This document shows positions 1-64,000 of a DNA stretch of 64,000 bases, one piece after another. The DNA lies in assembly GCA_030679895.1 (NCBI GenBank), contig JAUXSN010000047.1, positions 65,328 through 129,327 of the forward strand, given 5' to 3'. The notes under the pieces are model-generated. The model made no database searches, was not told where the DNA came from, and saw only the letters and a list, made by a program, of their open reading frames with translations. Both the position numbers and the translations under genes were made by a program. The stretch comes from Candidatus Moraniibacteriota bacterium. GTDB taxonomy: Bacteria > Patescibacteriota > Minisyncoccia > Moranbacterales > UBA11712. How positions within the stretch are numbered: position 1 is the stretch's first letter; the number at the start of each line of letters is the position of its first letter.

Positions 1-145
1 TTCGCAAAAGTTTGTCCAAATTGACAAGCAAAAAGCGCGAAAGAGAGTTCTCGTCTTCCCACTCAATACTATCTTTCTCCTTTTTCCCTTCAAAAAGAGA
101 AAGTTTGATGCTATTGTCTTCGTTTATTGTGAGAATTATTTTCAT
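1..145 (-). CDS. hypothetical protein, N-terminal part; gene runs off the window start
   Basis: Minus-strand ATG at 145..143, open to position 1. Translation reads MKIILTINEDNSIKLSLFEGKKEKDSIEWEDENSLSRFLLVNLDKLL. No homology recognised. Confidence 0.3.
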   Translation of the reverse strand, partial: MKIILTINEDNSIKLSLFEGKKEKDSIEWEDENSLSRFLLVNLDKLLR

Positions 146-186
146 CAGTCTTATTTTAACACAAATAGGAAATTTTCGAACTGCTA

Positions 187-330
187 TTTCAACTGCTTCT
201 GATTGTATTCCCTCAACTTCTCTCTGACTATTTTTTCCATTTCCAAATGTGAAACAGATCCGACATTTTTCAAAATTTCCTTTTCATTCAAAACCAAAAA
301 TCCATCCAGTTTTTCAATCCAATCTTTCAT
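187..330 (-). pseudogene. C-terminal segment of the RhuM-family gene, separated from the upstream ORF by a single in-frame TAG (331-333)
   Basis: Translated by hand: MKDWIEKLDGFLVLNEKEILKNVGSVSHLEMEKIVREKLREYNQKQLK. It follows the RhuM ORF in the same frame. Combined length is about 311 aa, typical of RhuM proteins. Confidence 0.5.
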
Positions 331-1119
331 CTACATCACCCGTTGTTCCACGCTTTGCAATTCAGCGAAAGACAAAAACTGCTCTACTAATAAATTCAAC
401 CTCTCGAGTTCCAGCTCCGCCAAATAGTTTTTCGCGATTTGCGCCTGCTCGCGCGTGATAATTTTTCCCTTCCAATTCGTAAGCCCCAAACTTTCTTTTT
501 TGCTGTCGATTCTTTTGACGATTATTTCCGCCGCCGTGAGTCCGGTGATGGCAAAATGGAATTTGTTTTGAACCGTGGCGAAAAATTTCTGGGCATAGTC
601 GGTTTTTGGGTTGTAGTCGACGCTGGTCGCGAAAACATCCCTCACTTTTTGATAGAAATTAGCTTCGGAAGTTCTGATTCTTCTGATCCGCTCTTCCCAC
701 TCTTCAAAATAGGTTTTCTTCACTCGGCCTTCGGACAGTCTTTCATCATCCATCGCAAAGCCTTTGACAATATATTCTTTCAATTTTTGCGTCGCCCAAA
801 TGCGAAATTGCGTGCCTCGCAAAGAATTAATTCTATATCCTACGGAAATTATGGCATCCAAGTTATAGTGCTTAACCTTGTAATTTTTGCCATCAGCCGC
901 AGTTACCGAGTATTCCTCGGTAACTGAATTTTCGTTTAATTCAGCTTCATTAAAGACATTCTTCAAATGCAGACTTATATTGTCCGTAGTGCAATCAAAA
1001 AGCTCGGCCATTTGCTTTTGCGAAAGCCAGACTGTTTCCTGATTCAATTTCACTTCAATCTTGGTTTCTCCGTCTTCCGTGTTATAGAGAATTATTTTAT
1101 TGTTTTGCTCTTTTTCCAT
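331..1119 (-). CDS. RhuM-family virulence/DNA-binding protein; N-terminal 262 aa before an in-frame amber codon
   Basis: Motifs YNLDAIISVGYRINSLRGTQFRIWATQ and the overall sequence are characteristic of the RhuM family (Pfam Virulence_RhuM). Confidence 0.8.
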   Translation of the reverse strand: MEKEQNNKIILYNTEDGETKIEVKLNQETVWLSQKQMAELFDCTTDNISLHLKNVFNEAELNENSVTEEYSVTAADGKNYKVKHYNLDAIISVGYRINSLRGTQFRIWATQKLKEYIVKGFAMDDERLSEGRVKKTYFEEWEERIRRIRTSEANFYQKVRDVFATSVDYNPKTDYAQKFFATVQNKFHFAITGLTAAEIIVKRIDSKKESLGLTNWKGKIITREQAQIAKNYLAELELERLNLLVEQFLSFAELQSVEQRVM

Positions 1120-1189
1120 CGTTTTGTTTTTCTTTTGTCGTTAATAAAAAATAGCACGTCCGAATGGCATACTATCACTATATCACTAT

Positions 1190-1230
1190 CTTGACTCCTG
1201 TCAAGCATTTTCCTAACATTAAATGTTAGG
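1190..1230. repeat. intergenic palindromes: cttgacTCCTgtcaag plus cctaacattAAatgttagg
   Basis: Two perfect short inverted repeats lie directly downstream of the metallophosphoesterase stop. Same family as 1962-2047, 2526-2544, 11895-11911 and 12968-12984. Confidence 0.7.
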
Positions 1231-1251
1231 AACGGTTAGAGAAGATGGAGA

Positions 1252-1938
1252 CTAAAGTTCAAGAAAATAAAAATTAGGATGCCTTCCATCTGAAAAAGCA
1301 TTTGCGATTCGATAAGTGATTCCGTTTTCATCAATCTGATGTTCCTTGTGTTGGTGTCCAGAGATCATCATTTTAACATTCTGATGAAACTCAATAGTTC
1401 TTTTGAAATCATTATAAATAGGGAAAAGACCATATCCGTTTCGATGATCGAATATCGGTTGGTGAGAGGCGATCAGAACATCCTTATTTGTGTTCAGAAC
1501 GTAATTCAACCATCGCAGTTGAGCAGGACAGATTCCACCGGATGATTTTTCCGGACCGCAGTAATTCGTATCAAGGACAACAACTCTCGTATTTCCGACA
1601 TCCTTTGTGAAATAATTCATTTTCATCCCGTCGTGATTCCCATTGACCGCAATGACTTTTATTCTTTTTTTCTTGAAAATATTGAGAACTTTCCTCCTGT
1701 ATGATTTTTTGCTCTCGATAATATCTCCAGTAATAATAACATTTTTAATTCCTTTTACTCTGAATATCCTGATTGTTTTTTTCAGAAGAGACTGATACAT
1801 ATTCGGATAAACAATCCTGCTATCCATATTCACTTTGTCCTTTTCCTTCCCTGCATGAATATCAGAAATCCAACCGACAGTTTCGGCTCTCACTGGGAAA
1901 GCAAGCAGAAAAATGATGATAAATAAGATTTTGTTCAT
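1252..1938 (-). CDS. secreted calcineurin-like metallophosphoesterase
   Basis: N-terminal signal peptide (MNKILFIIIFLLAFPVRA). GDIIESKK and GNHD motifs match the metallophosphatase fold. Confidence 0.75.
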   Translation of the reverse strand: MNKILFIIIFLLAFPVRAETVGWISDIHAGKEKDKVNMDSRIVYPNMYQSLLKKTIRIFRVKGIKNVIITGDIIESKKSYRRKVLNIFKKKRIKVIAVNGNHDGMKMNYFTKDVGNTRVVVLDTNYCGPEKSSGGICPAQLRWLNYVLNTNKDVLIASHQPIFDHRNGYGLFPIYNDFKRTIEFHQNVKMMISGHQHKEHQIDENGITYRIANAFSDGRHPNFYFLEL

Positions 1939-1961
1939 TTGTATACAAATAAGAGGTTTTT

Positions 1962-2047
1962 CCTAAAGTTTAACTTTAGGAATGGTTACTATCTTGACCT
2001 CTGTCAAGCATTTTTCCGCCAATATACCCCAACATTCAATGTTGGGG
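1962..2047. repeat. cluster of three intergenic palindromes (cctaaagttTAAactttagg; cttgacCTCTgtcaag; ccccaacattCAatgttgggg)
   Basis: Perfect inverted repeats read directly from the sequence. Same motifs as at 1190-1230, 2526-2544 and 14604-14622. Confidence 0.75.
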
Positions 2048-2057
2048 TGGGTTATTT

Positions 2058-2501
2058 TTAATTTGTTGGATTAAATGTAATGATAGATGACCGATTTATT
2101 TTGTATTTTTTGAATAATTTATCTTCTAAAAAACTACTTATCTTATATGCTTTATGTATCTTTTCCATTAGATCGTCGCGTAATTTATCTATGTCCTTTT
2201 GAGTAAGACCATCCTTCTTAAAGATATCGTGGGCGAGCTTATTTCTAATATCTCTTATTTCGTTAAACACACAGAACTCTGAAGAGTATATTTTTTTGGA
2301 ACACAGCAAACGCTTATTTGCTAAATCAAATGAACGCTCCTTACTTTCATTCACTAACACGCCTTCAATAATTGATGAATGAATAAAAACATCGCGATAT
2401 TGCTTTCTTAGATATTTATCGAACTGTTGAACTACCCAGTCATGATGACTTAGATTTTTAGACATTTCTTTTTTTATATTCTTTATAAACAAAATAACCA
2501 A
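2058..2501 (-). CDS. hypothetical protein with HEPN-like Rx4H motif (RNKLAHD)
   Basis: RNKLAHDIF fits the R-N-x-x-x-H-x-Y/I motif of HEPN/DUF86 (HepT-like) RNase domains. The likely start is the internal MSKNLS. Confidence 0.45.
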   Translation of the reverse strand: MVILFIKNIKKEMSKNLSHHDWVVQQFDKYLRKQYRDVFIHSSIIEGVLVNESKERSFDLANKRLLCSKKIYSSEFCVFNEIRDIRNKLAHDIFKKDGLTQKDIDKLRDDLMEKIHKAYKISSFLEDKLFKKYKINRSSIITFNPTN

Positions 2502-2522
2502 AAAATACTACTATTCCTAAAG

Positions 2523-2735
2523 TTAAACTTTAGGAAATTTTACATCTGGAATATATCCTTGCTCTGAACAGTAGCTAATAGAATATTTATTTGCTTCTTC
2601 TTGACTGTCGAATTGCTTGTCTAGTGAATTTTTTTGAATTTCAGTTTCAGAACCATTATGTGTGATTTTCTTATAACTGGAAATCCATTTACCATTAGTC
2701 AGTTGATAGGAGTTTGGCTCAAAGAATGTTTGCAT
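2523..2735 (-). CDS. small hypothetical protein (70 aa) immediately upstream of the HEPN-like gene
   Basis: ORF only. Its 3-prime end overlaps the palindrome cctaaagttAAactttagg (2526-2544). Confidence 0.3.
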   Translation of the reverse strand: MQTFFEPNSYQLTNGKWISSYKKITHNGSETEIQKNSLDKQFDSQEEANKYSISYCSEQGYIPDVKFPKV

Positions 2736-2829
2736 GTCGAATAAATTAAAAATAATTCAGCTTACGAATCGAATATTTTTTGTTGAGCTATCCGCAGAGC
2801 GTCGAAAAGTGGAAAGTAATTAAAGATTT

Positions 2830-3102
2830 TTATCCTTTCCTTCTTATATGATCAGAGATTTTACCCAATAATTCCGCAATAAAACCCAAAATTGCGCCTA
2901 CTATTGCGCCTTTTCCGATGAGAAACCAATCAAATTTATTTCCTTTAAACAGATAGAAGATAGCAACTATAATTCCAATGATTATGCCAGCCGTTAAACC
3001 GCCCCAAACCGCATTTCGTTTTCGCCAAAAGACTATCAACAAAACAACTGCTACTACTCCAAAAATTATCCAAATGTTAACATTTGACATATTTTTTTGC
3101 AA
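2830..3102 (-). CDS. small integral membrane protein (about 3 TM segments)
   Basis: Hydrophobic stretches IWIIFGVVAVVLLIVF, GLTAGIIIGIIVAIFYLF and GAIVGAILGFIAELL. Confidence 0.5.
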   Translation of the reverse strand: MQKNMSNVNIWIIFGVVAVVLLIVFWRKRNAVWGGLTAGIIIGIIVAIFYLFKGNKFDWFLIGKGAIVGAILGFIAELLGKISDHIRRKG

Positions 3103-3107
3103 AATTT

Positions 3108-3404
3108 TTATAGTTCATTCCCAATCCTTTTTTGACTGTCTTCGTATTTGCCAACTTTCCCATAAAACTTGACTGTTTTGCCGATACTAGGAACATGGAG
3201 TAAAAATGGACCATCAAGTTCATCTTTACCTTTATCAAGAATAGAAACTCCGTCATCAATTATCCAAGCGTCATCTTTTAATAATTGCTCATAAACAAAA
3301 TTGGGATTTTTCGCGGCTTTGCGCCAAAATGACAAATTCCCATGTTTTATGTAAATAAAATAGAAGATTACAGCTAAAATAATTATCCAAATGATTATGC
3401 TCAT
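3108..3404 (-). CDS. N-terminally membrane-anchored hypothetical protein
   Basis: TM helix MSIIIWIIILAVIFYFIYI followed by a soluble domain. Confidence 0.45.
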   Translation of the reverse strand: MSIIIWIIILAVIFYFIYIKHGNLSFWRKAAKNPNFVYEQLLKDDAWIIDDGVSILDKGKDELDGPFLLHVPSIGKTVKFYGKVGKYEDSQKRIGNEL

Positions 3405-3420
3405 ATTTTTTATTATTACT

Positions 3421-3639
3421 TTATGAAATATTCAACACTCTTTTTATAAATCTTCGCAAACTTCTTAACTTCCAAAATATCAAGTCTATATTCTCCTGAT
3501 TCAACTCTTGAAATATAAGATTGGGGGGGCGCTTAACTTTTTTAGCGACTTCGATTTGCCGAAGTCCGGCTTCCAACCTTGCTTTTCGCAATTTTTCGAT
3601 AAACTTGGCGTATTCCTTTGTTTCTATCGCCTTGCCCAT
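3421..3639 (-). CDS. XRE-family helix-turn-helix transcriptional regulator (short)
   Basis: FIEKLRKARLEAGLRQIEVAKKV is a typical HTH_3 (Cro/C1) motif. Confidence 0.55.
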   Translation of the reverse strand: MGKAIETKEYAKFIEKLRKARLEAGLRQIEVAKKVKRPPNLIFQELNQENIDLIFWKLRSLRRFIKRVLNIS

Positions 3640-3734
3640 ATACTATCAAGAATATATACGAAAAGCAAAAATACTGCTTTAAAAAGCAGTATTTTCGTTT
3701 TGGGCGGTTTGTTCCACCCGCAGAAGTTCAACCT

Positions 3735-5873
3735 CTACGATTTCAGAAACATCCTCGCCACTCTCAACTCTTCGTATGAAAATTCATCACCGAGGATTTC
3801 GCGGACGGGCGACAGGGCTGATCCGCCGGATTTTTGGAAGGCGCGCGCTATTTTTTCCATTTTCTTGGCCGGTGGACGCAAATAGTTGATATTGATTTCT
3901 TCTCCGGCACTGGTCAGCTTTTCGATATGCGATGTTATTGTCCCGGGAGTCATGCCTCTCGCTTTCGCCATTTTTTCAATGGACATTTTTTGCTGAACGA
4001 GTTTTTTGGTTTCCTCGTAGGTTGATCCCGCGCGGATCGCTCGGCGCGCCGTGGCTGGTTTTCCCGCCGGAATATTTTTTTCTTCGAGATTATTTTCCTT
4101 GGCATAGGTTCGGATGACCTCCGTGAATATTTTTCCGTATTGCTTCAGTTTTTCCTCGCCTACTCCGCTTATTTTGGAAAAGCTTTCTTCGCTTTGAGGC
4201 AAATACGATGCCATTTGAGTGAGAGCCAAATCGCCGAAGACGACAAAGGGCGGCACTCCTTTTTCGTCCGCTATCTTTTTGCGCAAAAGCCGCAACTGAT
4301 CAAACAATTCTCGATCATAGTCAACTTCAAACGCAGTTCTTTTTCGAATCGCTTCGGCGCCGGATTCGGGCTTAGACAAAAGGATATTTTCCCTATTTTT
4401 GAGAAATTCCTTTCCTCGTTCGCCCAGTCCGAGAACCGGATACTCATCTCCCATTTTTGCGATCAATTTTTTGGAAACCAATTGGCCGATGATATTTCTC
4501 AATTCAACTTTCGAAAAATCGTCCGCAATACCGAATACCGACAATTTTTGATGGCCGCGTTCCGATATTTTTTTATTCTTCGCTCCCGTGAGCACATCGA
4601 TGATATAGCTTGCGCCAAACCGTTCCCCCGTGCGGACAATCGCCGAAATAATTTTTTGGCTGATTACGGTCGCGTCGAATTCAACTTTTGGCGAAAGGCA
4701 AACATCGCACCCGCCGCATTTTTCCGATTCGTACTCCTCGCCGAAATAGGAAAGCAAATGACGGCGGCGGCACGCTGACAACTCGCAGTATTCAACCATC
4801 TGATTGAGTTTCTTGTATGCGTTGTCCCGTTCGCGCTCCTCCTCGATCTGCCGGATAAAAAATTGCTGCTTGATCGTATCCCCGAAAGAATAGAAAAGAA
4901 CGCACCGGCTTGGAAGTCCGTCGCGTCCGGCCCGTCCCGTTTCTTGATAGTATCCTTCAATTGATTTTGGCAAATTATAGTGGACGACCAAGCGCACATC
5001 CGGCTTGTCGATTCCCATCCCGAAAGCGATCGTCGCCACGATGATTCGCGCTTCATCGCGAATGAATTTTTCTTGATTCTTTTTCCGTTTCCCGCTTTCA
5101 AGACCGGCATGATACGCCAAAGCGGAAAAGCCTTCCTCGCGAAGATCCGCCGCCAAATTTTCCGTGTTCTTTCGGGAAAAACAATAGATGATCACTGATT
5201 CGTTTTTGTGCGCTTGTAATATTCCAATCAGCTGGTCATAGGAATCTTTTTTGGGAAGCACCGCGTAGGAAAGATTCGGACGATTGAAACTGGAAATGAA
5301 AACCTTCGCTTGCCCAAGTGACAGTTGGCGAATTATATCCTCCCGCACTTTTTCCGTGGCGGTGGCCGTGAGCGCCATCACCGGAACACCCGGAAAAATA
5401 TTTCGGAGTATTTTCAGATTTCTATAATCGGGACGGAAATCGTGGCCCCACTCGCTGATACAATGCGCTTCGTCAATGGCGATCAAGCTTATTTTCAACT
5501 CCGACAAAAAATTTTGAAAGCCGGGGTTCGCCAATCTTTCCGGGGCGGCGTAAAGAATTTTCAGCTCTCCCGTTCTCGCTTCCGTTTGTGTCCGGTCGAT
5601 CTCCGCGGGACTCAAAGTGCTGTTAATAAACGCGGCCGGAATACCATTGGCTTTGAGAGCATCAACCTGGTCTTTCATGAGAGCGATAAGCGGCGACACG
5701 ACCAGCGTCATTCCCGGCATCTTTAGCGCGGGAAGTTGATAGCAAAGCGACTTTCCCCCGCCGGTCGGCATAAGAACAAACGCGTCTTTTCCAAGAAGTG
5801 CCTGGCTGATAATTTCCTCCTGCAAAGGACGAAAACGATCAAAACCGAAACGATTTTTGAGAAGATTTAGCAT
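3735..5873 (-). CDS. recQ: ATP-dependent DNA helicase RecQ
   Basis: DEAH-box helicase motifs (LVVSPLIALMKDQ, DEAHCISEWGHDFR), zinc-binding RQC cysteines, a C-terminal HRDC-like region. Length 712 aa. Confidence 0.9.
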   Translation of the reverse strand: MLNLLKNRFGFDRFRPLQEEIISQALLGKDAFVLMPTGGGKSLCYQLPALKMPGMTLVVSPLIALMKDQVDALKANGIPAAFINSTLSPAEIDRTQTEARTGELKILYAAPERLANPGFQNFLSELKISLIAIDEAHCISEWGHDFRPDYRNLKILRNIFPGVPVMALTATATEKVREDIIRQLSLGQAKVFISSFNRPNLSYAVLPKKDSYDQLIGILQAHKNESVIIYCFSRKNTENLAADLREEGFSALAYHAGLESGKRKKNQEKFIRDEARIIVATIAFGMGIDKPDVRLVVHYNLPKSIEGYYQETGRAGRDGLPSRCVLFYSFGDTIKQQFFIRQIEEERERDNAYKKLNQMVEYCELSACRRRHLLSYFGEEYESEKCGGCDVCLSPKVEFDATVISQKIISAIVRTGERFGASYIIDVLTGAKNKKISERGHQKLSVFGIADDFSKVELRNIIGQLVSKKLIAKMGDEYPVLGLGERGKEFLKNRENILLSKPESGAEAIRKRTAFEVDYDRELFDQLRLLRKKIADEKGVPPFVVFGDLALTQMASYLPQSEESFSKISGVGEEKLKQYGKIFTEVIRTYAKENNLEEKNIPAGKPATARRAIRAGSTYEETKKLVQQKMSIEKMAKARGMTPGTITSHIEKLTSAGEEININYLRPPAKKMEKIARAFQKSGGSALSPVREILGDEFSYEELRVARMFLKS

Positions 5874-5886
5874 AAAAAATCAATTT

Positions 5887-5907
5887 CGCTAAGGTTCAAC
5901 CTTAGCG
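5887..5907. repeat. intergenic palindrome cgctaaggttCaaccttagcg
   Basis: Perfect 10-bp arms between the recQ start and the MFS stop. Related to aaggttcaacctt at 12193-12205. Confidence 0.7.
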
Positions 5908-5999
5908 AAGCGCTATATAATTATTTTCCGCAATTCCATTATACCATCCGCCGCCAGAAACAAAAATGGCTTTTCGCAAGCACCAAAATAATCCGAAAC

Positions 6000-7505
6000 C
6001 TACTCAATCACAATATTTTCTTCCAGCTTATTTTCTTTGTGCACCTTGATACCCAGCGCCGCTACCGCCCCCACAAGAAGAAAAATGGAAGCCACCGCGA
6101 AGACTGTTCCGTAGGCCGCGACTTGGGCTTTGAGGATGACGAGCCCCGCAAACTGTTTCATCACAAAAGGATTTTTGATGTTCACGAAGCTGTTCCGGGC
6201 GACGCTCAAAACATTCGAGTTTGTGGCATTGTTGAGAATAGTCGCGAAGATCGCGATCCCGAAAGCCCCGGCAATATTTCTGACCAAAGCCAAAACCGAG
6301 GAAGCGATGCCTATCTCCGCAGTGGGAACGATTGAAGCGATGATGTTCGTGCGCTGCGCCATTCCAAAACCGATCCCGAAAGCCATGATCGAAAGCGGGA
6401 TAATGATGCTCAAGGGACCGGAACGCGCATCTAAAAAAGAAAAAAGAAAAAGTCCGACCGCGGCGACAAACGTGCTGGCCGCGATGACGTATCGAGGCTG
6501 AATTTTTCCCGTCAGGCTTCCTCCGAGAGGCGCGGCTAAGACTATCATAAAGGCCATGGGCATGAATAAAAAGCCGGTCTGCGTAGCGTCATATCCCAAA
6601 AACATTTGGGCAAAAATGGGAATGAGGAAAACTCCTCCTATCATCCCCATAAATACGATGAAATTGTTGGCTAGCGTGTTCACAAAGGCTCCGATTTTGA
6701 AAAACTTCAAATCAACAATGGGCTCGCTATGATTTTTTTCAATCTGAATAAATATATATCCGAAAATGAGAATGGCCGCGTAAGAAAAAAAGCTATTGAG
6801 AGAAAACCATCCCCATTCCAAGCCTTTGTCGAGAACCAGAACCAGCGCCGAGAGAGCTAAACCCAAAGTGATCGCCCCCCACCAGTCAAATTTCGCTGTC
6901 TTTTTTTCAGAAACGGATTCCTGGATAAAGGCCAAAGCCATAAAAAGGCCGATTATGCCTACTGGCAAATTGACCAAAAAAACGCTGCGCCAGCCAAAAT
7001 TATCAATGAGCGGTCCGCCGATAAGCGGCCCGAAAACGGCCGCCGCCGCGAAAGACGCCGACCAGATACCAAGGGCCTGGGCTCTTTCTTTTCCTTCCCG
7101 GAACGTGACGGCCACAATCGCCATAGCGGTCGGATAATCCGCCGACACCGCGACCGCCTGAACAACCCTAAAGACTATCATCGAGCTGAAATTCCAAGAT
7201 AGGCCCGCCAGGACCGAACCAAAAATAAATATGGAAAAACCTAAGATGTAGATTTTCTTTCTACCGATCGTGTCGCCCAGTTTCCCCCAGATAGGGACAA
7301 AGATAGCATTAGCCAGGATATAGGCGGTGGCAATCCATCCGGCGGATGAAACCGTGATATTGAATTCGCCGATTATTTTCGGCAGAGCCAGATTAACGAT
7401 CGTCTGGTCCAGCCTCCCGAGAAACGTGCCCACGATGACCGTCAGCATGATTAACCAGCGGAAATTGTCAGGATTATCTTTTGCCCTTTTCAGTTTCTTT
7501 AGCAT
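6000..7505 (-). CDS. MFS transporter, DHA2 (EmrB/QacA) family, 14 TM segments
   Basis: 501 aa and highly hydrophobic. DHA2 signature G(x)LaDxxGRKxxyllg. Last gene of a MarR-adaptor-adaptor-MFS operon. Confidence 0.85.
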   Translation of the reverse strand: MLKKLKRAKDNPDNFRWLIMLTVIVGTFLGRLDQTIVNLALPKIIGEFNITVSSAGWIATAYILANAIFVPIWGKLGDTIGRKKIYILGFSIFIFGSVLAGLSWNFSSMIVFRVVQAVAVSADYPTAMAIVAVTFREGKERAQALGIWSASFAAAAVFGPLIGGPLIDNFGWRSVFLVNLPVGIIGLFMALAFIQESVSEKKTAKFDWWGAITLGLALSALVLVLDKGLEWGWFSLNSFFSYAAILIFGYIFIQIEKNHSEPIVDLKFFKIGAFVNTLANNFIVFMGMIGGVFLIPIFAQMFLGYDATQTGFLFMPMAFMIVLAAPLGGSLTGKIQPRYVIAASTFVAAVGLFLFSFLDARSGPLSIIIPLSIMAFGIGFGMAQRTNIIASIVPTAEIGIASSVLALVRNIAGAFGIAIFATILNNATNSNVLSVARNSFVNIKNPFVMKQFAGLVILKAQVAAYGTVFAVASIFLLVGAVAALGIKVHKENKLEENIVIE

Positions 7506-7510
7506 ATTGG

Positions 7511-8161
7511 CTAGTCCTTATAGATCCAAGCTTTGGCCGACATGCCATTTTTAAGTTCCGGATAATCAGAAGCGCTGAAGCGGATTTTTACGTTGAATTC
7601 CTGCTGCTCGCGGGCGCTGGAAATATTAAATACTATGTCGGAGCTTCTGGCCGTGGGGCTGATTTCGTCAACGACCCCCGAATATTCTTTGGATCCAGAG
7701 GCGTCCACCGCGAAAACGGCTTTTTGCCCGACCTGGATATCGCTCAATCCTTTGTTCTCTTCCACCTTCGCGACAACCCGAAGATCTCCGGGATTTATCA
7801 TACTCACAACCGCTTCTCCGGGCGAAAAATTTTTTCCGATATTATTTTTGACGGAAATGACAATCCCTTTGTTTTTTGTTTTCACGATATCATTTCCGAT
7901 TTGGGCGACGGGCTCGTTTGCCTCGACATTGTCGCCGGATTTGACGAACAGCTTTTGCAAAGTTCCCCCGATGCGCGAAGACAGATCCGTTGCCGGAGCA
8001 ACGAGCGATGATTTTTCGACATATATTCTGCTCTTCGATAAGGAAAGATAGCAGAGCGCCACCGCCCCGGCGACCAAAAAAGCCAAAAGGGCGAGGAGCA
8101 TCAATCTATTCCTGCCGGAACTATTTTTGACCGCCAGTTTTTCGTTATTGTTGTTTTCCAT
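7511..8161 (-). CDS. HlyD-family periplasmic adaptor, short form
   Basis: N-terminal TM anchor and a biotin-lipoyl-like beta domain. Adjacent to the MFS pump and a second adaptor. Confidence 0.6.
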   Translation of the reverse strand: MENNNNEKLAVKNSSGRNRLMLLALLAFLVAGAVALCYLSLSKSRIYVEKSSLVAPATDLSSRIGGTLQKLFVKSGDNVEANEPVAQIGNDIVKTKNKGIVISVKNNIGKNFSPGEAVVSMINPGDLRVVAKVEENKGLSDIQVGQKAVFAVDASGSKEYSGVVDEISPTARSSDIVFNISSAREQQEFNVKIRFSASDYPELKNGMSAKAWIYKD

Positions 8162-8179
8162 ATTTAATTTAATAAAGGC

Positions 8180-9250
8180 TTATTTATTCAGTTCAAAAAT
8201 ATTGTCCCCGACTGAAAGACCCGACACTACTTCGACTGTGTAGTCAGCTCCATATATGCCGGTTTGGATTTCTTTCTTTTCTCTTAAGCCGTTTTTTGAT
8301 ATATACACGAACTTCTTTCCTCCCTCCTCGAAAATGGCATCCCGAGGGATAAGCAGAACATCATTTTTCTTCTCGGCCGCGACAGACACGCTGGCGCCAA
8401 CTCCCGAACGCAGATCAGAAACATTTTCCCGAAAATTGAGCGTTACTTTATAATTCGAAACATTGTTGATCAGCTCTTCTGTCGGGTCTATGGAATTTAT
8501 TTCAGCGTCAAAAACGCGCCCCGATCCGTCATCCAAAGAAATTTGAGCGGAGTCGCCGCTATGTATATTCCGAACATCAATTTCAGAGGCAAAAGCTTCA
8601 ACCTTGAACGAATCCCGGCTGGAAAGAGTGATTATGGGAGCATTGGACTGCGCCACTTCCCCTTCAATGACATCTTGCTTTGACACAACACCGTCAAAAG
8701 GAGCAGTGATAATGGTTTTGTCTATTTGCGCCCTGGCATTTTCAACATTGGAAAAAGCGGCCGCGACTTTTTCTTCCTGGGAAACAACTTGCGCTTCACT
8801 AGCCTCGATCTGCTTCCTTTGCGCTTTTTTGTCATCCGAATTGGCCGTAGCGCTTTTCTTCAAAGAATCGAGCTCGGCTTTTTCTTTCTTATAAAGTTCC
8901 TGATATTGGTCAAGATCGGCCTGAGAACTTTTCGCGAGATCCACGGATTGGTTGTATTGCGCCTTGAGATCAGCTGCGTTCGCGTAGGCCAAAACCGTTC
9001 CGGATTTCACGAAATCTCCGGCTTTCTGGGTGAGCTTCGTGATCTTTCCGCCTCTTTCAAATCCCAATTCGGCGTCGTTTTGAGGCGCGATTTTTCCGTC
9101 CAGATCGAGCAAGTGCTCGATATTCCCCCTTTCGACCTGAAAAGTCGAATAATCGGGACGCTTGGACATGTTCTGATAAAGAAAATTGGCCACAATTCCC
9201 CCGATCACTAAAACGGCAATCAGGCTTGCGCTAAAAATATTCCTATTCAT
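8180..9250 (-). CDS. HlyD/EmrA-type efflux periplasmic adaptor subunit
   Basis: TM anchor, long coiled-coil (DLAKSSQADLDQYQELYKKEKAELDSLKK...), and C-terminal beta-barrel domains. Confidence 0.8.
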   Translation of the reverse strand: MNRNIFSASLIAVLVIGGIVANFLYQNMSKRPDYSTFQVERGNIEHLLDLDGKIAPQNDAELGFERGGKITKLTQKAGDFVKSGTVLAYANAADLKAQYNQSVDLAKSSQADLDQYQELYKKEKAELDSLKKSATANSDDKKAQRKQIEASEAQVVSQEEKVAAAFSNVENARAQIDKTIITAPFDGVVSKQDVIEGEVAQSNAPIITLSSRDSFKVEAFASEIDVRNIHSGDSAQISLDDGSGRVFDAEINSIDPTEELINNVSNYKVTLNFRENVSDLRSGVGASVSVAAEKKNDVLLIPRDAIFEEGGKKFVYISKNGLREKKEIQTGIYGADYTVEVVSGLSVGDNIFELNK

Positions 9251-9262
9251 TCCGGTTATGCG

Positions 9263-9691
9263 TTAATCATTAGTCCTTGAAATTTTTTCCAATATCTTGA
9301 TCAAATTCTCCTTTTCGCTGGCGTTGAGCGGAGAAAGAACCTTCTTCATCCGGTCAGCGACCATCGTCATCCCCTGAGTGAATTTTTTTTCTCCGAAACT
9401 CGTAATGTTCATGCGAACAATTCTTCTGTCGTTGCCGTCACGGATTCTTTCCACCAGCTTAGCCTCGACCAGATGATTAATAAGAGAGGTCGCTGAAGGA
9501 GGGGCGACGGACAGATATTCCGCGATATCTTTCATCAGCGGCTTATTTTCTTTGATATAGCGCAGAGTCTCAAGTTTCACCCCCGAAATATTTTCCTGCC
9601 TTTCATTGCGATATTTTTCCTTGATCATGCGGCTTACCGAAAAAATGAGCGAGATCGCCCTGTTGGTTGTTTCTTCCCGGCTTTTTGCCAT
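9263..9691 (-). CDS. MarR-family transcriptional regulator
   Basis: Winged-helix MarR pattern (TSLINHLVEAKLVERIRDGNDRRIVRMNITSFG). First gene of the efflux operon. Confidence 0.85.
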   Translation of the reverse strand: MAKSREETTNRAISLIFSVSRMIKEKYRNERQENISGVKLETLRYIKENKPLMKDIAEYLSVAPPSATSLINHLVEAKLVERIRDGNDRRIVRMNITSFGEKKFTQGMTMVADRMKKVLSPLNASEKENLIKILEKISRTND

Positions 9692-9817
9692 ATTATTAGA
9701 TATTATAATATTTAGATTACCTAATCATATAACCATGTCCGGATTCTGTCAATGGCAAACAGAAAAAGCAGGCCAGAAGCCTGCTCTCGCATTAATTTCG
9801 CAATATCTGCCCGCTTG

Positions 9818-10459
9818 CTACAGCATTCCCGTGTATAGTTTTTTATAATAAAAATCAACGTCCCGGATCCACTTGGACGCGCCCCGCCCGGTCTCCCCGG
9901 AACAGCTCCCCCCGCATTTCCAGACAAGCATTTTCCGCGGAGTGTCTATATTTTCAGCGACCAGGTTTTTTATCCGCTTTCCGACAACACTCACCGCCTG
10001 GGATCGGGACTTGAAACAGCTATATCCGGAGGCCGTTGTGTTTTCCCTTCCCCGATAGCCCCAGTAATTGAAACATTCCTTCCCGTTTTTTTTGGGCGTG
10101 CGCTTTCCCCAGTTGCTTTCTTTTTTAGCAATTGCGACCAGAAACGCCGCCACCTTTTTATCCTGCTTGGCGATATAGGGAGCCATTTTTTCAATCGGGT
10201 AATCGGAAACAACTTTGCCGATATTTTTTTCCAGTTTTGTCGGCACCCTCCGTTGGACTTGAGATATCGCTTCCGGATAAACTATATTCTGGCTTTCAAA
10301 GCAAAACGCGATAAAAAACAATGAAAAAGCGATTAAAAAACCAAAAAGAATATCTTCCGGAGTTTTGAGATATTTTTCCGTGATTTTTATTATTTTTTCT
10401 TTTTTATTTCCGCCTTCCTCGTTTCTGGAGGCGGTTCGGACAACTTTCTTTTTTCTCAT
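9818..10459 (-). CDS. membrane-anchored hypothetical protein, possibly lysozyme-like (ESNWG motif)
   Basis: One TM segment (LFGFLIAFSLFFIAFCF). AIAKKESNWGK is reminiscent of a Glu-Ser lytic transglycosylase active site. The match is weak. Confidence 0.4.
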   Translation of the reverse strand: MRKKKVVRTASRNEEGGNKKEKIIKITEKYLKTPEDILFGFLIAFSLFFIAFCFESQNIVYPEAISQVQRRVPTKLEKNIGKVVSDYPIEKMAPYIAKQDKKVAAFLVAIAKKESNWGKRTPKKNGKECFNYWGYRGRENTTASGYSCFKSRSQAVSVVGKRIKNLVAENIDTPRKMLVWKCGGSCSGETGRGASKWIRDVDFYYKKLYTGML

Positions 10460-10667
10460 AATGCTCTTTTTCGACTTTAAAACAGCAAAAAACGGGCTAT
10501 CACCCGTCTTCGTTTCTTTCTTTTTCTGATTAAATTATAGCACACATTTCATCTCGAATCAATCACCTTTTGTTTTCAAGCATTGACATGATTTAGCAAT
10601 TGATAATTGGCTCATTATGCAAAATTAAAATCCCATTTTTGGGGATTTTAATTCCTGCGCGCTCCTT

Positions 10668-11066
10668 TTATTCCGTCGCCGCACCATCGAATTCCGCTTC
10701 GTTGGCTTCAGCCTTTTCTTTGGTCGCGCGGACGATTCCGTCTTTGTGGTGCGCCGGTGAATAAATAGTGTAAAGCTTCAATTCTTCCGTTTCGGAAAGA
10801 TTGACGACATTATGCTGCGCTCCCGCCGGCACGACTATGGCTGATCCGTCGGTGACATCATATTCGTTGCCGTCAATGACGCATTTGCCCTGCCCTTTTT
10901 CAAAGCGGAAAAACTGGTCGTTTTCCGGGTGGACTTCCAAGCCGATTTCTTCTTTGGGCGCGAGATTCATCAGCACTAACTGGCTGTGTTTTCCGGTATA
11001 AAGCACTTTGCGGAAATTGCTGTTTTCCAAAGTGTCTTTTTCGATATTCGCATTGAATCCTTTCAT
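10668..11066 (-). CDS. cupin-domain protein
   Basis: Cupin_2-like motifs (GLEVHPENDQFFRFEKGQG...VVPAGAQHNVVN). Confidence 0.7.
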   Translation of the reverse strand: MKGFNANIEKDTLENSNFRKVLYTGKHSQLVLMNLAPKEEIGLEVHPENDQFFRFEKGQGKCVIDGNEYDVTDGSAIVVPAGAQHNVVNLSETEELKLYTIYSPAHHKDGIVRATKEKAEANEAEFDGAATE

Positions 11067-11196
11067 TATTTTTTTTATTAAAAATTAGCTTCTTAATTGT
11101 ATTACATAAAATAAAAAAAGAAAAATTCATTTCCCGTAAACATCGGCCAGACGCTATCAATGATTCCGCCTAACAACCTCGGATATTAGAAAATAT

Positions 11197-11448
11197 TCAA
11201 GGACAACTTTCTTCCCACGTTCGCAGACATTTCTTTTTTTGTTCGCACCAGCTGTACCCGGCCGGGATGAGGCATCCGTGTTCGTCTTTTTGTCCTCCGA
11301 TGGATTCGGGAGCGTTTTCTTTGTTTTCAGCTGACGGAGCCACGTCCACTGAGCTATTTTTGTCCTCATCGCTTCTCAATTTAACTACAACCGCGGCAGC
11401 GATAAGCAGCAGCGCCAAAACCGCGATAATGATAATTATTTTTTTCAT
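11197..11448 (-). CDS. small secreted Cys-containing protein
   Basis: Signal peptide MKKIIIIIAVLALLLIAAAVVV. The mature part carries four Cys (GCLIPAGYSWCEQKKKCLRTWEESC). Confidence 0.5.
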   Translation of the reverse strand: MKKIIIIIAVLALLLIAAAVVVKLRSDEDKNSSVDVAPSAENKENAPESIGGQKDEHGCLIPAGYSWCEQKKKCLRTWEESCP

Positions 11449-11680
11449 AAGAGCTGATTAAAATTATAGCCTATCAAGACATCGAAGAATGTAGAGATAT
11501 TGCCTATTCTCATTATACAGCATCCCAAAAAAACTTGTCCGCTTGTCATGGCGGGCGTAAAAAAGTCCGCATGCCCGGATTGCATTGTTTTAAGCGCTGT
11601 GCTAAATTGTTTTGACACTTTGAAAGTGTCTGGGTCTATCAAAGAAGCTGGCCGAATGTTTGGAAATCCGGAGGGAAAAA

Positions 11681-11911
11681 ATGGATACTCAAAAAACTTT
11701 GAAAATTTTGTTTGTAGGTTTTGGACACGTCAGCCTTCTCATAAGGGAAGAAGCCCATGAGCACGGAGGGCATCTCGTCGAAACTGAATTTTCACCTGAA
11801 GAGGCGAGGGTACGCCTTTCCGAAAAAAATCACGCTTTCAACCTCTTGTCAAGTACCCCTTTTTTCGCCGGAATTCGAGCAATGAATCTATTTTCTAACA
11901 TCGGATGTTAG
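11681..11911 (+). CDS. small hypothetical protein
   Basis: A GGAGGG Shine-Dalgarno sits 7 nt upstream of ATG 11681 (MDTQKTLKILFVGFGHV...). No homology recognised. Confidence 0.3.
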   Translation: MDTQKTLKILFVGFGHVSLLIREEAHEHGGHLVETEFSPEEARVRLSEKNHAFNLLSSTPFFAGIRAMNLFSNIGC

Positions 11912-12155
11912 GAAGTGGCCAGCCTCAACGGCTTGCGAGTAAAAGTCAACTATTTCATCGACAATTTTCCCAATTTGTGTTCTCCCTGAGCATTTCCAAC
12001 CAACGGTATTTGGCTTTTGCGAAATACACCACAAGAACCTTACTGTCATTTGCCACTGACAACATCTTTTTGAAAAAATGCCTATTATGAATATTATTTT
12101 TCTTTGTTTCCCCGCCGTGGAGAATGTATTTGGTCATACTTATGCTTATCAATTT

Positions 12156-12205
12156 CTCCCCCGCCGGGATTTGAGGTTCCGGATTGCCCGCCAAGGTTCA
12201 ACCTT
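12156..12205. repeat. composite intergenic repeat: CCCCCGCCGGgatttgagGTTCCGG hairpin plus aaggttcaacctt palindrome
   Basis: Near-identical copy at 14571-14622 (cccccgccggaatttgagctccgg plus cctaaagttcaactttagg). Confidence 0.7.
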
Positions 12206-12213
12206 ATTTAAGC

Positions 12214-12864
12214 TTATTTCGCGCAAATAAATGCGGATTCAGTTCCAATGTTGGATATAAATTTTATGAAAAAGAAATAAGTGGGATTTATGTATGTCCA
12301 GTTTTTCACGATTTTAAATCCCGTCTTTTCAAGAAGCTTCATCATATCTTTATGGAGAAAAAGGCCAATATGATGTTCTTTTTTATCCGCATATCCGAAA
12401 ACTTTTTTTCTGAATGAATTAAGATTAGGCGTATTGATATATAATATCCCCTCTCTTTTCAATGCCTTGAAAATGTTTTTCAGCGCCTTTTCAGGGTGCT
12501 CCAAGTGCTCTAGAACGTCGTTGCACGTGATTATATCAAAAGTTTCTTCGGGAAATGGCAGTTCGTCCTCTGCGTTAGCCACTATAAATTTCGCATCTGG
12601 CAGCTTTTGCCTCGCCACGCCTATTGCGTATTCTGACACATCAACCCCGAACTTTTCAAATGAATCTGGAAATCTTTGCAGTATGAAACCAAAGGCGCAT
12701 CCGACGTCCAGCACCTTCCCTGCTCCAAGTTTTTTGATATAAGGTTTGAGCGGTTTGAAGATAGTGTCAAAATAAAATTTTGCGAAATTTCCATAGCCCA
12801 GCTTATAAAAGAATGATTTCTTGCCATCGAAATACTCTTTGTTATATATTTCTTTATAATTCAT
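12214..12864 (-). CDS. class I SAM-dependent methyltransferase
   Basis: Motif I VLDVGCAFGFILQRF. Methyltransf_11-like layout. Confidence 0.85.
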   Translation of the reverse strand: MNYKEIYNKEYFDGKKSFFYKLGYGNFAKFYFDTIFKPLKPYIKKLGAGKVLDVGCAFGFILQRFPDSFEKFGVDVSEYAIGVARQKLPDAKFIVANAEDELPFPEETFDIITCNDVLEHLEHPEKALKNIFKALKREGILYINTPNLNSFRKKVFGYADKKEHHIGLFLHKDMMKLLEKTGFKIVKNWTYINPTYFFFIKFISNIGTESAFICAK

Positions 12865-12877
12865 AGCTTGTAATTCT

Positions 12878-12984
12878 GCTAAGGCTAAGCCTTAGCGAAG
12901 GTTAGTTGTTACGTAACATGTTACGTAACACAGACTCGGGGAGGCTAGTTTTTTTAACATCTATTTTCCAACATTCGATGTTGG
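12878..12984. repeat. two intergenic palindromes (gctaaggctAagccttagc; ccaacattCGatgttgg)
   Basis: Read directly. Same family as 1212-1230 and 5887-5907. Confidence 0.7.
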
Positions 12985-13002
12985 GAAGCGGCTAGAAAGG
13001 AA

Positions 13003-14154
13003 CTACAGATATCCTAGCACTTCGTAAACAAGCCTCCAAAGCTGAAAGACTTCCGGCAAATATTCCTTGAAGAAACTTGCAAACGTCAGGGGAGGAAAAA
13101 TTGGATTTACATGGGAGAAAATTTTTAGAAGGTAAAGCTGTGTTCGCGTCTTGTTCTTAAAAACATCATAAAGTTCAACCGACTGGCTAAAGGGAATGAC
13201 ATTGTCGTTGAGGCTGTGAACGACAAACAAATCAGCCGGAATGTTTTCAACTTGTTTTGCGGGATCGAGTTTCAAAATAAAATCTTTCAATTCCTGGGGA
13301 AGACTGTCGGTTAGTTCATTGACTCTTGCGGGATCGGTGTTCGTTATGAGATCAAAAATGGATTTTCCTTCGGCAGAAAGCCTGCCCGACATATCAGAAG
13401 TGTCTGCAGCCGGGTCGGCAATTTTAATTTGAGCAATTTGTTTTAAAAGTTCGGCATCTTCGCGATTCTTGATAAAATCGGCATAGTATCTCACAAAAAA
13501 CCAGCGGCTTTGCGGATCCGGCTCAATGAAATAGTCCTTTCCCTGATAGAAGAAGTGGCCGGTGGTGCAAAAGCCAATCACCTCGCGAAGATCGTAGTAG
13601 CCTCCGAAACTGATCATGAATTTGGTCGGGATTTGGTTTTGCAGATTCGAAACGGCGATCATTGCCGGTCCCGAACCGATGCTGAATCCCAAGACGCCGA
13701 TTTTCTCCGGCGCGATAATATCTTTGCGCTGGGAGATGTACTCGATGCTTTTTTCAATTTCCGAAATTGCTTTTGGATTAAGTTTGCCCGGACTCATATC
13801 AGGCAGTTGGGGGACCAAGACCGCAAAGCCCGCCCGAGAAAATGACCTGGCCAGGCTGTCCAAACGGGGGTCGTCTTTTCCCAGCTCGTTCACTCCGTGG
13901 ACATAAACCAGTGCCGCTTGCTTCCCTTTCTTTTTTGGCCGATAGAGATTGGTTTCAATCTTTTCTCCGTTGAAATCAATTTCAGGGTGTTCGACAACTA
14001 TATCTTTTCCTGCATAATCCAGCCATTTGGTTTTAGTTTGGGGAACAAGATCATGAATTACCAAAAGAGCCAGCAGTCCCCTTCGAACTTGGGGGAAAGA
14101 AAGCGCAACAAGCATTAAAACCAGGAAAATTATTGCAATTTTCTTCATAAACAT
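13003..14154 (-). CDS. secreted or membrane-anchored alpha/beta hydrolase (dienelactone hydrolase/peptidase S9-like)
   Basis: N-terminal signal anchor. GFSIGSG nucleophile elbow (GxSxG). Downstream catalytic His region. Confidence 0.75.
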   Translation of the reverse strand: MFMKKIAIIFLVLMLVALSFPQVRRGLLALLVIHDLVPQTKTKWLDYAGKDIVVEHPEIDFNGEKIETNLYRPKKKGKQAALVYVHGVNELGKDDPRLDSLARSFSRAGFAVLVPQLPDMSPGKLNPKAISEIEKSIEYISQRKDIIAPEKIGVLGFSIGSGPAMIAVSNLQNQIPTKFMISFGGYYDLREVIGFCTTGHFFYQGKDYFIEPDPQSRWFFVRYYADFIKNREDAELLKQIAQIKIADPAADTSDMSGRLSAEGKSIFDLITNTDPARVNELTDSLPQELKDFILKLDPAKQVENIPADLFVVHSLNDNVIPFSQSVELYDVFKNKTRTQLYLLKIFSHVNPIFPPLTFASFFKEYLPEVFQLWRLVYEVLGYL

Positions 14155-14173
14155 CGCTTAGGCGAAGACCTGA

Positions 14174-14455
14174 TCAAAGTTTGAACAATCTTCGCAGTTC
14201 TCCCTTTGCCTGCTCCAGAGTTTCTTTCCTTTCCGGATCAAGATTTTTTCCGGCGCGGTTGATATAAAAATTCAGCATTGACATCGCCGATTGAAACGGC
14301 GTTCCTTTCCGATGTATGCTCTCCTCGGCTGATCTTTTGAGGGATCTCGCAATTTTTTTCGGATCGTCCCAAGTGAAAACGCCTTTTTCCAAATCAAGAG
14401 CAGAGCTATGTCGGGTCACATAACGGGACCAGTATTTGCTTTTTGGTCTTTTCAT
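14174..14455 (-). CDS. DUF3175-family protein
   Basis: SALDLEKGVFTWDDPKKIARSLKRSAEESIHRKGTPFQSAMSMLNFYINRAGKNL matches the DUF3175 pattern. Confidence 0.65.
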   Translation of the reverse strand: MKRPKSKYWSRYVTRHSSALDLEKGVFTWDDPKKIARSLKRSAEESIHRKGTPFQSAMSMLNFYINRAGKNLDPERKETLEQAKGELRRLFKL

Positions 14456-14570
14456 CGGTTCTGGTTATTATGCCGGCCCAAATTTTACCGCCGGTTTAAT
14501 TTCTTGGAAGGGAAACTATGGCAAAGTTTTGATTTTTAAGTTTATTTTGTTGTTTTTCAAATTTTTCTTT

Positions 14571-14622
14571 CCCCCGCCGGAATTTGAGCTCCGGGTTTTT
14601 ATTCCTAAAGTTCAACTTTAGG
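14571..14622. repeat. composite intergenic repeat (copy of 12156-12205): cccccgccggaatttgagctccgg plus cctaaagttCaactttagg
   Basis: Direct sequence comparison. Lies downstream of the thpR stop. Confidence 0.75.
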
Positions 14623-14654
14623 AAATATTATGATAGACTTACCATTCTTTGGTA

Positions 14655-15203
14655 TTAGAATGCTAACGGAAATGATTCTAAAACGTAATATATCCGCTTC
14701 CCTTTCTCGTATTTGCTCTCAAAAAGCTCCACAGATAATACCGGAACGCTGAAATTTATTTCTCTCTTTAATTCAAAATCCTGTTGAATCACGTCTCGGC
14801 TGCCTTTTTTTATTCTTCCCAATGTGATATGAGGAATATATTTTCTTCGTTTCTTATATACTTCGCCCAAACTTTTATCAAGTCTGCTTTTCAGAGTGTT
14901 AAGCTCTTGATCCTCTTTACCTGTAATCCACATAAGCCGCTTTGATTTTTCGCTCGGACCCGCTTCAACGCAAAAAAATTCCAATTCAAAGCTTTTCTGT
15001 TTCGAGGTGGCTTCCCGGATTGCATCGCGTAATTCCGGAATCTTTTCTTCCAGTGTAAAGCCGAGAAAATTTAACGTAATATGATAATTCTCTTTACGCG
15101 ACCACGCAACTGGAAGTTTCTTAAGCTCTTTTTCAACGAAATGAAAAATGCGCTTTTTGATGTCATCCGGAATGGAAATTCCGACAAATATGCGCCTTTG
15201 CAT
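14655..15203 (-). CDS. thpR: RNA 2',3'-cyclic phosphodiesterase (2H phosphoesterase, ThpR/LigT)
   Basis: Two H-x-T/S-x motifs (YHITLNFLGF and PHITLGRIK). Confidence 0.8.
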   Translation of the reverse strand: MQRRIFVGISIPDDIKKRIFHFVEKELKKLPVAWSRKENYHITLNFLGFTLEEKIPELRDAIREATSKQKSFELEFFCVEAGPSEKSKRLMWITGKEDQELNTLKSRLDKSLGEVYKKRRKYIPHITLGRIKKGSRDVIQQDFELKREINFSVPVLSVELFESKYEKGKRIYYVLESFPLAF

Positions 15204-15279
15204 ATGGCTTTCCTTTCCCGGCTCACGCCGTTAATTTTTAATCTTAGGTTCAACATTAGCAAAGCTTAGCGAGGCTCGC

Positions 15280-15981
15280 TTAAATTTTCTTTGATTTTTT
15301 GATCAATTCCATTTTTTCAGATTTCTTCAGCTTTTTGATCCGGGCTTCTTCCCGAGAGGCCGAGGATTGATCTTTGAACTTTCGCGAATATACCAGCCTG
15401 ACCGGCCGGCGGGCCGAAGTATATTTCGAGCCCAGCTTCGAGTCGTTATGCTCGGCAATTCTCCGTCCAAGATCCGTGGTGATCCCGGTGTATAAAGTTT
15501 TGTCAGCGCATTCAAGGATATATAAATAATACAGTTTTTTAATATTTGATTTTGGAGCGGGTTGAGCGCGCATTTTGGAAAAAAATTTTTCAGGATCGAT
15601 GAAATTTTTGAAATTTTTGATCGCCACTTTTCCCCGGCTGATGTCGATATGCAGGTGCGGACCTTTTGTCAGTTTTCCGGTGTTTCCCGTCAGGCCCAAA
15701 ATTGCTCCTTTTTTGTATCTCCCGACTTTCGAAAAACTCTTGAGATGCATGAACCGCAGGATGACTTTCCCATAGCGCGAATCAACGAGTGCGGCATGAA
15801 CCGTATTTCCCCCTTCAGGAAAATTTCCAGCGACAACAATTTCGCAATCGTCCGGCGCATAGACCGCCGTCCCCTCGGGCACGATATAGTCCGCGCCGAG
15901 ATGACGCGCGGAATAGAAAGTCTTTTCGCCGAATCTATATCCCCGCTTGATCCTATTCCAGTTTTTCAAAGGATACCGCAT
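15280..15981 (-). CDS. fusion protein: N-terminal M23 (LytM) peptidase domain plus C-terminal GIY-YIG nuclease domain (YhbQ/UPF0213 type)
   Basis: M23 motifs HLGADY, TGNTG and GPHLHIDI. GIY-YIG motif KKLYYLYILECADKTLYTGITTDLGRRIAEHN...GSKYTSARRPVRLVY. One uninterrupted ORF. Confidence 0.75.
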   Translation of the reverse strand: MRYPLKNWNRIKRGYRFGEKTFYSARHLGADYIVPEGTAVYAPDDCEIVVAGNFPEGGNTVHAALVDSRYGKVILRFMHLKSFSKVGRYKKGAILGLTGNTGKLTKGPHLHIDISRGKVAIKNFKNFIDPEKFFSKMRAQPAPKSNIKKLYYLYILECADKTLYTGITTDLGRRIAEHNDSKLGSKYTSARRPVRLVYSRKFKDQSSASREEARIKKLKKSEKMELIKKSKKI

Positions 15982-16103
15982 ATTTTTTTAAGGCTAAGTC
16001 TTGGCGAATCTTGTTTGTTACATAACACATTTCTTACCTCATCCTACCAAAAACCCCTTTATTTTTCAAATATAAAGAGGCTGCCCAATTTGCCAATTAA
16101 GAA

Positions 16104-17099
16104 ATGTATGCTAGATTAAACAAACGCAAAATTGCTCTTACAAAACCAAATATCAGGAGGCTCCCGGTGAAAGGACTAAGCCCGCAATGTGGTGGCTCTG
16201 CTCCTTTTGTTGAGGAGCAGTCAATTGGAATTCCGGAAAAGAGCGGCCATCCGAGAGTTCAAAAATATCCCGAGACAGACCAGGCGATGCTGCGACTCGC
16301 GGAGCTTCTCTGGACGGAAAATTTTTTTCGGAGGATATATCCCCTTTTGAAGAGCGAGATCGCTTTGCTGTATCATCCAAGAGTCCTGGTCAAGGGATTA
16401 TACCTCCTCAATCCCCGTCAGAGAAATATGCTTCTTTTCTTCGAAAAAAGTGGCCGGGAGCTGGCGGCTGAGTTGAAAATTCATGAGGCTTCCGCCAGCG
16501 CGCTCCGGACACAGTCTTTCCGGCGTTTGGCTACTGCCATAAGCGATCAGAGGGCGTTTATTTTATCCCTTGGAGAGAGACTTGGCTCGCAGAGCGTGCC
16601 GATCAGTCTTCTCCCGGCTCGGCCAGCTTCAGTCAGAAGAAGCTGCGCTGAAAACAAGGGACGGCGCCTGGCAAGGATCTCGGCGGTTCTCCGCCCTGCG
16701 CTTGATTGGTTGCCAGCCAGTGAGGAACTTTCTTTTTTGGGGCCCGTTCGAAAAAAGCGCAAATGGCTGAGCAGGGTCATACTAGCCAAAGCTCCCCAGC
16801 TGAAACCCGAACAAGCGAATCAAAAAAAATTGGCTCAAGCCGTGAAAAATCCCGTTGATGGATGGAAAAGAGATTTTCTGCTGAACGAGCTCGGGATAAA
16901 GGCCTTAGTTTCCAAGGAGGATTGGAGAGAGGCCTTTCAGAGCTTGTCTGGATCCGAAAGAGATGTTGTGCGGTTTTGTCTTGCGAAGGGAAATAGTTTC
17001 ACTGCTTTTTCCCGCGAAAAATATGGCACTCCGCCATATGCGCGTTCAACTTATCAAAGGGCGAAGCGCAAATTACAGGAGGCATTTTCAAATCCGTAA
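16104..17099 (+). CDS. hypothetical protein with two sigma-70 region-4/LuxR-like HTH segments; GC-richer than the surroundings
   Basis: LNPRQRNMLLFFEKSGRELAAELKIHEASASALRTQSFRRL and LSGSERDVVRFCLAKGNSFTAFSREKYGTPPYARSTYQRAKRKL resemble region-4 HTHs. This is inference only. Confidence 0.4.
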   Translation: MYARLNKRKIALTKPNIRRLPVKGLSPQCGGSAPFVEEQSIGIPEKSGHPRVQKYPETDQAMLRLAELLWTENFFRRIYPLLKSEIALLYHPRVLVKGLYLLNPRQRNMLLFFEKSGRELAAELKIHEASASALRTQSFRRLATAISDQRAFILSLGERLGSQSVPISLLPARPASVRRSCAENKGRRLARISAVLRPALDWLPASEELSFLGPVRKKRKWLSRVILAKAPQLKPEQANQKKLAQAVKNPVDGWKRDFLLNELGIKALVSKEDWREAFQSLSGSERDVVRFCLAKGNSFTAFSREKYGTPPYARSTYQRAKRKLQEAFSNP

Positions 17100-17474
17100 T
17101 ACGGATAACAGATTGAATAAAAAAACAGGCGGTATCCGCGAGGATAGCCGCCTTTTATTTTATATTATTTCCCAATTCATCAAATGTCGGATCCCGAAAA
17201 TTATCCGGCATATTTCAAAAGTAGCCACACGGCTTTTTCAAATAAAAGAGGGACAGGCCATTTGGCCGGTCCCCGGAACTGTAAAGCTGATCGAAGAATT
17301 CGATCAATAAGACTGGAAAGATGAACCGTCAGAGGGTCTTCCGCCACTCTGATGAAGAGGCTGCTGTTCAGCAGCTAATTTCTGGGGCTGCTTTTCTTGA
17401 GCCGCCTTCCCACCGTCTTTACGGTCTGAATTTTCCGGCATACCGCCCGCCCTCCTTTGGCGCATAAGTCAGTT

Positions 17475-18386
17475 TCACAACTCTTCATTGAGCAGGTCAT
17501 CGATGGCTTTTGCCGTTATGCCCGGGTGGAACAAAGTCGGGTTGTGATGATTCCCGGGAATTATATTCCACCCGATCTTTTCATCCGGTACGGCTTGTTG
17601 GATCAGGGCAAAGCTTCCCCACGGAGGGTAAACAGTGTCCCGGCCGCCGGAAAGAAAGATGATCCGCGAAGGTACCCTCTTCAGAGTTTCGAGGAGGCCT
17701 CCGCGGCAAATTTCCTGAAATTCAGCCCATCTCAGCCTCAATCTTCCCCACCAAGGGCTTTTTTGCGCCCCGCAGAAATTGATCAAGACTTCGAGATCGT
17801 CGTCCTGGCTTTCGGCTGAACGAGAATATTCCTTGCGTAGCCGGATGCCCGATGCCGCAAATCTCCATAGCAGGGCAATTTTTCCGAAGAAGCCAACCTC
17901 CTCGAGGCCCGAGGGATGAAGAAGCACGAGTTTTTCGCACACCTCCCTATTTATCCGGGCCGCCTCGGCCAAAACTTCCGCACCCATCGAATGGCCGATA
18001 AAATAAGCCTTATGGATTGCAAATGTCTGGAGAACCGCTAAAACAATACCGGAATGATGACTACAAAGATCTTTTCGCCAGTATCGCGGCGGCGGATTTT
18101 CCGATTCCCCGTAGCCCGGAAGGGATATGAGGATAACCCTGTAGCCTAGACAGGCCAGCGAAAAAGCCAGCGGCAGGATTCCTTCCCAGCCGGAACCCCA
18201 ACCCGTCAGGAGAAGGATCGGCATGGATTTTTTCAGCGAAGGCTCGACTTCAACCGAGACATCCCGAAAATCAGTCCCTAAACTCATGCCGTCGGTATAG
18301 AACGGCAAATAATACTTCTTCTCAAGCCGTGTCAAGAATTCCTGGAGATGTTTCTTGAGTTGTGCTGCCATGGCGCCCCCTCCCAA
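17475..18386 (-). CDS. alpha/beta hydrolase fold protein
   Basis: GHSMGAEV nucleophile elbow. PILLLTGWGSGWEG oxyanion region. Confidence 0.7.
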   Translation of the reverse strand: MGGGAMAAQLKKHLQEFLTRLEKKYYLPFYTDGMSLGTDFRDVSVEVEPSLKKSMPILLLTGWGSGWEGILPLAFSLACLGYRVILISLPGYGESENPPPRYWRKDLCSHHSGIVLAVLQTFAIHKAYFIGHSMGAEVLAEAARINREVCEKLVLLHPSGLEEVGFFGKIALLWRFAASGIRLRKEYSRSAESQDDDLEVLINFCGAQKSPWWGRLRLRWAEFQEICRGGLLETLKRVPSRIIFLSGGRDTVYPPWGSFALIQQAVPDEKIGWNIIPGNHHNPTLFHPGITAKAIDDLLNEEL

Positions 18387-18591
18387 TTTTAGTTATTGGA
18401 TTTTGAATTATTTTTTCTATTCGGATTTTAAATAACTGTGATTATTTTTTATATCAGGAAAACAAAAATTTTGCAAAAAAATATTGAAGGACAAAAAAAC
18501 ACGCCGCTGAAGCATGCTCTTTGTTTTCCATAATTTGGATCGTGCTTACGGCCAAAATTGAAACTTTTTCTCTCTGCCAAAAAACTTTTTG

Positions 18592-18663
18592 AGCGGGTGA
18601 AGGGAATCGAACCCTCGTCCTCAGGTTGGAAACCTGATGTAATAGCCACTATACAACACCCGC
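18592..18663 (-). tRNA. tRNA-Gly(TCC)
   Basis: Reverse complement folds as a cloverleaf. Acceptor GCGGGTG/CACCCGC. Anticodon stem tcagg/cctga with loop TTTCCAA. T-loop GGTTCGATTCC. U73. Confidence 0.85.
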
Positions 18664-18720
18664 CTGTTAAGATTTTAAACTTATTGTAAATTGAATCTTC
18701 GAAATTGTAAATTTTGATTT

Positions 18721-18791
18721 TCGGGCTGCTGGGAATCGAACCCAGTCGACACGCTCCCAAAGCGTGCGTACTACCGGTATACGACAGCCCG
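18721..18791 (-). tRNA. tRNA-Pro(TGG)
   Basis: Acceptor CGGGCTG/CAGCCCG with A73. Anticodon stem cacgc/gcgtg with loop TTTGGGA. T-loop GGGTTCGATTCCC. Confidence 0.85.
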
Positions 18792-18897
18792 ATAACATAA
18801 ATTTAAATTCTCCGCGGCTACCAAATACCCCTTGCGATACAAAAGCAAAGGGCATTCGGCATATCGAAAAATATTTTGAATATTCTTTTTTCTGCGG

Positions 18898-19233
18898 TTA
18901 CATTGCTTCTGCCGCTGCTGCTTCCGGCTCGGCGCTTTTTTTCACCTGGCTTCTCACCGCTTCTTTCAATCGTTTTCCGGCGGTGAATTTGGGAGTGTTG
19001 ACCGCCCCGATTGTTATCCTCTCCTTGGTCTGGGGATTAATCCCTTCCCGGGAGGCCCGATGAGTGACTTTGAAGGTCCCGAAGCCGGCGATTGTCACTT
19101 TTCGATCCTCGTGAAGAGCATCCATAATGACATCCACAATCGTATCCACGGTTATTTCGATTTCTTTTTTGGTTTGGCCGGTTTTCCCGGCGACCATTTC
19201 CACTAGAGCTTCTTTGTTTATGTCTGTTGCCAT
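18898..19233 (-). CDS. hup: HU-family nucleoid DNA-binding protein with an Ala/Glu-rich C-terminal tail
   Basis: IAGFGTFKVTHRASREGINPQTKERITIGAVNTPKFTAGKRLKEAV is the HU/IHF fold signature. Confidence 0.85.
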   Translation of the reverse strand: MATDINKEALVEMVAGKTGQTKKEIEITVDTIVDVIMDALHEDRKVTIAGFGTFKVTHRASREGINPQTKERITIGAVNTPKFTAGKRLKEAVRSQVKKSAEPEAAAAEAM

Positions 19234-19365
19234 ATTTCACCTCACCTTCTAGATTTACTCTTTGTTTAAAGCCTAAAAGTATTGTAGTATTTTTTTGAAT
19301 TTTAGACAACGCGCGACAAAATTGTTATGTGTTTGCGGGCGGGCATGCTATCTGCTATGCGATAA

Positions 19366-20898
19366 TTATCTAGCTATTTCGACCGCCCTTGTTTCGCGAA
19401 GAACATTCACTTTGATCTCGCCCGGGTATTTGAGCTCCTGTTCAATCTTGTCGGCAATGGTCCTGGCCAGTTTCAGCGCCCCCAAATCATCAATTTGATC
19501 GGGTTTCACGAAAACCCGAATTTCACGTCCGGCTTGGATCGCGTAGGATTTTTCCACTTCCGGAAAAGAAGTGGCGACATTTTCAAGGTCAGTGAGCCTT
19601 TTGATATAGTCTTCCAACGTGTCTTTTCGCGCTCCCGGACGGGAAGCCGACAAAGCGTCAGCCGCCGCGACAATCATGGATTCATTGCTTTCGAAAGGAT
19701 AGTCTTCGTGATGGGATTTCATGGCGTCAATCACCGCTTTTTCTATCCCGAACTTTTTGAGAATGGTTATTCCGATTTCAATATGCGTCCCCTGGACTTC
19801 GTGATCAATCGCTTTCCCGATGTCATGCAAAAGTCCCGCTTTTTTTGCCAAACTCGCGTCCAACCCGAGTTCAGCCGCGAGAGCTCCGGAAAGATGAGCC
19901 ACTTCCAAAGAATGCAGGAGAACATTCTGTCCGTAGCTGGTTCGAAAACGCAGCCGACCGAGAAGCTGGATCAACTTCGGATCAAGTCCGGCTATTCCGA
20001 CGTCATAAGCCGCCGCTTCTCCGGCTTCCTTGATCTTGTTGTTCACTTCGGTTTTGGCAAAATTGACGGCTTCTTCGATGCGAGTCGGATGAATGCGTCC
20101 GTCCTCTATCAGCCTTTGAAGGGCTAATCTCGCGATTTCCCGGCGAACCGGATTAAATCCGGAAATAACAATGGCTTCCGGGGTATCATCAACAATGACT
20201 TCTATTCCCGTGAGTCTTTCAAGAGTTTTGATATTTCTTCCTTCGCGTCCGATGATCCTTCCTTTCAGCTCGTCCGAAGGAATAGCCACAGTGGAAGTCG
20301 TCGTCTCTGCCGCATGGCTTCCCGCATAACGCTGAAGGGCAATCGTCATGATGTTGCGCGCTTTCTTTTCAAGCTCTTCCCTTCCTTCCTGTTCCATTTT
20401 TTTCATTTGTCTCGCGACCAGATCTTTATTTTGCTCTTCCGCCAGCTGCAACAGAATTTTTTTGGCTTCTTCTTTCGAGAGTCCCGCAATTTTTTCAAGT
20501 CTTTTTAACTGCTCCTGCCTGGCATCTTCCGTTTCTTTTTTGATTTTTCTGATTTCTTCCGCCTTTTTAATAAGAAGATCTTTTCCGCGATCCAGTTCGT
20601 TCAGTTTTTTGTCCAAAGTTTCCTCCCGCGTCTCAAGTCTTTTTTCAAGCCGGAAGATCTGATCCTGCCGCTTTTTCTCCTCTTTTTTGGCTTCTTCAAG
20701 AACTTCGACCGCTTTATTTTTTGAATCCAACAAAATCGCCTGGGCTTGCGCTTCAGCGTCCGTTGTCATCTTATTTATTTTTCCCTCCGCGGTTCCTAAC
20801 TGTTTCTTAGCAATCGATTGGCGGGCGAGATACCCCAGAAACGAACCGGCTACTAAACTTAAAACTCCAATAGCAAGAAGACCGAAACTTAATTCCAT
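19366..20898 (-). CDS. rny: ribonuclease Y
   Basis: N-terminal TM helix, coiled-coil, KH domain (GRIIGREGRNIKTLERLTGIEVIVDD) and HD domain (HSLEVAHLSGALAAELG...LLHDIGKA). Confidence 0.9.
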   Translation of the reverse strand: MELSFGLLAIGVLSLVAGSFLGYLARQSIAKKQLGTAEGKINKMTTDAEAQAQAILLDSKNKAVEVLEEAKKEEKKRQDQIFRLEKRLETREETLDKKLNELDRGKDLLIKKAEEIRKIKKETEDARQEQLKRLEKIAGLSKEEAKKILLQLAEEQNKDLVARQMKKMEQEGREELEKKARNIMTIALQRYAGSHAAETTTSTVAIPSDELKGRIIGREGRNIKTLERLTGIEVIVDDTPEAIVISGFNPVRREIARLALQRLIEDGRIHPTRIEEAVNFAKTEVNNKIKEAGEAAAYDVGIAGLDPKLIQLLGRLRFRTSYGQNVLLHSLEVAHLSGALAAELGLDASLAKKAGLLHDIGKAIDHEVQGTHIEIGITILKKFGIEKAVIDAMKSHHEDYPFESNESMIVAAADALSASRPGARKDTLEDYIKRLTDLENVATSFPEVEKSYAIQAGREIRVFVKPDQIDDLGALKLARTIADKIEQELKYPGEIKVNVLRETRAVEIAR

Positions 20899-21099
20899 GT
20901 TTTTGATAGCTATTCAGTTGATAACACCTGTCCAGCATTTGAATTAATTTATAGTTCTTAATTCGCTTCTACTTCGACAATAATTTTAACCATTTTAATG
21001 TTATCAAGCGATGCTGTAAATTAACAATCACCGAAGATTATATTAAAACATCCTTCGTTTTTTGTCAAAATCGAATCGGATGTGCTAAAATTTAGCGGT

Positions 21100-22671
21100 A
21101 TGGCAAAACCAACTTTTCTAATCGTTCTCGATGGATGGGGCATCAATCCGTCCTTTGAGGGAAACGCTATCGCACAAGCGAATACTCCCACAATAGACAA
21201 GCTGCAACGCTTCTATCCGCAGGCGCTTCTGCAGGCTTCCGGAATTTCCGTCGGTCTTCCCTGGGGGGAAGTGGGAAATTCGGAAGTCGGACATCTCACT
21301 TTGGGAGCCGGCCGGGTGATTTACCAGAGTTTGCCCCGCATCACTCTTTCCATTCAGAACGGAAGCTTCTTTAAGAATGACGCGCTTAACGCCGCGATTG
21401 AAAATGTTCAAAAGAACAAGAGCGCTCTTCATCTGATGGGACTGGCATCAAATGGCGGTGTTCACAGCTCGCTTAACCATCTTTACGCTCTTTTGGAGCT
21501 GACAAAAAACCATAAGTTGGAAAAGGTATTTCTTCATCTTTTCCTGGACGGACGAGATGCCCCTCCCCAATCCGGAATTAAGATAATTGATGACATAGAA
21601 ATGCGCTTGAAAGATTATGCGAATGGCCGAATAGCCTCTCTTTGCGGAAGATATTACGCCATGGATCGGAATGATAACTGGGACCGTCTTGAAAAAGCTT
21701 ATAATCTTCTTACGCAAGGCGCGGGAGTCAGAGAAAAAAATGCCAAAGAGGCGATTCAAAAATCATATAGGAATAATATAACTGATGAGTTTTTTGAGCC
21801 AACACTAATCGAAGATGAAAAAGGAGAAATAAACTTCATTGAGGAAAAAGATTCCCTTATTTTCTTCAACTTTCGGGAAGATCGGGCCCGCCAGCTGACC
21901 AAAGCCTTTACCCTTCCAACCTTCACCAAATTCAAGCGCCAAAAATACCTGTCTGATTTGGATTTCACCTGTATGATTCAATATGAAGATAATCTTCCCG
22001 TAAGAGTCGCTTTCCCTCCGGAAAAAGTGGGAAATTGTCTTGGTAAAATCATCAGCCAGCAGGGATTGCGCCAGCTTCGAATCGCCGAAACGGAGAAATA
22101 CGCTCATGTCACCTACTTTTTTAACGGCGGAGAGGAAGATCCTTTTCCAAATGAGGATAGGATATTGATACCCTCGCAATCTGTTTCAACCTATGACAAA
22201 GCCCCTGAAATGAGCGCTTTTCCTATCACAGAAAAAGTGATCAGGGAGCTGGGAACCGGACAATATTCTTTTATTCTGATGAATTATGCTAATCCGGATA
22301 TGGTCGGACACACCGGAAATCTCAAGGCCACTATTTCCGCCATTGAAGTTGTGGATCGGTGCCTGGGAAAATTGATACCCGAAGTTCTTAAACTGGGCGG
22401 AACTCTTTTTATTACCGCTGATCACGGAAATGCCGAAGAAGTGACTAATCCCCGCACTGAAGAAGTCGATACCGAACACTCAACTTTTCCTGTTCCTTTC
22501 ATTCGCATTACTCCAAGCAATCAACGCCAAAAAGGAGAATCCAGAATAACAGCAGAAAGGACTAACGTGCGGGGCATCCTAAGCGATGTTGCCCCGACAA
22601 TCTTGAGCTCCATGCAAATAAAAATCCCGCCGGAAATGACGGGGCAAGATCTTCTGGACATTCTAGCTTAA
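21100..22671 (+). CDS. gpmI: 2,3-bisphosphoglycerate-independent phosphoglycerate mutase
   Basis: iPGM motifs (LIVLDGWG, SEVGHLTLGAGR, ITADHGNAE). Start chosen at MAKPTF, downstream of a putative promoter (TTGTCA..TAAAAT, 21062-21091). Confidence 0.85.
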   Translation: MAKPTFLIVLDGWGINPSFEGNAIAQANTPTIDKLQRFYPQALLQASGISVGLPWGEVGNSEVGHLTLGAGRVIYQSLPRITLSIQNGSFFKNDALNAAIENVQKNKSALHLMGLASNGGVHSSLNHLYALLELTKNHKLEKVFLHLFLDGRDAPPQSGIKIIDDIEMRLKDYANGRIASLCGRYYAMDRNDNWDRLEKAYNLLTQGAGVREKNAKEAIQKSYRNNITDEFFEPTLIEDEKGEINFIEEKDSLIFFNFREDRARQLTKAFTLPTFTKFKRQKYLSDLDFTCMIQYEDNLPVRVAFPPEKVGNCLGKIISQQGLRQLRIAETEKYAHVTYFFNGGEEDPFPNEDRILIPSQSVSTYDKAPEMSAFPITEKVIRELGTGQYSFILMNYANPDMVGHTGNLKATISAIEVVDRCLGKLIPEVLKLGGTLFITADHGNAEEVTNPRTEEVDTEHSTFPVPFIRITPSNQRQKGESRITAERTNVRGILSDVAPTILSSMQIKIPPEMTGQDLLDILA

Positions 22672-22677
22672 ATAATT

Positions 22678-23403
22678 TTAGAGGTATCTTATAATAAGAT
22701 CAAATTCTTCCTTTCTTTCCGGATGACAGGCTAGCTCGGTTTTTCCTTCCGGAAGATTCTTCGTGAATTCATCGATGTCTCCGACCCAATCAAGACTTAC
22801 GAAATAATCCGAGGAAGAAATTTTTGAGCGAAAGAATTTTTTCCTACTTAGTCTACGCATATTTTTCAAAATCAAGTTTACGCTATTCAATCCTCCCAAA
22901 AAATCTTTCTTTCCGAAACGAATAAAGGGAATGCTATGTTTTTTCGCTAGCTCAAGCGCGACTTTAAAATAGGCAGGGAAAAAATGGGTGTGTTCGTGTG
23001 AACTTATCCCGTCCGGTGTCCGGCCGAAAATTTTTTCGAATTTTTCAATCTGTCCTTTCCATTCTCGGCTAACCATTTGCGTTCCGCTTCTGGGATTTTC
23101 CGGTACCGGCCAGTCACCCCAAAGATAGTTTACTAAAAAAACAATTGCCTGCCTCAAAGTGTTGTCTATGAGCAAATTTCTTCGCCTCTTTTGCCAAATC
23201 AACTCGAAATGAATATCCAGCTTCACGCCCGTAGCGAGAAGTTCTTCAGCCTCTTTTTCGCTGATATCGCCCTCGACCATCACCGATACCCGATCAAGCT
23301 TTCCCAGCCTGACCAGTCCTAAAATATTCTTATTGGCCAGCTCGCTTTTGCCGAAATCATCAGCGGATATGATCAACTTTTCCCTTTCTTTTTTTTCCAG
23401 CAT
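22678..23403 (-). CDS. ChbG/YdjC-family carbohydrate deacetylase
   Basis: N-terminal ISADDFG and conserved His residues of the YdjC family. Confidence 0.7.
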   Translation of the reverse strand: MLEKKEREKLIISADDFGKSELANKNILGLVRLGKLDRVSVMVEGDISEKEAEELLATGVKLDIHFELIWQKRRRNLLIDNTLRQAIVFLVNYLWGDWPVPENPRSGTQMVSREWKGQIEKFEKIFGRTPDGISSHEHTHFFPAYFKVALELAKKHSIPFIRFGKKDFLGGLNSVNLILKNMRRLSRKKFFRSKISSSDYFVSLDWVGDIDEFTKNLPEGKTELACHPERKEEFDLIIRYL

Positions 23404-23449
23404 AGCTTATCTTGTTTCCTTAATACTTCCAGGTTATTTTCTTTTCAGG

Positions 23450-23533
23450 TGCCAGCGGTGGGGGTCGAACCCACATGGAGCAAGCTCCACGACATTTTAA
23501 GTGTCGCACGTATGCCGATTCCGTCACGCTGGC
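23450..23533 (-). tRNA. tRNA-Leu(TAA)
   Basis: Acceptor GCCAGCG/CGCTGGC with A73. Anticodon stem cgaca/tgtcg with loop CTTAAAA. Long variable arm. T-loop GGGTTCGACCCCC. Confidence 0.8.
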
Positions 23534-24006
23534 ATTTTTTTCTTCCTATTTCTTCCTCGATGAGTCGGTTGTAAACTATGACAGTTGGGGCAAAGCACCC
23601 GAAGATTCTCCAGCCGATTGTCACTACTTTCCCCGTTTATGTGATCTAATTCCAGTGGTAACCTTCCATCTTTTGATCTTTTATTCCAACCGCACATCTC
23701 ACACTGTTGCGATTTTATTTTTTCGGCAAACAATCTTTTCTTCAATTTAAAACTTTGGAAATCGCTATTTCTCACCAAAATATCTTCCAGCTTTATAAGC
23801 GGCTTGCCGATACCTCGCAAGCCTTTGTTCCAACCTTGTCCGGTAAAATGTTTTGTGTCGACTTTATAAAACTTCAGATATTTCTTTAACTGGGCATAAT
23901 TTCCTCCAGCCATTTTCAAATTCAACTCCCTCAAGACCTGTCTAAAGCTCTTTGATACTTTAACGGCTTGTCTTAATTGTTGTTCCGTCCAGCTTCTTTT
24001 TCTCAT
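23524..24006 (-). CDS. HNH endonuclease
   Basis: CEMCGWN...LELDHINGESSDNRLENLRVLCPNCH is an HNH motif with zinc-binding cysteines. Flanked by tRNA-Leu and tRNA-Cys. Confidence 0.75.
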   Translation of the reverse strand: MRKRSWTEQQLRQAVKVSKSFRQVLRELNLKMAGGNYAQLKKYLKFYKVDTKHFTGQGWNKGLRGIGKPLIKLEDILVRNSDFQSFKLKKRLFAEKIKSQQCEMCGWNKRSKDGRLPLELDHINGESSDNRLENLRVLCPNCHSLQPTHRGRNRKKKMPA

Positions 24007-24077
24007 ACGGCATACTAATTAGTATATACTATGTTATTAGTATACCATATAAAATTATCTCGGGCAATTCAATATTG

Positions 24078-24148
24078 AGGTCCGGAGCGGAGTTGAACCG
24101 CTTTACAGGGTTTTGCAGACCCTTGCCTAACCGTTCGGCCACCGGACC
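24078..24148 (-). tRNA. tRNA-Cys(GCA)
   Basis: Acceptor GGTCCGG/CCGGACC with U73. Anticodon stem agggt/accct with loop CTGCAAA. T-loop GGTTCAACTCC. Confidence 0.8.
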
Positions 24149-24226
24149 ATATTGAGCCAACTGATAAAAAATTACCACCATTTAGGGTGACGGTCAACGA
24201 TATGAATTCCGAATTAATAATTTAAA

Positions 24227-24871
24227 TCAAAACAACGCTTCTTGTTTATTTTCTTCACTAAATCTATCGGCATCCATTTGAACTTCTTTTTTTATATTTT
24301 TCTCCTTTTCGATCGCTTTCAAAACTTTCGGGATTTTTTTGAAGTCTGTCTTGAGCGTTTCCCGAAGACTTCCTTGATAAAGCGCGGCGGCAGGATGATA
24401 AAGGGCATAGAATACTTGTTTTCCGATCCCGGTAATTTCGCGCCGAAGCGCCATCCCGTGCATTTGGGAAATTTTTTGGTTCGGCAAAAATCGCTCCATC
24501 GCGTGCCGGCCCAAAGTGACGATCAGTTTCGGCTTGATGGTCTTTATCTGCTCGAGGAGCCATGGCCAGCAAGCCTCCGCTTCCTCGGGCAATGGATCGC
24601 GATTTCCCGGCGGTCGGCATTTGACGATGTTTGCAATAAAAACATCTTCCCGCTTCATTTCAATCAGCCCAATCATTTCATCCAAAAATTTTCCCGCCGC
24701 TCCGACAAAGGGACGCCCGAGCTTATCTTCTTTTTCTCCCGGACCTTCGCCAATAAACATGATTTCCGCTTTTTCATTTCCTTCGCCCGGCACGACATTG
24801 AGACAAGTATCGCGAAGATGGCATTTTCGGCAAGCTTTCATTTCTTCCTCAAGTTTTTTGTATCGAGACAT
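24227..24871 (-). CDS. family 4 uracil-DNA glycosylase (Fe-S)
   Basis: CRKCHLRDTC cysteine cluster. GEGPGEKEDKLGRPFVGAAG matches the UDG family 4 motif. Confidence 0.8.
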   Translation of the reverse strand: MSRYKKLEEEMKACRKCHLRDTCLNVVPGEGNEKAEIMFIGEGPGEKEDKLGRPFVGAAGKFLDEMIGLIEMKREDVFIANIVKCRPPGNRDPLPEEAEACWPWLLEQIKTIKPKLIVTLGRHAMERFLPNQKISQMHGMALRREITGIGKQVFYALYHPAAALYQGSLRETLKTDFKKIPKVLKAIEKEKNIKKEVQMDADRFSEENKQEALF

Positions 24872-24891
24872 CTAAAATTATATAACTTATT

Positions 24892-25902
24892 TTATTCTAT
24901 TTTCCATCCATCTCCGTCTTTTGCTAATTTTCCTTTTATCTCAAAACCGCTGGATAATCGATGTCCGCCGCCGCGCAAAAGCCGGGCAATTTCCGAAACA
25001 TCAACATTTTTATACTCTTCGCTGCGTAGGCTGCCCTTGACCCGGCCTTTTCCTCTTTCTGACAAAACCAAAGAAAACTTCGTTCCGGAAACGGTGTTGA
25101 GAATTTCCGCCACTCCGGATATGTCTTCAGCGTCGCCATGAAGTTCTTCCAAATCCTGTTTGGTTACATAAGACATAATCGCTCCCGTCTTTGGATTGAT
25201 TTCAGCCCTTTCCATCGCCCTTCCCCACAGCTTCAGGGTTTCAAGCCTTTTGTTTTTGAAAACAAGACGGATGATTTTTGAAATAGAGGCTCCTTTCCTC
25301 ATCAGTTTGGCTGCTATCTCCATTACTTTGGGGGTAGTATTGGCGTGTTGAAAAATTCCCGTATCCCCCAATATCCCAAGCAAGAGAAATTCTGCCATTT
25401 TTCGGTTCAGCTCGATTCGATAAAAATCAAAAAAATCATAAAGTATCTCACAGACTGAAGAGTATTTTTCGTCGCTTACTGTTATGTCCGGTTTTATCTT
25501 TTTCATCCTCAAAGTCGTGTGGTGGTCGAGAAGAATTATCTTCTGATTTTCATTTTTTGAAGATACAATTTTTTCAAAGCCCCTTTCAACCGCGTCACAT
25601 CCGATGATCAGGTCGAAACTGGAAAGTCTCAACTCTTCCGGGCCAGTCACATTTTCACCCGCCAAAAAATCCTTGAGATGCTGGGGAAGAGCGTTCGAGC
25701 AGGTTACTTTCACTTCTTTTCCTAGGAAGCTGGATATATATTCTTTCAGAGCAAACACCGATCCTATCGTATCCCCGTCCGGCGCCGAGTGAGCCACGAG
25801 CAAAACCCTCTGGCTTTTTTCCAGTTCGTTTTTTATTTCGGTAAATTCTTTGGCAAAAGGATAATTCATATGCAATGTGTCATTGTGAGTGAAGCGAAAC
25901 AA
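24892..25902 (-). CDS. DHH/DHHA1 phosphoesterase (NrnA-like oligoribonuclease / pAp phosphatase)
   Basis: VAHSAPDGDTIGS, DHHTT and a GGGH-type DHHA1 motif (GGGHRLSSGF). Confidence 0.75.
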   Translation of the reverse strand: MFRFTHNDTLHMNYPFAKEFTEIKNELEKSQRVLLVAHSAPDGDTIGSVFALKEYISSFLGKEVKVTCSNALPQHLKDFLAGENVTGPEELRLSSFDLIIGCDAVERGFEKIVSSKNENQKIILLDHHTTLRMKKIKPDITVSDEKYSSVCEILYDFFDFYRIELNRKMAEFLLLGILGDTGIFQHANTTPKVMEIAAKLMRKGASISKIIRLVFKNKRLETLKLWGRAMERAEINPKTGAIMSYVTKQDLEELHGDAEDISGVAEILNTVSGTKFSLVLSERGKGRVKGSLRSEEYKNVDVSEIARLLRGGGHRLSSGFEIKGKLAKDGDGWKIE

Positions 25903-25963
25903 TTCCGTCTTTCTGCATTGCTTGGGCTTGCTTCGGTCGCTCTGCTCCCTCGCAATGACATAT

Positions 25964-26305
25964 TTATTTGATTTCTTTCAATATTTTCTCTATCTTGTCT
26001 GCTTCGGCTTCCGTCTTGTCAGGGACAAATTCGATCCTGGGAAGCGGTCTCATATTGAGTTGTTTATTCAATTTTCCCTGGATAAAATATATTTTCTTGC
26101 CGAGTGCCCGGAGAGTTTCACCGAATTTTTTTTCCGGGAAAACACTGGCAAACACTCTAGCATAGCGCAGATCTCTGGAAGTGTCAACCTTCGAAATCGT
26201 TACAAAAACGCCGAGGGGAATATCGACCTCCTCGGCAATTATTTTGGCTAAAGTCTCTTTTATCAGTTCGTTGACACGGTCAACGCGTGAAAAAGTCATA
26301 AGCAA
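25964..26305 (-). CDS. rbfA: ribosome-binding factor A
   Basis: RbfA KH-like signature (RVNELIKETLAKII...RYARVF). Located downstream of infB. Confidence 0.85.
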   Translation of the reverse strand: MLMTFSRVDRVNELIKETLAKIIAEEVDIPLGVFVTISKVDTSRDLRYARVFASVFPEKKFGETLRALGKKIYFIQGKLNKQLNMRPLPRIEFVPDKTEAEADKIEKILKEIK

Positions 26306-26324
26306 TAAGATTAATGGTCCTCAA

Positions 26325-28106
26325 TTACAAAATTTTCTTGACTACTTCCTCATGGAAACAAACAAGCACGTCTCCCTCTTTTATCTTTGTTTCCCCCAAA
26401 AAAGTGATTCCGCATTCAACACCTTCTTTCACTTCATCAACATTCACTTTGTTTTGTTGAAGATTGATAAGCTTCCCCCGCCCTAAAGATTTTTCCTCCC
26501 GCAAAACTTCAATATTTTCTTTGTTGGCCATCTTGCCGGAAGTTACTTTGCCGCCCACGATCATGTCCTTTTTGCCTGTCATGAAGACCGCCAGCACTTT
26601 GAGCTTCCCTAGGTCCGTGCGAACAATTTCTTCCCCCAGCATATCACTTAAGCGTTTCTTGATCTCATCAACCAGCTCATATATTACCCGATAAGTTTTT
26701 ATCTCCACATTATTCATCTGAGCCAGCCTCTTGGCAACGGTGGTCGGTTGCGAATTGAAGCCGAAAACAACAGCTTTGGAGTTTTGCCCGAGCTTTACGT
26801 CGGATTCGGTGATATCTCCCACTCCCTGTTTGATATAATCAAGGCCGACTTCATCCGATTTTATAGTTCCCAGAATTTGTTCAATAGCTTCAAGGGAACC
26901 CTGCACGTCCGTCTTGAGGATTATGTTCAATTTTTTTATGTTCTCGTTCTCAATGGTTTTCATCATTTGCCGGGAATCAAATTTTTTCGTCTCGCCAAAT
27001 CCCCCCGCTTGCATTTCTTTTTGTGCGACTTTCGCCGCCTTGAGATCCGTCACGCCCTGTAGGACATCGTTTACATTTGGCGCGCTGTTGAGTCCGATTA
27101 CCGTTACCGGTGTGGAAGGGCCGGCTTCTTTCAGTTGTCTTCCCTTGAAGTCTTCAAGTCTTCTTACTCTTCCGACTATTGATCCTGCGGCAACGTCTTG
27201 CCCCTCTTTCAGCGTTCCTGTTCTCACAAGAACCGTGGCAATATTCCCTTTTTTCGGATCAAGACGCGATTCGATCACCACTCCGAGCGGCGGCCTTTTG
27301 TTATCCGCCCGCAAATCTTCAACTTCCGCGACTAGAAGAATCATATCAAGCAGTTCATCAATCCCGATATTCTGCTTGGCTGAAATTTCCGCTGAGACAA
27401 CATTGCCTCCCCACTCTTCGATCATGATTTCCCGATCGGCCAGCTCCTGTTTCACCCTTTGCGGATTGGCGTTGGGTTTGTCAATTTTGTTGATGGCCAC
27501 GACCATCGGAATTTTCTTTTCTTTGAGATATTGGATCACCTCTTCCGTCTGCGGACGCACCCCGTCATCAGCCGCGACGACCAAGATGGCAATATCGGCA
27601 AGGCTGACTCCGCGTTCACGCATCGACGAAAAAGCTTCATGTCCCGGCGTATCCACAAAAGTGATAATTTCGCCTTTTTTCTTCACCTGATATGCGCTGA
27701 TGTGCTGGGTGATGCCTCCCGCTTCTTTTTCAACTACTGAAGTTTTGCGGATAGCATCAAGGAGAGTTGTTTTTCCATGATCAACGTGACCAAGAATGGT
27801 CACGACCGGCGGGCGATGTTGAAGATTTTTTCCTGATCCCTTCTCTTTTTTTAATATTTCATCAAGATTTTCAAGGGTCATCGCTCCCGAATCGCTTGTC
27901 TCAATATCTTTTTCCGTTTCAATCCCGAGATCCGAAGCAATCACAGCGGCGGTTTCAAAATCAATCTCATCGTTTATCGTCGCCAAGATTTTATTTTTCA
28001 TCAGTTCTTTGATGACCTCCACAATCGGCAAACCCAAAAGCTCCGCAAAGCGCTTCACGGTTACAAGTGAGGGTATTTTTATTTTTTCCTTCACAATTTC
28101 TTCCAT
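26325..28106 (-). CDS. infB: translation initiation factor IF-2 (short form)
   Basis: GTPase G1-G4 motifs (GHVDHGKTTLLD, DTPGH, NKID) and C-terminal beta-barrels. Confidence 0.9.
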   Translation of the reverse strand: MEEIVKEKIKIPSLVTVKRFAELLGLPIVEVIKELMKNKILATINDEIDFETAAVIASDLGIETEKDIETSDSGAMTLENLDEILKKEKGSGKNLQHRPPVVTILGHVDHGKTTLLDAIRKTSVVEKEAGGITQHISAYQVKKKGEIITFVDTPGHEAFSSMRERGVSLADIAILVVAADDGVRPQTEEVIQYLKEKKIPMVVAINKIDKPNANPQRVKQELADREIMIEEWGGNVVSAEISAKQNIGIDELLDMILLVAEVEDLRADNKRPPLGVVIESRLDPKKGNIATVLVRTGTLKEGQDVAAGSIVGRVRRLEDFKGRQLKEAGPSTPVTVIGLNSAPNVNDVLQGVTDLKAAKVAQKEMQAGGFGETKKFDSRQMMKTIENENIKKLNIILKTDVQGSLEAIEQILGTIKSDEVGLDYIKQGVGDITESDVKLGQNSKAVVFGFNSQPTTVAKRLAQMNNVEIKTYRVIYELVDEIKKRLSDMLGEEIVRTDLGKLKVLAVFMTGKKDMIVGGKVTSGKMANKENIEVLREEKSLGRGKLINLQQNKVNVDEVKEGVECGITFLGETKIKEGDVLVCFHEEVVKKIL

Positions 28107-28127
28107 TATAAATAGTAGATACTTAAT

Positions 28128-28652
28128 TTATGCATTTTTTCCTATTCCTTCCGCTCCTACTTCGGCCTTCTTGATCGCCTCGACTTCTTCATCCGTCAAT
28201 GGATACTTCATTGCTTTTCCTTTTGATACAGGCTTGGCATAAACCCGGTTCCCCTCGCGGGAATGAAGACTGGAGAATACCACTCCCGAGCTCTCACCAT
28301 CGAGGAGAGCAATTGAAAAACTTTGATTTCCGCCCAGATCCTTGAAAGGATTGAATCTCACCACACCGACTTTGTGTACCGACCGGCTGGCCAAATTGTG
28401 AATCTTATTGGATATTCCATAAAGATCCTGAATATCCCGATCAAGTTCTTTGATTCCTTTCACGTGACCCAAAATAATTTTTTCGAGATCCTCCGCGCCT
28501 TTTCCGGAAAAAAGCTGTTGCTGATTTTTGTTGATCCGGCTGATGCTGAAATGCAGGAATATATTCCAAACAAGGAGAAGAACCGCGACAATAACCGCGC
28601 CGATCACGCTGATCCCCAAATTGTTTTGGATGATCGAAGTTAAGCCATTCAT
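28128..28652 (-). CDS. DUF4446-family membrane-anchored protein
   Basis: N-terminal TM segment. VRFNPFKDLGGNQSFSIALLDGESSGVVFSSLHSREGNRVYAKP matches DUF4446. Confidence 0.6.
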   Translation of the reverse strand: MNGLTSIIQNNLGISVIGAVIVAVLLLVWNIFLHFSISRINKNQQQLFSGKGAEDLEKIILGHVKGIKELDRDIQDLYGISNKIHNLASRSVHKVGVVRFNPFKDLGGNQSFSIALLDGESSGVVFSSLHSREGNRVYAKPVSKGKAMKYPLTDEEVEAIKKAEVGAEGIGKNA

Positions 28653-28793
28653 AAAAGAAAAATAAGGATTTTTTATCCTTATCTTAAATTAGCACCGTTT
28701 TTCCTATATGTAAACCTTTACCGCGCTTTCAGCGGTTCGAGATCAGATCGGAATAAAATTTCACTTTTCCACCTGTGGAATCAATATCCGAAA

Positions 28794-29237
28794 TTATTTT
28801 CCCAAGATATTCAGCGCCTCAAGCGCGCGGATTTTGACGTTTTGAGGAGCGTCAAATTTTTCAATTTCTTCCTTCGTAAACCATCTCAGATCATTTGTTT
28901 CGCCATCTTTCGGCTTCAGCTCAAACTTACTGGCAGACGCATAGTACGTAAAATCAATATGCTGATGAAAATCATTTATGTCCTGCAGCATTATATGTAG
29001 AGGCCGGATCAGATCCCTGGTTCCATCCATTTCTAGATTCTCATCAGGATTATACAAAACTATCTCGAGCCCCGCTTCTTCTTTCGCTTCACGTATTGCC
29101 GCTTCTTCCGGCAGTTCATCACGGTCAACATGACCCCCGATCGGAAGCCATTTCTTGAGACTTTTATGGAAATGCAATAGAACCTTGTTTTCGTGAACGA
29201 TTGTGGTTGTGACAGTAAAGTGTCTTGTTATCTCCAT
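28794..29237 (-). CDS. NUDIX hydrolase
   Basis: Nudix box GGHVDRDELPEEAAIREAKEEAGLEI. Confidence 0.8.
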   Translation of the reverse strand: MEITRHFTVTTTIVHENKVLLHFHKSLKKWLPIGGHVDRDELPEEAAIREAKEEAGLEIVLYNPDENLEMDGTRDLIRPLHIMLQDINDFHQHIDFTYYASASKFELKPKDGETNDLRWFTKEEIEKFDAPQNVKIRALEALNILGK

Positions 29238-29238
29238 A

Positions 29239-30192
29239 TTATTTCAATTTATTTTCAAAAATCTTCCAAATGTTATCGTAAGTCATCTTTTTGATCAGCT
29301 CTTCGCTAACACCGATGCTCGGGAGATAATTTTCGACGAAATCTTTATACAAATAGAGCGAGGGATACCCGGACATATACGGCGGGAACATTTTTTCGCC
29401 GACTTGATGAGGCGCATGATCCGTCTCGATCCAATCTATTTTCCCTTCGAACAAATATTTTCTCAATCCTTCGACTGATTCTTTGCTCCTAAGCGGTGGA
29501 TTCATCTTGTAGAGTAACCCATCAGGCCGCGTAAGCATTTCATCTGTCCATATGACATGATGCGGCGTTACTCCACAGGTTATTTTTATCTCCTTGCGCG
29601 CTTCTTCGATCAATTCCATCGATTCGGGACAAGAAACATGGCACACATGCAGTGTTCCCGAAAATCCGGTTTCTCTCACAAGCTCGATTTGGTCTTCAAC
29701 TGATTCCGCCTCCGCTTCGTTAGGCCGGGATTGGGAATGCGTGAGCGGATTTTTGGGATCCCAGAGATCATTTTTCAAAAAACTTTCTTTTTCACAATGT
29801 ACCGCGATTACACCTTCGTAGTTCAAGCTTTTTAGTATTGCGTAAACTTTCTTTTGGTCTTCTTTTTCCAACACCGTGAGATCGCCCACCGATTTTCCGG
29901 CGAACATTTTGAGGCCGATGACATTTTTATAATTTTCGTAGCACTTCACCGCTTCTCCGAGCTGGCCTTCGTCCGCCGTCACCCCGATCCAGATGTAATA
30001 GTCGCTAATTCTTTTTTTCGGAACAAGCTTCAAGCGCTTTTTGATATCCTTTTCGGTCGTGATCGGCGGATCAGTATTGGGCATATCAAAAATTTTTGTC
30101 ACACCTTGAGCGCTCGCGACTTCCAGCGCGTGTTTGATGGTTTCTTTGTAAGATTGTTTGCCGTCGCGGCAATGGACATGAGGATCGATCAT
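29239..30192 (-). CDS. pyrC: dihydroorotase-like cyclic amidohydrolase
   Basis: MIDPHVHCRDG and DMPNTDPP at the N-terminus, TDHAPH at the C-terminus. These are type-I dihydroorotase motifs. Confidence 0.65.
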   Translation of the reverse strand: MIDPHVHCRDGKQSYKETIKHALEVASAQGVTKIFDMPNTDPPITTEKDIKKRLKLVPKKRISDYYIWIGVTADEGQLGEAVKCYENYKNVIGLKMFAGKSVGDLTVLEKEDQKKVYAILKSLNYEGVIAVHCEKESFLKNDLWDPKNPLTHSQSRPNEAEAESVEDQIELVRETGFSGTLHVCHVSCPESMELIEEARKEIKITCGVTPHHVIWTDEMLTRPDGLLYKMNPPLRSKESVEGLRKYLFEGKIDWIETDHAPHQVGEKMFPPYMSGYPSLYLYKDFVENYLPSIGVSEELIKKMTYDNIWKIFENKLK

Positions 30193-30277
30193 TTTTTTGA
30201 ATTACGAATTATGAAGGATAAATGTTTATTGTCATTCCCGTGAAAGCGGGAATCCAGATTTTTAAATTTCATCAAAA

Positions 30278-30667
30278 TTATCTATCGTAAATTTTGTCAT
30301 TTTCGATCGTCTCTCTCATATCTTTCCCAGCCAAAATTTGCTTGAAGGCGATGAATTTTACCACCTCCTCTGTTCGGTTTTCAAAAGTGTGTGAAATATA
30401 TCCCGGTTCGATCACATCACCTGTTTTCACGGTCTGCTCTTTTATTTTTCCGTTTTCTTTCCATCTCGCCACCAGCTCTCCTTCTATAATATATATCGTT
30501 TCCCAGATTTTCGCATGGTGGTGCCATTTCAAAATGGTTTTCGGCTGCTGCTCGTCATACTGAAATTCATATTCCGAAAAACCGTATATCCAGGCTTTGC
30601 GCCCTTCAGGACTGTCAAAAACTTTCGCATATTCGCGTGAAACAATTTTCATAGATTTATTTTTCAT
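30278..30667 (-). CDS. cupin-domain protein
   Basis: WHHHAKIWETIYIIEGELV is a cupin_2 motif. Confidence 0.65.
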   Translation of the reverse strand: MKNKSMKIVSREYAKVFDSPEGRKAWIYGFSEYEFQYDEQQPKTILKWHHHAKIWETIYIIEGELVARWKENGKIKEQTVKTGDVIEPGYISHTFENRTEEVVKFIAFKQILAGKDMRETIENDKIYDR

Positions 30668-31007
30668 TCCAATCAGTCATTTTTCTTTTCGCCTTTTCGG
30701 TCGTGAACCCTTTTGGATAGCGTTCTTCCAATTTCGCTATATTCTCCCCAATCACGTCTTCAATGTCCCAGCCAAAGAAATTGCAAATGGCCGCCATATA
30801 CCAAAAAGTGTCACCAATGTTTTCGCGAATTCCTGAAGTTTGATCATTTCCATGCGCGAAAGTTTTTTTGATGCAGCTTGCCACATCTCCAGCTTCCCCC
30901 GAAATTCCCAGGCCCCAGGTCATTATTTCTTCGTTGGGGTTGTCGAATTTCTTGGAAACAATTTTCACGAATTTTTGATATTCTTCAAGATTAATTTTCT
31001 TTGGCAT
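30657..31007 (-). CDS. MazG-like nucleotide pyrophosphohydrolase
   Basis: LGISGEAGDVASCIKK...NIGDTFWYMAAICNFFGWDIEDVIGENIAKLEERYP matches the MazG NTP-PPase fold. Confidence 0.75.
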   Translation of the reverse strand: MPKKINLEEYQKFVKIVSKKFDNPNEEIMTWGLGISGEAGDVASCIKKTFAHGNDQTSGIRENIGDTFWYMAAICNFFGWDIEDVIGENIAKLEERYPKGFTTEKAKRKMTDWNEK

Positions 31008-31030
31008 ATATTTTAATTAACTTTTTGATG

Positions 31031-31117
31031 CGGAAGCGGGAGGATTCGAACCTCCGGTGCCATTTCTGACACGGCAGTTTTCGAAACTGCTGCTTTCGTC
31101 CACTCAGCCACGCTTCC
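31031..31117 (-). tRNA. tRNA-Ser(CGA), class II
   Basis: Acceptor GGAAGCG/CGCTTCC with G73. 3-bp D stem with a long D loop. Anticodon stem gcagt/actgc with loop TTCGAAA. Long variable arm. Confidence 0.8.
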
Positions 31118-31120
31118 ATT

Positions 31121-31191
31121 TGGACCTGGGGAGAATCGAACTCCCGTCTCAGCAATGCGAATGCTGCGTACTACCACTATACTACAGGCCC
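31121..31191 (-). tRNA. tRNA-Ala(CGC)
   Basis: Acceptor GGGCCTG/CAGGTCC with the G3:U70 Ala identity pair and A73. Anticodon stem cagca/tgctg with loop TTCGCAT. Confidence 0.8.
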
Positions 31192-31202
31192 ATAAATAAA
31201 TT

Positions 31203-31496
31203 TTATGTAATTTTCTTCAATCTGTCCGCTTCTTCCTGGAGCAGCTGGCTATCCTCGCCGTATTCTCCCGAATGCATGCTCGATCCTTCATAACTCGTCG
31301 CTTTATGGTCAATATGAATATTGACGTGGAAGCCAAAATCCACAATTCGACAAAAAAGATGAAATCTCGGAAAAGGCTGGTCAGTGAGGCGTCGCACAAA
31401 AGCCATCTCTTCCCCTTCTCTCTTTTGAAAAGCATACCCTGCCCGGCGGAAAAAATTCGCGACGCTTGCAGATGGATTTTCGATGATGAATTTCAT
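31203..31496 (-). CDS. hypothetical protein
   Basis: ORF only (97 aa). No confident family assignment. Confidence 0.35.
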   Translation of the reverse strand: MKFIIENPSASVANFFRRAGYAFQKREGEEMAFVRRLTDQPFPRFHLFCRIVDFGFHVNIHIDHKATSYEGSSMHSGEYGEDSQLLQEEADRLKKIT

Positions 31497-31613
31497 ATCA
31501 AATAGTCATTGATGAATGGACATTAAAATACTAGCTAATCTTTCGGATTATGTAAAACTCCGTCCCGCTAAGCGGGACGGAGTTTTACGAATATGTCAGG
31601 ATTTGAAACTAAC

Positions 31614-31838
31614 CTATTTTCTTTTCTTGGTAATCAAAGCCGCAACAGCCGCGCCAATCGCCGCTCCAATACCGGCCGATATGATCGCCGCTTTTTCCGG
31701 ATTTTTTTTGACGTATTGTTCCACTTTCTTAGCCGCTTTGGCCATTTCAACCTTCGCTTTGGCAAGCTCCTTTTGCGCGAACACTTTCACATTCTTTTTC
31801 ATCGCTTCCACTTTTTTCTTGGCCTCTTTTTTATTCAT
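31614..31838 (-). CDS. YqjD/ElaB-like (DUF883) tail-anchored Lys-rich protein
   Basis: Lys/Ala-rich helical N-terminus and a C-terminal TM (AIISAGIGAAIGAAVAALI). Paired with a YqjE-like gene as in the E. coli yqjDE operon. Confidence 0.5.
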   Translation of the reverse strand: MNKKEAKKKVEAMKKNVKVFAQKELAKAKVEMAKAAKKVEQYVKKNPEKAAIISAGIGAAIGAAVAALITKKRK

Positions 31839-31845
31839 GGTATTT

Positions 31846-32163
31846 TTACTTTTTAATTATTATCAATCCAATGATTAAAGCAAAGAATCCGACCACCGCG
31901 TATCCGATTCCATTGCTGATTTTTACAAAATCGTTAATGAAAATTACAACCGCAATCAAGGCAAAGATAAATCCGATGAAAATCAGAAACATGCCGAGAA
32001 CATGCTTCTGGATGGAAAGGTAAATATTATGAAGCTGGGTTTTGATCCTTTCAACGAATCCGCCGGCTAAATTCTTGGCAAATTCTCCCAAATAGCCTTC
32101 GATTTTTTCCTTCCAGTCTGTTCCGTGACTTTCTAAATTTTCGCTTTGTTTTTTCTCTGTCAT
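31846..32163 (-). CDS. YqjE-like / Holin-X (Phage_holin_3_6, DUF1469) family membrane protein
   Basis: Two TM helices (LGMFLIFIGFIFALIAVVIFI; GYAVVGFFALIIGLIII). Confidence 0.45.
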   Translation of the reverse strand: MTEKKQSENLESHGTDWKEKIEGYLGEFAKNLAGGFVERIKTQLHNIYLSIQKHVLGMFLIFIGFIFALIAVVIFINDFVKISNGIGYAVVGFFALIIGLIIIKK

Positions 32164-32243
32164 ATATTTATCTTACTTTTATATTATCGCATTTCCTGTT
32201 GTTTCTTGCAAACAACAGGAGAGAGGAAATCTTTATGAAATGG

Positions 32244-32660
32244 CTAATTTACCATATCAAGGGGATTAAAATTTTGCTCTTTCAATTTCAAGAGGGGATA
32301 AAATAATGGCTCCGGAAGTTCGTCCCAAGAAAACCAATCCCATTTCTCCCATTTTTCAGGTTCCATAATTTTGGGCTCACCTGAATCATAATCCGCAACC
32401 ATGTGAATCGTCACTACATGCTTTCCTTCTGTTTCAGGAATATCATTCGTCACCGCTCCGAATCTGATATTTTTTATTTTTATTCCCGCTTCTTCCAGTG
32501 TTTCTCTTTTTGCGCACTTCTCCCAGTTTTCGCCAAATTCAAGCCATCCGCCTGGCGGGCTCCAGGTATTCTTCCCGTGTGAACCGATTCTTTTCCCCAT
32601 CAAGATTTTTCCATTTCGCAAGATGTATACTCCAATGCCCACTCGGACTTGTTTTTCCAT
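32244..32660 (-). CDS. NUDIX hydrolase
   Basis: Nudix box GGWLEFGENWEKCAKRETLEEAGI. Start trimmed to MEKQVRV so the CDS does not overlap the tRNA-like sequence. Confidence 0.75.
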   Translation of the reverse strand: MEKQVRVGIGVYILRNGKILMGKRIGSHGKNTWSPPGGWLEFGENWEKCAKRETLEEAGIKIKNIRFGAVTNDIPETEGKHVVTIHMVADYDSGEPKIMEPEKWEKWDWFSWDELPEPLFYPLLKLKEQNFNPLDMVN

Positions 32661-32674
32661 AAAGTTATTTAAAT

Positions 32675-32739
32675 TGGTCGGGCTGGAGGGAGTCGAACCC
32701 TCTGTTTCACGAACCTTCACCCCGCACCAAAATTCGCTT
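32675..32739 (-). other. 3-prime half of an outer Pro-type tRNA-like gene (anticodon-stem 3-prime strand, variable loop, T-arm, acceptor 3-prime strand CAGCCCG-A, encoded CCA)
   Basis: Minus-strand sequence ...TTTTGGTGCGGGGTGAAGGTTCGTGAAACAGAGGGTTCGACTCCCTCCAGCCCGACCA. Confidence 0.55.
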
Positions 32740-32810
32740 TCGGGCTGCCGAGAATCGAACTCGGATTACACGAACCCGAATCGTGCGTAATGCCACTATA
32801 CCACAGCCCG
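32740..32810 (-). tRNA. tRNA-Pro(CGG), complete and nested between the two halves of the outer tRNA-like gene
   Basis: Acceptor CGGGCTG/CAGCCCG with A73. Anticodon stem cacga/tcgtg with loop TTCGGGT. T-loop AGTTCGATTCT. Confidence 0.85.
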
Positions 32811-32861
32811 ATATTTTTGGTGCGGGGCGCGTCGCGCGTGTTGCCGATACACTACAGCCCG
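32811..32861 (-). other. 5-prime half of the outer Pro-type tRNA-like gene (acceptor CGGGCTG, D-arm GTGT-ATCGGCA-ACAC, anticodon-stem 5-prime strand CGCGA) followed by CGCGCCCCGCACCAAAAATAT
   Basis: CCCCGCACCAAAA here is a 13-bp perfect inverted repeat of TTTTGGTGCGGGG in the 3-prime half. Confidence 0.55.
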
Positions 32862-33494
32862 TTATATTATTTCTTCCGAGACTTTTTTTAGTATTTCCAC
32901 CGCTTTTTGATTATTTCTCAACTTTCCCAAATCGTCAATGATGCCATCCGCTTCTTTTTTGAGGGACAACTGCTTGCAAAGGAATATCTTGATCGTTTTA
33001 TCGGACGGCTTTTTTTCAAAATACTTGGCGACAATAGCGTACCAATGTTCCAGAGTTTCATATGAAACAATCTGATCGCTAAGTTTTATTTTCAAGTTCG
33101 GAGGATTATTCAAAAGGTGGACAAGCTTTTCCCAATTACTATATTTTTCGTAGAGCAATTCATCTTCCAGCAGCCTTGCCGGAAGGCCTCCAAAATCTTC
33201 GGCGTATTTCAGCGAATAAAAATTATATTTATTCAAAATTTCGTTTCTTTTCATATCGCACCATATATGAAATTTCCATCCGGCTTCAAAAGGAGCGAGT
33301 CCGTTGAAGTCCAGATCAAGCGTCTCAAAATTATGGTGCGTCTGGGACCGGGAGATCTCCTTGGACATCCGCCGGATATCCGGAAACAAACTTCCCAAAA
33401 TGAAACTGTCCGCCTCTTTCATCGGATGCCGGTCGAGATATTTTTTTGCGTAAACGATATGCGCGACTTGGGAAGCCATAAGCGGAAATTTCAA
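32862..33494 (-). CDS. hypothetical protein
   Basis: ORF of 210 aa. No family recognised. Confidence 0.4.
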   Translation of the reverse strand: MKFPLMASQVAHIVYAKKYLDRHPMKEADSFILGSLFPDIRRMSKEISRSQTHHNFETLDLDFNGLAPFEAGWKFHIWCDMKRNEILNKYNFYSLKYAEDFGGLPARLLEDELLYEKYSNWEKLVHLLNNPPNLKIKLSDQIVSYETLEHWYAIVAKYFEKKPSDKTIKIFLCKQLSLKKEADGIIDDLGKLRNNQKAVEILKKVSEEII

Positions 33495-33601
33495 AATCTA
33501 AATTTCAAAAAAAATCCAAATGACTAAATGTCAAAACTTTTTGGATTTCTGATTTTGAGCTTAATTTGGCATTTGAACTTTTGTATTTGAATTTCGTTAA
33601 A

Positions 33602-35161
33602 CTATTTCACCCAGTACTTATTTTTTATTTCCTTATCTTCCTCTTCTTTTTTCTCCTCAATTTTTTCTTTCGCCATTTCTCGCAGCTTCGGCAGATTTTC
33701 TTTTGACAATTCTTTCGCTCGCTTCAATAATATATTCTTTTTATTTTCCTCGGGATTTTCGATGACTTCCGAAAGCAAAACGTCCAGGATCGCGCCAAGC
33801 ATCGGACCCGGTTGCAATTTCAGTTCTTTCATCAAATCATTTCCGTTCACTTTGAGCATCTTCACCGAAAGCGGGTCGCTCGAAATTTTGTCGACCATAT
33901 ATTTGAAGTGTCGGAGCTTATACGGAACGGCTTTCGGAACGCCCGAACCAAGCCGGTCGCCGACACGAAGGTCAATCAGGTCGTCAATGTTTTCCAGCCC
34001 CACTTTTCGTACCAACCGGCGCACGCTCGAAGCGCCCACTTCGTCGACGTTATAATAGAACATATGGTTGTCGACAAGCAGCCGGACTTTTTTGATAATT
34101 TCCGAAGAATATTTCAATCTCTTCAAGATTTTCTCGACCACCCGCGCGCCGACGTGGTCATGGTTATAGAATGTTGAGTAGGCGCCTTCGCCTCTTTTGG
34201 TTTCAGGCTTGGCGATATCGTGAAACAAAGTCGCAAGGCGCACTTCCAATTTTTCTGAAGGACAATTCTTGAGAGACAAAATGGAATGTTCATAGATGGT
34301 ATAAATATGATGCCGGTTCTGCCCGACGCCGTATCCCTTTTCGAGTTCGGGAATAATATATTGAAGCAATTTCAATTCGCGCAGCAGTTCAATTCCCTCC
34401 GCCGCAAAGTCCGAAACCAAAATTTTGTTCAGCTCATCCTGAATTCGCTCAAGCGCGATGAATTTCAAATTTTTTGCGTTTTTCGCAATCGCTTTTTTTG
34501 TCTTCTCTTCGATCACAAACGGAATTCTCTCGCTCAATTTTCTCGGCCCCGTGGTTCTTTTGATATTTATATCACCGCCAAGCGTAACCGCAAACCGCAC
34601 CGCCCGCATCATCCGCAAAGCGTCCTCATCAAACCGCTCATTCGCGTCCCCCACCGCACGAATTATTTTATTTTTCAAATCTTCCTGACCGCCGAATAAA
34701 TCGATAATCTCATATCTGGGATTTTTCAAGATCCGACCTTGAGGAATTTCCCGATGAATAGTCGGGGAAGGAAAAGGTCGTACCTTAGAAAAATCTATCC
34801 GCAACGCTAGCGCATTGATCGTGAAATCCCTCCTCGACAAATCTTCTTCCAGCGTCTTCGCAAACTTCACCTCATCCGGCCGCCGCTTGTCCGAATATTT
34901 CGATTCAATACGATATGTCGTCACCTCAACAACACCAACTTCTGATTTCACACCAACGGTGCCGAATGCATTTTCATAAAAACTATCGGGAAACAATTTA
35001 GCAACTTCTTCCGGCTTCGCGTTCGTCGTCACGTCCCAATCCTTCGGTTCAACATCCATGAGAAGATCCCTCACGCACCCGCCCACAACAAAAGCCTCAA
35101 AACCAGCGGCTTCAAGTTTCTGGATAATTTCGATTATGGGTTTTGGAATTTTCTTGATCAT
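33602..35161 (-). CDS. cca: CCA-adding tRNA nucleotidyltransferase with HD domain
   Basis: Pol-beta NTase head (VVGGCVRDLLM...DWDV), poly(A)-polymerase-like body, HD motif (HDIAKP). KE-rich C-terminal tail. Confidence 0.85.
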   Translation of the reverse strand: MIKKIPKPIIEIIQKLEAAGFEAFVVGGCVRDLLMDVEPKDWDVTTNAKPEEVAKLFPDSFYENAFGTVGVKSEVGVVEVTTYRIESKYSDKRRPDEVKFAKTLEEDLSRRDFTINALALRIDFSKVRPFPSPTIHREIPQGRILKNPRYEIIDLFGGQEDLKNKIIRAVGDANERFDEDALRMMRAVRFAVTLGGDINIKRTTGPRKLSERIPFVIEEKTKKAIAKNAKNLKFIALERIQDELNKILVSDFAAEGIELLRELKLLQYIIPELEKGYGVGQNRHHIYTIYEHSILSLKNCPSEKLEVRLATLFHDIAKPETKRGEGAYSTFYNHDHVGARVVEKILKRLKYSSEIIKKVRLLVDNHMFYYNVDEVGASSVRRLVRKVGLENIDDLIDLRVGDRLGSGVPKAVPYKLRHFKYMVDKISSDPLSVKMLKVNGNDLMKELKLQPGPMLGAILDVLLSEVIENPEENKKNILLKRAKELSKENLPKLREMAKEKIEEKKEEEDKEIKNKYWVK

Positions 35162-35186
35162 AAATTTATCCTAGCACGACAAGATT

Positions 35187-35939
35187 TTATTTCAAATTTA
35201 TTTGCTTATCTTCAGCCCATAGCCAATTGATTTCAAATATGCTTTTAAGCGTGCTATATATTTTTTCGCTTTCAATAATAAGCCCAATTTTTTCTTCAAA
35301 GGCTATGACGCCGATTTTATTTTTTCCGTAGAGATTTACCTCGACGCTAAACGGGAACTTTTCTGACGGAATTAGTCTTGTTCTTCGTAAAGATTTTTCG
35401 TCTTCCTCTTTGAAGCGGATGATGCGTGGATCATCGGGAGCCAGCGCCCGAACCCAAATCTTTCTTTTCACGCGCTCTGGCACATAGTAATCATACAAAA
35501 ATTTCTCGTCGAATGATTCGATATATTTTTCCGAAATCCAGGCCAGCAATTCCTGATCTGGATAATTGAGAGTATCCATGTAGACATCTTTCAAGCCGCC
35601 TAGTCCTTCGTAAAATTTTATCTTGGGCTTTTTGTCGATGAAATTTGAAATCGACAAAAGTTCCGGCAAAATACTTTTGAGCGAAAGCATCTTTTCATTC
35701 AGCTCCTGCTCAAGTTTTCTTGGATCTTCAGCGAGATAGAGCGTGCTTTGCTTTTTAACGGTCGAACTGACGAGTCCTTTTTCTTTGAGCGTTTCAATTG
35801 CATTATACACAGTCGTTCGTTTCACGCCCGATTTCTTGGAGATTTTGGCGATATTCGCTTCACCAACCTCAAGAAGGCTCAAATACACTTGAGCTTCTTT
35901 ATCATCCAGTCCTAGGTTTTCGAGTTCTTTTTCGAGCAT
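35187..35939 (-). CDS. TrmB-family transcriptional regulator
   Basis: N-terminal winged HTH (LGLDDKEAQVYLSLLEVGEANIAKISKKSGVKRTTVYNAIETLKEKGLV) and a C-terminal TrmB-like domain. Confidence 0.7.
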   Translation of the reverse strand: MLEKELENLGLDDKEAQVYLSLLEVGEANIAKISKKSGVKRTTVYNAIETLKEKGLVSSTVKKQSTLYLAEDPRKLEQELNEKMLSLKSILPELLSISNFIDKKPKIKFYEGLGGLKDVYMDTLNYPDQELLAWISEKYIESFDEKFLYDYYVPERVKRKIWVRALAPDDPRIIRFKEEDEKSLRRTRLIPSEKFPFSVEVNLYGKNKIGVIAFEEKIGLIIESEKIYSTLKSIFEINWLWAEDKQINLK

Positions 35940-36137
35940 AATGACGTCTTTTTGGTCATCATTTATAGTATATTATATAAGCCTTTAATTGTCAATATTG
36001 CAAATATTATGACTTTTCTATGGACATATTATCAATTTTGATATATAATACCCTGTTAAGCTGAAATTGGATTCCAGTAAAAGCTTGACGCAGAACCTTA
36101 AAAATCACGCTCGATCGAGCGCAAAAGGAGAAAAATA

Positions 36138-36842
36138 ATGAATATTGAAGAAATCTTAGGCACTATTGAGGAAGTTTCGGTCAGTGATCGCGTAAAATTC
36201 TTTCGTAAGATTCGGGACCTTAACCTCAACCCGGACAAGCCCGGAAAAGTTCTTGAGGAGATGATGCAGGAAATCCCTGACAAAATAACTGAGCTAATCC
36301 GGAAAACTTCTTTCGCTCCGATAGCATTGATTGGCCGCGGACGGGCATTCGACCACGAGCTGGAAAATTTCCTCTTTTGCTTCGAAGAGGCGAATGTTTA
36401 CCTGTATCCCACTGTTACTAAGGCGCTCTGGGACAAGCTACTAAATGAAACACCAGAGCGCAATCTTTACGGGCTGAAGTTTATTGCTCGCTATATCGAA
36501 ACGCATCCCGATTGGGAAAAGTTCGCCCGTTTTATCTTCAATGATCTGTTTGACGGCCCTCGCCGGAACTGGGAAAGCCAAGATGCTGTTCTTAAAGGAC
36601 TTGTATCCGTGAATGGCCTCTGGCCTCGTGCCATCATCCAAGCCATCGAGGAATTGCCGAATACGTCGAAACTCAGATGCTTAACACGGACAATCAGCGA
36701 AGAAGAGAAGGCGCGTCGTATCGTTGACCTTCAAGGAGAATGCGAAGAAATTGAGCGCCACGGGCTCGACTCCGGGAAAGAACTCTCCGTGGAGCAATCT
36801 CACATGGTAATCAACGAGATTAACAAATTGTTCTTTGGTTAG
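36138..36842 (+). CDS. hypothetical protein, GC-richer orphan gene
   Basis: AAAGGAG Shine-Dalgarno 8 nt upstream. No recognisable family. Followed by a terminator. Confidence 0.5.
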   Translation: MNIEEILGTIEEVSVSDRVKFFRKIRDLNLNPDKPGKVLEEMMQEIPDKITELIRKTSFAPIALIGRGRAFDHELENFLFCFEEANVYLYPTVTKALWDKLLNETPERNLYGLKFIARYIETHPDWEKFARFIFNDLFDGPRRNWESQDAVLKGLVSVNGLWPRAIIQAIEELPNTSKLRCLTRTISEEEKARRIVDLQGECEEIERHGLDSGKELSVEQSHMVINEINKLFFG

Positions 36843-36853
36843 CCACTCTTTAG

Positions 36854-36884
36854 GGAAGTGTTTAATACAGCACTTCCTTTTTTC
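36854..36884 (+). terminator. rho-independent terminator
   Basis: ggaagtg-tttaataca-cacttcc hairpin followed by TTTTTT. Confidence 0.7.
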
Positions 36885-37068
36885 TTTTCACCTCACCCTA
36901 ACCCTCTCCTTAAAAAAGGAGAGGAAATTTTTTATTGAAGAAGATTCGCGATCAGCGCAATATTTTTACCAACTATCCGGAATTTCCGGATAACTGAAAA
37001 TATATTTTGCATCAGTTCAATTATGCAATTAATGCATACCGCTTTCCTACTTCTGAAAATTTCGAAAT

Positions 37069-37090
37069 GAAAAAAGAGCCCAGTGGGCTC
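37069..37090 (-). terminator. rho-independent terminator downstream of the NTase gene
   Basis: gagccca-ct-gggctc hairpin followed by a T run on the minus strand. Confidence 0.6.
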
Positions 37091-37112
37091 ATATTATTAT
37101 CAAAAAAATATT

Positions 37113-37673
37113 TTATTTTGTTTTGTTCAGAACAAAGTTCAGAAATTTTTCCGTCGCCTGAATCTTCGCCCATCTTTTGATGTATTTCCAATCAAGTTTT
37201 TTTTGAATCGCGATTATTGATTCAATATCCTCCAATTGGCGCGTGGACTTTGTCTTCTCATACCACTGCAATTTTATGAGAACAAGATCCTCAGGTGAAC
37301 AAAAATACAATTTTTTTCCGGCGATTATTTTTGGAATTCTCCTCTTGATGCGAGATTTGTCAAACAGTTCATCTTTGAGTATCCAGAAATCCACTTTCAC
37401 CCCGCTCGACGGATGGATGAAATTAAATTCCCCGCCTCTGGCGAGCGCGTCTTGAATCATTTTCTTGTCCACATATGAATCCTTGTCAATTTTTCGCAGC
37501 TCCTCAAAAATTTCATCCAACTTTTGAGGGACGAGTTCGATAACAATATCAATATCCGCTGTGAATCTGGGCCTGCCCCAAACAACCACGGCAATACCGC
37601 CGGTTATAATATAAGGGATTTTGAGTTTATTTAGCGTATTTCCTATGCGAAACAGCAGTTCTTCTTGTTCCAT
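37113..37673 (-). CDS. nucleotidyltransferase-fold protein (Pol-beta superfamily; AbiEii/MNT-like)
   Basis: IITGGIAVVVWGRPRFTADIDIVIE is a GS/GG...D-x-D nucleotidyltransferase motif. Confidence 0.5.
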   Translation of the reverse strand: MEQEELLFRIGNTLNKLKIPYIITGGIAVVVWGRPRFTADIDIVIELVPQKLDEIFEELRKIDKDSYVDKKMIQDALARGGEFNFIHPSSGVKVDFWILKDELFDKSRIKRRIPKIIAGKKLYFCSPEDLVLIKLQWYEKTKSTRQLEDIESIIAIQKKLDWKYIKRWAKIQATEKFLNFVLNKTK

Positions 37674-37812
37674 TTTGATTCAGTGTTTTATTTAATTTCT
37701 TGGCAAAAGAGAAAAATTTGCTAGCCAGTCGTATTTTTTTGCCAACCGGCATTTTTCTGAAAATATTGTCCTGAACTTCCTGCACAGTTTTTTCCTTAAT
37801 TGTTGTTTTCAT
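37627..37812 (-). CDS. small ORF overlapping the NTase start; possible partner or antitoxin
   Basis: 61-aa basic ORF that overlaps 37113-37673 by 47 nt. No motif recognised. Confidence 0.25.
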   Translation of the reverse strand: MKTTIKEKTVQEVQDNIFRKMPVGKKIRLASKFFSFAKKLNKTLNQNGTRRTAVSHRKYAK

Positions 37813-37841
37813 AATGCAAGTTTATCATATAATCGCATTGA

Positions 37842-38921
37842 CTACATCCCCGTTCGCTTCATCGCCCCTTCAATCAACTTGTCGAGAAGCTCCGTGAAAT
37901 TCATTCCGGCAAGCTTGGCCGCTTCGGGAGCCAGACTGGTAGGCGTCATACCGGGAATAGTATTGATGTCGGTAAAATAATATTCGTGCGTTTTTTCGCT
38001 CCAGAGAAAATCGATGCGGGCGAGATCATTGCATCCAATTGATTTGAAAGTGGAAACGGCGCAGCTCTTCAACTTCTCTTCATCATCTTTTGAAATTTCC
38101 GCCGGGCAGACGTGCTTTGATCCCCCATCTTCATACTTGGCTTTGTAGTCATAAAATTCCGAAATGAGCGGAATAATTTCCGTGACAGCCAAAACTTTCG
38201 GATCTTCATTCCCCATGACCGTCACCGTGAATTCCCTTCCTTTTATATACTGCTCCAAAATCACCTCGTCTCCGTGAGAAAAAGCGTCCCGAATCCCCTT
38301 TTCCAAATTTTCTTTTGTCTTCGCGAGAGATATTCCGACCGAAGAACCGAGTTCCGATGGTTTCACCATCATGGGAAGAGATAATTTTTCCATTATATCG
38401 TCGAGATTATAGTTTTCTCCTTTATTGATCACAATATCTTCAGGTATCGGCACCCCAAACTTTGCGGCAATGATTTTTGCTTTCGGCTTGTTCATCCCGA
38501 TCGCATGCGCAAGCACTCCTGAAAAAACATACGGCATGCCAAGCATATCGAGCATTCCCTGCAATCGACCATCTTCCCCGTATGGCCCATGAAGAATCGG
38601 AAAGACCAAATCGATTTTTTCTTTGAGTTCTCCTTCAGTATAATTTGAAATGCTTTTTTCGGAATCTTTGATAGTCACCAGTTTTTGTGAATCATCAAGA
38701 CTGATCGCGCCTTCTTTCCCGATTTTATCCTCATTCATTTTCATGTATTCCGCCCCCTTATTCCCAATCAGCCAATTTCCGCCCTTCGTGATCGCAATCG
38801 GAATCACATTATATTTTTCCTTATCCAAATTCTTCATAACTCCCCTTGCGGACGAAAGCGAAACTTCGTGCTCCCCGGATTTTCCGCCGAAAATAACGGC
38901 GAGATTGATTTTTTTGTTCAT
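37842..38921 (-). CDS. ddl: D-alanine--D-alanine ligase
   Basis: ATP-grasp Ddl motifs (LAVIFGGKSGEHEVSL, HGPYGEDG, DINTIPGMT). Confidence 0.9.
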   Translation of the reverse strand: MNKKINLAVIFGGKSGEHEVSLSSARGVMKNLDKEKYNVIPIAITKGGNWLIGNKGAEYMKMNEDKIGKEGAISLDDSQKLVTIKDSEKSISNYTEGELKEKIDLVFPILHGPYGEDGRLQGMLDMLGMPYVFSGVLAHAIGMNKPKAKIIAAKFGVPIPEDIVINKGENYNLDDIMEKLSLPMMVKPSELGSSVGISLAKTKENLEKGIRDAFSHGDEVILEQYIKGREFTVTVMGNEDPKVLAVTEIIPLISEFYDYKAKYEDGGSKHVCPAEISKDDEEKLKSCAVSTFKSIGCNDLARIDFLWSEKTHEYYFTDINTIPGMTPTSLAPEAAKLAGMNFTELLDKLIEGAMKRTGM

Positions 38922-39010
38922 AAATTTATAATTATTTCTTATTTAAACATATTCTACTAATAAAAGTGATCTCCACAATGGCCGTTCTAACGAAGCCTGT
39001 ATTTTAATTT

Positions 39011-39451
39011 TTATCCGAAATATTTTTTAAATGCAACATATTCTTCCTTGCGCCAAAAATCTTTCTCCTTAAATTTAAATTTTTTTACATCAATCCATTT
39101 ATATTCACTATGCTCGGATGATAACTTGATTCCTCCGGACAAATATTCGGCTAGATAAACAGTAATAAAAACATATATATTTTTATTTTTAATATATCTT
39201 CGGAATTGAAAAATTGGATTACCCAATTTATATCTTAAGTCACTCCCCAGTTCTTCCTTAACTTCTCTCTCTAATATCTTTTCAAGCGGCACAAGATGTT
39301 CATCATCATCTATTCTGCCTCCGGGCAAATCATACTTATTCCCCGGCGAATCAATAAGAAACAAGTATTTCTCACCACGCTTGAGGAGAATTTTCATTGC
39401 GACATTATAAGTCGCATATACTTTCTTTGCTATTTTGTTAATCGGCGCCAT
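39011..39451 (-). CDS. NUDIX hydrolase
   Basis: Nudix box PGGRIDDDEHLVPLEKILEREVKEELG. Confidence 0.75.
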   Translation of the reverse strand: MAPINKIAKKVYATYNVAMKILLKRGEKYLFLIDSPGNKYDLPGGRIDDDEHLVPLEKILEREVKEELGSDLRYKLGNPIFQFRRYIKNKNIYVFITVYLAEYLSGGIKLSSEHSEYKWIDVKKFKFKEKDFWRKEEYVAFKKYFG

Positions 39452-39953
39452 AAAATATTTTTACCAGCTTCGGCAAATCTTCTTTTGTCTTTTCTCCTTC
39501 TACAATTCTTTTCAGCAATTCTTTCGGCGTCAGCCAAAAATATTCAAAATAATCATTTTTGTTATAATCGGGCGCTTCATCTGATCTTATCTCATAAACT
39601 TTCATAAAAGAAGAGACCCCATTTTTTTGTGGCGTTAAACTGCCAAGATATCGACACGATATTTTTTCAATGTCGATGTTAACTTCATCCCTCAATTCAT
39701 GTTTCAATGCATCTTCGTACGACTCCCCGCTTCCAACATGCCCGCCAACACTCATGTCAAGACAAAGGGGAAATATTTTTTTACTCGCAATTCTTCTGGG
39801 AATCCAAATCTCGCCTTTCGAATTTATAATAAAGACATTTATTACTCTATAATTAGAAATATTTTCAGAGTATATTTCCGAACGTAATTTCTTTCCGATT
39901 ACATTGTCATTATCATCTACTAAGTCCAAAAATTCATCGACAGAAGCCATAGC
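39438..39953 (-). CDS. NUDIX hydrolase (IDI-like)
   Basis: Nudix box GGHVGSGESYEDALKHELRDEV. Start trimmed to MASVDEF because the longer ORF overlaps tRNA-Arg. Confidence 0.7.
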   Translation of the reverse strand, partial: AMASVDEFLDLVDDNDNVIGKKLRSEIYSENISNYRVINVFIINSKGEIWIPRRIASKKIFPLCLDMSVGGHVGSGESYEDALKHELRDEVNIDIEKISCRYLGSLTPQKNGVSSFMKVYEIRSDEAPDYNKNDYFEYFWLTPKELLKRIVEGEKTKEDLPKLVKIFYGAD

Positions 39954-39974
39954 TCTTGCGTTATAATTATTTTC

Positions 39975-40049
39975 TGGTGCCCTTGGAGGGAATCGAACCC
40001 CCATTTTTCCCTTAGGACGGGATAGCTCTATCCATTGAGCTACAAGGGC
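39975..40049 (-). tRNA. tRNA-Arg(CCT), CCA encoded
   Basis: Acceptor GCCCTTG/CAAGGGC with A73 and CCA. Anticodon loop GTCCTAA on a 4-bp stem with an A-A mismatch. T-loop GGTTCGATTCC. Confidence 0.7.
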
Positions 40050-40094
40050 AAACTTTAAATTTTCAATTTCTAATTTTCAATTTTCAATCAATTT

Positions 40095-40403
40095 TTAATG
40101 ACTGAATTTCCAATTAACTTTAAGTAGCACTTCAAAGTTATCTTCTCCCGCCGATTTTACTTGAAATTCATATCCACACTTTTTACAAATATATTCAATC
40201 ACATACTTATCCCCTTTCTTATCAACATGAACCGGTTCCATCATTCCTCCACACTCCGCCGCGCGGTCGCCCGGATTCACATCCACGTGACGCCCCCAAA
40301 GACAAACGGGGCAATGGTCCGTGTATCCATTACCTTTCACTTCTGCCCCGCACTTTTCGCAAGTAAAGTTCTCGATTCTCCGTTGGAATTTTTTAGATTG
40401 CAT
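40095..40403 (-). CDS. RNHCP-domain zinc-ribbon protein
   Basis: FTCEKCG...YTDHCPVCLWGRHVD...ECGGMMEP...CKKCGYEF pattern. Start trimmed to MQSKKF to clear tRNA-Ala. Confidence 0.6.
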   Translation of the reverse strand: MQSKKFQRRIENFTCEKCGAEVKGNGYTDHCPVCLWGRHVDVNPGDRAAECGGMMEPVHVDKKGDKYVIEYICKKCGYEFQVKSAGEDNFEVLLKVNWKFSH

Positions 40404-40406
40404 TTG

Positions 40407-40477
40407 TGGACCCACGGGGAATCGAACCCCGGTCCGATCCATGCCATGGATCTGTTCTACCATTATACTATGGGCCC
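40407..40477 (-). tRNA. tRNA-Ala(GGC)
   Basis: Acceptor GGGCCCA/TGGGTCC with G3:U70 and A73. Anticodon stem gatcc/ggatc with loop ATGGCAT. Confidence 0.8.
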
Positions 40478-40544
40478 ATGCACTCCCTTATACTATTTCT
40501 AAAAATGCTTTCGGTCAATGAAAAGTTTGTGCTAAACTCATTAT

Positions 40545-42038
40545 ATGAGAAATGGTTTCACAAGAAAAACAAGCTGGCTTTGGCAAAACACAGAGAAAAT
40601 CCTGATTATTCTGTTTTTGGCGACTTTTACCTTGAATATCCGCAAAGTCTTTTTGACGCCTTATTCTTTCTTAAACGGAACATTCAATGAATATCTGACC
40701 ATGAGCTTCAGCTGGGCAGATGCGCTGATGATCGCCACGATTATTATTTATACTATAAAATATATAATATGTCAATCGAAATCCGGTTCATCAAGCTTAC
40801 ATGAAACATCTCAAGGAAATACTACAAAAGAAAATAATAAAGGATATTTGTCAAGTGTAATACACTGTATTACGAATGCTTCATGTGAAACATACTTTCT
40901 ATTGCTTTTTATCGCTTGGTGCTTTATATCCATAATTTGGTCGCCTTATAAGCCAATCGCTGTTTATAGGTGCTTAACTTTGCTAGAAATCTTACTATTC
41001 TTTTTTATCGCGTACAAAAATTTAGTCGCCAACAGTCGTTTTTTAAGGATTTCTTTTGTTGCCTTAATAGCAAATGGCTTCATTCAAGCTATAATTGGCA
41101 TCCTCCAGTTCATTTACGGTCATTCGCTCGGTTTGCGCTTGTTTGGCGAGAGCATCGTTTCACGTGAAACGCCGGGAGTGGCGAAACTTGTCATTGATGG
41201 CGAGAAGCATATTCGGGCTTATGGAACATTCCCTCACCCGAACATTTTGGCCGGATTTTTGATTATCCCTTTAATCATGATTCTGATTAGCTTACTTAAT
41301 AGATGGCAACCAAAGCTCTTCTTCAATTCAGCATCTTCAGAAGAAACAAATCAGTCAAAACTTGTTTCACGTGCAACAAGTTTGAATCAAATTCCAGCCT
41401 CCTTAATTCTGGTTTTTCTTTTTATTATAGGATTAGGTTTTATCCTGGCTTTCTCAAGATCGGCTTTCTTGGGTCTTTTTGCGGCCTTGCTGTTTATCTT
41501 ATACAGTTTTATACGAAATTTAAAATGCAAGAAACAAATTTCAATAGTTCTTCTATTTATAATAATTGCTTCGGTCGGATCCATTTATTTTGTGAACCGC
41601 AATACTTCGTTATTTTCGGATCAGTCGATGAGAGAAAGAGCCTCTTATGCAAATGTTGCACGTGAAACAATTTCCGCCCATCCGTTGGCCGGAATTGGAA
41701 TAGGGCAATTTGCTTTAGAAGAATATAGCGAAAATCCTAACCTAGAAGGTTGGCAATACCAACCGGTCCATAATGTTTATTTATTACTTGCCAGTGAACT
41801 CGGCATAGCGGGTTTAGTCCTGTTTTTAATTTTTATGGCAACTTTATTTCTTGGAGAGGGGAGGGGAGGAAAAGATGATTATAGATTGACATATTATTCT
41901 TTTTGTTGTATTATACTTCCCTTCTTGGTCATAGCACTCTTCGACCACTATTTTTGGGATATCAAGACGGGCACCATAATATTTTCTTTGATAATAACCT
42001 TCATCCTTCTCCGCAATCGAAATCTGGTGATAAATTAA
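40545..42038 (+). CDS. O-antigen ligase (Wzy_C)-like polytopic membrane protein
   Basis: At least 10 TM segments. Central periplasmic loop with a Wzy_C-like region (GIGIGQFALEEYSEN). Confidence 0.7.
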   Translation: MRNGFTRKTSWLWQNTEKILIILFLATFTLNIRKVFLTPYSFLNGTFNEYLTMSFSWADALMIATIIIYTIKYIICQSKSGSSSLHETSQGNTTKENNKGYLSSVIHCITNASCETYFLLLFIAWCFISIIWSPYKPIAVYRCLTLLEILLFFFIAYKNLVANSRFLRISFVALIANGFIQAIIGILQFIYGHSLGLRLFGESIVSRETPGVAKLVIDGEKHIRAYGTFPHPNILAGFLIIPLIMILISLLNRWQPKLFFNSASSEETNQSKLVSRATSLNQIPASLILVFLFIIGLGFILAFSRSAFLGLFAALLFILYSFIRNLKCKKQISIVLLFIIIASVGSIYFVNRNTSLFSDQSMRERASYANVARETISAHPLAGIGIGQFALEEYSENPNLEGWQYQPVHNVYLLLASELGIAGLVLFLIFMATLFLGEGRGGKDDYRLTYYSFCCIILPFLVIALFDHYFWDIKTGTIIFSLIITFILLRNRNLVIN

Positions 42039-42242
42039 TCCGAAAATAGATGGGTATTTCTAATTAGACAAGTTAAGTTAGACAATTTTTTTTTAGCTGT
42101 TATAATTACAAATACAAACCCCGTTCAAACATTAGCGAGGGTCAAAACAAATACGAATAGAAATTAAATTTGGGATTTTGACTCAAGCAAGTTTATTGCG
42201 GGGTATTAGTTTGCTTTTTTTCTAACAACTAAAAAATATAAA

Positions 42243-44828
42243 ATGAAAATTAATTTGAAAAGAGCAGGAGAGGCGATGCCCGCCGGAAGGCAAGGCGCCC
42301 CGTACACAGACCGAAGAGATATGGAACGGAGAGAAATGGCAAGCAGGCCTGCTACCGCATCGGAACCTAAAAAAGACACCCGCGTGCCAAAAATAATTGA
42401 TTGGATAATTGCCGGCGCTGTCTATCTCTTGGCTTTTTTGGTACCGATATTTTTTCTCCCAATAGTCCCCAGTATTCTTGAGCTCAATAAGCAAATACTA
42501 ATTGTTGTCCTCGGAGGAATTGCGTTTCTTGCCTGGGTCGGAAAATTGGCATGGGAGGGGAAAATACGGGTGAAAAAGAACTTTCTTCTTATTCCCGTTC
42601 TTTTGCTTCTTCTTATTTTAGCTTTCAACACTATTTTCTCCGTTTACCGCGACCAAAGCATGTGGGGAAGTTTTGGTACCGAGAGCATGTCTCTCGTGAC
42701 TCTCATCGCCCTGATCGCGGTTTTCCTGGTCATCACGAATAATTTTAGCACCAGAAGAAAAATCAACGCGCTTGTTCTTATTGTCATTGGATCATCCGCT
42801 TTGGCTAATATCTACGCCATATTTCAAATTTTTGGAAAATTTATTTTCAAAAATCCAGCCACTGCCCAAAATTCCTTTAACACCATCGGCTCTGTTTACG
42901 CTCTGGCAATTTACTTAGGCGCTATTCTTATCCTTTCCGTGGCTATGCTTCTTGAAAAGCAGTCGATGCCCATAAAAATCGCTCTGATTATTTTTTCGCT
43001 GCTTTTCGTTTTCACTCTTATAGTGGTCAACTTCTCAACAGCTTTGATAATCTTCCTGGTTGGCATGGCTGTCCTTTTGGGGCTTTCCATCATCACAAGC
43101 GGCAGTGAAGAAAAAAATCGGGCTCTTATCTTTCCAATGGTCGTTTTGACTTTAATCCTTCTTGCCGCTCTTATCGGCAAGCGCGGCTCGATTGTTGGTG
43201 TGCAACTTCCGGTAGAAGTTGGCCTTTCCTCCAGTGCTTCCTATGATGTTATGAAGGGTACCTGGAAAGACAAATTTTTGCTTGGTTCCGGTTTGTCATC
43301 CTATGATTTGGCCTACCTCAAGAGCAAGCCGAGTGAAATTAATCTTACTAACTTTTGGTCGGTGAAGTTTAACGAGGCCAGCAGCCGTTTTTTCACTCTG
43401 GCGACTACCACCGGATTTCTTGGAGCGGCCGCTTTTCTTTTCTTGATCGGTTCAATTTTGGTTTATATTTTTTCCTCTTTTGTAAAGATTTTTGGACGAA
43501 GCGAAGAAGGAGCGTACACTCTTATCGGCCTTACGGCTATGTGGATTTATCTTACTCTGGTTTATTTCCTCTACCCGTCAAATATCACAGTCGACTTTAT
43601 GTGGTGGATCGCAACGGCCTCCATAGTAGTTCTGACATCCATAGTTTTTCACAAAAAGGAAGAAATCATCAGTGAGACTTCATCTCCGCGCGTTTCTTTG
43701 ATCCTGTCTTTTATTTTTGTTCTAATAATCGTAGGATTTATTTCTCTTATTTTTCTTGAGGGACAAAGATATGTTGCCGCCACGGCTTATAATAAAGCTC
43801 TTGCCAGCGATACCGAGGGCGCTCAAGTTGATGAGCTGGTCAACAAATTGTCTCGCGTGATTAGCTTAGACCCCAGCCGGGATCTTTATCATCGCAACCT
43901 GTCTGTCGCGCTCTTTGCCACTCTTAACGATCGCATTTCTAAAAAAGGAATCGGCAATCTGTCGGAAAATGATCGGGCGGAAATCAGCAATTTTTATTTC
44001 GCCGCGGAAGATGAGGCTCGGACGGCGATTAATTTGAATCCCAGGAATTCTGATAATCTTGTTCAGCTCGCCCAAATCAACCAAAACGTAATCGGATCAA
44101 AAGACGGCGCGGATGAGGCGGCTCGCAATAACTATATGGAATCTTTGAAATATGACCCGAAAAATCCTTCTACCTATTACCAGATTGGACAGATTTATCT
44201 CATGATGGCTGATCTTGAAAGCGCGAAGAGCGCCAGCCAGCAGCAAGGATCCAATAAGAGCCCCCAGCTCTCTGATAAGGCAAAGGAATACACCGCTTCC
44301 GCTCAACAGAATTTTGAAAAAGGGGTGGAGCTTAAAAACAATTATATTCCCGCCCAGTTTATGATAGCGGTATGCCTCGACAGGCTTGGCAAGATTAATG
44401 AAGCCATCGCCAAGTTGGAAGAAAGCAAGAAAATGAATTCGCAGGATGTGGGGATAGTCTTCCAGCTGGGAGTCTTCTATTATAAAGCCGAAAAATATGA
44501 TGAGGCTCGCAATGAGTTTGAACAAGCGATAAAATTGGCTGAAAATTATTCCAACGCCCGTTATTTTCTCGGGCTCATCTATGATAAGCAGGGAAATAAA
44601 CAAAAGGCTCTGGAACAATTTAAAAAAGTATCGGAGCTCAATCCGGATAACGAAGATATCAAGAAGATTGTTTCCAATCTTGAAGCCGGCAAAAGCGCTC
44701 TTTCCGGACTTCAGGAAGATGCGATTGACCAGAATACCGGGGAACAATCAGGGGAAAACCAGCCTTCTGTTCAACGGGATCAAGCGCCCGTTCCGCCGGA
44801 AACTCCCATAGGCCCTTCGGCTCCATAA
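42243..44828 (+). CDS. O-antigen ligase-like membrane domain fused to C-terminal TPR repeats (861 aa)
   Basis: N-terminal polytopic membrane region (about 12 TM). C-terminal 300 aa form tandem TPR motifs (YYQIGQIYLMMADLESA; FQLGVFYYKAEKYDEARNEFEQAIKL; YFLGLIYDKQGNKQKALEQFKKVSELNP). Confidence 0.7.
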   Translation: MKINLKRAGEAMPAGRQGAPYTDRRDMERREMASRPATASEPKKDTRVPKIIDWIIAGAVYLLAFLVPIFFLPIVPSILELNKQILIVVLGGIAFLAWVGKLAWEGKIRVKKNFLLIPVLLLLLILAFNTIFSVYRDQSMWGSFGTESMSLVTLIALIAVFLVITNNFSTRRKINALVLIVIGSSALANIYAIFQIFGKFIFKNPATAQNSFNTIGSVYALAIYLGAILILSVAMLLEKQSMPIKIALIIFSLLFVFTLIVVNFSTALIIFLVGMAVLLGLSIITSGSEEKNRALIFPMVVLTLILLAALIGKRGSIVGVQLPVEVGLSSSASYDVMKGTWKDKFLLGSGLSSYDLAYLKSKPSEINLTNFWSVKFNEASSRFFTLATTTGFLGAAAFLFLIGSILVYIFSSFVKIFGRSEEGAYTLIGLTAMWIYLTLVYFLYPSNITVDFMWWIATASIVVLTSIVFHKKEEIISETSSPRVSLILSFIFVLIIVGFISLIFLEGQRYVAATAYNKALASDTEGAQVDELVNKLSRVISLDPSRDLYHRNLSVALFATLNDRISKKGIGNLSENDRAEISNFYFAAEDEARTAINLNPRNSDNLVQLAQINQNVIGSKDGADEAARNNYMESLKYDPKNPSTYYQIGQIYLMMADLESAKSASQQQGSNKSPQLSDKAKEYTASAQQNFEKGVELKNNYIPAQFMIAVCLDRLGKINEAIAKLEESKKMNSQDVGIVFQLGVFYYKAEKYDEARNEFEQAIKLAENYSNARYFLGLIYDKQGNKQKALEQFKKVSELNPDNEDIKKIVSNLEAGKSALSGLQEDAIDQNTGEQSGENQPSVQRDQAPVPPETPIGPSAP

Positions 44829-44850
44829 AAAAATCAGCAGAAGAAACCAA

Positions 44851-44889
44851 AAACTCCCCTGTCAAAAGCAGGGGAGTTTTATTTTTCTT
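44851..44889 (+). terminator. rho-independent terminator
   Basis: actcccctg-tcaaaag-caggggagt hairpin followed by a T run. Confidence 0.75.
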
Positions 44890-44997
44890 ATTTGACAGAT
44901 TTTTATTTATTGATTAATATGTTTATAGAATTTTTCTGAAGCGATTTGAGATGTCCGAGAGATCGGACATTTTAATTTAAATTTTGAATTTATTATT

Positions 44998-46359
44998 ATG
45001 GCGAAAAAAAAGAAATTGAAATCCCAATCCGAGGATGCTCAAGCCGGGCGTTTGGGGCAATTCGGAAGCGCGATCGCGCAAATTTGCGAAGAAAAAGGAA
45101 TCTCGAAAGAAAAAGTGGTTGAGGCTATTGAATCGGCTCTTTCCGCCGCCTATAAAAAAGATTACGGCCGGCGCGGCCAGCACATCCGAGCCCAGTTCAA
45201 TGAAATCACGGGGAGCGCTGATTTTTATCTGGTAAAAGAAGTCGTCGATGAGACAACCCGCGTTTTTGAAACCGAAGAGGAAAAACTTGCCCGCCAGAAT
45301 GAATCCTTGAGCCAGGCTGGCGGAGAAGATAAAAATAAAGGAAAGGAAAAACCGGAAGAAAAAAAGGTTGCGGTTAAAGAAGAGAAAATCGGCGAAGATC
45401 AAATAAAGATTCCGCGTTATAATCCTGAAAGAGATCTTACGCTGGAAGAGGCGAAGGAATCCAGGCCGGACGCCAAAGTTGGAGACGTTATCGAAGAAAA
45501 GATGGAGCCAAAAAATGATTATGGCCGGGTAGCCGCCCAAACCGCGAAACAAGTTATCATCCAAAAGATCAGAGAAGCGGAACGCGATGCCATGTATGAC
45601 GAATATAAACAAAAAGAAGGCGAGGTTTTGAGCGGTATTATCCAGAGAATTGAAGGCCGCAATATTTTTATTGATCTCGGAAAATCCACTGGAGTTTTAT
45701 TTCCCTCCGAACAAGTCGACGGTGAAAGATACCGGCTGGGCCAACGGCTCAAAGTATATATAATGAAAGTGGAAGCTGATCCGAAAGGACCCGGGATCAT
45801 TCTCTCCCGAACGCACCCGGCGCTGGTCCAAAAACTTTTTGAAATTGAAGTTCCTGAAATTTTTGCCGGCACGGTTGAGATAAAAGCTATGGCTCGGGAA
45901 GCCGGTTCGCGCGTCAAGATCGCCGCTTCTTCCACTGAAGAGGGGATTGACCCCATTGGATCATGCGTAGGCCAAAAAGGAACCCGCGTCCAGGCCGTCA
46001 TTGACGAGCTGGGCGGAGAAAAAATTGATATCATCGAATGGAATGAAGACGCGGCAAAGTTTATTTCGAACGCTCTTTCTCCGGCCAAAGTTTTGGGTGT
46101 TGAGATAAACGAATCAAAAAAAGAAGCCCGTGTATCCGTGCCATCTGATCAATTGTCGCTTGCCATCGGAAAACAGGGACAAAATGTGAGGCTGGCTGCC
46201 AAACTTACCGGCTGGAGAATTGATGTCGTTTCCGGAGAAACGAAAGCGGAGGAAACGAAAAAGGCAGAAGAGAAGAAAGAACCCGTCGAAAGTGCTGAAG
46301 AAGCAGAAAAGGAAGACAAAACGAAAAAAGAAAAGAAGAAAAAGGAAGAAAAGGAATAA
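44998..46359 (+). CDS. nusA: transcription termination/antitermination factor NusA, with a KE-rich N-terminal insertion and tail
   Basis: S1 domain (GEVLSGIIQRIEGRNIFIDLG). Two KH domains (IGSCVGQKGTRVQAVIDELGGEKIDII; LAIGKQGQNVRLAAKLTGWRIDVV). Confidence 0.85.
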   Translation: MAKKKKLKSQSEDAQAGRLGQFGSAIAQICEEKGISKEKVVEAIESALSAAYKKDYGRRGQHIRAQFNEITGSADFYLVKEVVDETTRVFETEEEKLARQNESLSQAGGEDKNKGKEKPEEKKVAVKEEKIGEDQIKIPRYNPERDLTLEEAKESRPDAKVGDVIEEKMEPKNDYGRVAAQTAKQVIIQKIREAERDAMYDEYKQKEGEVLSGIIQRIEGRNIFIDLGKSTGVLFPSEQVDGERYRLGQRLKVYIMKVEADPKGPGIILSRTHPALVQKLFEIEVPEIFAGTVEIKAMAREAGSRVKIAASSTEEGIDPIGSCVGQKGTRVQAVIDELGGEKIDIIEWNEDAAKFISNALSPAKVLGVEINESKKEARVSVPSDQLSLAIGKQGQNVRLAAKLTGWRIDVVSGETKAEETKKAEEKKEPVESAEEAEKEDKTKKEKKKKEEKE

Positions 46360-46386
46360 ACCATTAATATTTAATACAAAAAAATA

Positions 46387-46494
46387 TTCATCCCGTTAGA
46401 CGTTACTTCTTTGATATTTCAAGAATCAATGTTAGCGGGAATCGTATTTCAAAAAGTAATTATTAATAAAAAAATATATGTCTAACGGGATGAA
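46387..46494 (+). promoter_or_regulatory. 15-bp perfect inverted repeat (ttcatcccgttagac ... gtctaacgggatgaa) spanning the ppa 5-prime UTR and start codon
   Basis: Read directly. The second arm covers ppa codons 1-6 (ATG at 46478). Confidence 0.5.
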
Positions 46495-47020
46495 TCTATG
46501 GCACGACGTTTCTCTCGGAGACAACGCTCCCGAAGAATTCAACGTAATCGTTGAAAATCCTAGGGGATCAAAGAATAAATATGAAATAGACAAAGAAACG
46601 GGACTTATCAAATTAGACCGGGCGATGAAAACAGCCCAGGATTTTCCTTTTGATTATGGATTTGCTCCGCAGACGCTTTGGGAAGATGACGACGCGCTTG
46701 ATGTCGTTATTTTAGCCACTTATCCCATTCATCCGGGCATACTGCTCAAGGTTAGGCCGGTAGCAATTATGCATATGACGGATAGCGGCGATTCTGATGA
46801 TAAGATAATTGCCGTTCCCGTTAAGGATCCGCGCTGGGAAAATGTTAAAGACCTGGGCGATATTAATCCGTACACCCTAAAAGAGTTTAAGCACTTCTTT
46901 GAAACTTATAAATCGATTGAGGACAAAGTCGTTATTATCAATGGCATAGAAGGCAAGGATAAAGCGTTTGAAGCAATAAATAAAAGCGTTGAATTGTATA
47001 AGAATAAATTCAAGAAATAA
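46478..47020 (+). CDS. ppa: inorganic pyrophosphatase (family I)
   Basis: EIDKETG...DRAM...DALDVVIL...DSGDSDDKIIAV motifs of family I PPase. Confidence 0.85.
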   Translation: MSNGMNLWHDVSLGDNAPEEFNVIVENPRGSKNKYEIDKETGLIKLDRAMKTAQDFPFDYGFAPQTLWEDDDALDVVILATYPIHPGILLKVRPVAIMHMTDSGDSDDKIIAVPVKDPRWENVKDLGDINPYTLKEFKHFFETYKSIEDKVVIINGIEGKDKAFEAINKSVELYKNKFKK

Positions 47021-48297
47021 TGGAAATAAAGAAACTTCCAAAATCACAGATTGAAATTCAAATCTCCGTTCCGGCCGCGGAACTTGAAAAGTTTTTGGAT
47101 ATGGCGGCGGAAGAGCTGTCAAAAGAAATAAAGATCGACGGATTTCGTCCCGGAAAAGCGCCTCGAAATATTGTCGAGCTGAAAGTCGGATCCGAAAAAG
47201 TGCTTGCCCACGGCGCCGAAAAAGCCGTTAAGAAAAATTATGCCGATTCGATTGCAAAAAATAAAATAGAGGCAATCGGCGAGCCGAAAATCACCATCAC
47301 CAAAATCGCTTCGGGAAATGATTTGGAATTTAAGGCTGTGGTCAGCATTATGCCGAAAGTTGTTTTGAGCCATTACCGAAAAGAAGTGGGGGAAATCAAG
47401 AAAGAGGACGATGCAAAAATTTCGGAAAAGGAAATCGCCGAAGAACTTGAAAATCTGGCCCGCAGCAGGGCAAAGCTCATCACCGTCACCCGCTCCGCGC
47501 GAATTGGAGATCGGGTGGAAATTGATTTTGAGGCTCGAATGGATGGAAAAATTATCGAGGGAGGAGCCAGCAAAAATCATCCTCTTATTATCGGGGAAAA
47601 TTTCTTTATCCCCGGCTTTGAAGATAACCTGGTCGGGATGAAAGAGAAAGAGGAAAAATCATTTGGCCTTTCTTTCCCGGCTGATTATCACAAAAAGGAA
47701 CTAGCCGGAAAACCCACGGCTTTCAAAATCAAGATGGGTCTGGTTCAAAAGAAAGAATTGCCCAAAATAGGCGACGAGTTCGCTAAAAGCCTGGGAAAAT
47801 TCGATAATTTGGAAAAATTGAAAATCAATCTGAAAGAAGGAATGGAAATGGAGAAAAAGAAAAAAAATCAGGAAAAATGGCGGGCAGAGGCTATTGAGGA
47901 AATTATCAAAAAAAGCCAAATGGAAATTCCGGATGTTTTGCTGGAAGGCGAGACGGACAAAATGATGGCTGAATTTGAGCAGAACATCGCCCAAATGGGA
48001 ATGGCGATGGAATCCTATCTTGCTAATATTAAAAAATCAAAAGAAGATCTTCGAAAAGATTGGCAGGAAGCCGCCATAAAAAGAGTAAAAGCGGCTTTGG
48101 CGCTTCGTGAAATCGCGCAAGCGGAAAATATCAAGATCGATGCCAAAGAGATCGAGGAAGAAATGAACAAGGTTTTAGCGTATTATAAGAATATGGGCAG
48201 TATGGAAAAAGATGTTGATATGGAAAGACTGTACAGCTATACCAAGGGCGTGCTGCTCAACGAAAAAGTATTCCAGCTTTTGGAGAATCTTAAATAA
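47020..48297 (+). CDS. tig: trigger factor
   Basis: N-terminal ribosome-binding domain (GFRPGKAPRNIV), FKBP-like PPIase domain, C-terminal domain. Sits upstream of clpP as in the canonical tig-clpP arrangement. Confidence 0.85.
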   Translation: MEIKKLPKSQIEIQISVPAAELEKFLDMAAEELSKEIKIDGFRPGKAPRNIVELKVGSEKVLAHGAEKAVKKNYADSIAKNKIEAIGEPKITITKIASGNDLEFKAVVSIMPKVVLSHYRKEVGEIKKEDDAKISEKEIAEELENLARSRAKLITVTRSARIGDRVEIDFEARMDGKIIEGGASKNHPLIIGENFFIPGFEDNLVGMKEKEEKSFGLSFPADYHKKELAGKPTAFKIKMGLVQKKELPKIGDEFAKSLGKFDNLEKLKINLKEGMEMEKKKKNQEKWRAEAIEEIIKKSQMEIPDVLLEGETDKMMAEFEQNIAQMGMAMESYLANIKKSKEDLRKDWQEAAIKRVKAALALREIAQAENIKIDAKEIEEEMNKVLAYYKNMGSMEKDVDMERLYSYTKGVLLNEKVFQLLENLK

Positions 48298-48308
48298 TCT
48301 AAAAAATC

Positions 48309-48893
48309 ATGCAAAATCAAATCCTCATCCCAACCGTCATCGAAAAAACCGCCTATGGAGAACGGGCCTATGATATTTATTCCCGGCTTTTAAAAGAAAG
48401 AATAATTTTCCTCGGCGGGGTGATTGATGATATCGTCGCTAATTCAGTGATCGCCCAGTTGCTATTTCTGGACAGCCAAAATAGCAAAGAAGATATCAAA
48501 ATTTATGTAAATTCTCCCGGCGGGCAGGTCAGCTCGGCTTTGGCGATTTATGACACTATGCAATATGTCAAAGCGGATGTTTCCACCATTTGCATTGGAC
48601 TGGCAGCTTCCGGCGGGGCGCTTCTTTTGGCGGCCGGAAAAAAGGGCAAGCGTTTTTGCCTTCCCAACAGCGAGATACTCATCCATCAGGTAATGGGCGG
48701 AGCGAGCGGACAAGCGACGGATGTGGCCATTCACGCCAAGCATATCGTGAAGATGAAAGAAAGGCTCAATGAAATTTTGGCTAAGCATACCGGGCAGAAA
48801 ATAAAAAAGGTTCAGGAGGATACCGAGCGCGACTATTTCATGAATGCCGAAGAATCCAAGGCTTATGGAATTGTGGATAAGATTATAAAGTGA
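48309..48893 (+). CDS. clpP: ATP-dependent Clp protease proteolytic subunit
   Basis: Catalytic Ser/His/Asp motifs ([14 protein letters not shown]; IHQVMGG). Confidence 0.9.
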
Positions 48894-48902
48894 TCCCGAA
48901 AC

Positions 48903-48935
48903 AAAAACGCTCCCGCTAAGCGGGAGCGTTTTTTT
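48903..48935. terminator. bidirectional rho-independent terminator between clpP (+) and the 3D-domain gene (-)
   Basis: aaaaacgctcccgc-taa-gcgggagcgttttttt. Confidence 0.8.
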
Positions 48936-49500
48936 ATTCTACAACACTCGCTATCAGATTTCTTCGACCGAAAGCGAAAGCTTCTTTCTTGGTCTGCATA
49001 TAGATATCAAAGTGGTTTTCTTTAATAGCTCCGCCGCGGTCCTCGCAAACATAAGTTCCCATCCCGTCAATTTCGATCTTGGTGCCGAATTTATACTGTC
49101 TGGGGCAAGCAAGCGTCCGGTTCGCCTGGACTCGTTTGCCGCTCGCGGTGATTCCGTCGCTCTTTCCGCATTCATCGGCCGCGGCCGTATAGGCGCTGGC
49201 GTTGGCAATGAAACTTCCGGAAGAAAGCAAACTCATATTTTTTGGCCGATATTTTCCGATGGCTATCAAATCCGCCGATGTGTGCGGAAAATATATAGCC
49301 GCGATAAAGTTATCATTGACGGAAACGATTCCGTCAGCCTTTATCTTCGGCGCCTGGTTTTTGTCTTCGTTCTGGTTATTGTCATTATTTTTTGATATTT
49401 GTTGTGTATTTTGGTTTATAATCTCCGCAGCCTCGGCCTTACCGCTTATCGAAATATTTAAGGCCAAGCTGATAAGAATCGCGCTTGCCAAAATACGCAT
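48934..49500 (-). CDS. secreted 3D-domain (MltA/RlpA-like) protein
   Basis: Signal peptide. C-terminal 3D domain with conserved Asp residues (ASGKRVQANRTLACPRQYKFGTKIEIDGMGTYVCEDRGGAI). Confidence 0.65.
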   Translation of the reverse strand: MRILASAILISLALNISISGKAEAAEIINQNTQQISKNNDNNQNEDKNQAPKIKADGIVSVNDNFIAAIYFPHTSADLIAIGKYRPKNMSLLSSGSFIANASAYTAAADECGKSDGITASGKRVQANRTLACPRQYKFGTKIEIDGMGTYVCEDRGGAIKENHFDIYMQTKKEAFAFGRRNLIASVVE

Positions 49501-49938
49501 TAGTTTAATTTAATTGTTAATGTTAAATCACTGTTTCAGGCCATCCGCCAAAGGCGGATTATTTGTCGAGCCGAAAGCTCCCCAAATAAAAAAAGCCCTT
49601 TTCAGGACTTAACGAACCAGTATAGCATTATAAACATCTAAAGTCAAGGGCAGAGGCGCTTGCCTCTTGACAAAAGAAAGGAGTATTTTGGGGCTTGTAT
49701 AAAGCTTTTATTGATAAATATGGAGATTTTGAAAAAGAATAATTTTAAACGGAACGGGTTTATTTTAGCTCCTTTCCCTTTTTACTTAGTGATGTTTCAC
49801 AGGCGAATTGATTGTTTCACGAAAAAACATGGGCCAAAAACTTCAGGTAGCCGAAAAGTGGTCTTTTTCTTGTCCGGCAATTGACGGAATGCGTTATTAA
49901 TTATAAGATAATATAGCTTTAAAAAATCATTTTTTATT

Positions 49939-50403
49939 ATGGAAAAAATATACCAGTACAACCGCAAAGTCAGACAATCAAGAAAGTGTCCCGATCTCAA
50001 AAGCGGTGATATTGTCAAAATCCATCGCAAAATAAAGGAAGGGGACAAAGAGAGAATCCAGATCTTCGAGGGCATTATCGTAAGCATAAAGGGAAAGCAA
50101 AGCTCTTCCCCGATGGTTACCGTAAGGAGAGTTTCTTTTGGCACGGGAGTTGAAATCACCGTTCCCTTGTATTCTCCCGCGATTTCGAAGATTGAAGTCG
50201 TCAAAAGAGCCAAGGTCCGGCGTTCTAAATTATACTACCTGCGAGAAAAGGGGTTCCGCCTTTCGAAACTGAAAATGAAAGAGCTTGGCCAGTTTGTGGC
50301 TGAAGAGAAAGAACCGGAAGCGGAGAAACAAGAATCTGAAGAAAAAAAGGGGGAACAGCCGAAAAAGACGGAAAAAGAATTATCCGACAAAGAAAAAAAG
50401 TAG
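49939..50403 (+). CDS. rplS: 50S ribosomal protein L19 with a KE-rich C-terminal extension
   Basis: PDLKSGDIVKIHRKIKEGDKERIQIFEGIIVSIKG...VRRVSFGTGVEITVPLYSPAISKIEV matches L19. Confidence 0.85.
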   Translation: MEKIYQYNRKVRQSRKCPDLKSGDIVKIHRKIKEGDKERIQIFEGIIVSIKGKQSSSPMVTVRRVSFGTGVEITVPLYSPAISKIEVVKRAKVRRSKLYYLREKGFRLSKLKMKELGQFVAEEKEPEAEKQESEEKKGEQPKKTEKELSDKEKK

Positions 50404-50425
50404 CTATTATCCCAAATTACTTTTA

Positions 50426-50509
50426 GCCGTGGTGCCGGAATCGGTAGACGGGCCAGCTTGAGGGGCTGGTGTCCATTAGGGCGTGGGAGTTCGAGTCTCC
50501 CCCACGGCA
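50426..50509 (+). tRNA. tRNA-Leu(GAG), class II
   Basis: Acceptor GCCGTGG/CCACGGC with A73. Anticodon stem ccagc/gctgg with loop TTGAGGG. Long variable arm. T-loop GAGTTCGAGTCTC. Confidence 0.8.
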
Positions 50510-50591
50510 CACTCGGGAAAGGGGTCGGGAAAACGGGAGTTTTCCCGCGGCGGAATTATTCAAACCGAGGGGTTTGAAGGAGTGCAACGAC

Positions 50592-50665
50592 GGGCGCGTA
50601 GCTCAGTTGGTTAGAGCATCTGTCTTACAAACAGAGGGTCAGAGGTTCGAGTCCTCTCGCGCCCA
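50592..50665 (+). tRNA. tRNA-Val(TAC)
   Basis: GGGCGCGTAGCTCAGTTGGTTAGAGC... with anticodon loop CTTACAA, T-loop GGTTCGAGTCC and A73. Confidence 0.85.
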
Positions 50666-50768
50666 CATTCGCCGGGCTAGCTTCAGCCATAGGCTGATCC
50701 GCTTACGGCGGACAGTGGTAGAGTCCGAGCAGAAAATGCGCGCACTTTAAAAATAAAAAATGATATTT

Positions 50769-51082
50769 GCCTGGGTAGCTCAGTGGTAGAGCAGAGGACT
50801 GGTTTTCGGTCCGTCTCGCGGTAACGCGGGAATGAAAATCGGGTGAATTCGAGGAAACCTAAATTCAAATCAGGAAGATTTGGCTAAGGCAATCTCGAGC
50901 CAAGCTTCGATGGGCAATAGTTATCGAAGAAGGTGTAGAGACTAGCAAGTGAGTCCCAACAATAACCTTGCAAAAGCGCCCGATATCCCAAAGAGGGATA
51001 ATGAAATAGTCCGATCCTTAGGGAAACCTAAGTACGAAAAAGGAAAATCCTTGTGTTGGCAGTTCGATTCTGCCCCCAGGCA
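50769..51082 (+). tRNA. tRNA-Phe(GAA) interrupted by a group I intron in the anticodon loop
   Basis: 5-prime exon GCCTGGGTAGCTCAGTGGTAGAGCAGAGGACT (to U33, 50800). 3-prime exon GAAAATCCTTGTGTTGGCAGTTCGATTCTGCCCCCAGGCA (from 51043). Joined, the exons give a canonical tRNA-Phe close to the E. coli tRNA-Phe. Confidence 0.8.
50801..51042 (+). mobile_element. group I intron (IC3, Azoarcus/cyanobacterial tRNA-intron type), 242 nt, no ORF
   Basis: Internal guide GGTCC (50808-50812) pairs with exon GGACU via a U-G wobble. Terminal omega-G at 51042. Core near-identical to the Azoarcus intron (GAGCCAAGCTTCG...GAAGGTGTAGAGACTAG...; GAATTCGAGGAAACCTAA). Confidence 0.8.
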
Positions 51083-51208
51083 CAAATTGCGGTTAACTAA
51101 CGGAACGCTTCACGTTAGGATTAATAATGTAAAACTATTTTTCAGAATTATTGGCTGGATTGACGGTCTCAAGCAATATATGCTTTCTTGATATAATTCT
51201 AATGCAAT

Positions 51209-51280
51209 GCGGGTATCGTATAGTGGCTATTATATATCCTTGCCAAGGATAAGATACGGGTCCGACTCCCGTTACCCGCT
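51209..51280 (+). tRNA. tRNA-Gly(GCC)
   Basis: Acceptor GCGGGTA/TACCCGC with U73. Anticodon stem tatcc/ggata with loop TTGCCAA. Confidence 0.8.
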
Positions 51281-51292
51281 CATTTCGGAAAA

Positions 51293-51325
51293 GAAAATCC
51301 CCGCCTGTGCGGGGATTTTCTTTTG
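51293..51325. terminator. bidirectional terminator between the tRNA cluster (+) and the pseudouridine synthase gene (-)
   Basis: aaaatccccgc-ctgt-gcggggatttt flanked by A and T runs. Confidence 0.75.
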
Positions 51326-51328
51326 AAG

Positions 51329-52018
51329 CTATTGTTTCAGATAAGTTTCGAATTCTTCAGGCGGATCGCTTTTGAAAAAATATTTCTGGCCATCCGGACC
51401 TAAAAATGAGATCGATTCGGCATGCAAAAACATTCTGGGAGTTCCGATATTTTTATACTCTTTGAAGGTGTATTTTTTATCCCCGACGATCGGATGTCCG
51501 ATGGAATGAAGATGCACCCGGATTTGATGCGTCCGGCCGGTTTTGGGAGAAACTTCGAGCAGGGAATAATCGTCCCATTCATCCAAGACTTTATAATAAG
51601 TCAGCGAATATCTTTCTTTTCTCACATTTATTTTCCCCCTCACCAACGCTTGTTTTCGAAAGTCTCTTTTTGATCTTCCCATTTCTCCTTCAACTTTTCC
51701 CTGCTTTTCCTTGAATTTCCCGAAAACCAGCGCTAAATATTTTTTTTCTATTTTTCTGTTCTTGAATAAATCCTTCAGGTACTCAAAAGTTTTTTGATTT
51801 CTTGCCACAAGCAGAACGCCCGAAGTTTCCTTGTCCAGGCGGTGAACTATTCCCGGGCGAATTATTTTATCATCGCCGACATTTTTGATTTCCGGAAATT
51901 CTTCAATCAAAAAATCAACCAAAGTTTTTTCTCTTGCTCCGATGCCTTCATGAACCGAAAGTCCGGCTGGCTTGTCGACGACAATTATATTTTCGTCTTG
52001 ATGAATAATCTTCAGCAT
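51329..52018 (-). CDS. RluA-family pseudouridine synthase
   Basis: HRLDKETSGVLLVAR catalytic Asp motif. Start trimmed to MLKIIHQ because the longer ORF overlaps tRNA-Leu(TAG). Confidence 0.8.
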   Translation of the reverse strand: MLKIIHQDENIIVVDKPAGLSVHEGIGAREKTLVDFLIEEFPEIKNVGDDKIIRPGIVHRLDKETSGVLLVARNQKTFEYLKDLFKNRKIEKKYLALVFGKFKEKQGKVEGEMGRSKRDFRKQALVRGKINVRKERYSLTYYKVLDEWDDYSLLEVSPKTGRTHQIRVHLHSIGHPIVGDKKYTFKEYKNIGTPRMFLHAESISFLGPDGQKYFFKSDPPEEFETYLKQ

Positions 52019-52021
52019 TGA

Positions 52022-52102
52022 TGGGTGAGAGAGGATTCGAACCTCCATGGGTTGCCCCGCTAGCTCCTAAGGCTAGTGCGTATACCATTTCGCCACTCAC
52101 CC
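52022..52102 (-). tRNA. tRNA-Leu(TAG), class II
   Basis: Acceptor GGGTGAG/CTCACCC with A73. Anticodon stem ctagc/gctag with loop CTTAGGA. Long variable arm. T-loop GGTTCGAATCC. Confidence 0.8.
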
Positions 52103-52276
52103 GTGAAAGAGTGGATAATAAAGCCCTAACAAAATAACACAATCGGTTTAGATTGAAAAGGGACAATCTTTTTATAGTTATCAAAACAATTGAAGAAAAA
52201 CCACTAAATGTGATTTAAAAAAGCCCAAATAGAGAAGACTTCTCGCATGAGCTTTTCATTCACTTGCTAAAAGCGT

Positions 52277-52645
52277 TTAAAAATTCGTAGAAGATCCTCC
52301 CAACAGGCTGTTGACGGCAACTATAATCACATATCCCGCCAGCCCCACAATCACCCCGATAATCGACCATTGCATTTGTTTTTTTGCTCCACTCACATCT
52401 TTTTTTTCACCCGTCATGCTTCCTCCCATTAAGTACATAGTGCCGCTCAAAATAAAGCTGATTATCGCCAGAAATCCAAAAACACCCAAAATCCATTTTG
52501 TAATATTTGATATAATATCCTTTAGGGATCCGGAAGCAAGGCCGCTGCTGGTGGGAAGGGTGACTCCATCCGCTCTTCCAAAATGCGACAACGCGATAAA
52601 CGCGATGAACAATAATATAATTGATACCGATCGCTTAAATTTCAT
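52277..52645 (-). CDS. VirB2/TrbC-like pilin-fold membrane protein, paralog 1 (122 aa)
   Basis: Signal peptide, hydrophilic segment, TM1 (WILGVFGFLAIISFILSGTMYL), charged loop (GEKKDVSGAKKQMQWS), TM2 (IIGVIVGLAGYVIIVAVN) and tail LLGGSSTNF. Confidence 0.6.
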   Translation of the reverse strand: MKFKRSVSIILLFIAFIALSHFGRADGVTLPTSSGLASGSLKDIISNITKWILGVFGFLAIISFILSGTMYLMGGSMTGEKKDVSGAKKQMQWSIIGVIVGLAGYVIIVAVNSLLGGSSTNF

Positions 52646-52675
52646 CTTTGATAAAAATTATTTTATTAATTGCGG

Positions 52676-53053
52676 TCAAAATGTCGTGCTCGAACCACCT
52701 AGCATAGTATTAACCGCGTAAATAACCACATACCCGACCAATCCCACGATTACTCCCGTGATCGACCAGTACATCTGCTGTTTCGCCTTCTTTTGCTGGT
52801 CATCATCCCCGGCCGCTGTCAAATACATAATGCCGCTGATCACGAAACCGATAATCCCAAAAAAGCCAAACAATCCCAATATCCAATAAGTGACATACTT
52901 AATAATGTTATAAATTGTTCCGGCAGGCAGACCCATTGATGAATAATCGGAAGTGCTCCATCCGGTGGCTTCGCTCGCCTTGGCAAACAGGCCCAATGCA
53001 AGAAGCCAGAACGCAACCAAGACATATTTTTTTATGACTTTGTCTGTTTTCAT
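52676..53053 (-). CDS. VirB2/TrbC-like pilin-fold membrane protein, paralog 2 (125 aa)
   Basis: Same architecture. Loop GDDDQQKKAKQQMYWSI. Tail MLGGSSTTF. Confidence 0.6.
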   Translation of the reverse strand: MKTDKVIKKYVLVAFWLLALGLFAKASEATGWSTSDYSSMGLPAGTIYNIIKYVTYWILGLFGFFGIIGFVISGIMYLTAAGDDDQQKKAKQQMYWSITGVIVGLVGYVVIYAVNTMLGGSSTTF

Positions 53054-53167
53054 GATAATTTAAAAAGGATTAAACCTGCTATTATTATACATAATAAAAT
53101 CAATTCTGACAAAACGGCTCCCTGCCAAGCGGGGAGCCGCAAAATATTCATACAAGATTCAATGCCC

Positions 53168-53527
53168 TTAGAATGTAGTGTTAGATCCTCCCAGCAAACT
53201 GGTTACCGCTGTGAGCGCCACTAGGCCCACCAAGCCGACAATAATTCCGGTTATCGAATAATACATCGCTTTTTTGGCTTTTTTTTGCGAATCCTCGTCT
53301 CCGGCCGCCACCAAATACATTATTCCGCTGATCACAAAACCGATAACGGCAAAGAAACCCAAAAGGCCCAGCATCCACATCATAACGCTCTTGATGATAT
53401 TAAATATGCTGCCAGACTGCAAATTTGTCCCGCTTGGAGTTGCAAATTGAGCCATAGCCAGATACGGCAGAAGAGACGCCGTTATCAATCCCGCCCGGAC
53501 TAATATTTTTTTCGTTTTTCTTTTCAT
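53168..53527 (-). CDS. VirB2/TrbC-like pilin-fold membrane protein, paralog 3 (119 aa)
   Basis: Same architecture. Loop GDEDSQKKAKKAMYYSI. Tail LLGGSNTTF. Confidence 0.6.
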   Translation of the reverse strand: MKRKTKKILVRAGLITASLLPYLAMAQFATPSGTNLQSGSIFNIIKSVMMWMLGLLGFFAVIGFVISGIMYLVAAGDEDSQKKAKKAMYYSITGIIVGLVGLVALTAVTSLLGGSNTTF

Positions 53528-53573
53528 TCTTTCACCTCCTTTCGGATTAAGAGTATTTTTTTATTTAAAACTT

Positions 53574-54266
53574 TTAGCCGCCGATAAGGCTGCTGATCTG
53601 TTTAGCCAGAGCCAAAGAGCCTATGGCAATCGTGATGCCGATGAGCGAATACTTCACTATGTTCTTTCCGGTTTCGAATTTTTTCTGATCCCCGGTCGCT
53701 CCGAACATCGTTATTCCGCCGATCACCAGACTTATAATAGCAAGGAATCCGACAATTGACAAAAGCAGGTTGAGAACATTCGTCGCGATCTGCTTGAGGG
53801 TCGTACCGCCGGTCGCGCTTGTTCCTGTTCCTCCCAAAACAGATTTTATTTCATTATAGAAAGTCGGCGCCGCTATGACAATAGCCAGCCCGCCCAGAGC
53901 GTAAAGCAGCGTCTTTTTGCCCCGTTCCATCATCTCTTTGCTTCCGCCGGAAATCATATACATCACCCCGCCAATGATGATAAAGATAACGGCGATCGTC
54001 CCGGCGATCCCTCGCAAATAGCTCATTATGCTGCCCAATACTCCTTCGATGGTATCGTAGCTGAGCGGATTTGACAGGGACACGTTGGCGGCACCGGCCA
54101 AATTGGTATCAAGAGTGAAGAAAACCGACACAGACAGAAAAAAGATGACCGAAAGCGAAGAAATTGAGATTAATTTTTTCATTTTGGTTTTTGGGTAAAT
54201 TATTATAAGGCTAGACATTTGAGAGCGTTTGCTAACAGGCGGAATTTTGATGGACCAAAGAAACAA
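53574..54266 (-). CDS. tandem-duplicated pilin-fold membrane protein (two TM-loop-TM units, 230 aa)
   Basis: Two consecutive units (…IIIGGVMYMISGGSKEMMERGKKTLLYALGGLAIV… and …IISLVIGGITMFGATGDQKKFETGKNIVKYSLIGITIA…). Internal LGGTGTSATGG linker. Start ambiguous between M1 (54266) and M29 (54182). Confidence 0.55.
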   Translation of the reverse strand: MFLWSIKIPPVSKRSQMSSLIIIYPKTKMKKLISISSLSVIFFLSVSVFFTLDTNLAGAANVSLSNPLSYDTIEGVLGSIMSYLRGIAGTIAVIFIIIGGVMYMISGGSKEMMERGKKTLLYALGGLAIVIAAPTFYNEIKSVLGGTGTSATGGTTLKQIATNVLNLLLSIVGFLAIISLVIGGITMFGATGDQKKFETGKNIVKYSLIGITIAIGSLALAKQISSLIGG

Positions 54267-55034
54267 CTAGGGCTCCAATTGATCCTGATGCGCATTTAAT
54301 AGCTTTCTCAAGCACTCCTTATCGTTTGAGATAAATATTTGACCATAAAACATTGACCAATCTACCGAAAATGTTTTTCCGGAATCAGATTTTAAGTTTG
54401 CAAAACGGATAGTTGATGAATTTAGGCCGTTCGACATTTCAAACTTGGTTTCGTTAAAATTCGGGGATTGCGAAAAGGATTCGCCCGGAAAAAATAAAGG
54501 GGAAAGATCTTGAAACATTTTGTTTTCCCATTTTTTCACATTTTCTGTCAATGGATCAACTGAATTTACATAGCTTTTCAAATCCTGATCTTTGTTGACT
54601 TCAAAAATCAGTCCCGCTGCTGACACGGAAGGATCTGAAGAACAATTAAAAAGCGCATACTCCAGCTTATCGCTTAGCTGCAGAACCGGCTCGTCTATCT
54701 TCAAACCGCTCGATTGCAAAAAGGTCCGGAAAAGCACGATTTTGCCGGCTGAATCCTTGACTGTGAATTCAGATATTTTTGATTTTTGATTTTTAGCGCT
54801 TTCAATATTGCTCTTTATCTGACGGTTGATGTCTTCAGGCGTAACGGCCTGTTGAGAAATATTATTTGATCCGTTTCCTGTAGCTTGCGGGAGCGTGTTG
54901 TTGATATTTTCATTTGAACTTGGAGGAATACTGGTATTTATCGAGCTCGTATTTTTTGAAAATATAATCTTTAGACTGATCACTATCAGGGGCAAAGAAA
55001 TTACAGCGAGTATAATAATATTTTTTTTCTTCAT
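54267..55034 (-). CDS. secreted Asn/Ser-rich hypothetical protein
   Basis: Signal peptide MKKKNIIILAVISLPLIVISL. Low-complexity N/S-rich region, then a globular part. Embedded in the pilin-like array. Confidence 0.5.
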   Translation of the reverse strand: MKKKNIIILAVISLPLIVISLKIIFSKNTSSINTSIPPSSNENINNTLPQATGNGSNNISQQAVTPEDINRQIKSNIESAKNQKSKISEFTVKDSAGKIVLFRTFLQSSGLKIDEPVLQLSDKLEYALFNCSSDPSVSAAGLIFEVNKDQDLKSYVNSVDPLTENVKKWENKMFQDLSPLFFPGESFSQSPNFNETKFEMSNGLNSSTIRFANLKSDSGKTFSVDWSMFYGQIFISNDKECLRKLLNAHQDQLEP

Positions 55035-55098
55035 ATAAATTAAATTTAATTAATGTCTTTATTATGTTATTACAATCGGCCGGATGAATATCAAGCGG

Positions 55099-55914
55099 TC
55101 AGGTGCCGGGTAACCGCATAGTAAAATTCCCATTATTGCTGGCCCATTGCATATAGTTGTTCGTATTCCAAACCTTTGGGTTTTCGCCGGTATTCCCTAA
55201 GTGATAAATGTTTCCGTCATAATAGAAAGCGGCGTGTCTTCCGCCATGCCCATTACTTGATGTCAGTACTGTGCCGTTAACAAGCTGTGACTGGTCAAAG
55301 GGGATTGAATTCTTCTGATGCTCTTCAGTAGATCTTCCCGGATCCCAACCCATCGAATCGATACAAAGTGATTGGATATATTTAGAGCAATCATATCCAT
55401 TTTGGCCATAAACAACATTGGAATATTTTTGTAGAGAATTGGCAATTTTAGATCCATCAGTCGGCATCGGCGTCCTGTTTCCTCCAGCTCCCGCTCCAGC
55501 GCCAGCGCCAGTTGCGAGGGTTGGCGCTACCGTCTGGGTCGTGTCACACGTGAAACTCGACCAGCTTCCGGCTTGCTTGAAGCCTAAAGCGTTCATAACG
55601 GCGTTGACAATAAGCCAGGAACAAAGCAGCAAAACAAGAGCGATGATGGAAGAGGTAAAGGCTTTTTTAGCCTTTTCAATGAGACCTTTGCTGCCGGCCG
55701 AAACCATATAGAGAACTCCCGCGATTGTTATTCCCAAAAGACAAGCCGCCAAAAGAAGTTTGAGAAGAAAATCAAAAATACCTTTGATGCCGAGAACCAA
55801 ATGGCAGAGAGTGCACTCGTCGGTGCAGGGAACCAGGCCATCCGCCAGCACGGATTTTAACGGTATGATCAGCAATAAGAGGATTATTGATAGGAAAAGT
55901 ATCTTTGTTTTCAT
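55099..55914 (-). CDS. pilin-fold N-terminal membrane domain fused to a C-terminal papain-like (CHAP/NlpC-P60-like) domain via a GAGAGAGAG linker
   Basis: Signal peptide, Cys motif PCTDECTLCHL, TM1-loop(KAKKAF)-TM2 as in the paralogs. C-domain carries Cys (NGYDCSKYIQSLC) and His (SNGHGGRHAAFYYDGNIYH) candidates. Confidence 0.55.
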   Translation of the reverse strand: MKTKILFLSIILLLLIIPLKSVLADGLVPCTDECTLCHLVLGIKGIFDFLLKLLLAACLLGITIAGVLYMVSAGSKGLIEKAKKAFTSSIIALVLLLCSWLIVNAVMNALGFKQAGSWSSFTCDTTQTVAPTLATGAGAGAGAGGNRTPMPTDGSKIANSLQKYSNVVYGQNGYDCSKYIQSLCIDSMGWDPGRSTEEHQKNSIPFDQSQLVNGTVLTSSNGHGGRHAAFYYDGNIYHLGNTGENPKVWNTNNYMQWASNNGNFTMRLPGT

Positions 55915-55930
55915 CTTTTGAATTTTTTGA

Positions 55931-57361
55931 CTATTTTTTGATCAGCAAATTCACGCTGTTTTGCGCTTGTTCGATGGCTTTGTTCGGATCGTCATTTTTG
56001 AGCGCAACATTATCGATCATATCGTCAAAAATCTTTTCAACAGCCAGATTGTCAGGCTGCGGCCAGCTCTTGGCGATAAGATTTCCTTCGGCAAAAGCCG
56101 CCATCAGCACGTCGCTTTTTTGCTTTTCGATGAGATCGCGGCGAGCAACCGGTTTTTTTTGGTTTTCCGCGTATTCTTTAGCCGGATCGTAAGCGGCGCT
56201 TTCCGTGGATGAAACCTGGCTAAAAGCAGGAGGCATAGTCAAATATCTTACAAACTTCCAGGCCTCCGCCGTTCTCTCTTCGTTGGTTGCCTGAACATTT
56301 CCGCTGGCTGCCGAACTTGAATCGCTCTGTATTACTTTATTTTTGGAAACCGCGTAGCCCCAATAATTGGCGAAGTTGATATTGAGTCCTTTTCCGCTCT
56401 TGTCCATATTCTGCGGAAGAGTTGATATTCCCAGATTCAGCTTTGGCGCTTTCGCTTGAATCTTGGGAAGCAGCCAGGAATAATTAAGCGTCATAGCCGT
56501 TTGGCCTTCGATAAAACTGTCCACTGAATTGTGCATCAGCGCGTTCCAGCAGTATTCCTTATTGTCCCGGTTGGAAAATTTTGTGTAATAGGAAAGAGCG
56601 GCTTGGCCGGGCGGCACTTGATTCTTGTTAGCCAAAGATTCTTCGGTAAAATCCGCGAAAGCGGCCGCTTTTCTCTTCTCATCATACATTTGAGTTCCGG
56701 CTTGCATCATAATGGCCGTCAAAATATCCGTGGCCCGGTTGATTTTTCCCTCGCCCGCGCCGGCGTCACTCGAAGCCCCCATGGCCGCACCGGAGATAAG
56801 GATATTTCCGAATGAATCAACTTTTGTAATTTTGGTCACGGCTTCATCAAATTCGGCCCACGTGCGGGGGGGAGACGAAATACCGGCTTGATTTAGAAGA
56901 TCCTTATTGGAAAATAAGGCTAAAGAATCAACCGAGAGGGGCAGGGCATAGACTTTGGAGTCTTTCACAAAATCCTGCGAGACAACGTCGACGAACGTAT
57001 CCTGCGCCTGCTTGGCGTTGACAATCTGATCGGGTGCCGGAAATAATTTATCCTGGTGCTTCGCAAGCCACGAATTGTGAATCAAAAAAACATCGGGTCC
57101 GTTGCCAGCCGCCAAAGCGTCCCGCAGATCGTTTTCATAGGAATCAATCGTGAGTTTTTTATATTGAATGTCTTTTATTGCCGGATTTCTTTTTCTATAC
57201 TCGCCAATCGCTTTTGCCATAGTGTCCGAATCATCAAAAAGTCCCCAGACTTCAAGGCTGACTTGCCGGCTGGAAACAGTTGACCGGCAGCCGCAACCGG
57301 AAAGAAGAATCACCGAAGAAAGCAAAAGGAAAGATAACGCGATTGATATTTTTTTATTCAC
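55931..57361 (-). CDS. extracellular solute-binding lipoprotein (ABC transporter SBP, family 1/MalE-like), orphan
   Basis: Lipobox LLSGC. SBP_bac_1-like fold over 476 aa. No permease or ATPase genes adjacent. Confidence 0.75.
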   Translation of the reverse strand: MNKKISIALSFLLLSSVILLSGCGCRSTVSSRQVSLEVWGLFDDSDTMAKAIGEYRKRNPAIKDIQYKKLTIDSYENDLRDALAAGNGPDVFLIHNSWLAKHQDKLFPAPDQIVNAKQAQDTFVDVVSQDFVKDSKVYALPLSVDSLALFSNKDLLNQAGISSPPRTWAEFDEAVTKITKVDSFGNILISGAAMGASSDAGAGEGKINRATDILTAIMMQAGTQMYDEKRKAAAFADFTEESLANKNQVPPGQAALSYYTKFSNRDNKEYCWNALMHNSVDSFIEGQTAMTLNYSWLLPKIQAKAPKLNLGISTLPQNMDKSGKGLNINFANYWGYAVSKNKVIQSDSSSAASGNVQATNEERTAEAWKFVRYLTMPPAFSQVSSTESAAYDPAKEYAENQKKPVARRDLIEKQKSDVLMAAFAEGNLIAKSWPQPDNLAVEKIFDDMIDNVALKNDDPNKAIEQAQNSVNLLIKK

Positions 57362-57480
57362 CCCATTGGAAATTAATTTTTATTTTTTGTCGCATTTCCG
57401 CAAGTTTATCTTGCTTTGATTTTACAATAAGTCGGGAAAAGAAACAACTGGCGTAAATTTGAAATTTGACTATTGTCAAA

Positions 57481-57518
57481 AATAAAATAAAGAGGCGGTT
57501 CCTAAAAAGAACCGCCTC
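57481..57518 (-). terminator. rho-independent terminator downstream of gyrA
   Basis: gaggcggttc-tttttag-gaaccgcctc hairpin followed by a T run on the minus strand. Confidence 0.75.
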
Positions 57519-57544
57519 AAGTTGAATATTCGTATTAAAAATTG

Positions 57545-59977
57545 TTACAGCACCGTTGTTGCCGCGATTTTATCGTCCTGATTGAGCCGCATCACGCGGA
57601 CTCCCTGCGTCGCCCGGCCCAAAGCGGAAATGCTTTTGACAGGCGTGCGGATGATCTGTCCCTTGGCCGAGCTCGCGATCAGATCCGTGTCCAGATTATC
57701 CGTGTTGACTATATGAGCCGAAACCAGCTTTCCGGTTTTGGGCGTAATTTTAGCCGTCTTTATCCCGCTTCCGCCCCGGCGCTGAATTTTATAACCCTTA
57801 AGATCGGATCTTTTTCCAAAGCCGTTTTCGGAAAAAACCAGGAGTTGATTCCCTTTTTGGTCCTTGAGCACCACGTCCATCCCGACAACCGCGTCATCGC
57901 GCCGGAGCTTTACGCCCCGCACTCCGGCGGCAGTGCGGCCCATTGGCCGGACATCTGTTTCCTTGAAATGAATAGCCTGGCCGCTACCGGTAGTGATGAT
58001 GACTTCGTCCTTTCCGGTTGTCGGCGCGATCCAACGGAGTTCGTCGTCTTTCACCAGATTAAGCGCGATCAATCCCGATCTTCGCACCTTGGCAAAATCT
58101 TCGATGGCCGTTTTTTTCACTGTCCCGAATTTCGTTGTCATAAAAAGATATTTCGCCCGGCTTCCTTTGCTGATGGAAATTACGGCTGTTATCTTTTCCC
58201 CCGGCGCGATTTGGAGAAAATTGACAATCGCTTGTCCCTTGGCAATTCGGGAGGAAACCGGAATCTCATAAGCCATTGTCTGGAATACTTTGCCGCTGTT
58301 GGTAAAAAAGAACAAACTGTCGTGGGTCATCGCCGTCACGACCCAGTCAATCGTATCGCCCTCTTTGGTTGACGCCCCAATGACGCCTTTTCCGCCCCGT
58401 TTTTGAACTTTATAGAAAGAAGGGGGCATCCGCTTGATATAGTCATCCTCCGTGAGGACAATCATCGTTTCTTCATCGGGAATAAGATCCTCCTGCTTGA
58501 ATTCTCCCACGGCCGATCTCACTACTCGTGTTCTTCTTTTATCTCCGTATTTTTCCTTGAGATCCGTCAGTTCTTTTTTTATAACAGCCAGAATTTTTTT
58601 GGCGCTTTTCAAAAGTTCTTCCAGTTCTTTGATTAAATTTCTTTTTTCCTTGAGTTCATCCTCGATTTTCTTCCGTTCCATCCCGGCGAGAGTTTGAAGT
58701 TTCATTTCCAAAATAGCTGTGGTCTGTTTGTCGGAAAACTTGAAGCGCTTCATCAAATTCCGGTGAGCTACTTCCTTGTCGGATGATTTTCTAATCGTGC
58801 TGATGATCGCGTCGATGTGATCAAGCGCTTTTTTGAGCCCTTCCAGAATGTGGGCCCGATCCTTGGCTCGCTCAAGCTCGAATTTTGTCCGGCGCGTCAC
58901 AACCACGCGCCGATGCGCGATAAAATATTCAAGAATCGCCTTCAGATTCAGGACTTTTGGCTCAATTCCGTCCACAAGAGCCAGCATATTGACGTGGAAA
59001 GACTTTTGAAGATCGGTCAGGCTGTAAAGTTTGTTGAGAACTTTTTTCGGAAAGGCTTCTTTTTTGAGATCAATCACGATTCTTACTCCGTCCTTATCGG
59101 ACTCGTCGCGGATGTCCCGGATGCCTTCCAACTTCCCCGTCTTCACCAGTTCGGCCATTTTTGCGATCGTAGTCGCTTTGTTGGAAGCGTAGGTCATCTC
59201 GGTCACAATGATTTGAAATTGGCCGTTTTTCGCTTCCACGATTTCAGCTTCGGCCCGCGTTACAATGCCTCCCCGGCCAGTCAGGTAGGCCTGTTCAATA
59301 TCAGCCTGATTATAAATCGAACCGCCGGTCGGGAAATCGGGGCCTTTCACAATTTTTGTCAGATCCTTGATTTCGCAGTCGGGATTTTCAATGAGATATG
59401 AAAGGCCGTCGACCAGTTCGTTCAGATTGTGAGGAGGTATATTCGTCGCCATTCCCACCGCGATTCCCATAGTGCCGTTGAGAAGCAGCTGGGGAACCTT
59501 GGCCGGGAGAACCGACGGCTCTTCGCGGGAAGAATCATAGTTGGGAACAAAATCAACCGTATTTTTCTCGATATCGGCCATCATCTCTTCGGCAAGACTT
59601 GTCAGCTTGGCTTCCGTATATCGCATGGCCGCCGCGCTGTCCCCATCCATCGAACCAAAATTTCCCTGGCCGTCCACCAGGGGATAGCGCATCGAAAAGT
59701 CCTGGGCCATGCGCACCATCGAGTCGTAAACCGCCGTGTCTCCGTGCGGATGGTATTTGCCCAGCACTTCCCCGACGACCGTGGCGGATTTTCTGTACTT
59801 GGCAGAATGGGTGAGGCCAAGTCCCCGCATAGCGAAAAGAATCCGGCGATGAACCGGTTTCATCCCGTCGCGGACATCCGGAAGCGCCCGGGAAACAATC
59901 ACGCTCATTGCGTAAGCCAGGTACGACTCTTTCATTTCACTGGTGATTTCCCTCGGTTTTATGTATCCAATTTCCAT
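57545..59977 (-). CDS. gyrA: DNA gyrase subunit A
   Basis: Active-site region ([10 protein letters not shown]), QRDR-like segment ([17 protein letters not shown]), C-terminal beta-pinwheel repeats. Length 810 aa. Confidence 0.95.
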
Positions 59978-59983
59978 ATATTT

Positions 59984-60349
59984 CTAAGGTAGTTGCGGAA
60001 TTTCGCTATTTTGTTCATTATTCTCCTGTGTCTGATTTTGAACGGCATTTAAATTATCTGCTCCAGCGTCATTCAGCTCCTGCGTGCCTATCTCATTCTG
60101 ATCCGGAAGTTGATTCCACATTTCTTCGATTGATTTTTTGCTATCGCCCATATCGCCTTTCAGGTTGTTCAGCTGATCCACTGCTGAAGGGTTGGCGTCA
60201 ACTTGTGATTCTTTGTTCATTTCAGAAAAAGAAACCAGCCAAATGACCAGTATTATCAAAAAGGACACTGCCGTTGCCGCAACAACAATTCTTTCCCGCT
60301 GGCGGGCGGGCTTGGCTCTTAATTTTTCAATATATTCGTTGATACTCAT
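59984..60349 (-). CDS. membrane-anchored hypothetical protein with a Gln/Asn/Glu-rich tail
   Basis: Single TM segment (IVVAATAVSFLIILVIWLV). Confidence 0.45.
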   Translation of the reverse strand: MSINEYIEKLRAKPARQRERIVVAATAVSFLIILVIWLVSFSEMNKESQVDANPSAVDQLNNLKGDMGDSKKSIEEMWNQLPDQNEIGTQELNDAGADNLNAVQNQTQENNEQNSEIPQLP

Positions 60350-60352
60350 GCT

Positions 60353-61021
60353 TTATGAGCTTAGCGCTTCCATCAGCGCCACTTTTAATTCCTCTCCTTC
60401 CAGATCTTTCTTCTTGAGAATCAATTTGGCCAGTTTTTCCCTCGGGCAAAGTCCGATTTCTTTGCAAAATTTCTTTTCGTCGTCGATTTTCACCTTCGAA
60501 CCCGGTATACTATAATGTATCGGCAAAACTATCTTAGGCTCAACCTGATCCACTACCGCTTTAGCCTCTTTGCCGTCCAAAGTGAATGTTCCGCCTATTG
60601 GTACAGCCAAAATATCCACGCCGTTAATTTCCTCGAGTTGTTTTTTATCAAGCGGTCCGCCCAAGTCTCCCAGATGGCAAAAACGAATTCCTTCGCTTTC
60701 CAACACAAAAATTGTATTCAGCCCCCGCTCGGCTCCTTCTTGCTTATCGTGAAAAGCGCTGATTCCCCGAATGGATACGCCCTTGATCGAATATTCTCCC
60801 GGCAGATCCAGCACTTGAGGTTCGCCCTTCAAAGCTTCCGCGTTGTTGTGGTCGAAATGATCATGGCTCACGGTCACGATATCCGCCTTTCCTTGAGGCG
60901 GACGCAAACCGACTTCTTTATGGAATGGATCGGTAAAAATAATCACATCTTCTCCCGACCCGCGCCCTTCCGGCTTAGTTGTTATTTTGAAGCACGAATG
61001 CCCGTACCATTGAATAGTCAT
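60353..61021 (-). CDS. MBL-fold metal-dependent hydrolase (UPF0173-like)
   Basis: VSHDHFDH metal-binding motif. Confidence 0.75.
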   Translation of the reverse strand: MTIQWYGHSCFKITTKPEGRGSGEDVIIFTDPFHKEVGLRPPQGKADIVTVSHDHFDHNNAEALKGEPQVLDLPGEYSIKGVSIRGISAFHDKQEGAERGLNTIFVLESEGIRFCHLGDLGGPLDKKQLEEINGVDILAVPIGGTFTLDGKEAKAVVDQVEPKIVLPIHYSIPGSKVKIDDEKKFCKEIGLCPREKLAKLILKKKDLEGEELKVALMEALSS

Positions 61022-61106
61022 AAAAAAATCAGCTTATAGCTTAATTGATGGTAATAGAATAATAGCACGGCCAGAATAATATTTCAATGGCCTAAGCTTC
61101 AAGAAT

Positions 61107-61955
61107 CTAGCCCTTTTCCTGCTTTTTCTTTTGTTTTTCCCTATAAAAATTCGCAAGCTCTTCAACTTTTTTCCAATCCAGTTCATATTCTTTGTTTCTT
61201 GCGGATACTTTGTAGGTTTTCTTACCTTCTGGGTCTGTTTTTATGTCAATTGACCACCCCTCAAGGAGAAACAGTGAGCCGCCAATTTCATTTAGATTTT
61301 TTATGGGAGGCTTAAGACAGGCTAGAAGTATGGGTTCCGTGACTGTTTTGTGGTTTATGGCAATTAATTCATCTTCGGTACCTGACAACATTTCGTTGAT
61401 TGATTTGGCCTCTTCTGTTAAATAATAAGCGACTCGTTGGGCAACTTCTTCAGCTGATTCTGTTTCATAATCGTATTTTTTGTCCCATAGAGAGAGCCAG
61501 TATTCTACGGCTGGCTCCTCTATTTCCTCTACTACCTTTTCCTGCTCATCTGGATCCAAGGAATCATAGTTTTCCGGCTTTGGATTGAAACGAGGATTAT
61601 ATTCTTTTTTAATGAAATCGGATGAAAAATGAGGTGCATTTAGGATTCCTTTTACTCTCGTGGTCATAATTTGTGTTTTTTTCTCTCTTTCAAATGAACC
61701 ATACGTAATCCCTTCAGCGGTTTCCTTATTACGATCGAATTCCGAAGAATGAATTTCTGAAACATTCTCTGATGGAATATTATTACCTAACTCTCGACTT
61801 GCCAGCTTTCCTTTTTCTGACAAACCGGATTGCGATATTTTTCCTCCGACATGGGGATCAAATTGCGCTTTGTGGGCATGGCGGAGAAAATTAATTTTTA
61901 ATGCGCAATTTCTTCCGCGTTCGAATTTCTCTTTTGCCAGTTCCAAATCAGGCAT
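61107..61955 (-). CDS. putative histidine phosphatase-family protein
   Basis: INFLRHAHKA resembles the RHG catalytic motif. Assignment is tentative. Confidence 0.4.
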   Translation of the reverse strand: MPDLELAKEKFERGRNCALKINFLRHAHKAQFDPHVGGKISQSGLSEKGKLASRELGNNIPSENVSEIHSSEFDRNKETAEGITYGSFEREKKTQIMTTRVKGILNAPHFSSDFIKKEYNPRFNPKPENYDSLDPDEQEKVVEEIEEPAVEYWLSLWDKKYDYETESAEEVAQRVAYYLTEEAKSINEMLSGTEDELIAINHKTVTEPILLACLKPPIKNLNEIGGSLFLLEGWSIDIKTDPEGKKTYKVSARNKEYELDWKKVEELANFYREKQKKKQEKG

Positions 61956-62907
61956 GCGATTTAATAAAATAATTAATCTCTTCTAAATCACCCGACGACC
62001 TTGTGCCAAATTGAGTACATTTAAAAGCTCCGCAAGCATTGGCAAACTGGCCAACTTTTTCAAGATCCCAACCTCTTAATAGCCCGTAGGAGAGCCCACC
62101 CATAAAAGCATCGCCCGCACCAACTGTGTCAAACGGCTTTATCTTAAATCCAGGAATGTGAAGGATTTTATCACTGGTCACGACAATGCATCCTTTTTCA
62201 GCCATTGTTACAACAACCATTTTGGGCCCCATCTTTAATATTTTTTCAATAACTTTTTGAGATATATTTTTTTTCTTCGTTAGTCCTAAAGCACCTGTTT
62301 TTGACAACTTGACGATGTCAGCTAATTTTAAGAGTCTTAAAAATTCTTTTTTTGTTCCGATTTTTTCTTTTTCTATCAAATACCAGGGGTCATCATCAAT
62401 ATCAACCAATATTTTAGTGCCACTCTTTTTCGCAATTTCCGCTCCCTCCAGCGCCGTGGCTAAAGGAATTACGGCCACTTCTGTATGAAAATGTCTCGCC
62501 GAAGCAATTATTTTATAAAATTTGTTTCTAACATGACTCGAAGTTAATTTCCTGGTGGCTCCTGGTATTCCGACCATATTCCATTCTCCTTTAGGATCAG
62601 TAGCAATCCAAAATTGTTGAGTTGGGGCTTTAGAAACATAAACAGGGAAAGAATTAATCTTGGCTTTTTTAAATTTATCAGTGAGATGCTTCGCCCAACT
62701 GTCATTTCCCAAAGCTCCTATCCAGGCAGCTCTAAGTCCGAGTTTGGCGACTTGGACAAGATTATTAGATGTAACACCACCTTCAGAAATTTCCAGTTGC
62801 GTTGCAATCACTTTATGATTGGGAGAGGGAAGTTTTGGCACTTTAGCTCTTAGATCTACCCCGCACCCGCCTAAACCAACGATGTCGTATTTTTTATTGA
62901 ATCGCAT
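61948..62907 (-). CDS. PfkB-family carbohydrate kinase (ribokinase-like)
   Basis: N-terminal GGCGVD-type motif (LGGCGVDL). C-terminal DTVGAGDAFMGG anion-hole motif. Confidence 0.8.
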   Translation of the reverse strand: MRFNKKYDIVGLGGCGVDLRAKVPKLPSPNHKVIATQLEISEGGVTSNNLVQVAKLGLRAAWIGALGNDSWAKHLTDKFKKAKINSFPVYVSKAPTQQFWIATDPKGEWNMVGIPGATRKLTSSHVRNKFYKIIASARHFHTEVAVIPLATALEGAEIAKKSGTKILVDIDDDPWYLIEKEKIGTKKEFLRLLKLADIVKLSKTGALGLTKKKNISQKVIEKILKMGPKMVVVTMAEKGCIVVTSDKILHIPGFKIKPFDTVGAGDAFMGGLSYGLLRGWDLEKVGQFANACGAFKCTQFGTRSSGDLEEINYFIKSHA

Positions 62908-63072
62908 ATATTTTTCCCTTACTTTTACATTTTTATGTTAACAGATTTATTCTTATTATCAAAACAAGAAACCGCCTTACCCTTGCCAAAAAACCCCTTC
63001 TATTATATACTCACAAAGAAACAAAGAGGGGATTTTTTGTTTTATATAATCATTAATCTAACCATTAATCCA

Positions 63073-64000
63073 ATGCTAGACAACATTTACGACACTCTGG
63101 CGAAAGAGGTCGACAAAGCAACCGAGGAAAAAGAAGAAAAAAGCGAAACTTCAGATATAAGCGCGAAAGGGGAAGATGAAAATTCAGCCGAAACTGACGA
63201 AACGAAAACAATTGTAGAGGAAAAAAGCGAGGCCGCTTCTGCCATGGCCGATTTTTTTAATCAGACCAAAATAGTTTTTCCGAAAGAGGGAGATGTTATT
63301 GAAGGAAAAGTAATCCAAATCGAATCAAACGCCATATATCTCGACCTTGGGATATTCGGAACCGGAATCGTTTTGGGGAAAGAAATTAAGGACGGCCTTG
63401 GCGCCACTGACCGATTGAAAGCCGGCGACAGCGTTTCAGCCACGGTTACCGATCTCGAGAATGACGACGGTTATATTGAACTGTCCATTCGCGAAGCGTC
63501 GATTGAAAAAGCCTGGCAAAATCTCGAAGTAAAGCAGGTTGAAGAAGAAACTTTTGATACTAAAATACTGGACGCCAACAAAGGCGGACTCATTGTCGAA
63601 GTAAACGGAATCATCGGCTTTCTTCCCGTTTCCCAGCTCTCCAGCGAACATTATCCCCGGGTTGAAGAAGGAGAGAAGAACAAAATTTTGGAAAAACTTC
63701 GTTCTTACATCGGAACTGAAATGCAGGTTCGGGTTATTGATACTGATCGGGAAGGCGAAAAGCTGATCGTAAGCGAGAAAGCGGCTTATAGCGGCCGGGA
63801 AAGAAAAGCGATCTCCGAACTTAAGGTCGGGGACGTGATTGAGGGGGAAGTCAGCGGCGTGGTGGATTTCGGAGCTTTTATAAAATTTCTGCCGCCGAGC
63901 AAAAAAGATTCGGCCATTGAGGAGGACAAGCTCGAGGGATTGGTTCATATTTCAGAATTGGCCTGGCAACTCATCGACAATCCCCGCGACGTCATCAAAA
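63073..64000 (+). CDS. rpsA: 30S ribosomal protein S1 (partial; runs off the window end)
   Basis: Acidic N-terminal leader followed by repeated S1 domains (GDVIEGKVIQIESNAIYLDLG; GIIGFLPVSQL; GDVIEGEVSGVVDFGAFIKF). Not in the ORF track because no stop codon falls within the window. Confidence 0.8.
   Translation, partial: MLDNIYDTLAKEVDKATEEKEEKSETSDISAKGEDENSAETDETKTIVEEKSEAASAMADFFNQTKIVFPKEGDVIEGKVIQIESNAIYLDLGIFGTGIVLGKEIKDGLGATDRLKAGDSVSATVTDLENDDGYIELSIREASIEKAWQNLEVKQVEEETFDTKILDANKGGLIVEVNGIIGFLPVSQLSSEHYPRVEEGEKNKILEKLRSYIGTEMQVRVIDTDREGEKLIVSEKAAYSGRERKAISELKVGDVIEGEVSGVVDFGAFIKFLPPSKKDSAIEEDKLEGLVHISELAWQLIDNPRDVIK

Follow-up and report, generated by a model that had tools for sequence, protein, structure and literature searches.

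A VirB2-like pilin joined to a predicted NlpC/P60 peptidase in Moranbacteria: a candidate pilus-tethered cell wall hydrolase

Conjugative T4SSs of monoderm bacteria normally have membrane-anchored NlpC/P60, CHAP or SLT hydrolases, such as CwlT, PrgK, TraG of pIP501 and Orf14 of Tn916, and in Agrobacterium a product derived from VirB1 and the pilin VirB2 cooperate in building the pilus. TrbC and VirB2 mature by C-terminal cleavage, and Agrobacterium releases VirB1*. Among Patescibacteria that bear VirB2, pilin arrays are common and VirB1 is mostly undetectable (PMC12102498). The Patescibacterial T4SS is relaxase-less and needed for epibiotic growth, with effector delivery speculated on in reviews (PMC12102498, PMC10633639, PMC11665869), and in S. 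epibionticum the pilin array and the T4SS are essential (PMC10633639; PMC12857230). This system and its VirB2-like pilin arrays are essential in the sole Patescibacterium amenable to genetics, and their role has been termed completely unknown (PMC11665869), and two studies contain no image of a T4SS pilus for Patescibacteria (PMC12102498, PMC12857230).

Here we describe a fusion of a VirB2-like pilin module to an NlpC/P60 domain, encoded in a 64,000-nucleotide stretch of DNA from Candidatus Moraniibacteriota bacterium (hereafter the window). We found no described pilin::NlpC/P60 fusion in the full-text literature, of which open-access papers alone were searchable. We propose, with roughly even confidence, that the protein is a pilus-tethered wall hydrolase, a VirB1 equivalent with a cognate partner. 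New here are the conserved cassette in which it lies, the kinship of its pilin module to VirB4-linked pilins, the exchange of its C-terminal head and the co-variation of head and downstream gene.

Architecture of the fusion

The reading frame and its parts, all on the minus strand, lie as follows.

55099..55914, minus strand: whole ORF, 271 aa with an ATG start; signal peptide, VirB2-like pilin module, Gly/Ala linker and NlpC/P60 endopeptidase
55843..55914, minus strand: Sec-type signal peptide, residues 1-24 (MKTK, hydrophobic core, then SVLA followed by DG); KD peak 2.78, basic n-region
55537..55842, minus strand: pilin module, residues 25-126, with LVPC30-x3-C34TLC37H, TM1 ~43-71, TM2 ~87-109 and WSSFTC123DT
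55477..55536, minus strand: low-complexity linker, residues 127-146 (TQTVAPTLATGAGAGAGAGGN); AF2 pLDDT <50 over residues 124-146
55102..55476, minus strand: NlpC/P60 papain-like cysteine peptidase domain, residues 147-271, by PF00877, profile and Foldseek
55387..55389, minus strand: codon of Cys176, predicted catalytic (D-C-S motif), aligned with MepS Cys68
55234..55236, minus strand: codon of His227, predicted catalytic, aligned with MepS His119
55201..55203, minus strand: codon of His238, probable third triad residue, aligned with MepS His131

An earlier note on this DNA had proposed a pilin-fold domain fused through a linker to a papain-like domain, and every motif that it quoted is located in the translation: PCTDECTLCHL at residues 29-39, GAGAGAGAG at residues 136-144, NGYDCSKYIQ, which contains Cys176, at residues 172-181, and GHGGRHAAFYYDGNIYH, which contains His227 and His238, at residues 222-238. 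The protein is also, as had been claimed, the largest of its array, at 271 aa against 122, 125, 119 and 230 aa for its four neighbors, all of which match PF18895 in a Pfam scan. Because full-length homologs occur in independent assemblies (P0001, 271 aa, 97% identity; P0002, 82%; P0004, 57%; L002, 43%), the fusion is no artifact of assembly or frameshift. A low-complexity Gly/Ala stretch does join the pilin module to the C-terminal domain, and the linkers of homologs are also Gly-rich, but different and variable in length.

The C-terminal domain had been likened to CHAP and NlpC/P60 enzymes together, and only the second half of that comparison stands: the domain falls in NlpC/P60 (PF00877, MEROPS C40), whereas the Pfam scan of the fusion gave no match to CHAP (PF05257) at E<=1. 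The single sequence scores 20.9 bits against PF00877 (E 3.5e-4), just under the gathering score of 23, but a profile made from 20 homologous C-terminal domains matches MepS in the PDB at E 4.4e-15. The same profile matches NlpC/P60 hydrolases of Tn916-like conjugative elements at E 8e-11 and 4e-10 (PDB 9ubf and 4hpe, C. difficile CTn/Tn916-like NlpC/P60 proteins), and precomputed PF00877 annotation is found on homologs P0007-P0011, P0016, P0021, P0023 and P0031. Word-indexed homology searches seeded with this domain by itself, and then with its alignment, yielded almost no matches. In an AlphaFold2 model of the fusion the domain has a pLDDT of about 80-90 and a papain-like fold, for which Foldseek returned 19 matches at E<=0.001, every one an NlpC/P60 enzyme at probability 1.00, MepS/Spr, Acd24020, SagA, RipA/B and CwlO among them (target-normalized TM 0.6-0.74). 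The candidate Cys and His singled out earlier proved invariant, Cys176 and His227 being present in all 47 pilin::NlpC/P60 fusions; the polar member of the triad is less constant, since His238 aligns with MepS His131 but is His in 24 of the 47 and G, S, N, A or D in the others. Alignment and model together point to an NlpC/P60 enzyme with an intact Cys-His-His triad that is apparently active.

The pilin module matches PF18895 (T4SS_pilin) over residues 43-106 (E 1.6e-8), its 34.9 bits exceeding the gathering threshold of 26.6, and the fusion has a weak, sub-cut-off match to the Mbov_0395 pilin-like conjugal transfer protein family (NCBIfam NF045849, E 0.005). Hydropathy reveals three hydrophobic segments, the signal peptide, for which the -3/-1 rule predicts cleavage between SVLA and DG, and a two-TM hairpin; the model places helices of the module at residues 36-71 and 76-109. 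The loop between TM1 and TM2 (residues 72-86) is basic, with 4 K/R, 1 D/E and a net charge of +3, and the outer N-terminal segment is acidic. By hydropathy and charge this loop should face the cytoplasm, which would place both ends of the protein outside the membrane, including the NlpC/P60 domain that follows TM2.

At the level of the family, the module is the same as that of its array neighbors, as the earlier note had it, but it represents a distinct subfamily, with 27-31% identity to those neighbors; it shares 46% identity with a bare pilin that a related genome (L018) encodes in its VirB4 cluster. The subfamily is recognized by LVPC-x(n)-CTLCH together with a Cys that follows TM2, and residues L27-C30, C34-C37 and C123 are invariant across 19 homologs. 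The supposed extra Cys cluster, PCTDECTLCHL, is thus present as the signature of the subfamily and not as an addition specific to this protein: 170 of the 190 relatives retrieved have it, among them stand-alone pilins of 138-167 aa. Judged by sequence, the module belongs to the same subfamily as pilins encoded inside the VirB4 clusters of relatives.

The fusion itself, of a kind the earlier note did not know, is common in metagenomes, with at least 47 pilin::NlpC/P60 fusions among the 190 relatives retrieved, one homolog already labeled 'cell wall-associated NlpC family hydrolase' by JGI, and one listed in a published table as a 'VirB2' with cluster Pfam PF00877, two genes after virB4 and unmentioned in the main text (Table S3 of PMC12102498). 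The interpretation given in the earlier note came through the checks that the note itself had set (papain-like fold, conservation of Cys and His) and is supported in its essentials, subject to three corrections: the domain is NlpC/P60 and not CHAP, the Cys cluster is a subfamily mark, and the fusion is common. We rejected an origin in phages or plasmids, including a holin-endolysin-like reading, as tblastn gave 0 matches in 50,697 phage and 72,556 plasmid records.

A conserved cassette and its connection to T4SS genes

Around the fusion lie the following features, in order of transcription.

57492..57518, minus strand: terminator-like hairpin after gyrA (12 bp, 7 GC, T tail), from a consensus scan only
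55931..57361, minus strand: lipoprotein solute-binding protein (SBP_bac_8; PF13416, E 1.7e-19), 16 nt upstream of the fusion
54267..55034, minus strand: 255-aa protein downstream of the fusion, with an N-terminal TM helix, a low-complexity spacer and a ~170-aa outer domain containing two invariant Cys
53574..54266, minus strand: tandem double pilin (PF18895 in two stretches, E 1.7e-19; PF04956 TrbC/VirB2, E 7.7e-14), its true start probably the ATG near 54182
53168-53527, minus strand: single pilin gene
52676-53053, minus strand: single pilin gene
52277-52645, minus strand: single pilin gene

The three single pilins, within 52277..53527, match PF18895 above its gathering score (E 1e-10 to 2e-7). 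The SBP gene is probably the first of the operon, and the hairpin is a likely upstream boundary of the transcription unit of SBP, fusion and pilins. This arrangement recurs as a conserved Moranbacteria cassette, in which the lipoprotein SBP gene precedes the fusion and the 255-aa membrane protein comes before the pilin array. Cassette synteny is kept in about 35 genomes, and about 35 related genomes have the SBP gene immediately upstream of a CTLCH pilin.

The window covers a chromosomal region of housekeeping genes (gyrA, nusA, tig, clpP, infB, ddl), and its D-Ala-D-Ala ligase gene (ddl) indicates that the organism makes its own peptidoglycan. Because the 64 kb contain no VirB4, VirD4 or VirB6 gene, the T4SS linkage in the source genome is indirect, and we draw it from the VirB4 clusters of related genomes. 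In five of these (L026, L028, L039, L045 and L056) B240 and VirB4 follow directly after the SBP, CTLCH-pilin and double-pilin genes, and L013-L025 carry, inside the VirB4 cluster, a pilin of CTLCH type with or without a head. The match of the neighboring double pilin to PF04956 (TrbC/VirB2) also supports the link.

Exchangeable heads, a proposed mechanism and its alternatives

In other species, the slot directly after the SBP gene holds the same pilin module and junction motif with different C-terminal heads, in at least six classes: NlpC/P60 variants, a divergent Cys/His type, an 'SCHYGG..AAD..HxHVS' type, SLT-like lysozyme folds, a HELGH metalloprotease and Cys-rich repeats. The motif W..FTCDT(T)Q and the linker form the conserved junction of constant and variable parts. 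Head type is unrelated to the relatedness of species, for which the SBP served as a proxy (rho 0.01, about 0), and the head is dispensable to the cassette, since some cassettes hold a bare pilin. The 'SCHYGG..AAD..HxHVS' head, second commonest with 22 members, gave no Pfam or PHROGs match; a suspected place among LAS/M15-type zinc peptidases was not supported, the sole PDB-profile match being 1lbu, a Zn D-Ala-D-Ala carboxypeptidase, at E 0.28. Another group, 'HCYS..KHTW' (P0012, P0027 and relatives), is papain-like by motif, has no Pfam match and is detected by the NlpC/P60 HMM in one member alone, P0030.

A gene of the 255-aa type (241-271 aa) follows the fusion in 13 of 13 syntenic cassettes compared. 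Similarity of this gene tracks that of the head (Mantel rho 0.63, p 1e-4) against 0.25 with the SBP, in a test of 13 taxa whose cassettes are all from the closest relatives, so that presence of the gene is confounded with phylogeny. The 255-aa protein has no significant match in Pfam, NCBIfam, PHROG or PDB-profile searches, and the pattern of co-variation makes it a candidate for the head's cognate partner, whether as inhibitor or as immunity protein.

We propose that, after a Sec signal peptide, a VirB2-like two-helix hairpin would insert in the membrane with both ends outside, and the flexible linker of ~20 aa would carry the NlpC/P60 peptidase outward from TM2. The fusion would join the membrane pool of pilins and either stay at the base of the T4SS or pilus or enter the pilus as a minor subunit; because a globular head of 125 aa on every subunit is probably incompatible with VirB2-type helical packing, incorporation would be sparse, at tip or base. 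There the tethered peptidase may cut the stem peptides or the cross-links of peptidoglycan, whether chiefly that of the producing cell or that of a host as well, opening the wall where the apparatus passes and supplying in cis the VirB1-type function apparently missing from most VirB2-bearing Patescibacteria. The head would be an exchangeable module, and the co-varying 255-aa membrane protein on the outer face would most likely bind it and restrain it near the cell's own wall.

Head swapping with a co-varying partner is a pattern seen more often in effector-immunity modules shaped by conflict than in housekeeping enzymes of the VirB1 kind, and the fusion could instead be a host-directed or antibacterial polymorphic effector, its pilin module delivering exchangeable heads on the T4SS filament to breach the wall of host or prey while the 255-aa membrane protein, as immunity, shields the wall of the producer. 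We regard this as a tentative possibility. Several results argue for it: the unrelated heads in one syntenic slot, their lack of correlation with the SBP beside the tracking by the downstream gene, and a motif and linker that mark the border of constant and variable parts. Bacteria-killing T4SSs of Xanthomonas, which reportedly deliver peptidoglycan hydrolases and have immunity proteins, are a further point in its favor. So is the relaxase-less Patescibacterial T4SS, essential for epibiotic growth, with its speculated effector delivery (PMC12102498, PMC10633639, PMC11665869). A tether of 20 aa, however, is long enough only for the wall of the producer itself, barring extrusion of the subunit, and heads that are nearly all wall hydrolases also fit non-orthologous replacement of a VirB1-type function. 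In the product of the downstream gene, moreover, the searches above recognized no immunity fold, and the Mantel result carries the phylogenetic confounding already described. In its broadest and still speculative form, the proposal would be that Moranbacteria, and probably other Paceibacteria, bear a T4SS pilus with exchangeable peptidoglycan-degrading heads matched to the chemistry of the host wall, each head having its own cognate immunity protein or inhibitor anchored in the membrane.

Two other accounts would separate the enzyme from the pilus. The housekeeping window devoid of T4SS ATPases, and the fact that the closest solved relatives (MepS, CwlO, SagA, RipA) are endopeptidases of growth or division, would suit an ordinary membrane-anchored autolysin in which the hairpin is an anchor only, without pilus or T4SS link; we consider this unlikely, as the anchor is a true PF18895 member of a subfamily found inside VirB4 clusters, the gene always heads the pilin array, B240 and VirB4 come directly after pilin genes in five related loci among those searched, and a housekeeping enzyme would not be swapped for unrelated heads, or lost, among close relatives. 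Alternatively, FTC123DT after TM2 could be a processing site at which a pro-protein is split, releasing a soluble NlpC/P60 enzyme from a mature pilin, the halves acting separately. Stand-alone pilins of the same subfamily do end 2-25 residues past the conserved Cys, a disordered linker adjoins an invariant junction motif, relatives encode within their VirB4 cluster a conserved membrane protease of the Rce1-like CAAX type, and TrbC, trimmed at its C terminus, and VirB1*, released in Agrobacterium, offer analogies. The conserved Cys could, however, just as well form a disulfide or bind a metal together with the N-terminal CxxxCxxC cluster, and the cassette in the window contains no protease gene, so we think such a split very improbable.

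A pilus-tethered hydrolase, the reading we prefer, would fill the VirB1 gap of most pilin-bearing Patescibacteria (PMC12102498) as a natural 'Rosetta-stone' joining of VirB2 and VirB1 functions, and head swapping with a co-varying partner yields a testable hypothesis for how epibionts cross walls, their own or those of a host. If true, a polymorphic 'drill' borne on the pilus would be a means of breaching the host wall and would give the relaxase-less, essential Patescibacterial T4SS a concrete job. The signature LVPC..CTLCH .. W..FTCDT makes it easy to mine sequences for more heads, and a set of constructs for biochemistry (head, C176A head and partner ectodomain) is now defined.

Comparison with known systems

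One close likeness is to the VirB2-like pilin arrays of Patescibacteria, S. epibionticum ML1 included (PMC12102498, PMC10633639), with which this locus shares the Pfam family (PF18895), a tandem layout of small, mutually divergent pilins with two TM helices in an ultrasmall monoderm and, in its relatives, association with an MPF-FATA-like VirB4 system. The arrays so far described consist of bare pilins, whereas here the first pilin bears a wall-hydrolase head, predicted to be catalytic, and belongs to the LVPC..CTLCH..C Cys-motif subfamily, and the array lies away from virB4, adjoining gyrA and behind a lipoprotein SBP gene.

With CwlT (ICEBs1), PrgK (pCF10), TraG (pIP501), Tn916 Orf14 and the C. 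difficile CTn proteins, the fusion has in common a membrane-anchored, predicted extracytoplasmic wall enzyme, with T4SS components encoded close by in some relatives. Those hydrolases are usually two-domain enzymes whose anchor is not a pilin module but a simple TM helix at the N terminus or a lipobox, and we know of no cognate co-varying partner gene for them. The best matches in sequence and structure are E. coli MepS/Spr, SagA, CwlO, RipA and Acd24020, which have Cys, His and His at identical positions but only ~20-24% identity and no pilin module; MepS-type enzymes are lipoproteins or secreted enzymes of growth and division under unrelated regulation (NlpI-Prc, IseA, FtsEX).

In its constant N-terminal part, junction motif and swapped C-terminal enzymatic heads, and in a neighboring small gene whose variation follows that of the head, the cassette resembles T6SS Tae/Tai, X-T4SS X-Tfe/X-Tfi, CDI and Rhs systems. 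It departs from them in that the delivery part is a membrane pilin and not a soluble or filamentous toxin stalk, in that its heads are limited to wall-active or unassigned domains, and in that immunity, export and target are putative. The pairing of VirB1* with VirB2 in Agrobacterium offers a final parallel, of which the covalent fusion would be the 'Rosetta-stone' version, although there VirB1 and VirB2 are made as distinct proteins, VirB1 being a transglycosylase of the SLT type, and the VirB1* that promotes the pilus is non-catalytic.

The fusion protein: a pilin module bearing an NlpC/P60 head

The fusion and its neighbours form a same-strand gene run downstream of gyrA.

Features of the cassette
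57492-57518: strong terminator-like hairpin between gyrA and the SBP gene
55931-57361, minus strand: lipoprotein SBP_bac_8 gene, LSGC lipobox-like start, 16-nt gap before the fusion
55099-55914, minus strand: fusion ORF, ATG start, 271 aa
54267-55034, minus strand: 255-aa membrane-anchored protein gene, directly after the fusion
53574-54266, minus strand: single ORF with two PF18895 units (tandem double pilin) and a TrbC/VirB2 PF04956 match

The ORF list bears out the ORF of the earlier note, on the minus strand with an ATG start and 271 aa, which is indeed the largest ORF of its run, and all the quoted motifs recur in it: PCTDECTLCHL (residues 29-39), the linker motif GAGAGAGAG (136-144), NGYDCSKYIQ (172-181) and the candidate-histidine motif GHGGRHAAFYYDGNIYH (222-238). 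As full-length homologues at 97%, 82%, 57% and ~43% identity occur in independent assemblies, neither misassembly nor a frameshift accounts for the fusion, which is real.

Residues 43-106 match PF18895 (T4SS_pilin) with 34.9 bits (gathering score 26.6), and hydropathy reveals a signal-peptide-like segment, directly followed by an acidic segment, and two transmembrane helices. The loop between the helices (residues 72-86) carries four K/R and would by the positive-inside rule be cytoplasmic, with both termini outside; the predicted topology is that of VirB2/TraA. The Cys cluster had been read as an extra of the fusion, but L27-V-P-C30, C34-T-L-C37 and C123 (FTCDT) are invariant in 19 full-length homologues and the cluster is instead the signature of a pilin subfamily, present in 170 of 190 retrieved relatives, stand-alone pilins of 138-167 aa included. 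The module shares 27-31% identity with its array neighbours and 46% with a bare pilin (a module without a head) at locus L018, encoded a few genes 3' of a VirB4-type ATPase with PF19044, AAA_10 and TraC_F_IV. Many homologues (P0003, P0005, P0010, P0016, P0023, P0031, P0032, P0037) carry a Cys-rich, repeat-like insert of 60-180 aa between signal peptide and LVPC motif, on the outer face and N-terminal to the pilin module, which is absent from the window's fusion. Of two large homologues, P0124 (552 aa) and P0097 (1183 aa), one has six repeats of the pilin transmembrane region and the other nine matched stretches including NlpC/P60.

For the C-terminal domain, the single sequence scores slightly under threshold with PF00877 (20.9 bits against 23; E 3.5e-4) and matches MepS/Spr in the PDB at E 1e-4, aligning Cys176, His227 and His238 with the MepS triad Cys68, His119 and His131. 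A profile of 20 such domains retrieves MepS (4.4e-15), Acd24020 (1e-14), SagA (5.5e-14) and two NlpC/P60 hydrolases of Tn916-like conjugative elements (8e-11, 4e-10). In the AF2 model (mean pLDDT 74) the domain reaches ~80-90 and the linker (residues 124-146) falls below 50; all 19 Foldseek matches in the PDB at E<=0.001 are NlpC/P60 enzymes (probability 1.00, TM 0.6-0.74). Across 47 pilin::NlpC/P60 fusions, Cys176 and His227 are conserved in 47, Asp175 in 46 and His238 in 24. Profile, fold and Cys/His conservation thus uphold the papain-like fold and conserved dyad on which the earlier note had staked its proposal, and of its CHAP/NlpC-P60 alternatives they favour NlpC/P60: by sequence and model, the head is an NlpC/P60 peptidase predicted to be equipped with its catalytic residues, not CHAP. 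The protein combines a pilin-type hairpin, which is secreted, with a head that lies outside the cytoplasm, keeps its triad intact and hangs on a flexible tether.

Chromosomal setting and linkage to the T4SS in relatives

The window is a housekeeping region (recQ, infB, cca, ddl, nusA, ppa, tig, clpP, gyrA, 13 tRNAs), and VirB4, VirD4 and VirB6 genes are absent from its 64 kb. Its GyrA is 94% identical to that of a Candidatus Moraniibacteriota MAG over a partial 250-residue fragment, and nearly all of 66 related genome loci are from Moranbacteria or Parcubacteria. The minus strand reads gyrA, hairpin, SBP_bac_8 lipoprotein, fusion, 255-aa membrane protein, double pilin, three single pilins, tRNA-Leu and rluA, an order kept in ~35 species-level genomes; a Pfam scan finds four small PF18895 pilins in the run, one of them the double. 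The fusion gene sits at the start of this pilin-array operon. The SBP_bac_8 gene lies directly 5' of a Cys-motif pilin in ~35 genomes (L001-L012, L015, L026-L030, L035-L062, L069), and no ABC permease or ATPase gene adjoins it in the cassette. The double pilin is kept across genomes; its listed TTG start is probably wrong, the likely start being an ATG at ~54182. Six kb from the cassette, a 3D domain (PF06725, an MltA/RlpA-like wall-binding or lytic fold) in a separate 188-aa protein (48934-49500, minus strand) indicates that the genome encodes other wall-active proteins. Moranbacteria-type pilin modules also occur in MAG records titled Bdellovibrionales, Micavibrio, Bathyarchaeia or Omnitrophota (L007, L010, L026, L030, L033, L043, L044, L047, L051, L054, L055, L056, L062, L063), of which L007, L010, L026, L030, L047, L056 and L062 have the SBP-pilin cassette as well; the taxonomic labels or binning of these records look wrong.

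In relatives, the fusion's pilin subfamily is linked to the T4SS. A second locus reads A453, B240, VirB4, C167, Rce1-like protease, D939, E309, CTLCH pilin (the same subfamily) and F384, where letter-number labels denote genes of the cluster; its pilin is bare in most genomes and head-bearing in L019, L020, L023 and L032. In L026, L028, L039, L045 and L056 the SBP, CTLCH-pilin and double-pilin genes run directly into B240 and VirB4, so that in some lineages cassette and T4SS make up a single locus. The Rce1-like membrane protease (CAAX-type, CPBP), kept in Moranbacteria VirB4 clusters a few genes 5' of the Cys-motif pilin (L018 5533-6201; also L020, L023-L025, L046), is a candidate pilin-processing enzyme.

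A survey of Patescibacterial T4SSs recorded 441 pilin arrays, no relaxases, and no VirB1 in most VirB2-bearing genomes (PMC12102498). In its Table S3, a 'VirB2' from Nomurabacteria (KKT24894.1), two genes after virB4, belongs to a protein cluster with PF00877; the text does not discuss pilin-hydrolase fusions, and we found no description of pilin::NlpC/P60 fusions in searches of open-access full texts.

Exchangeable heads and a co-varying neighbour

An exhaustive HMMER search (E<=1e-30) yielded 230 clusters at 50% identity; among the top 150, ~30 cover both modules. We cut all retrieved proteins after the W..F-T-C-D motif and clustered the tails. An NlpC/P60-type group of 37 contains several divergent variants and an 'HCYS..KHTW' type recognised by motif only, while C-H-x-G-x-G ... 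A-x-D ... H-x-H-x-S is invariant in another group, of 22. SLT/lysozyme-like tails fall into two groups (PF01464 E 5e-9 and 4e-4; SLT_3 2e-4), and there are also HELGH metalloproteases, Cys-rich repeats and bare pilins. Every head type, and the bare pilin, is found at one slot behind the SBP gene. The C-H-x-G-x-G head, the second most common (P0015, P0017, P0025, P0026, P0029, P0033-P0041; loci L007, L009-L012, L019, L020, L023), has many Cys, one invariant after the last motif; it resembles LAS/M15 zinc peptidases in motif, its sole match is 1lbu (E 0.28); searching by fold returned nothing informative. In some genomes (L041 9908-12103, L017, L032) a pair of Cys-motif pilin fusions lies in tandem or close by, with unlike heads, for example a HELGH metalloprotease beside a head that resembles metallopeptidases, or an (ST)n-repeat linker.

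The downstream 255-aa protein begins with a transmembrane helix and has two invariant Cys in its outer domain; Pfam, NCBIfam, PHROG and PDB profile searches gave no homologue of known function. We compared SBP, GyrA, pilin module, head and the ~250-aa downstream gene pairwise among the window and 12 syntenic cassettes. By GyrA/SBP the closest species are L003 (94%/76%) and L005 (88%/74%), yet the window's head and downstream gene are nearest to L001 and L002 despite SBP identity of 62-65%, and the tight clade L004, L006, L007, L008 and L009 (SBP 71-81%) holds three head types. In Mantel tests (Spearman, 13 cassettes) head correlates with downstream gene (rho 0.63, p 1e-4), as against SBP with head (rho 0.01, p 0.45), pilin module with head (rho 0.09, p 0.20) and SBP with downstream gene (rho 0.25, p 0.04). 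Downstream-gene similarity in these 13 genomes follows head type, not species relatedness, which is the pattern of an enzyme that travels as a single module with a putative cognate binding partner. The gene is absent from cassettes with bare pilins, the SLT head of L069 or Cys-rich heads, a contrast confounded by these being more distant lineages too; L027 (SLT-like head) has a 229-aa ORF in the gap, with homology undetected.

A proposed role and its alternatives

We propose that the fusion would enter the membrane pilin pool and stay at the T4SS/pilus base or become a minor subunit, where its head could cleave peptidoglycan peptide stems, open the wall locally and take on the VirB1 function that is missing; the co-varying partner would hold the head silent beside the cell's own wall. 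As a whole, this inferred mechanism stands at about an even chance. Head swapping speaks for a host-directed polymorphic effector with its immunity protein, a possible but clearly less probable reading; there is no sign of the head leaving its producer. That bare pilins end just past the FTCDT Cys, and that the VirB4 cluster includes an Rce1-like protease, would fit a pro-protein cleaved at the FTCDT junction, which we consider very improbable; a plain membrane-anchored autolysin is unlikely, though slightly less so, given the subfamily to which the pilin belongs, the cassette and the turnover of heads.

The fusion has a bearing on the role of an essential secretion system and is relevant to specialists in T4SSs and CPR bacteria. 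NlpC/P60 enzymology is already known, as are VirB2-like arrays in Patescibacteria and the membrane-anchored NlpC/P60 hydrolases of monoderm T4SSs. What appears to be undescribed is a family in which pilin and hydrolase are covalently joined, together with its exchangeable heads and its co-varying partner gene.
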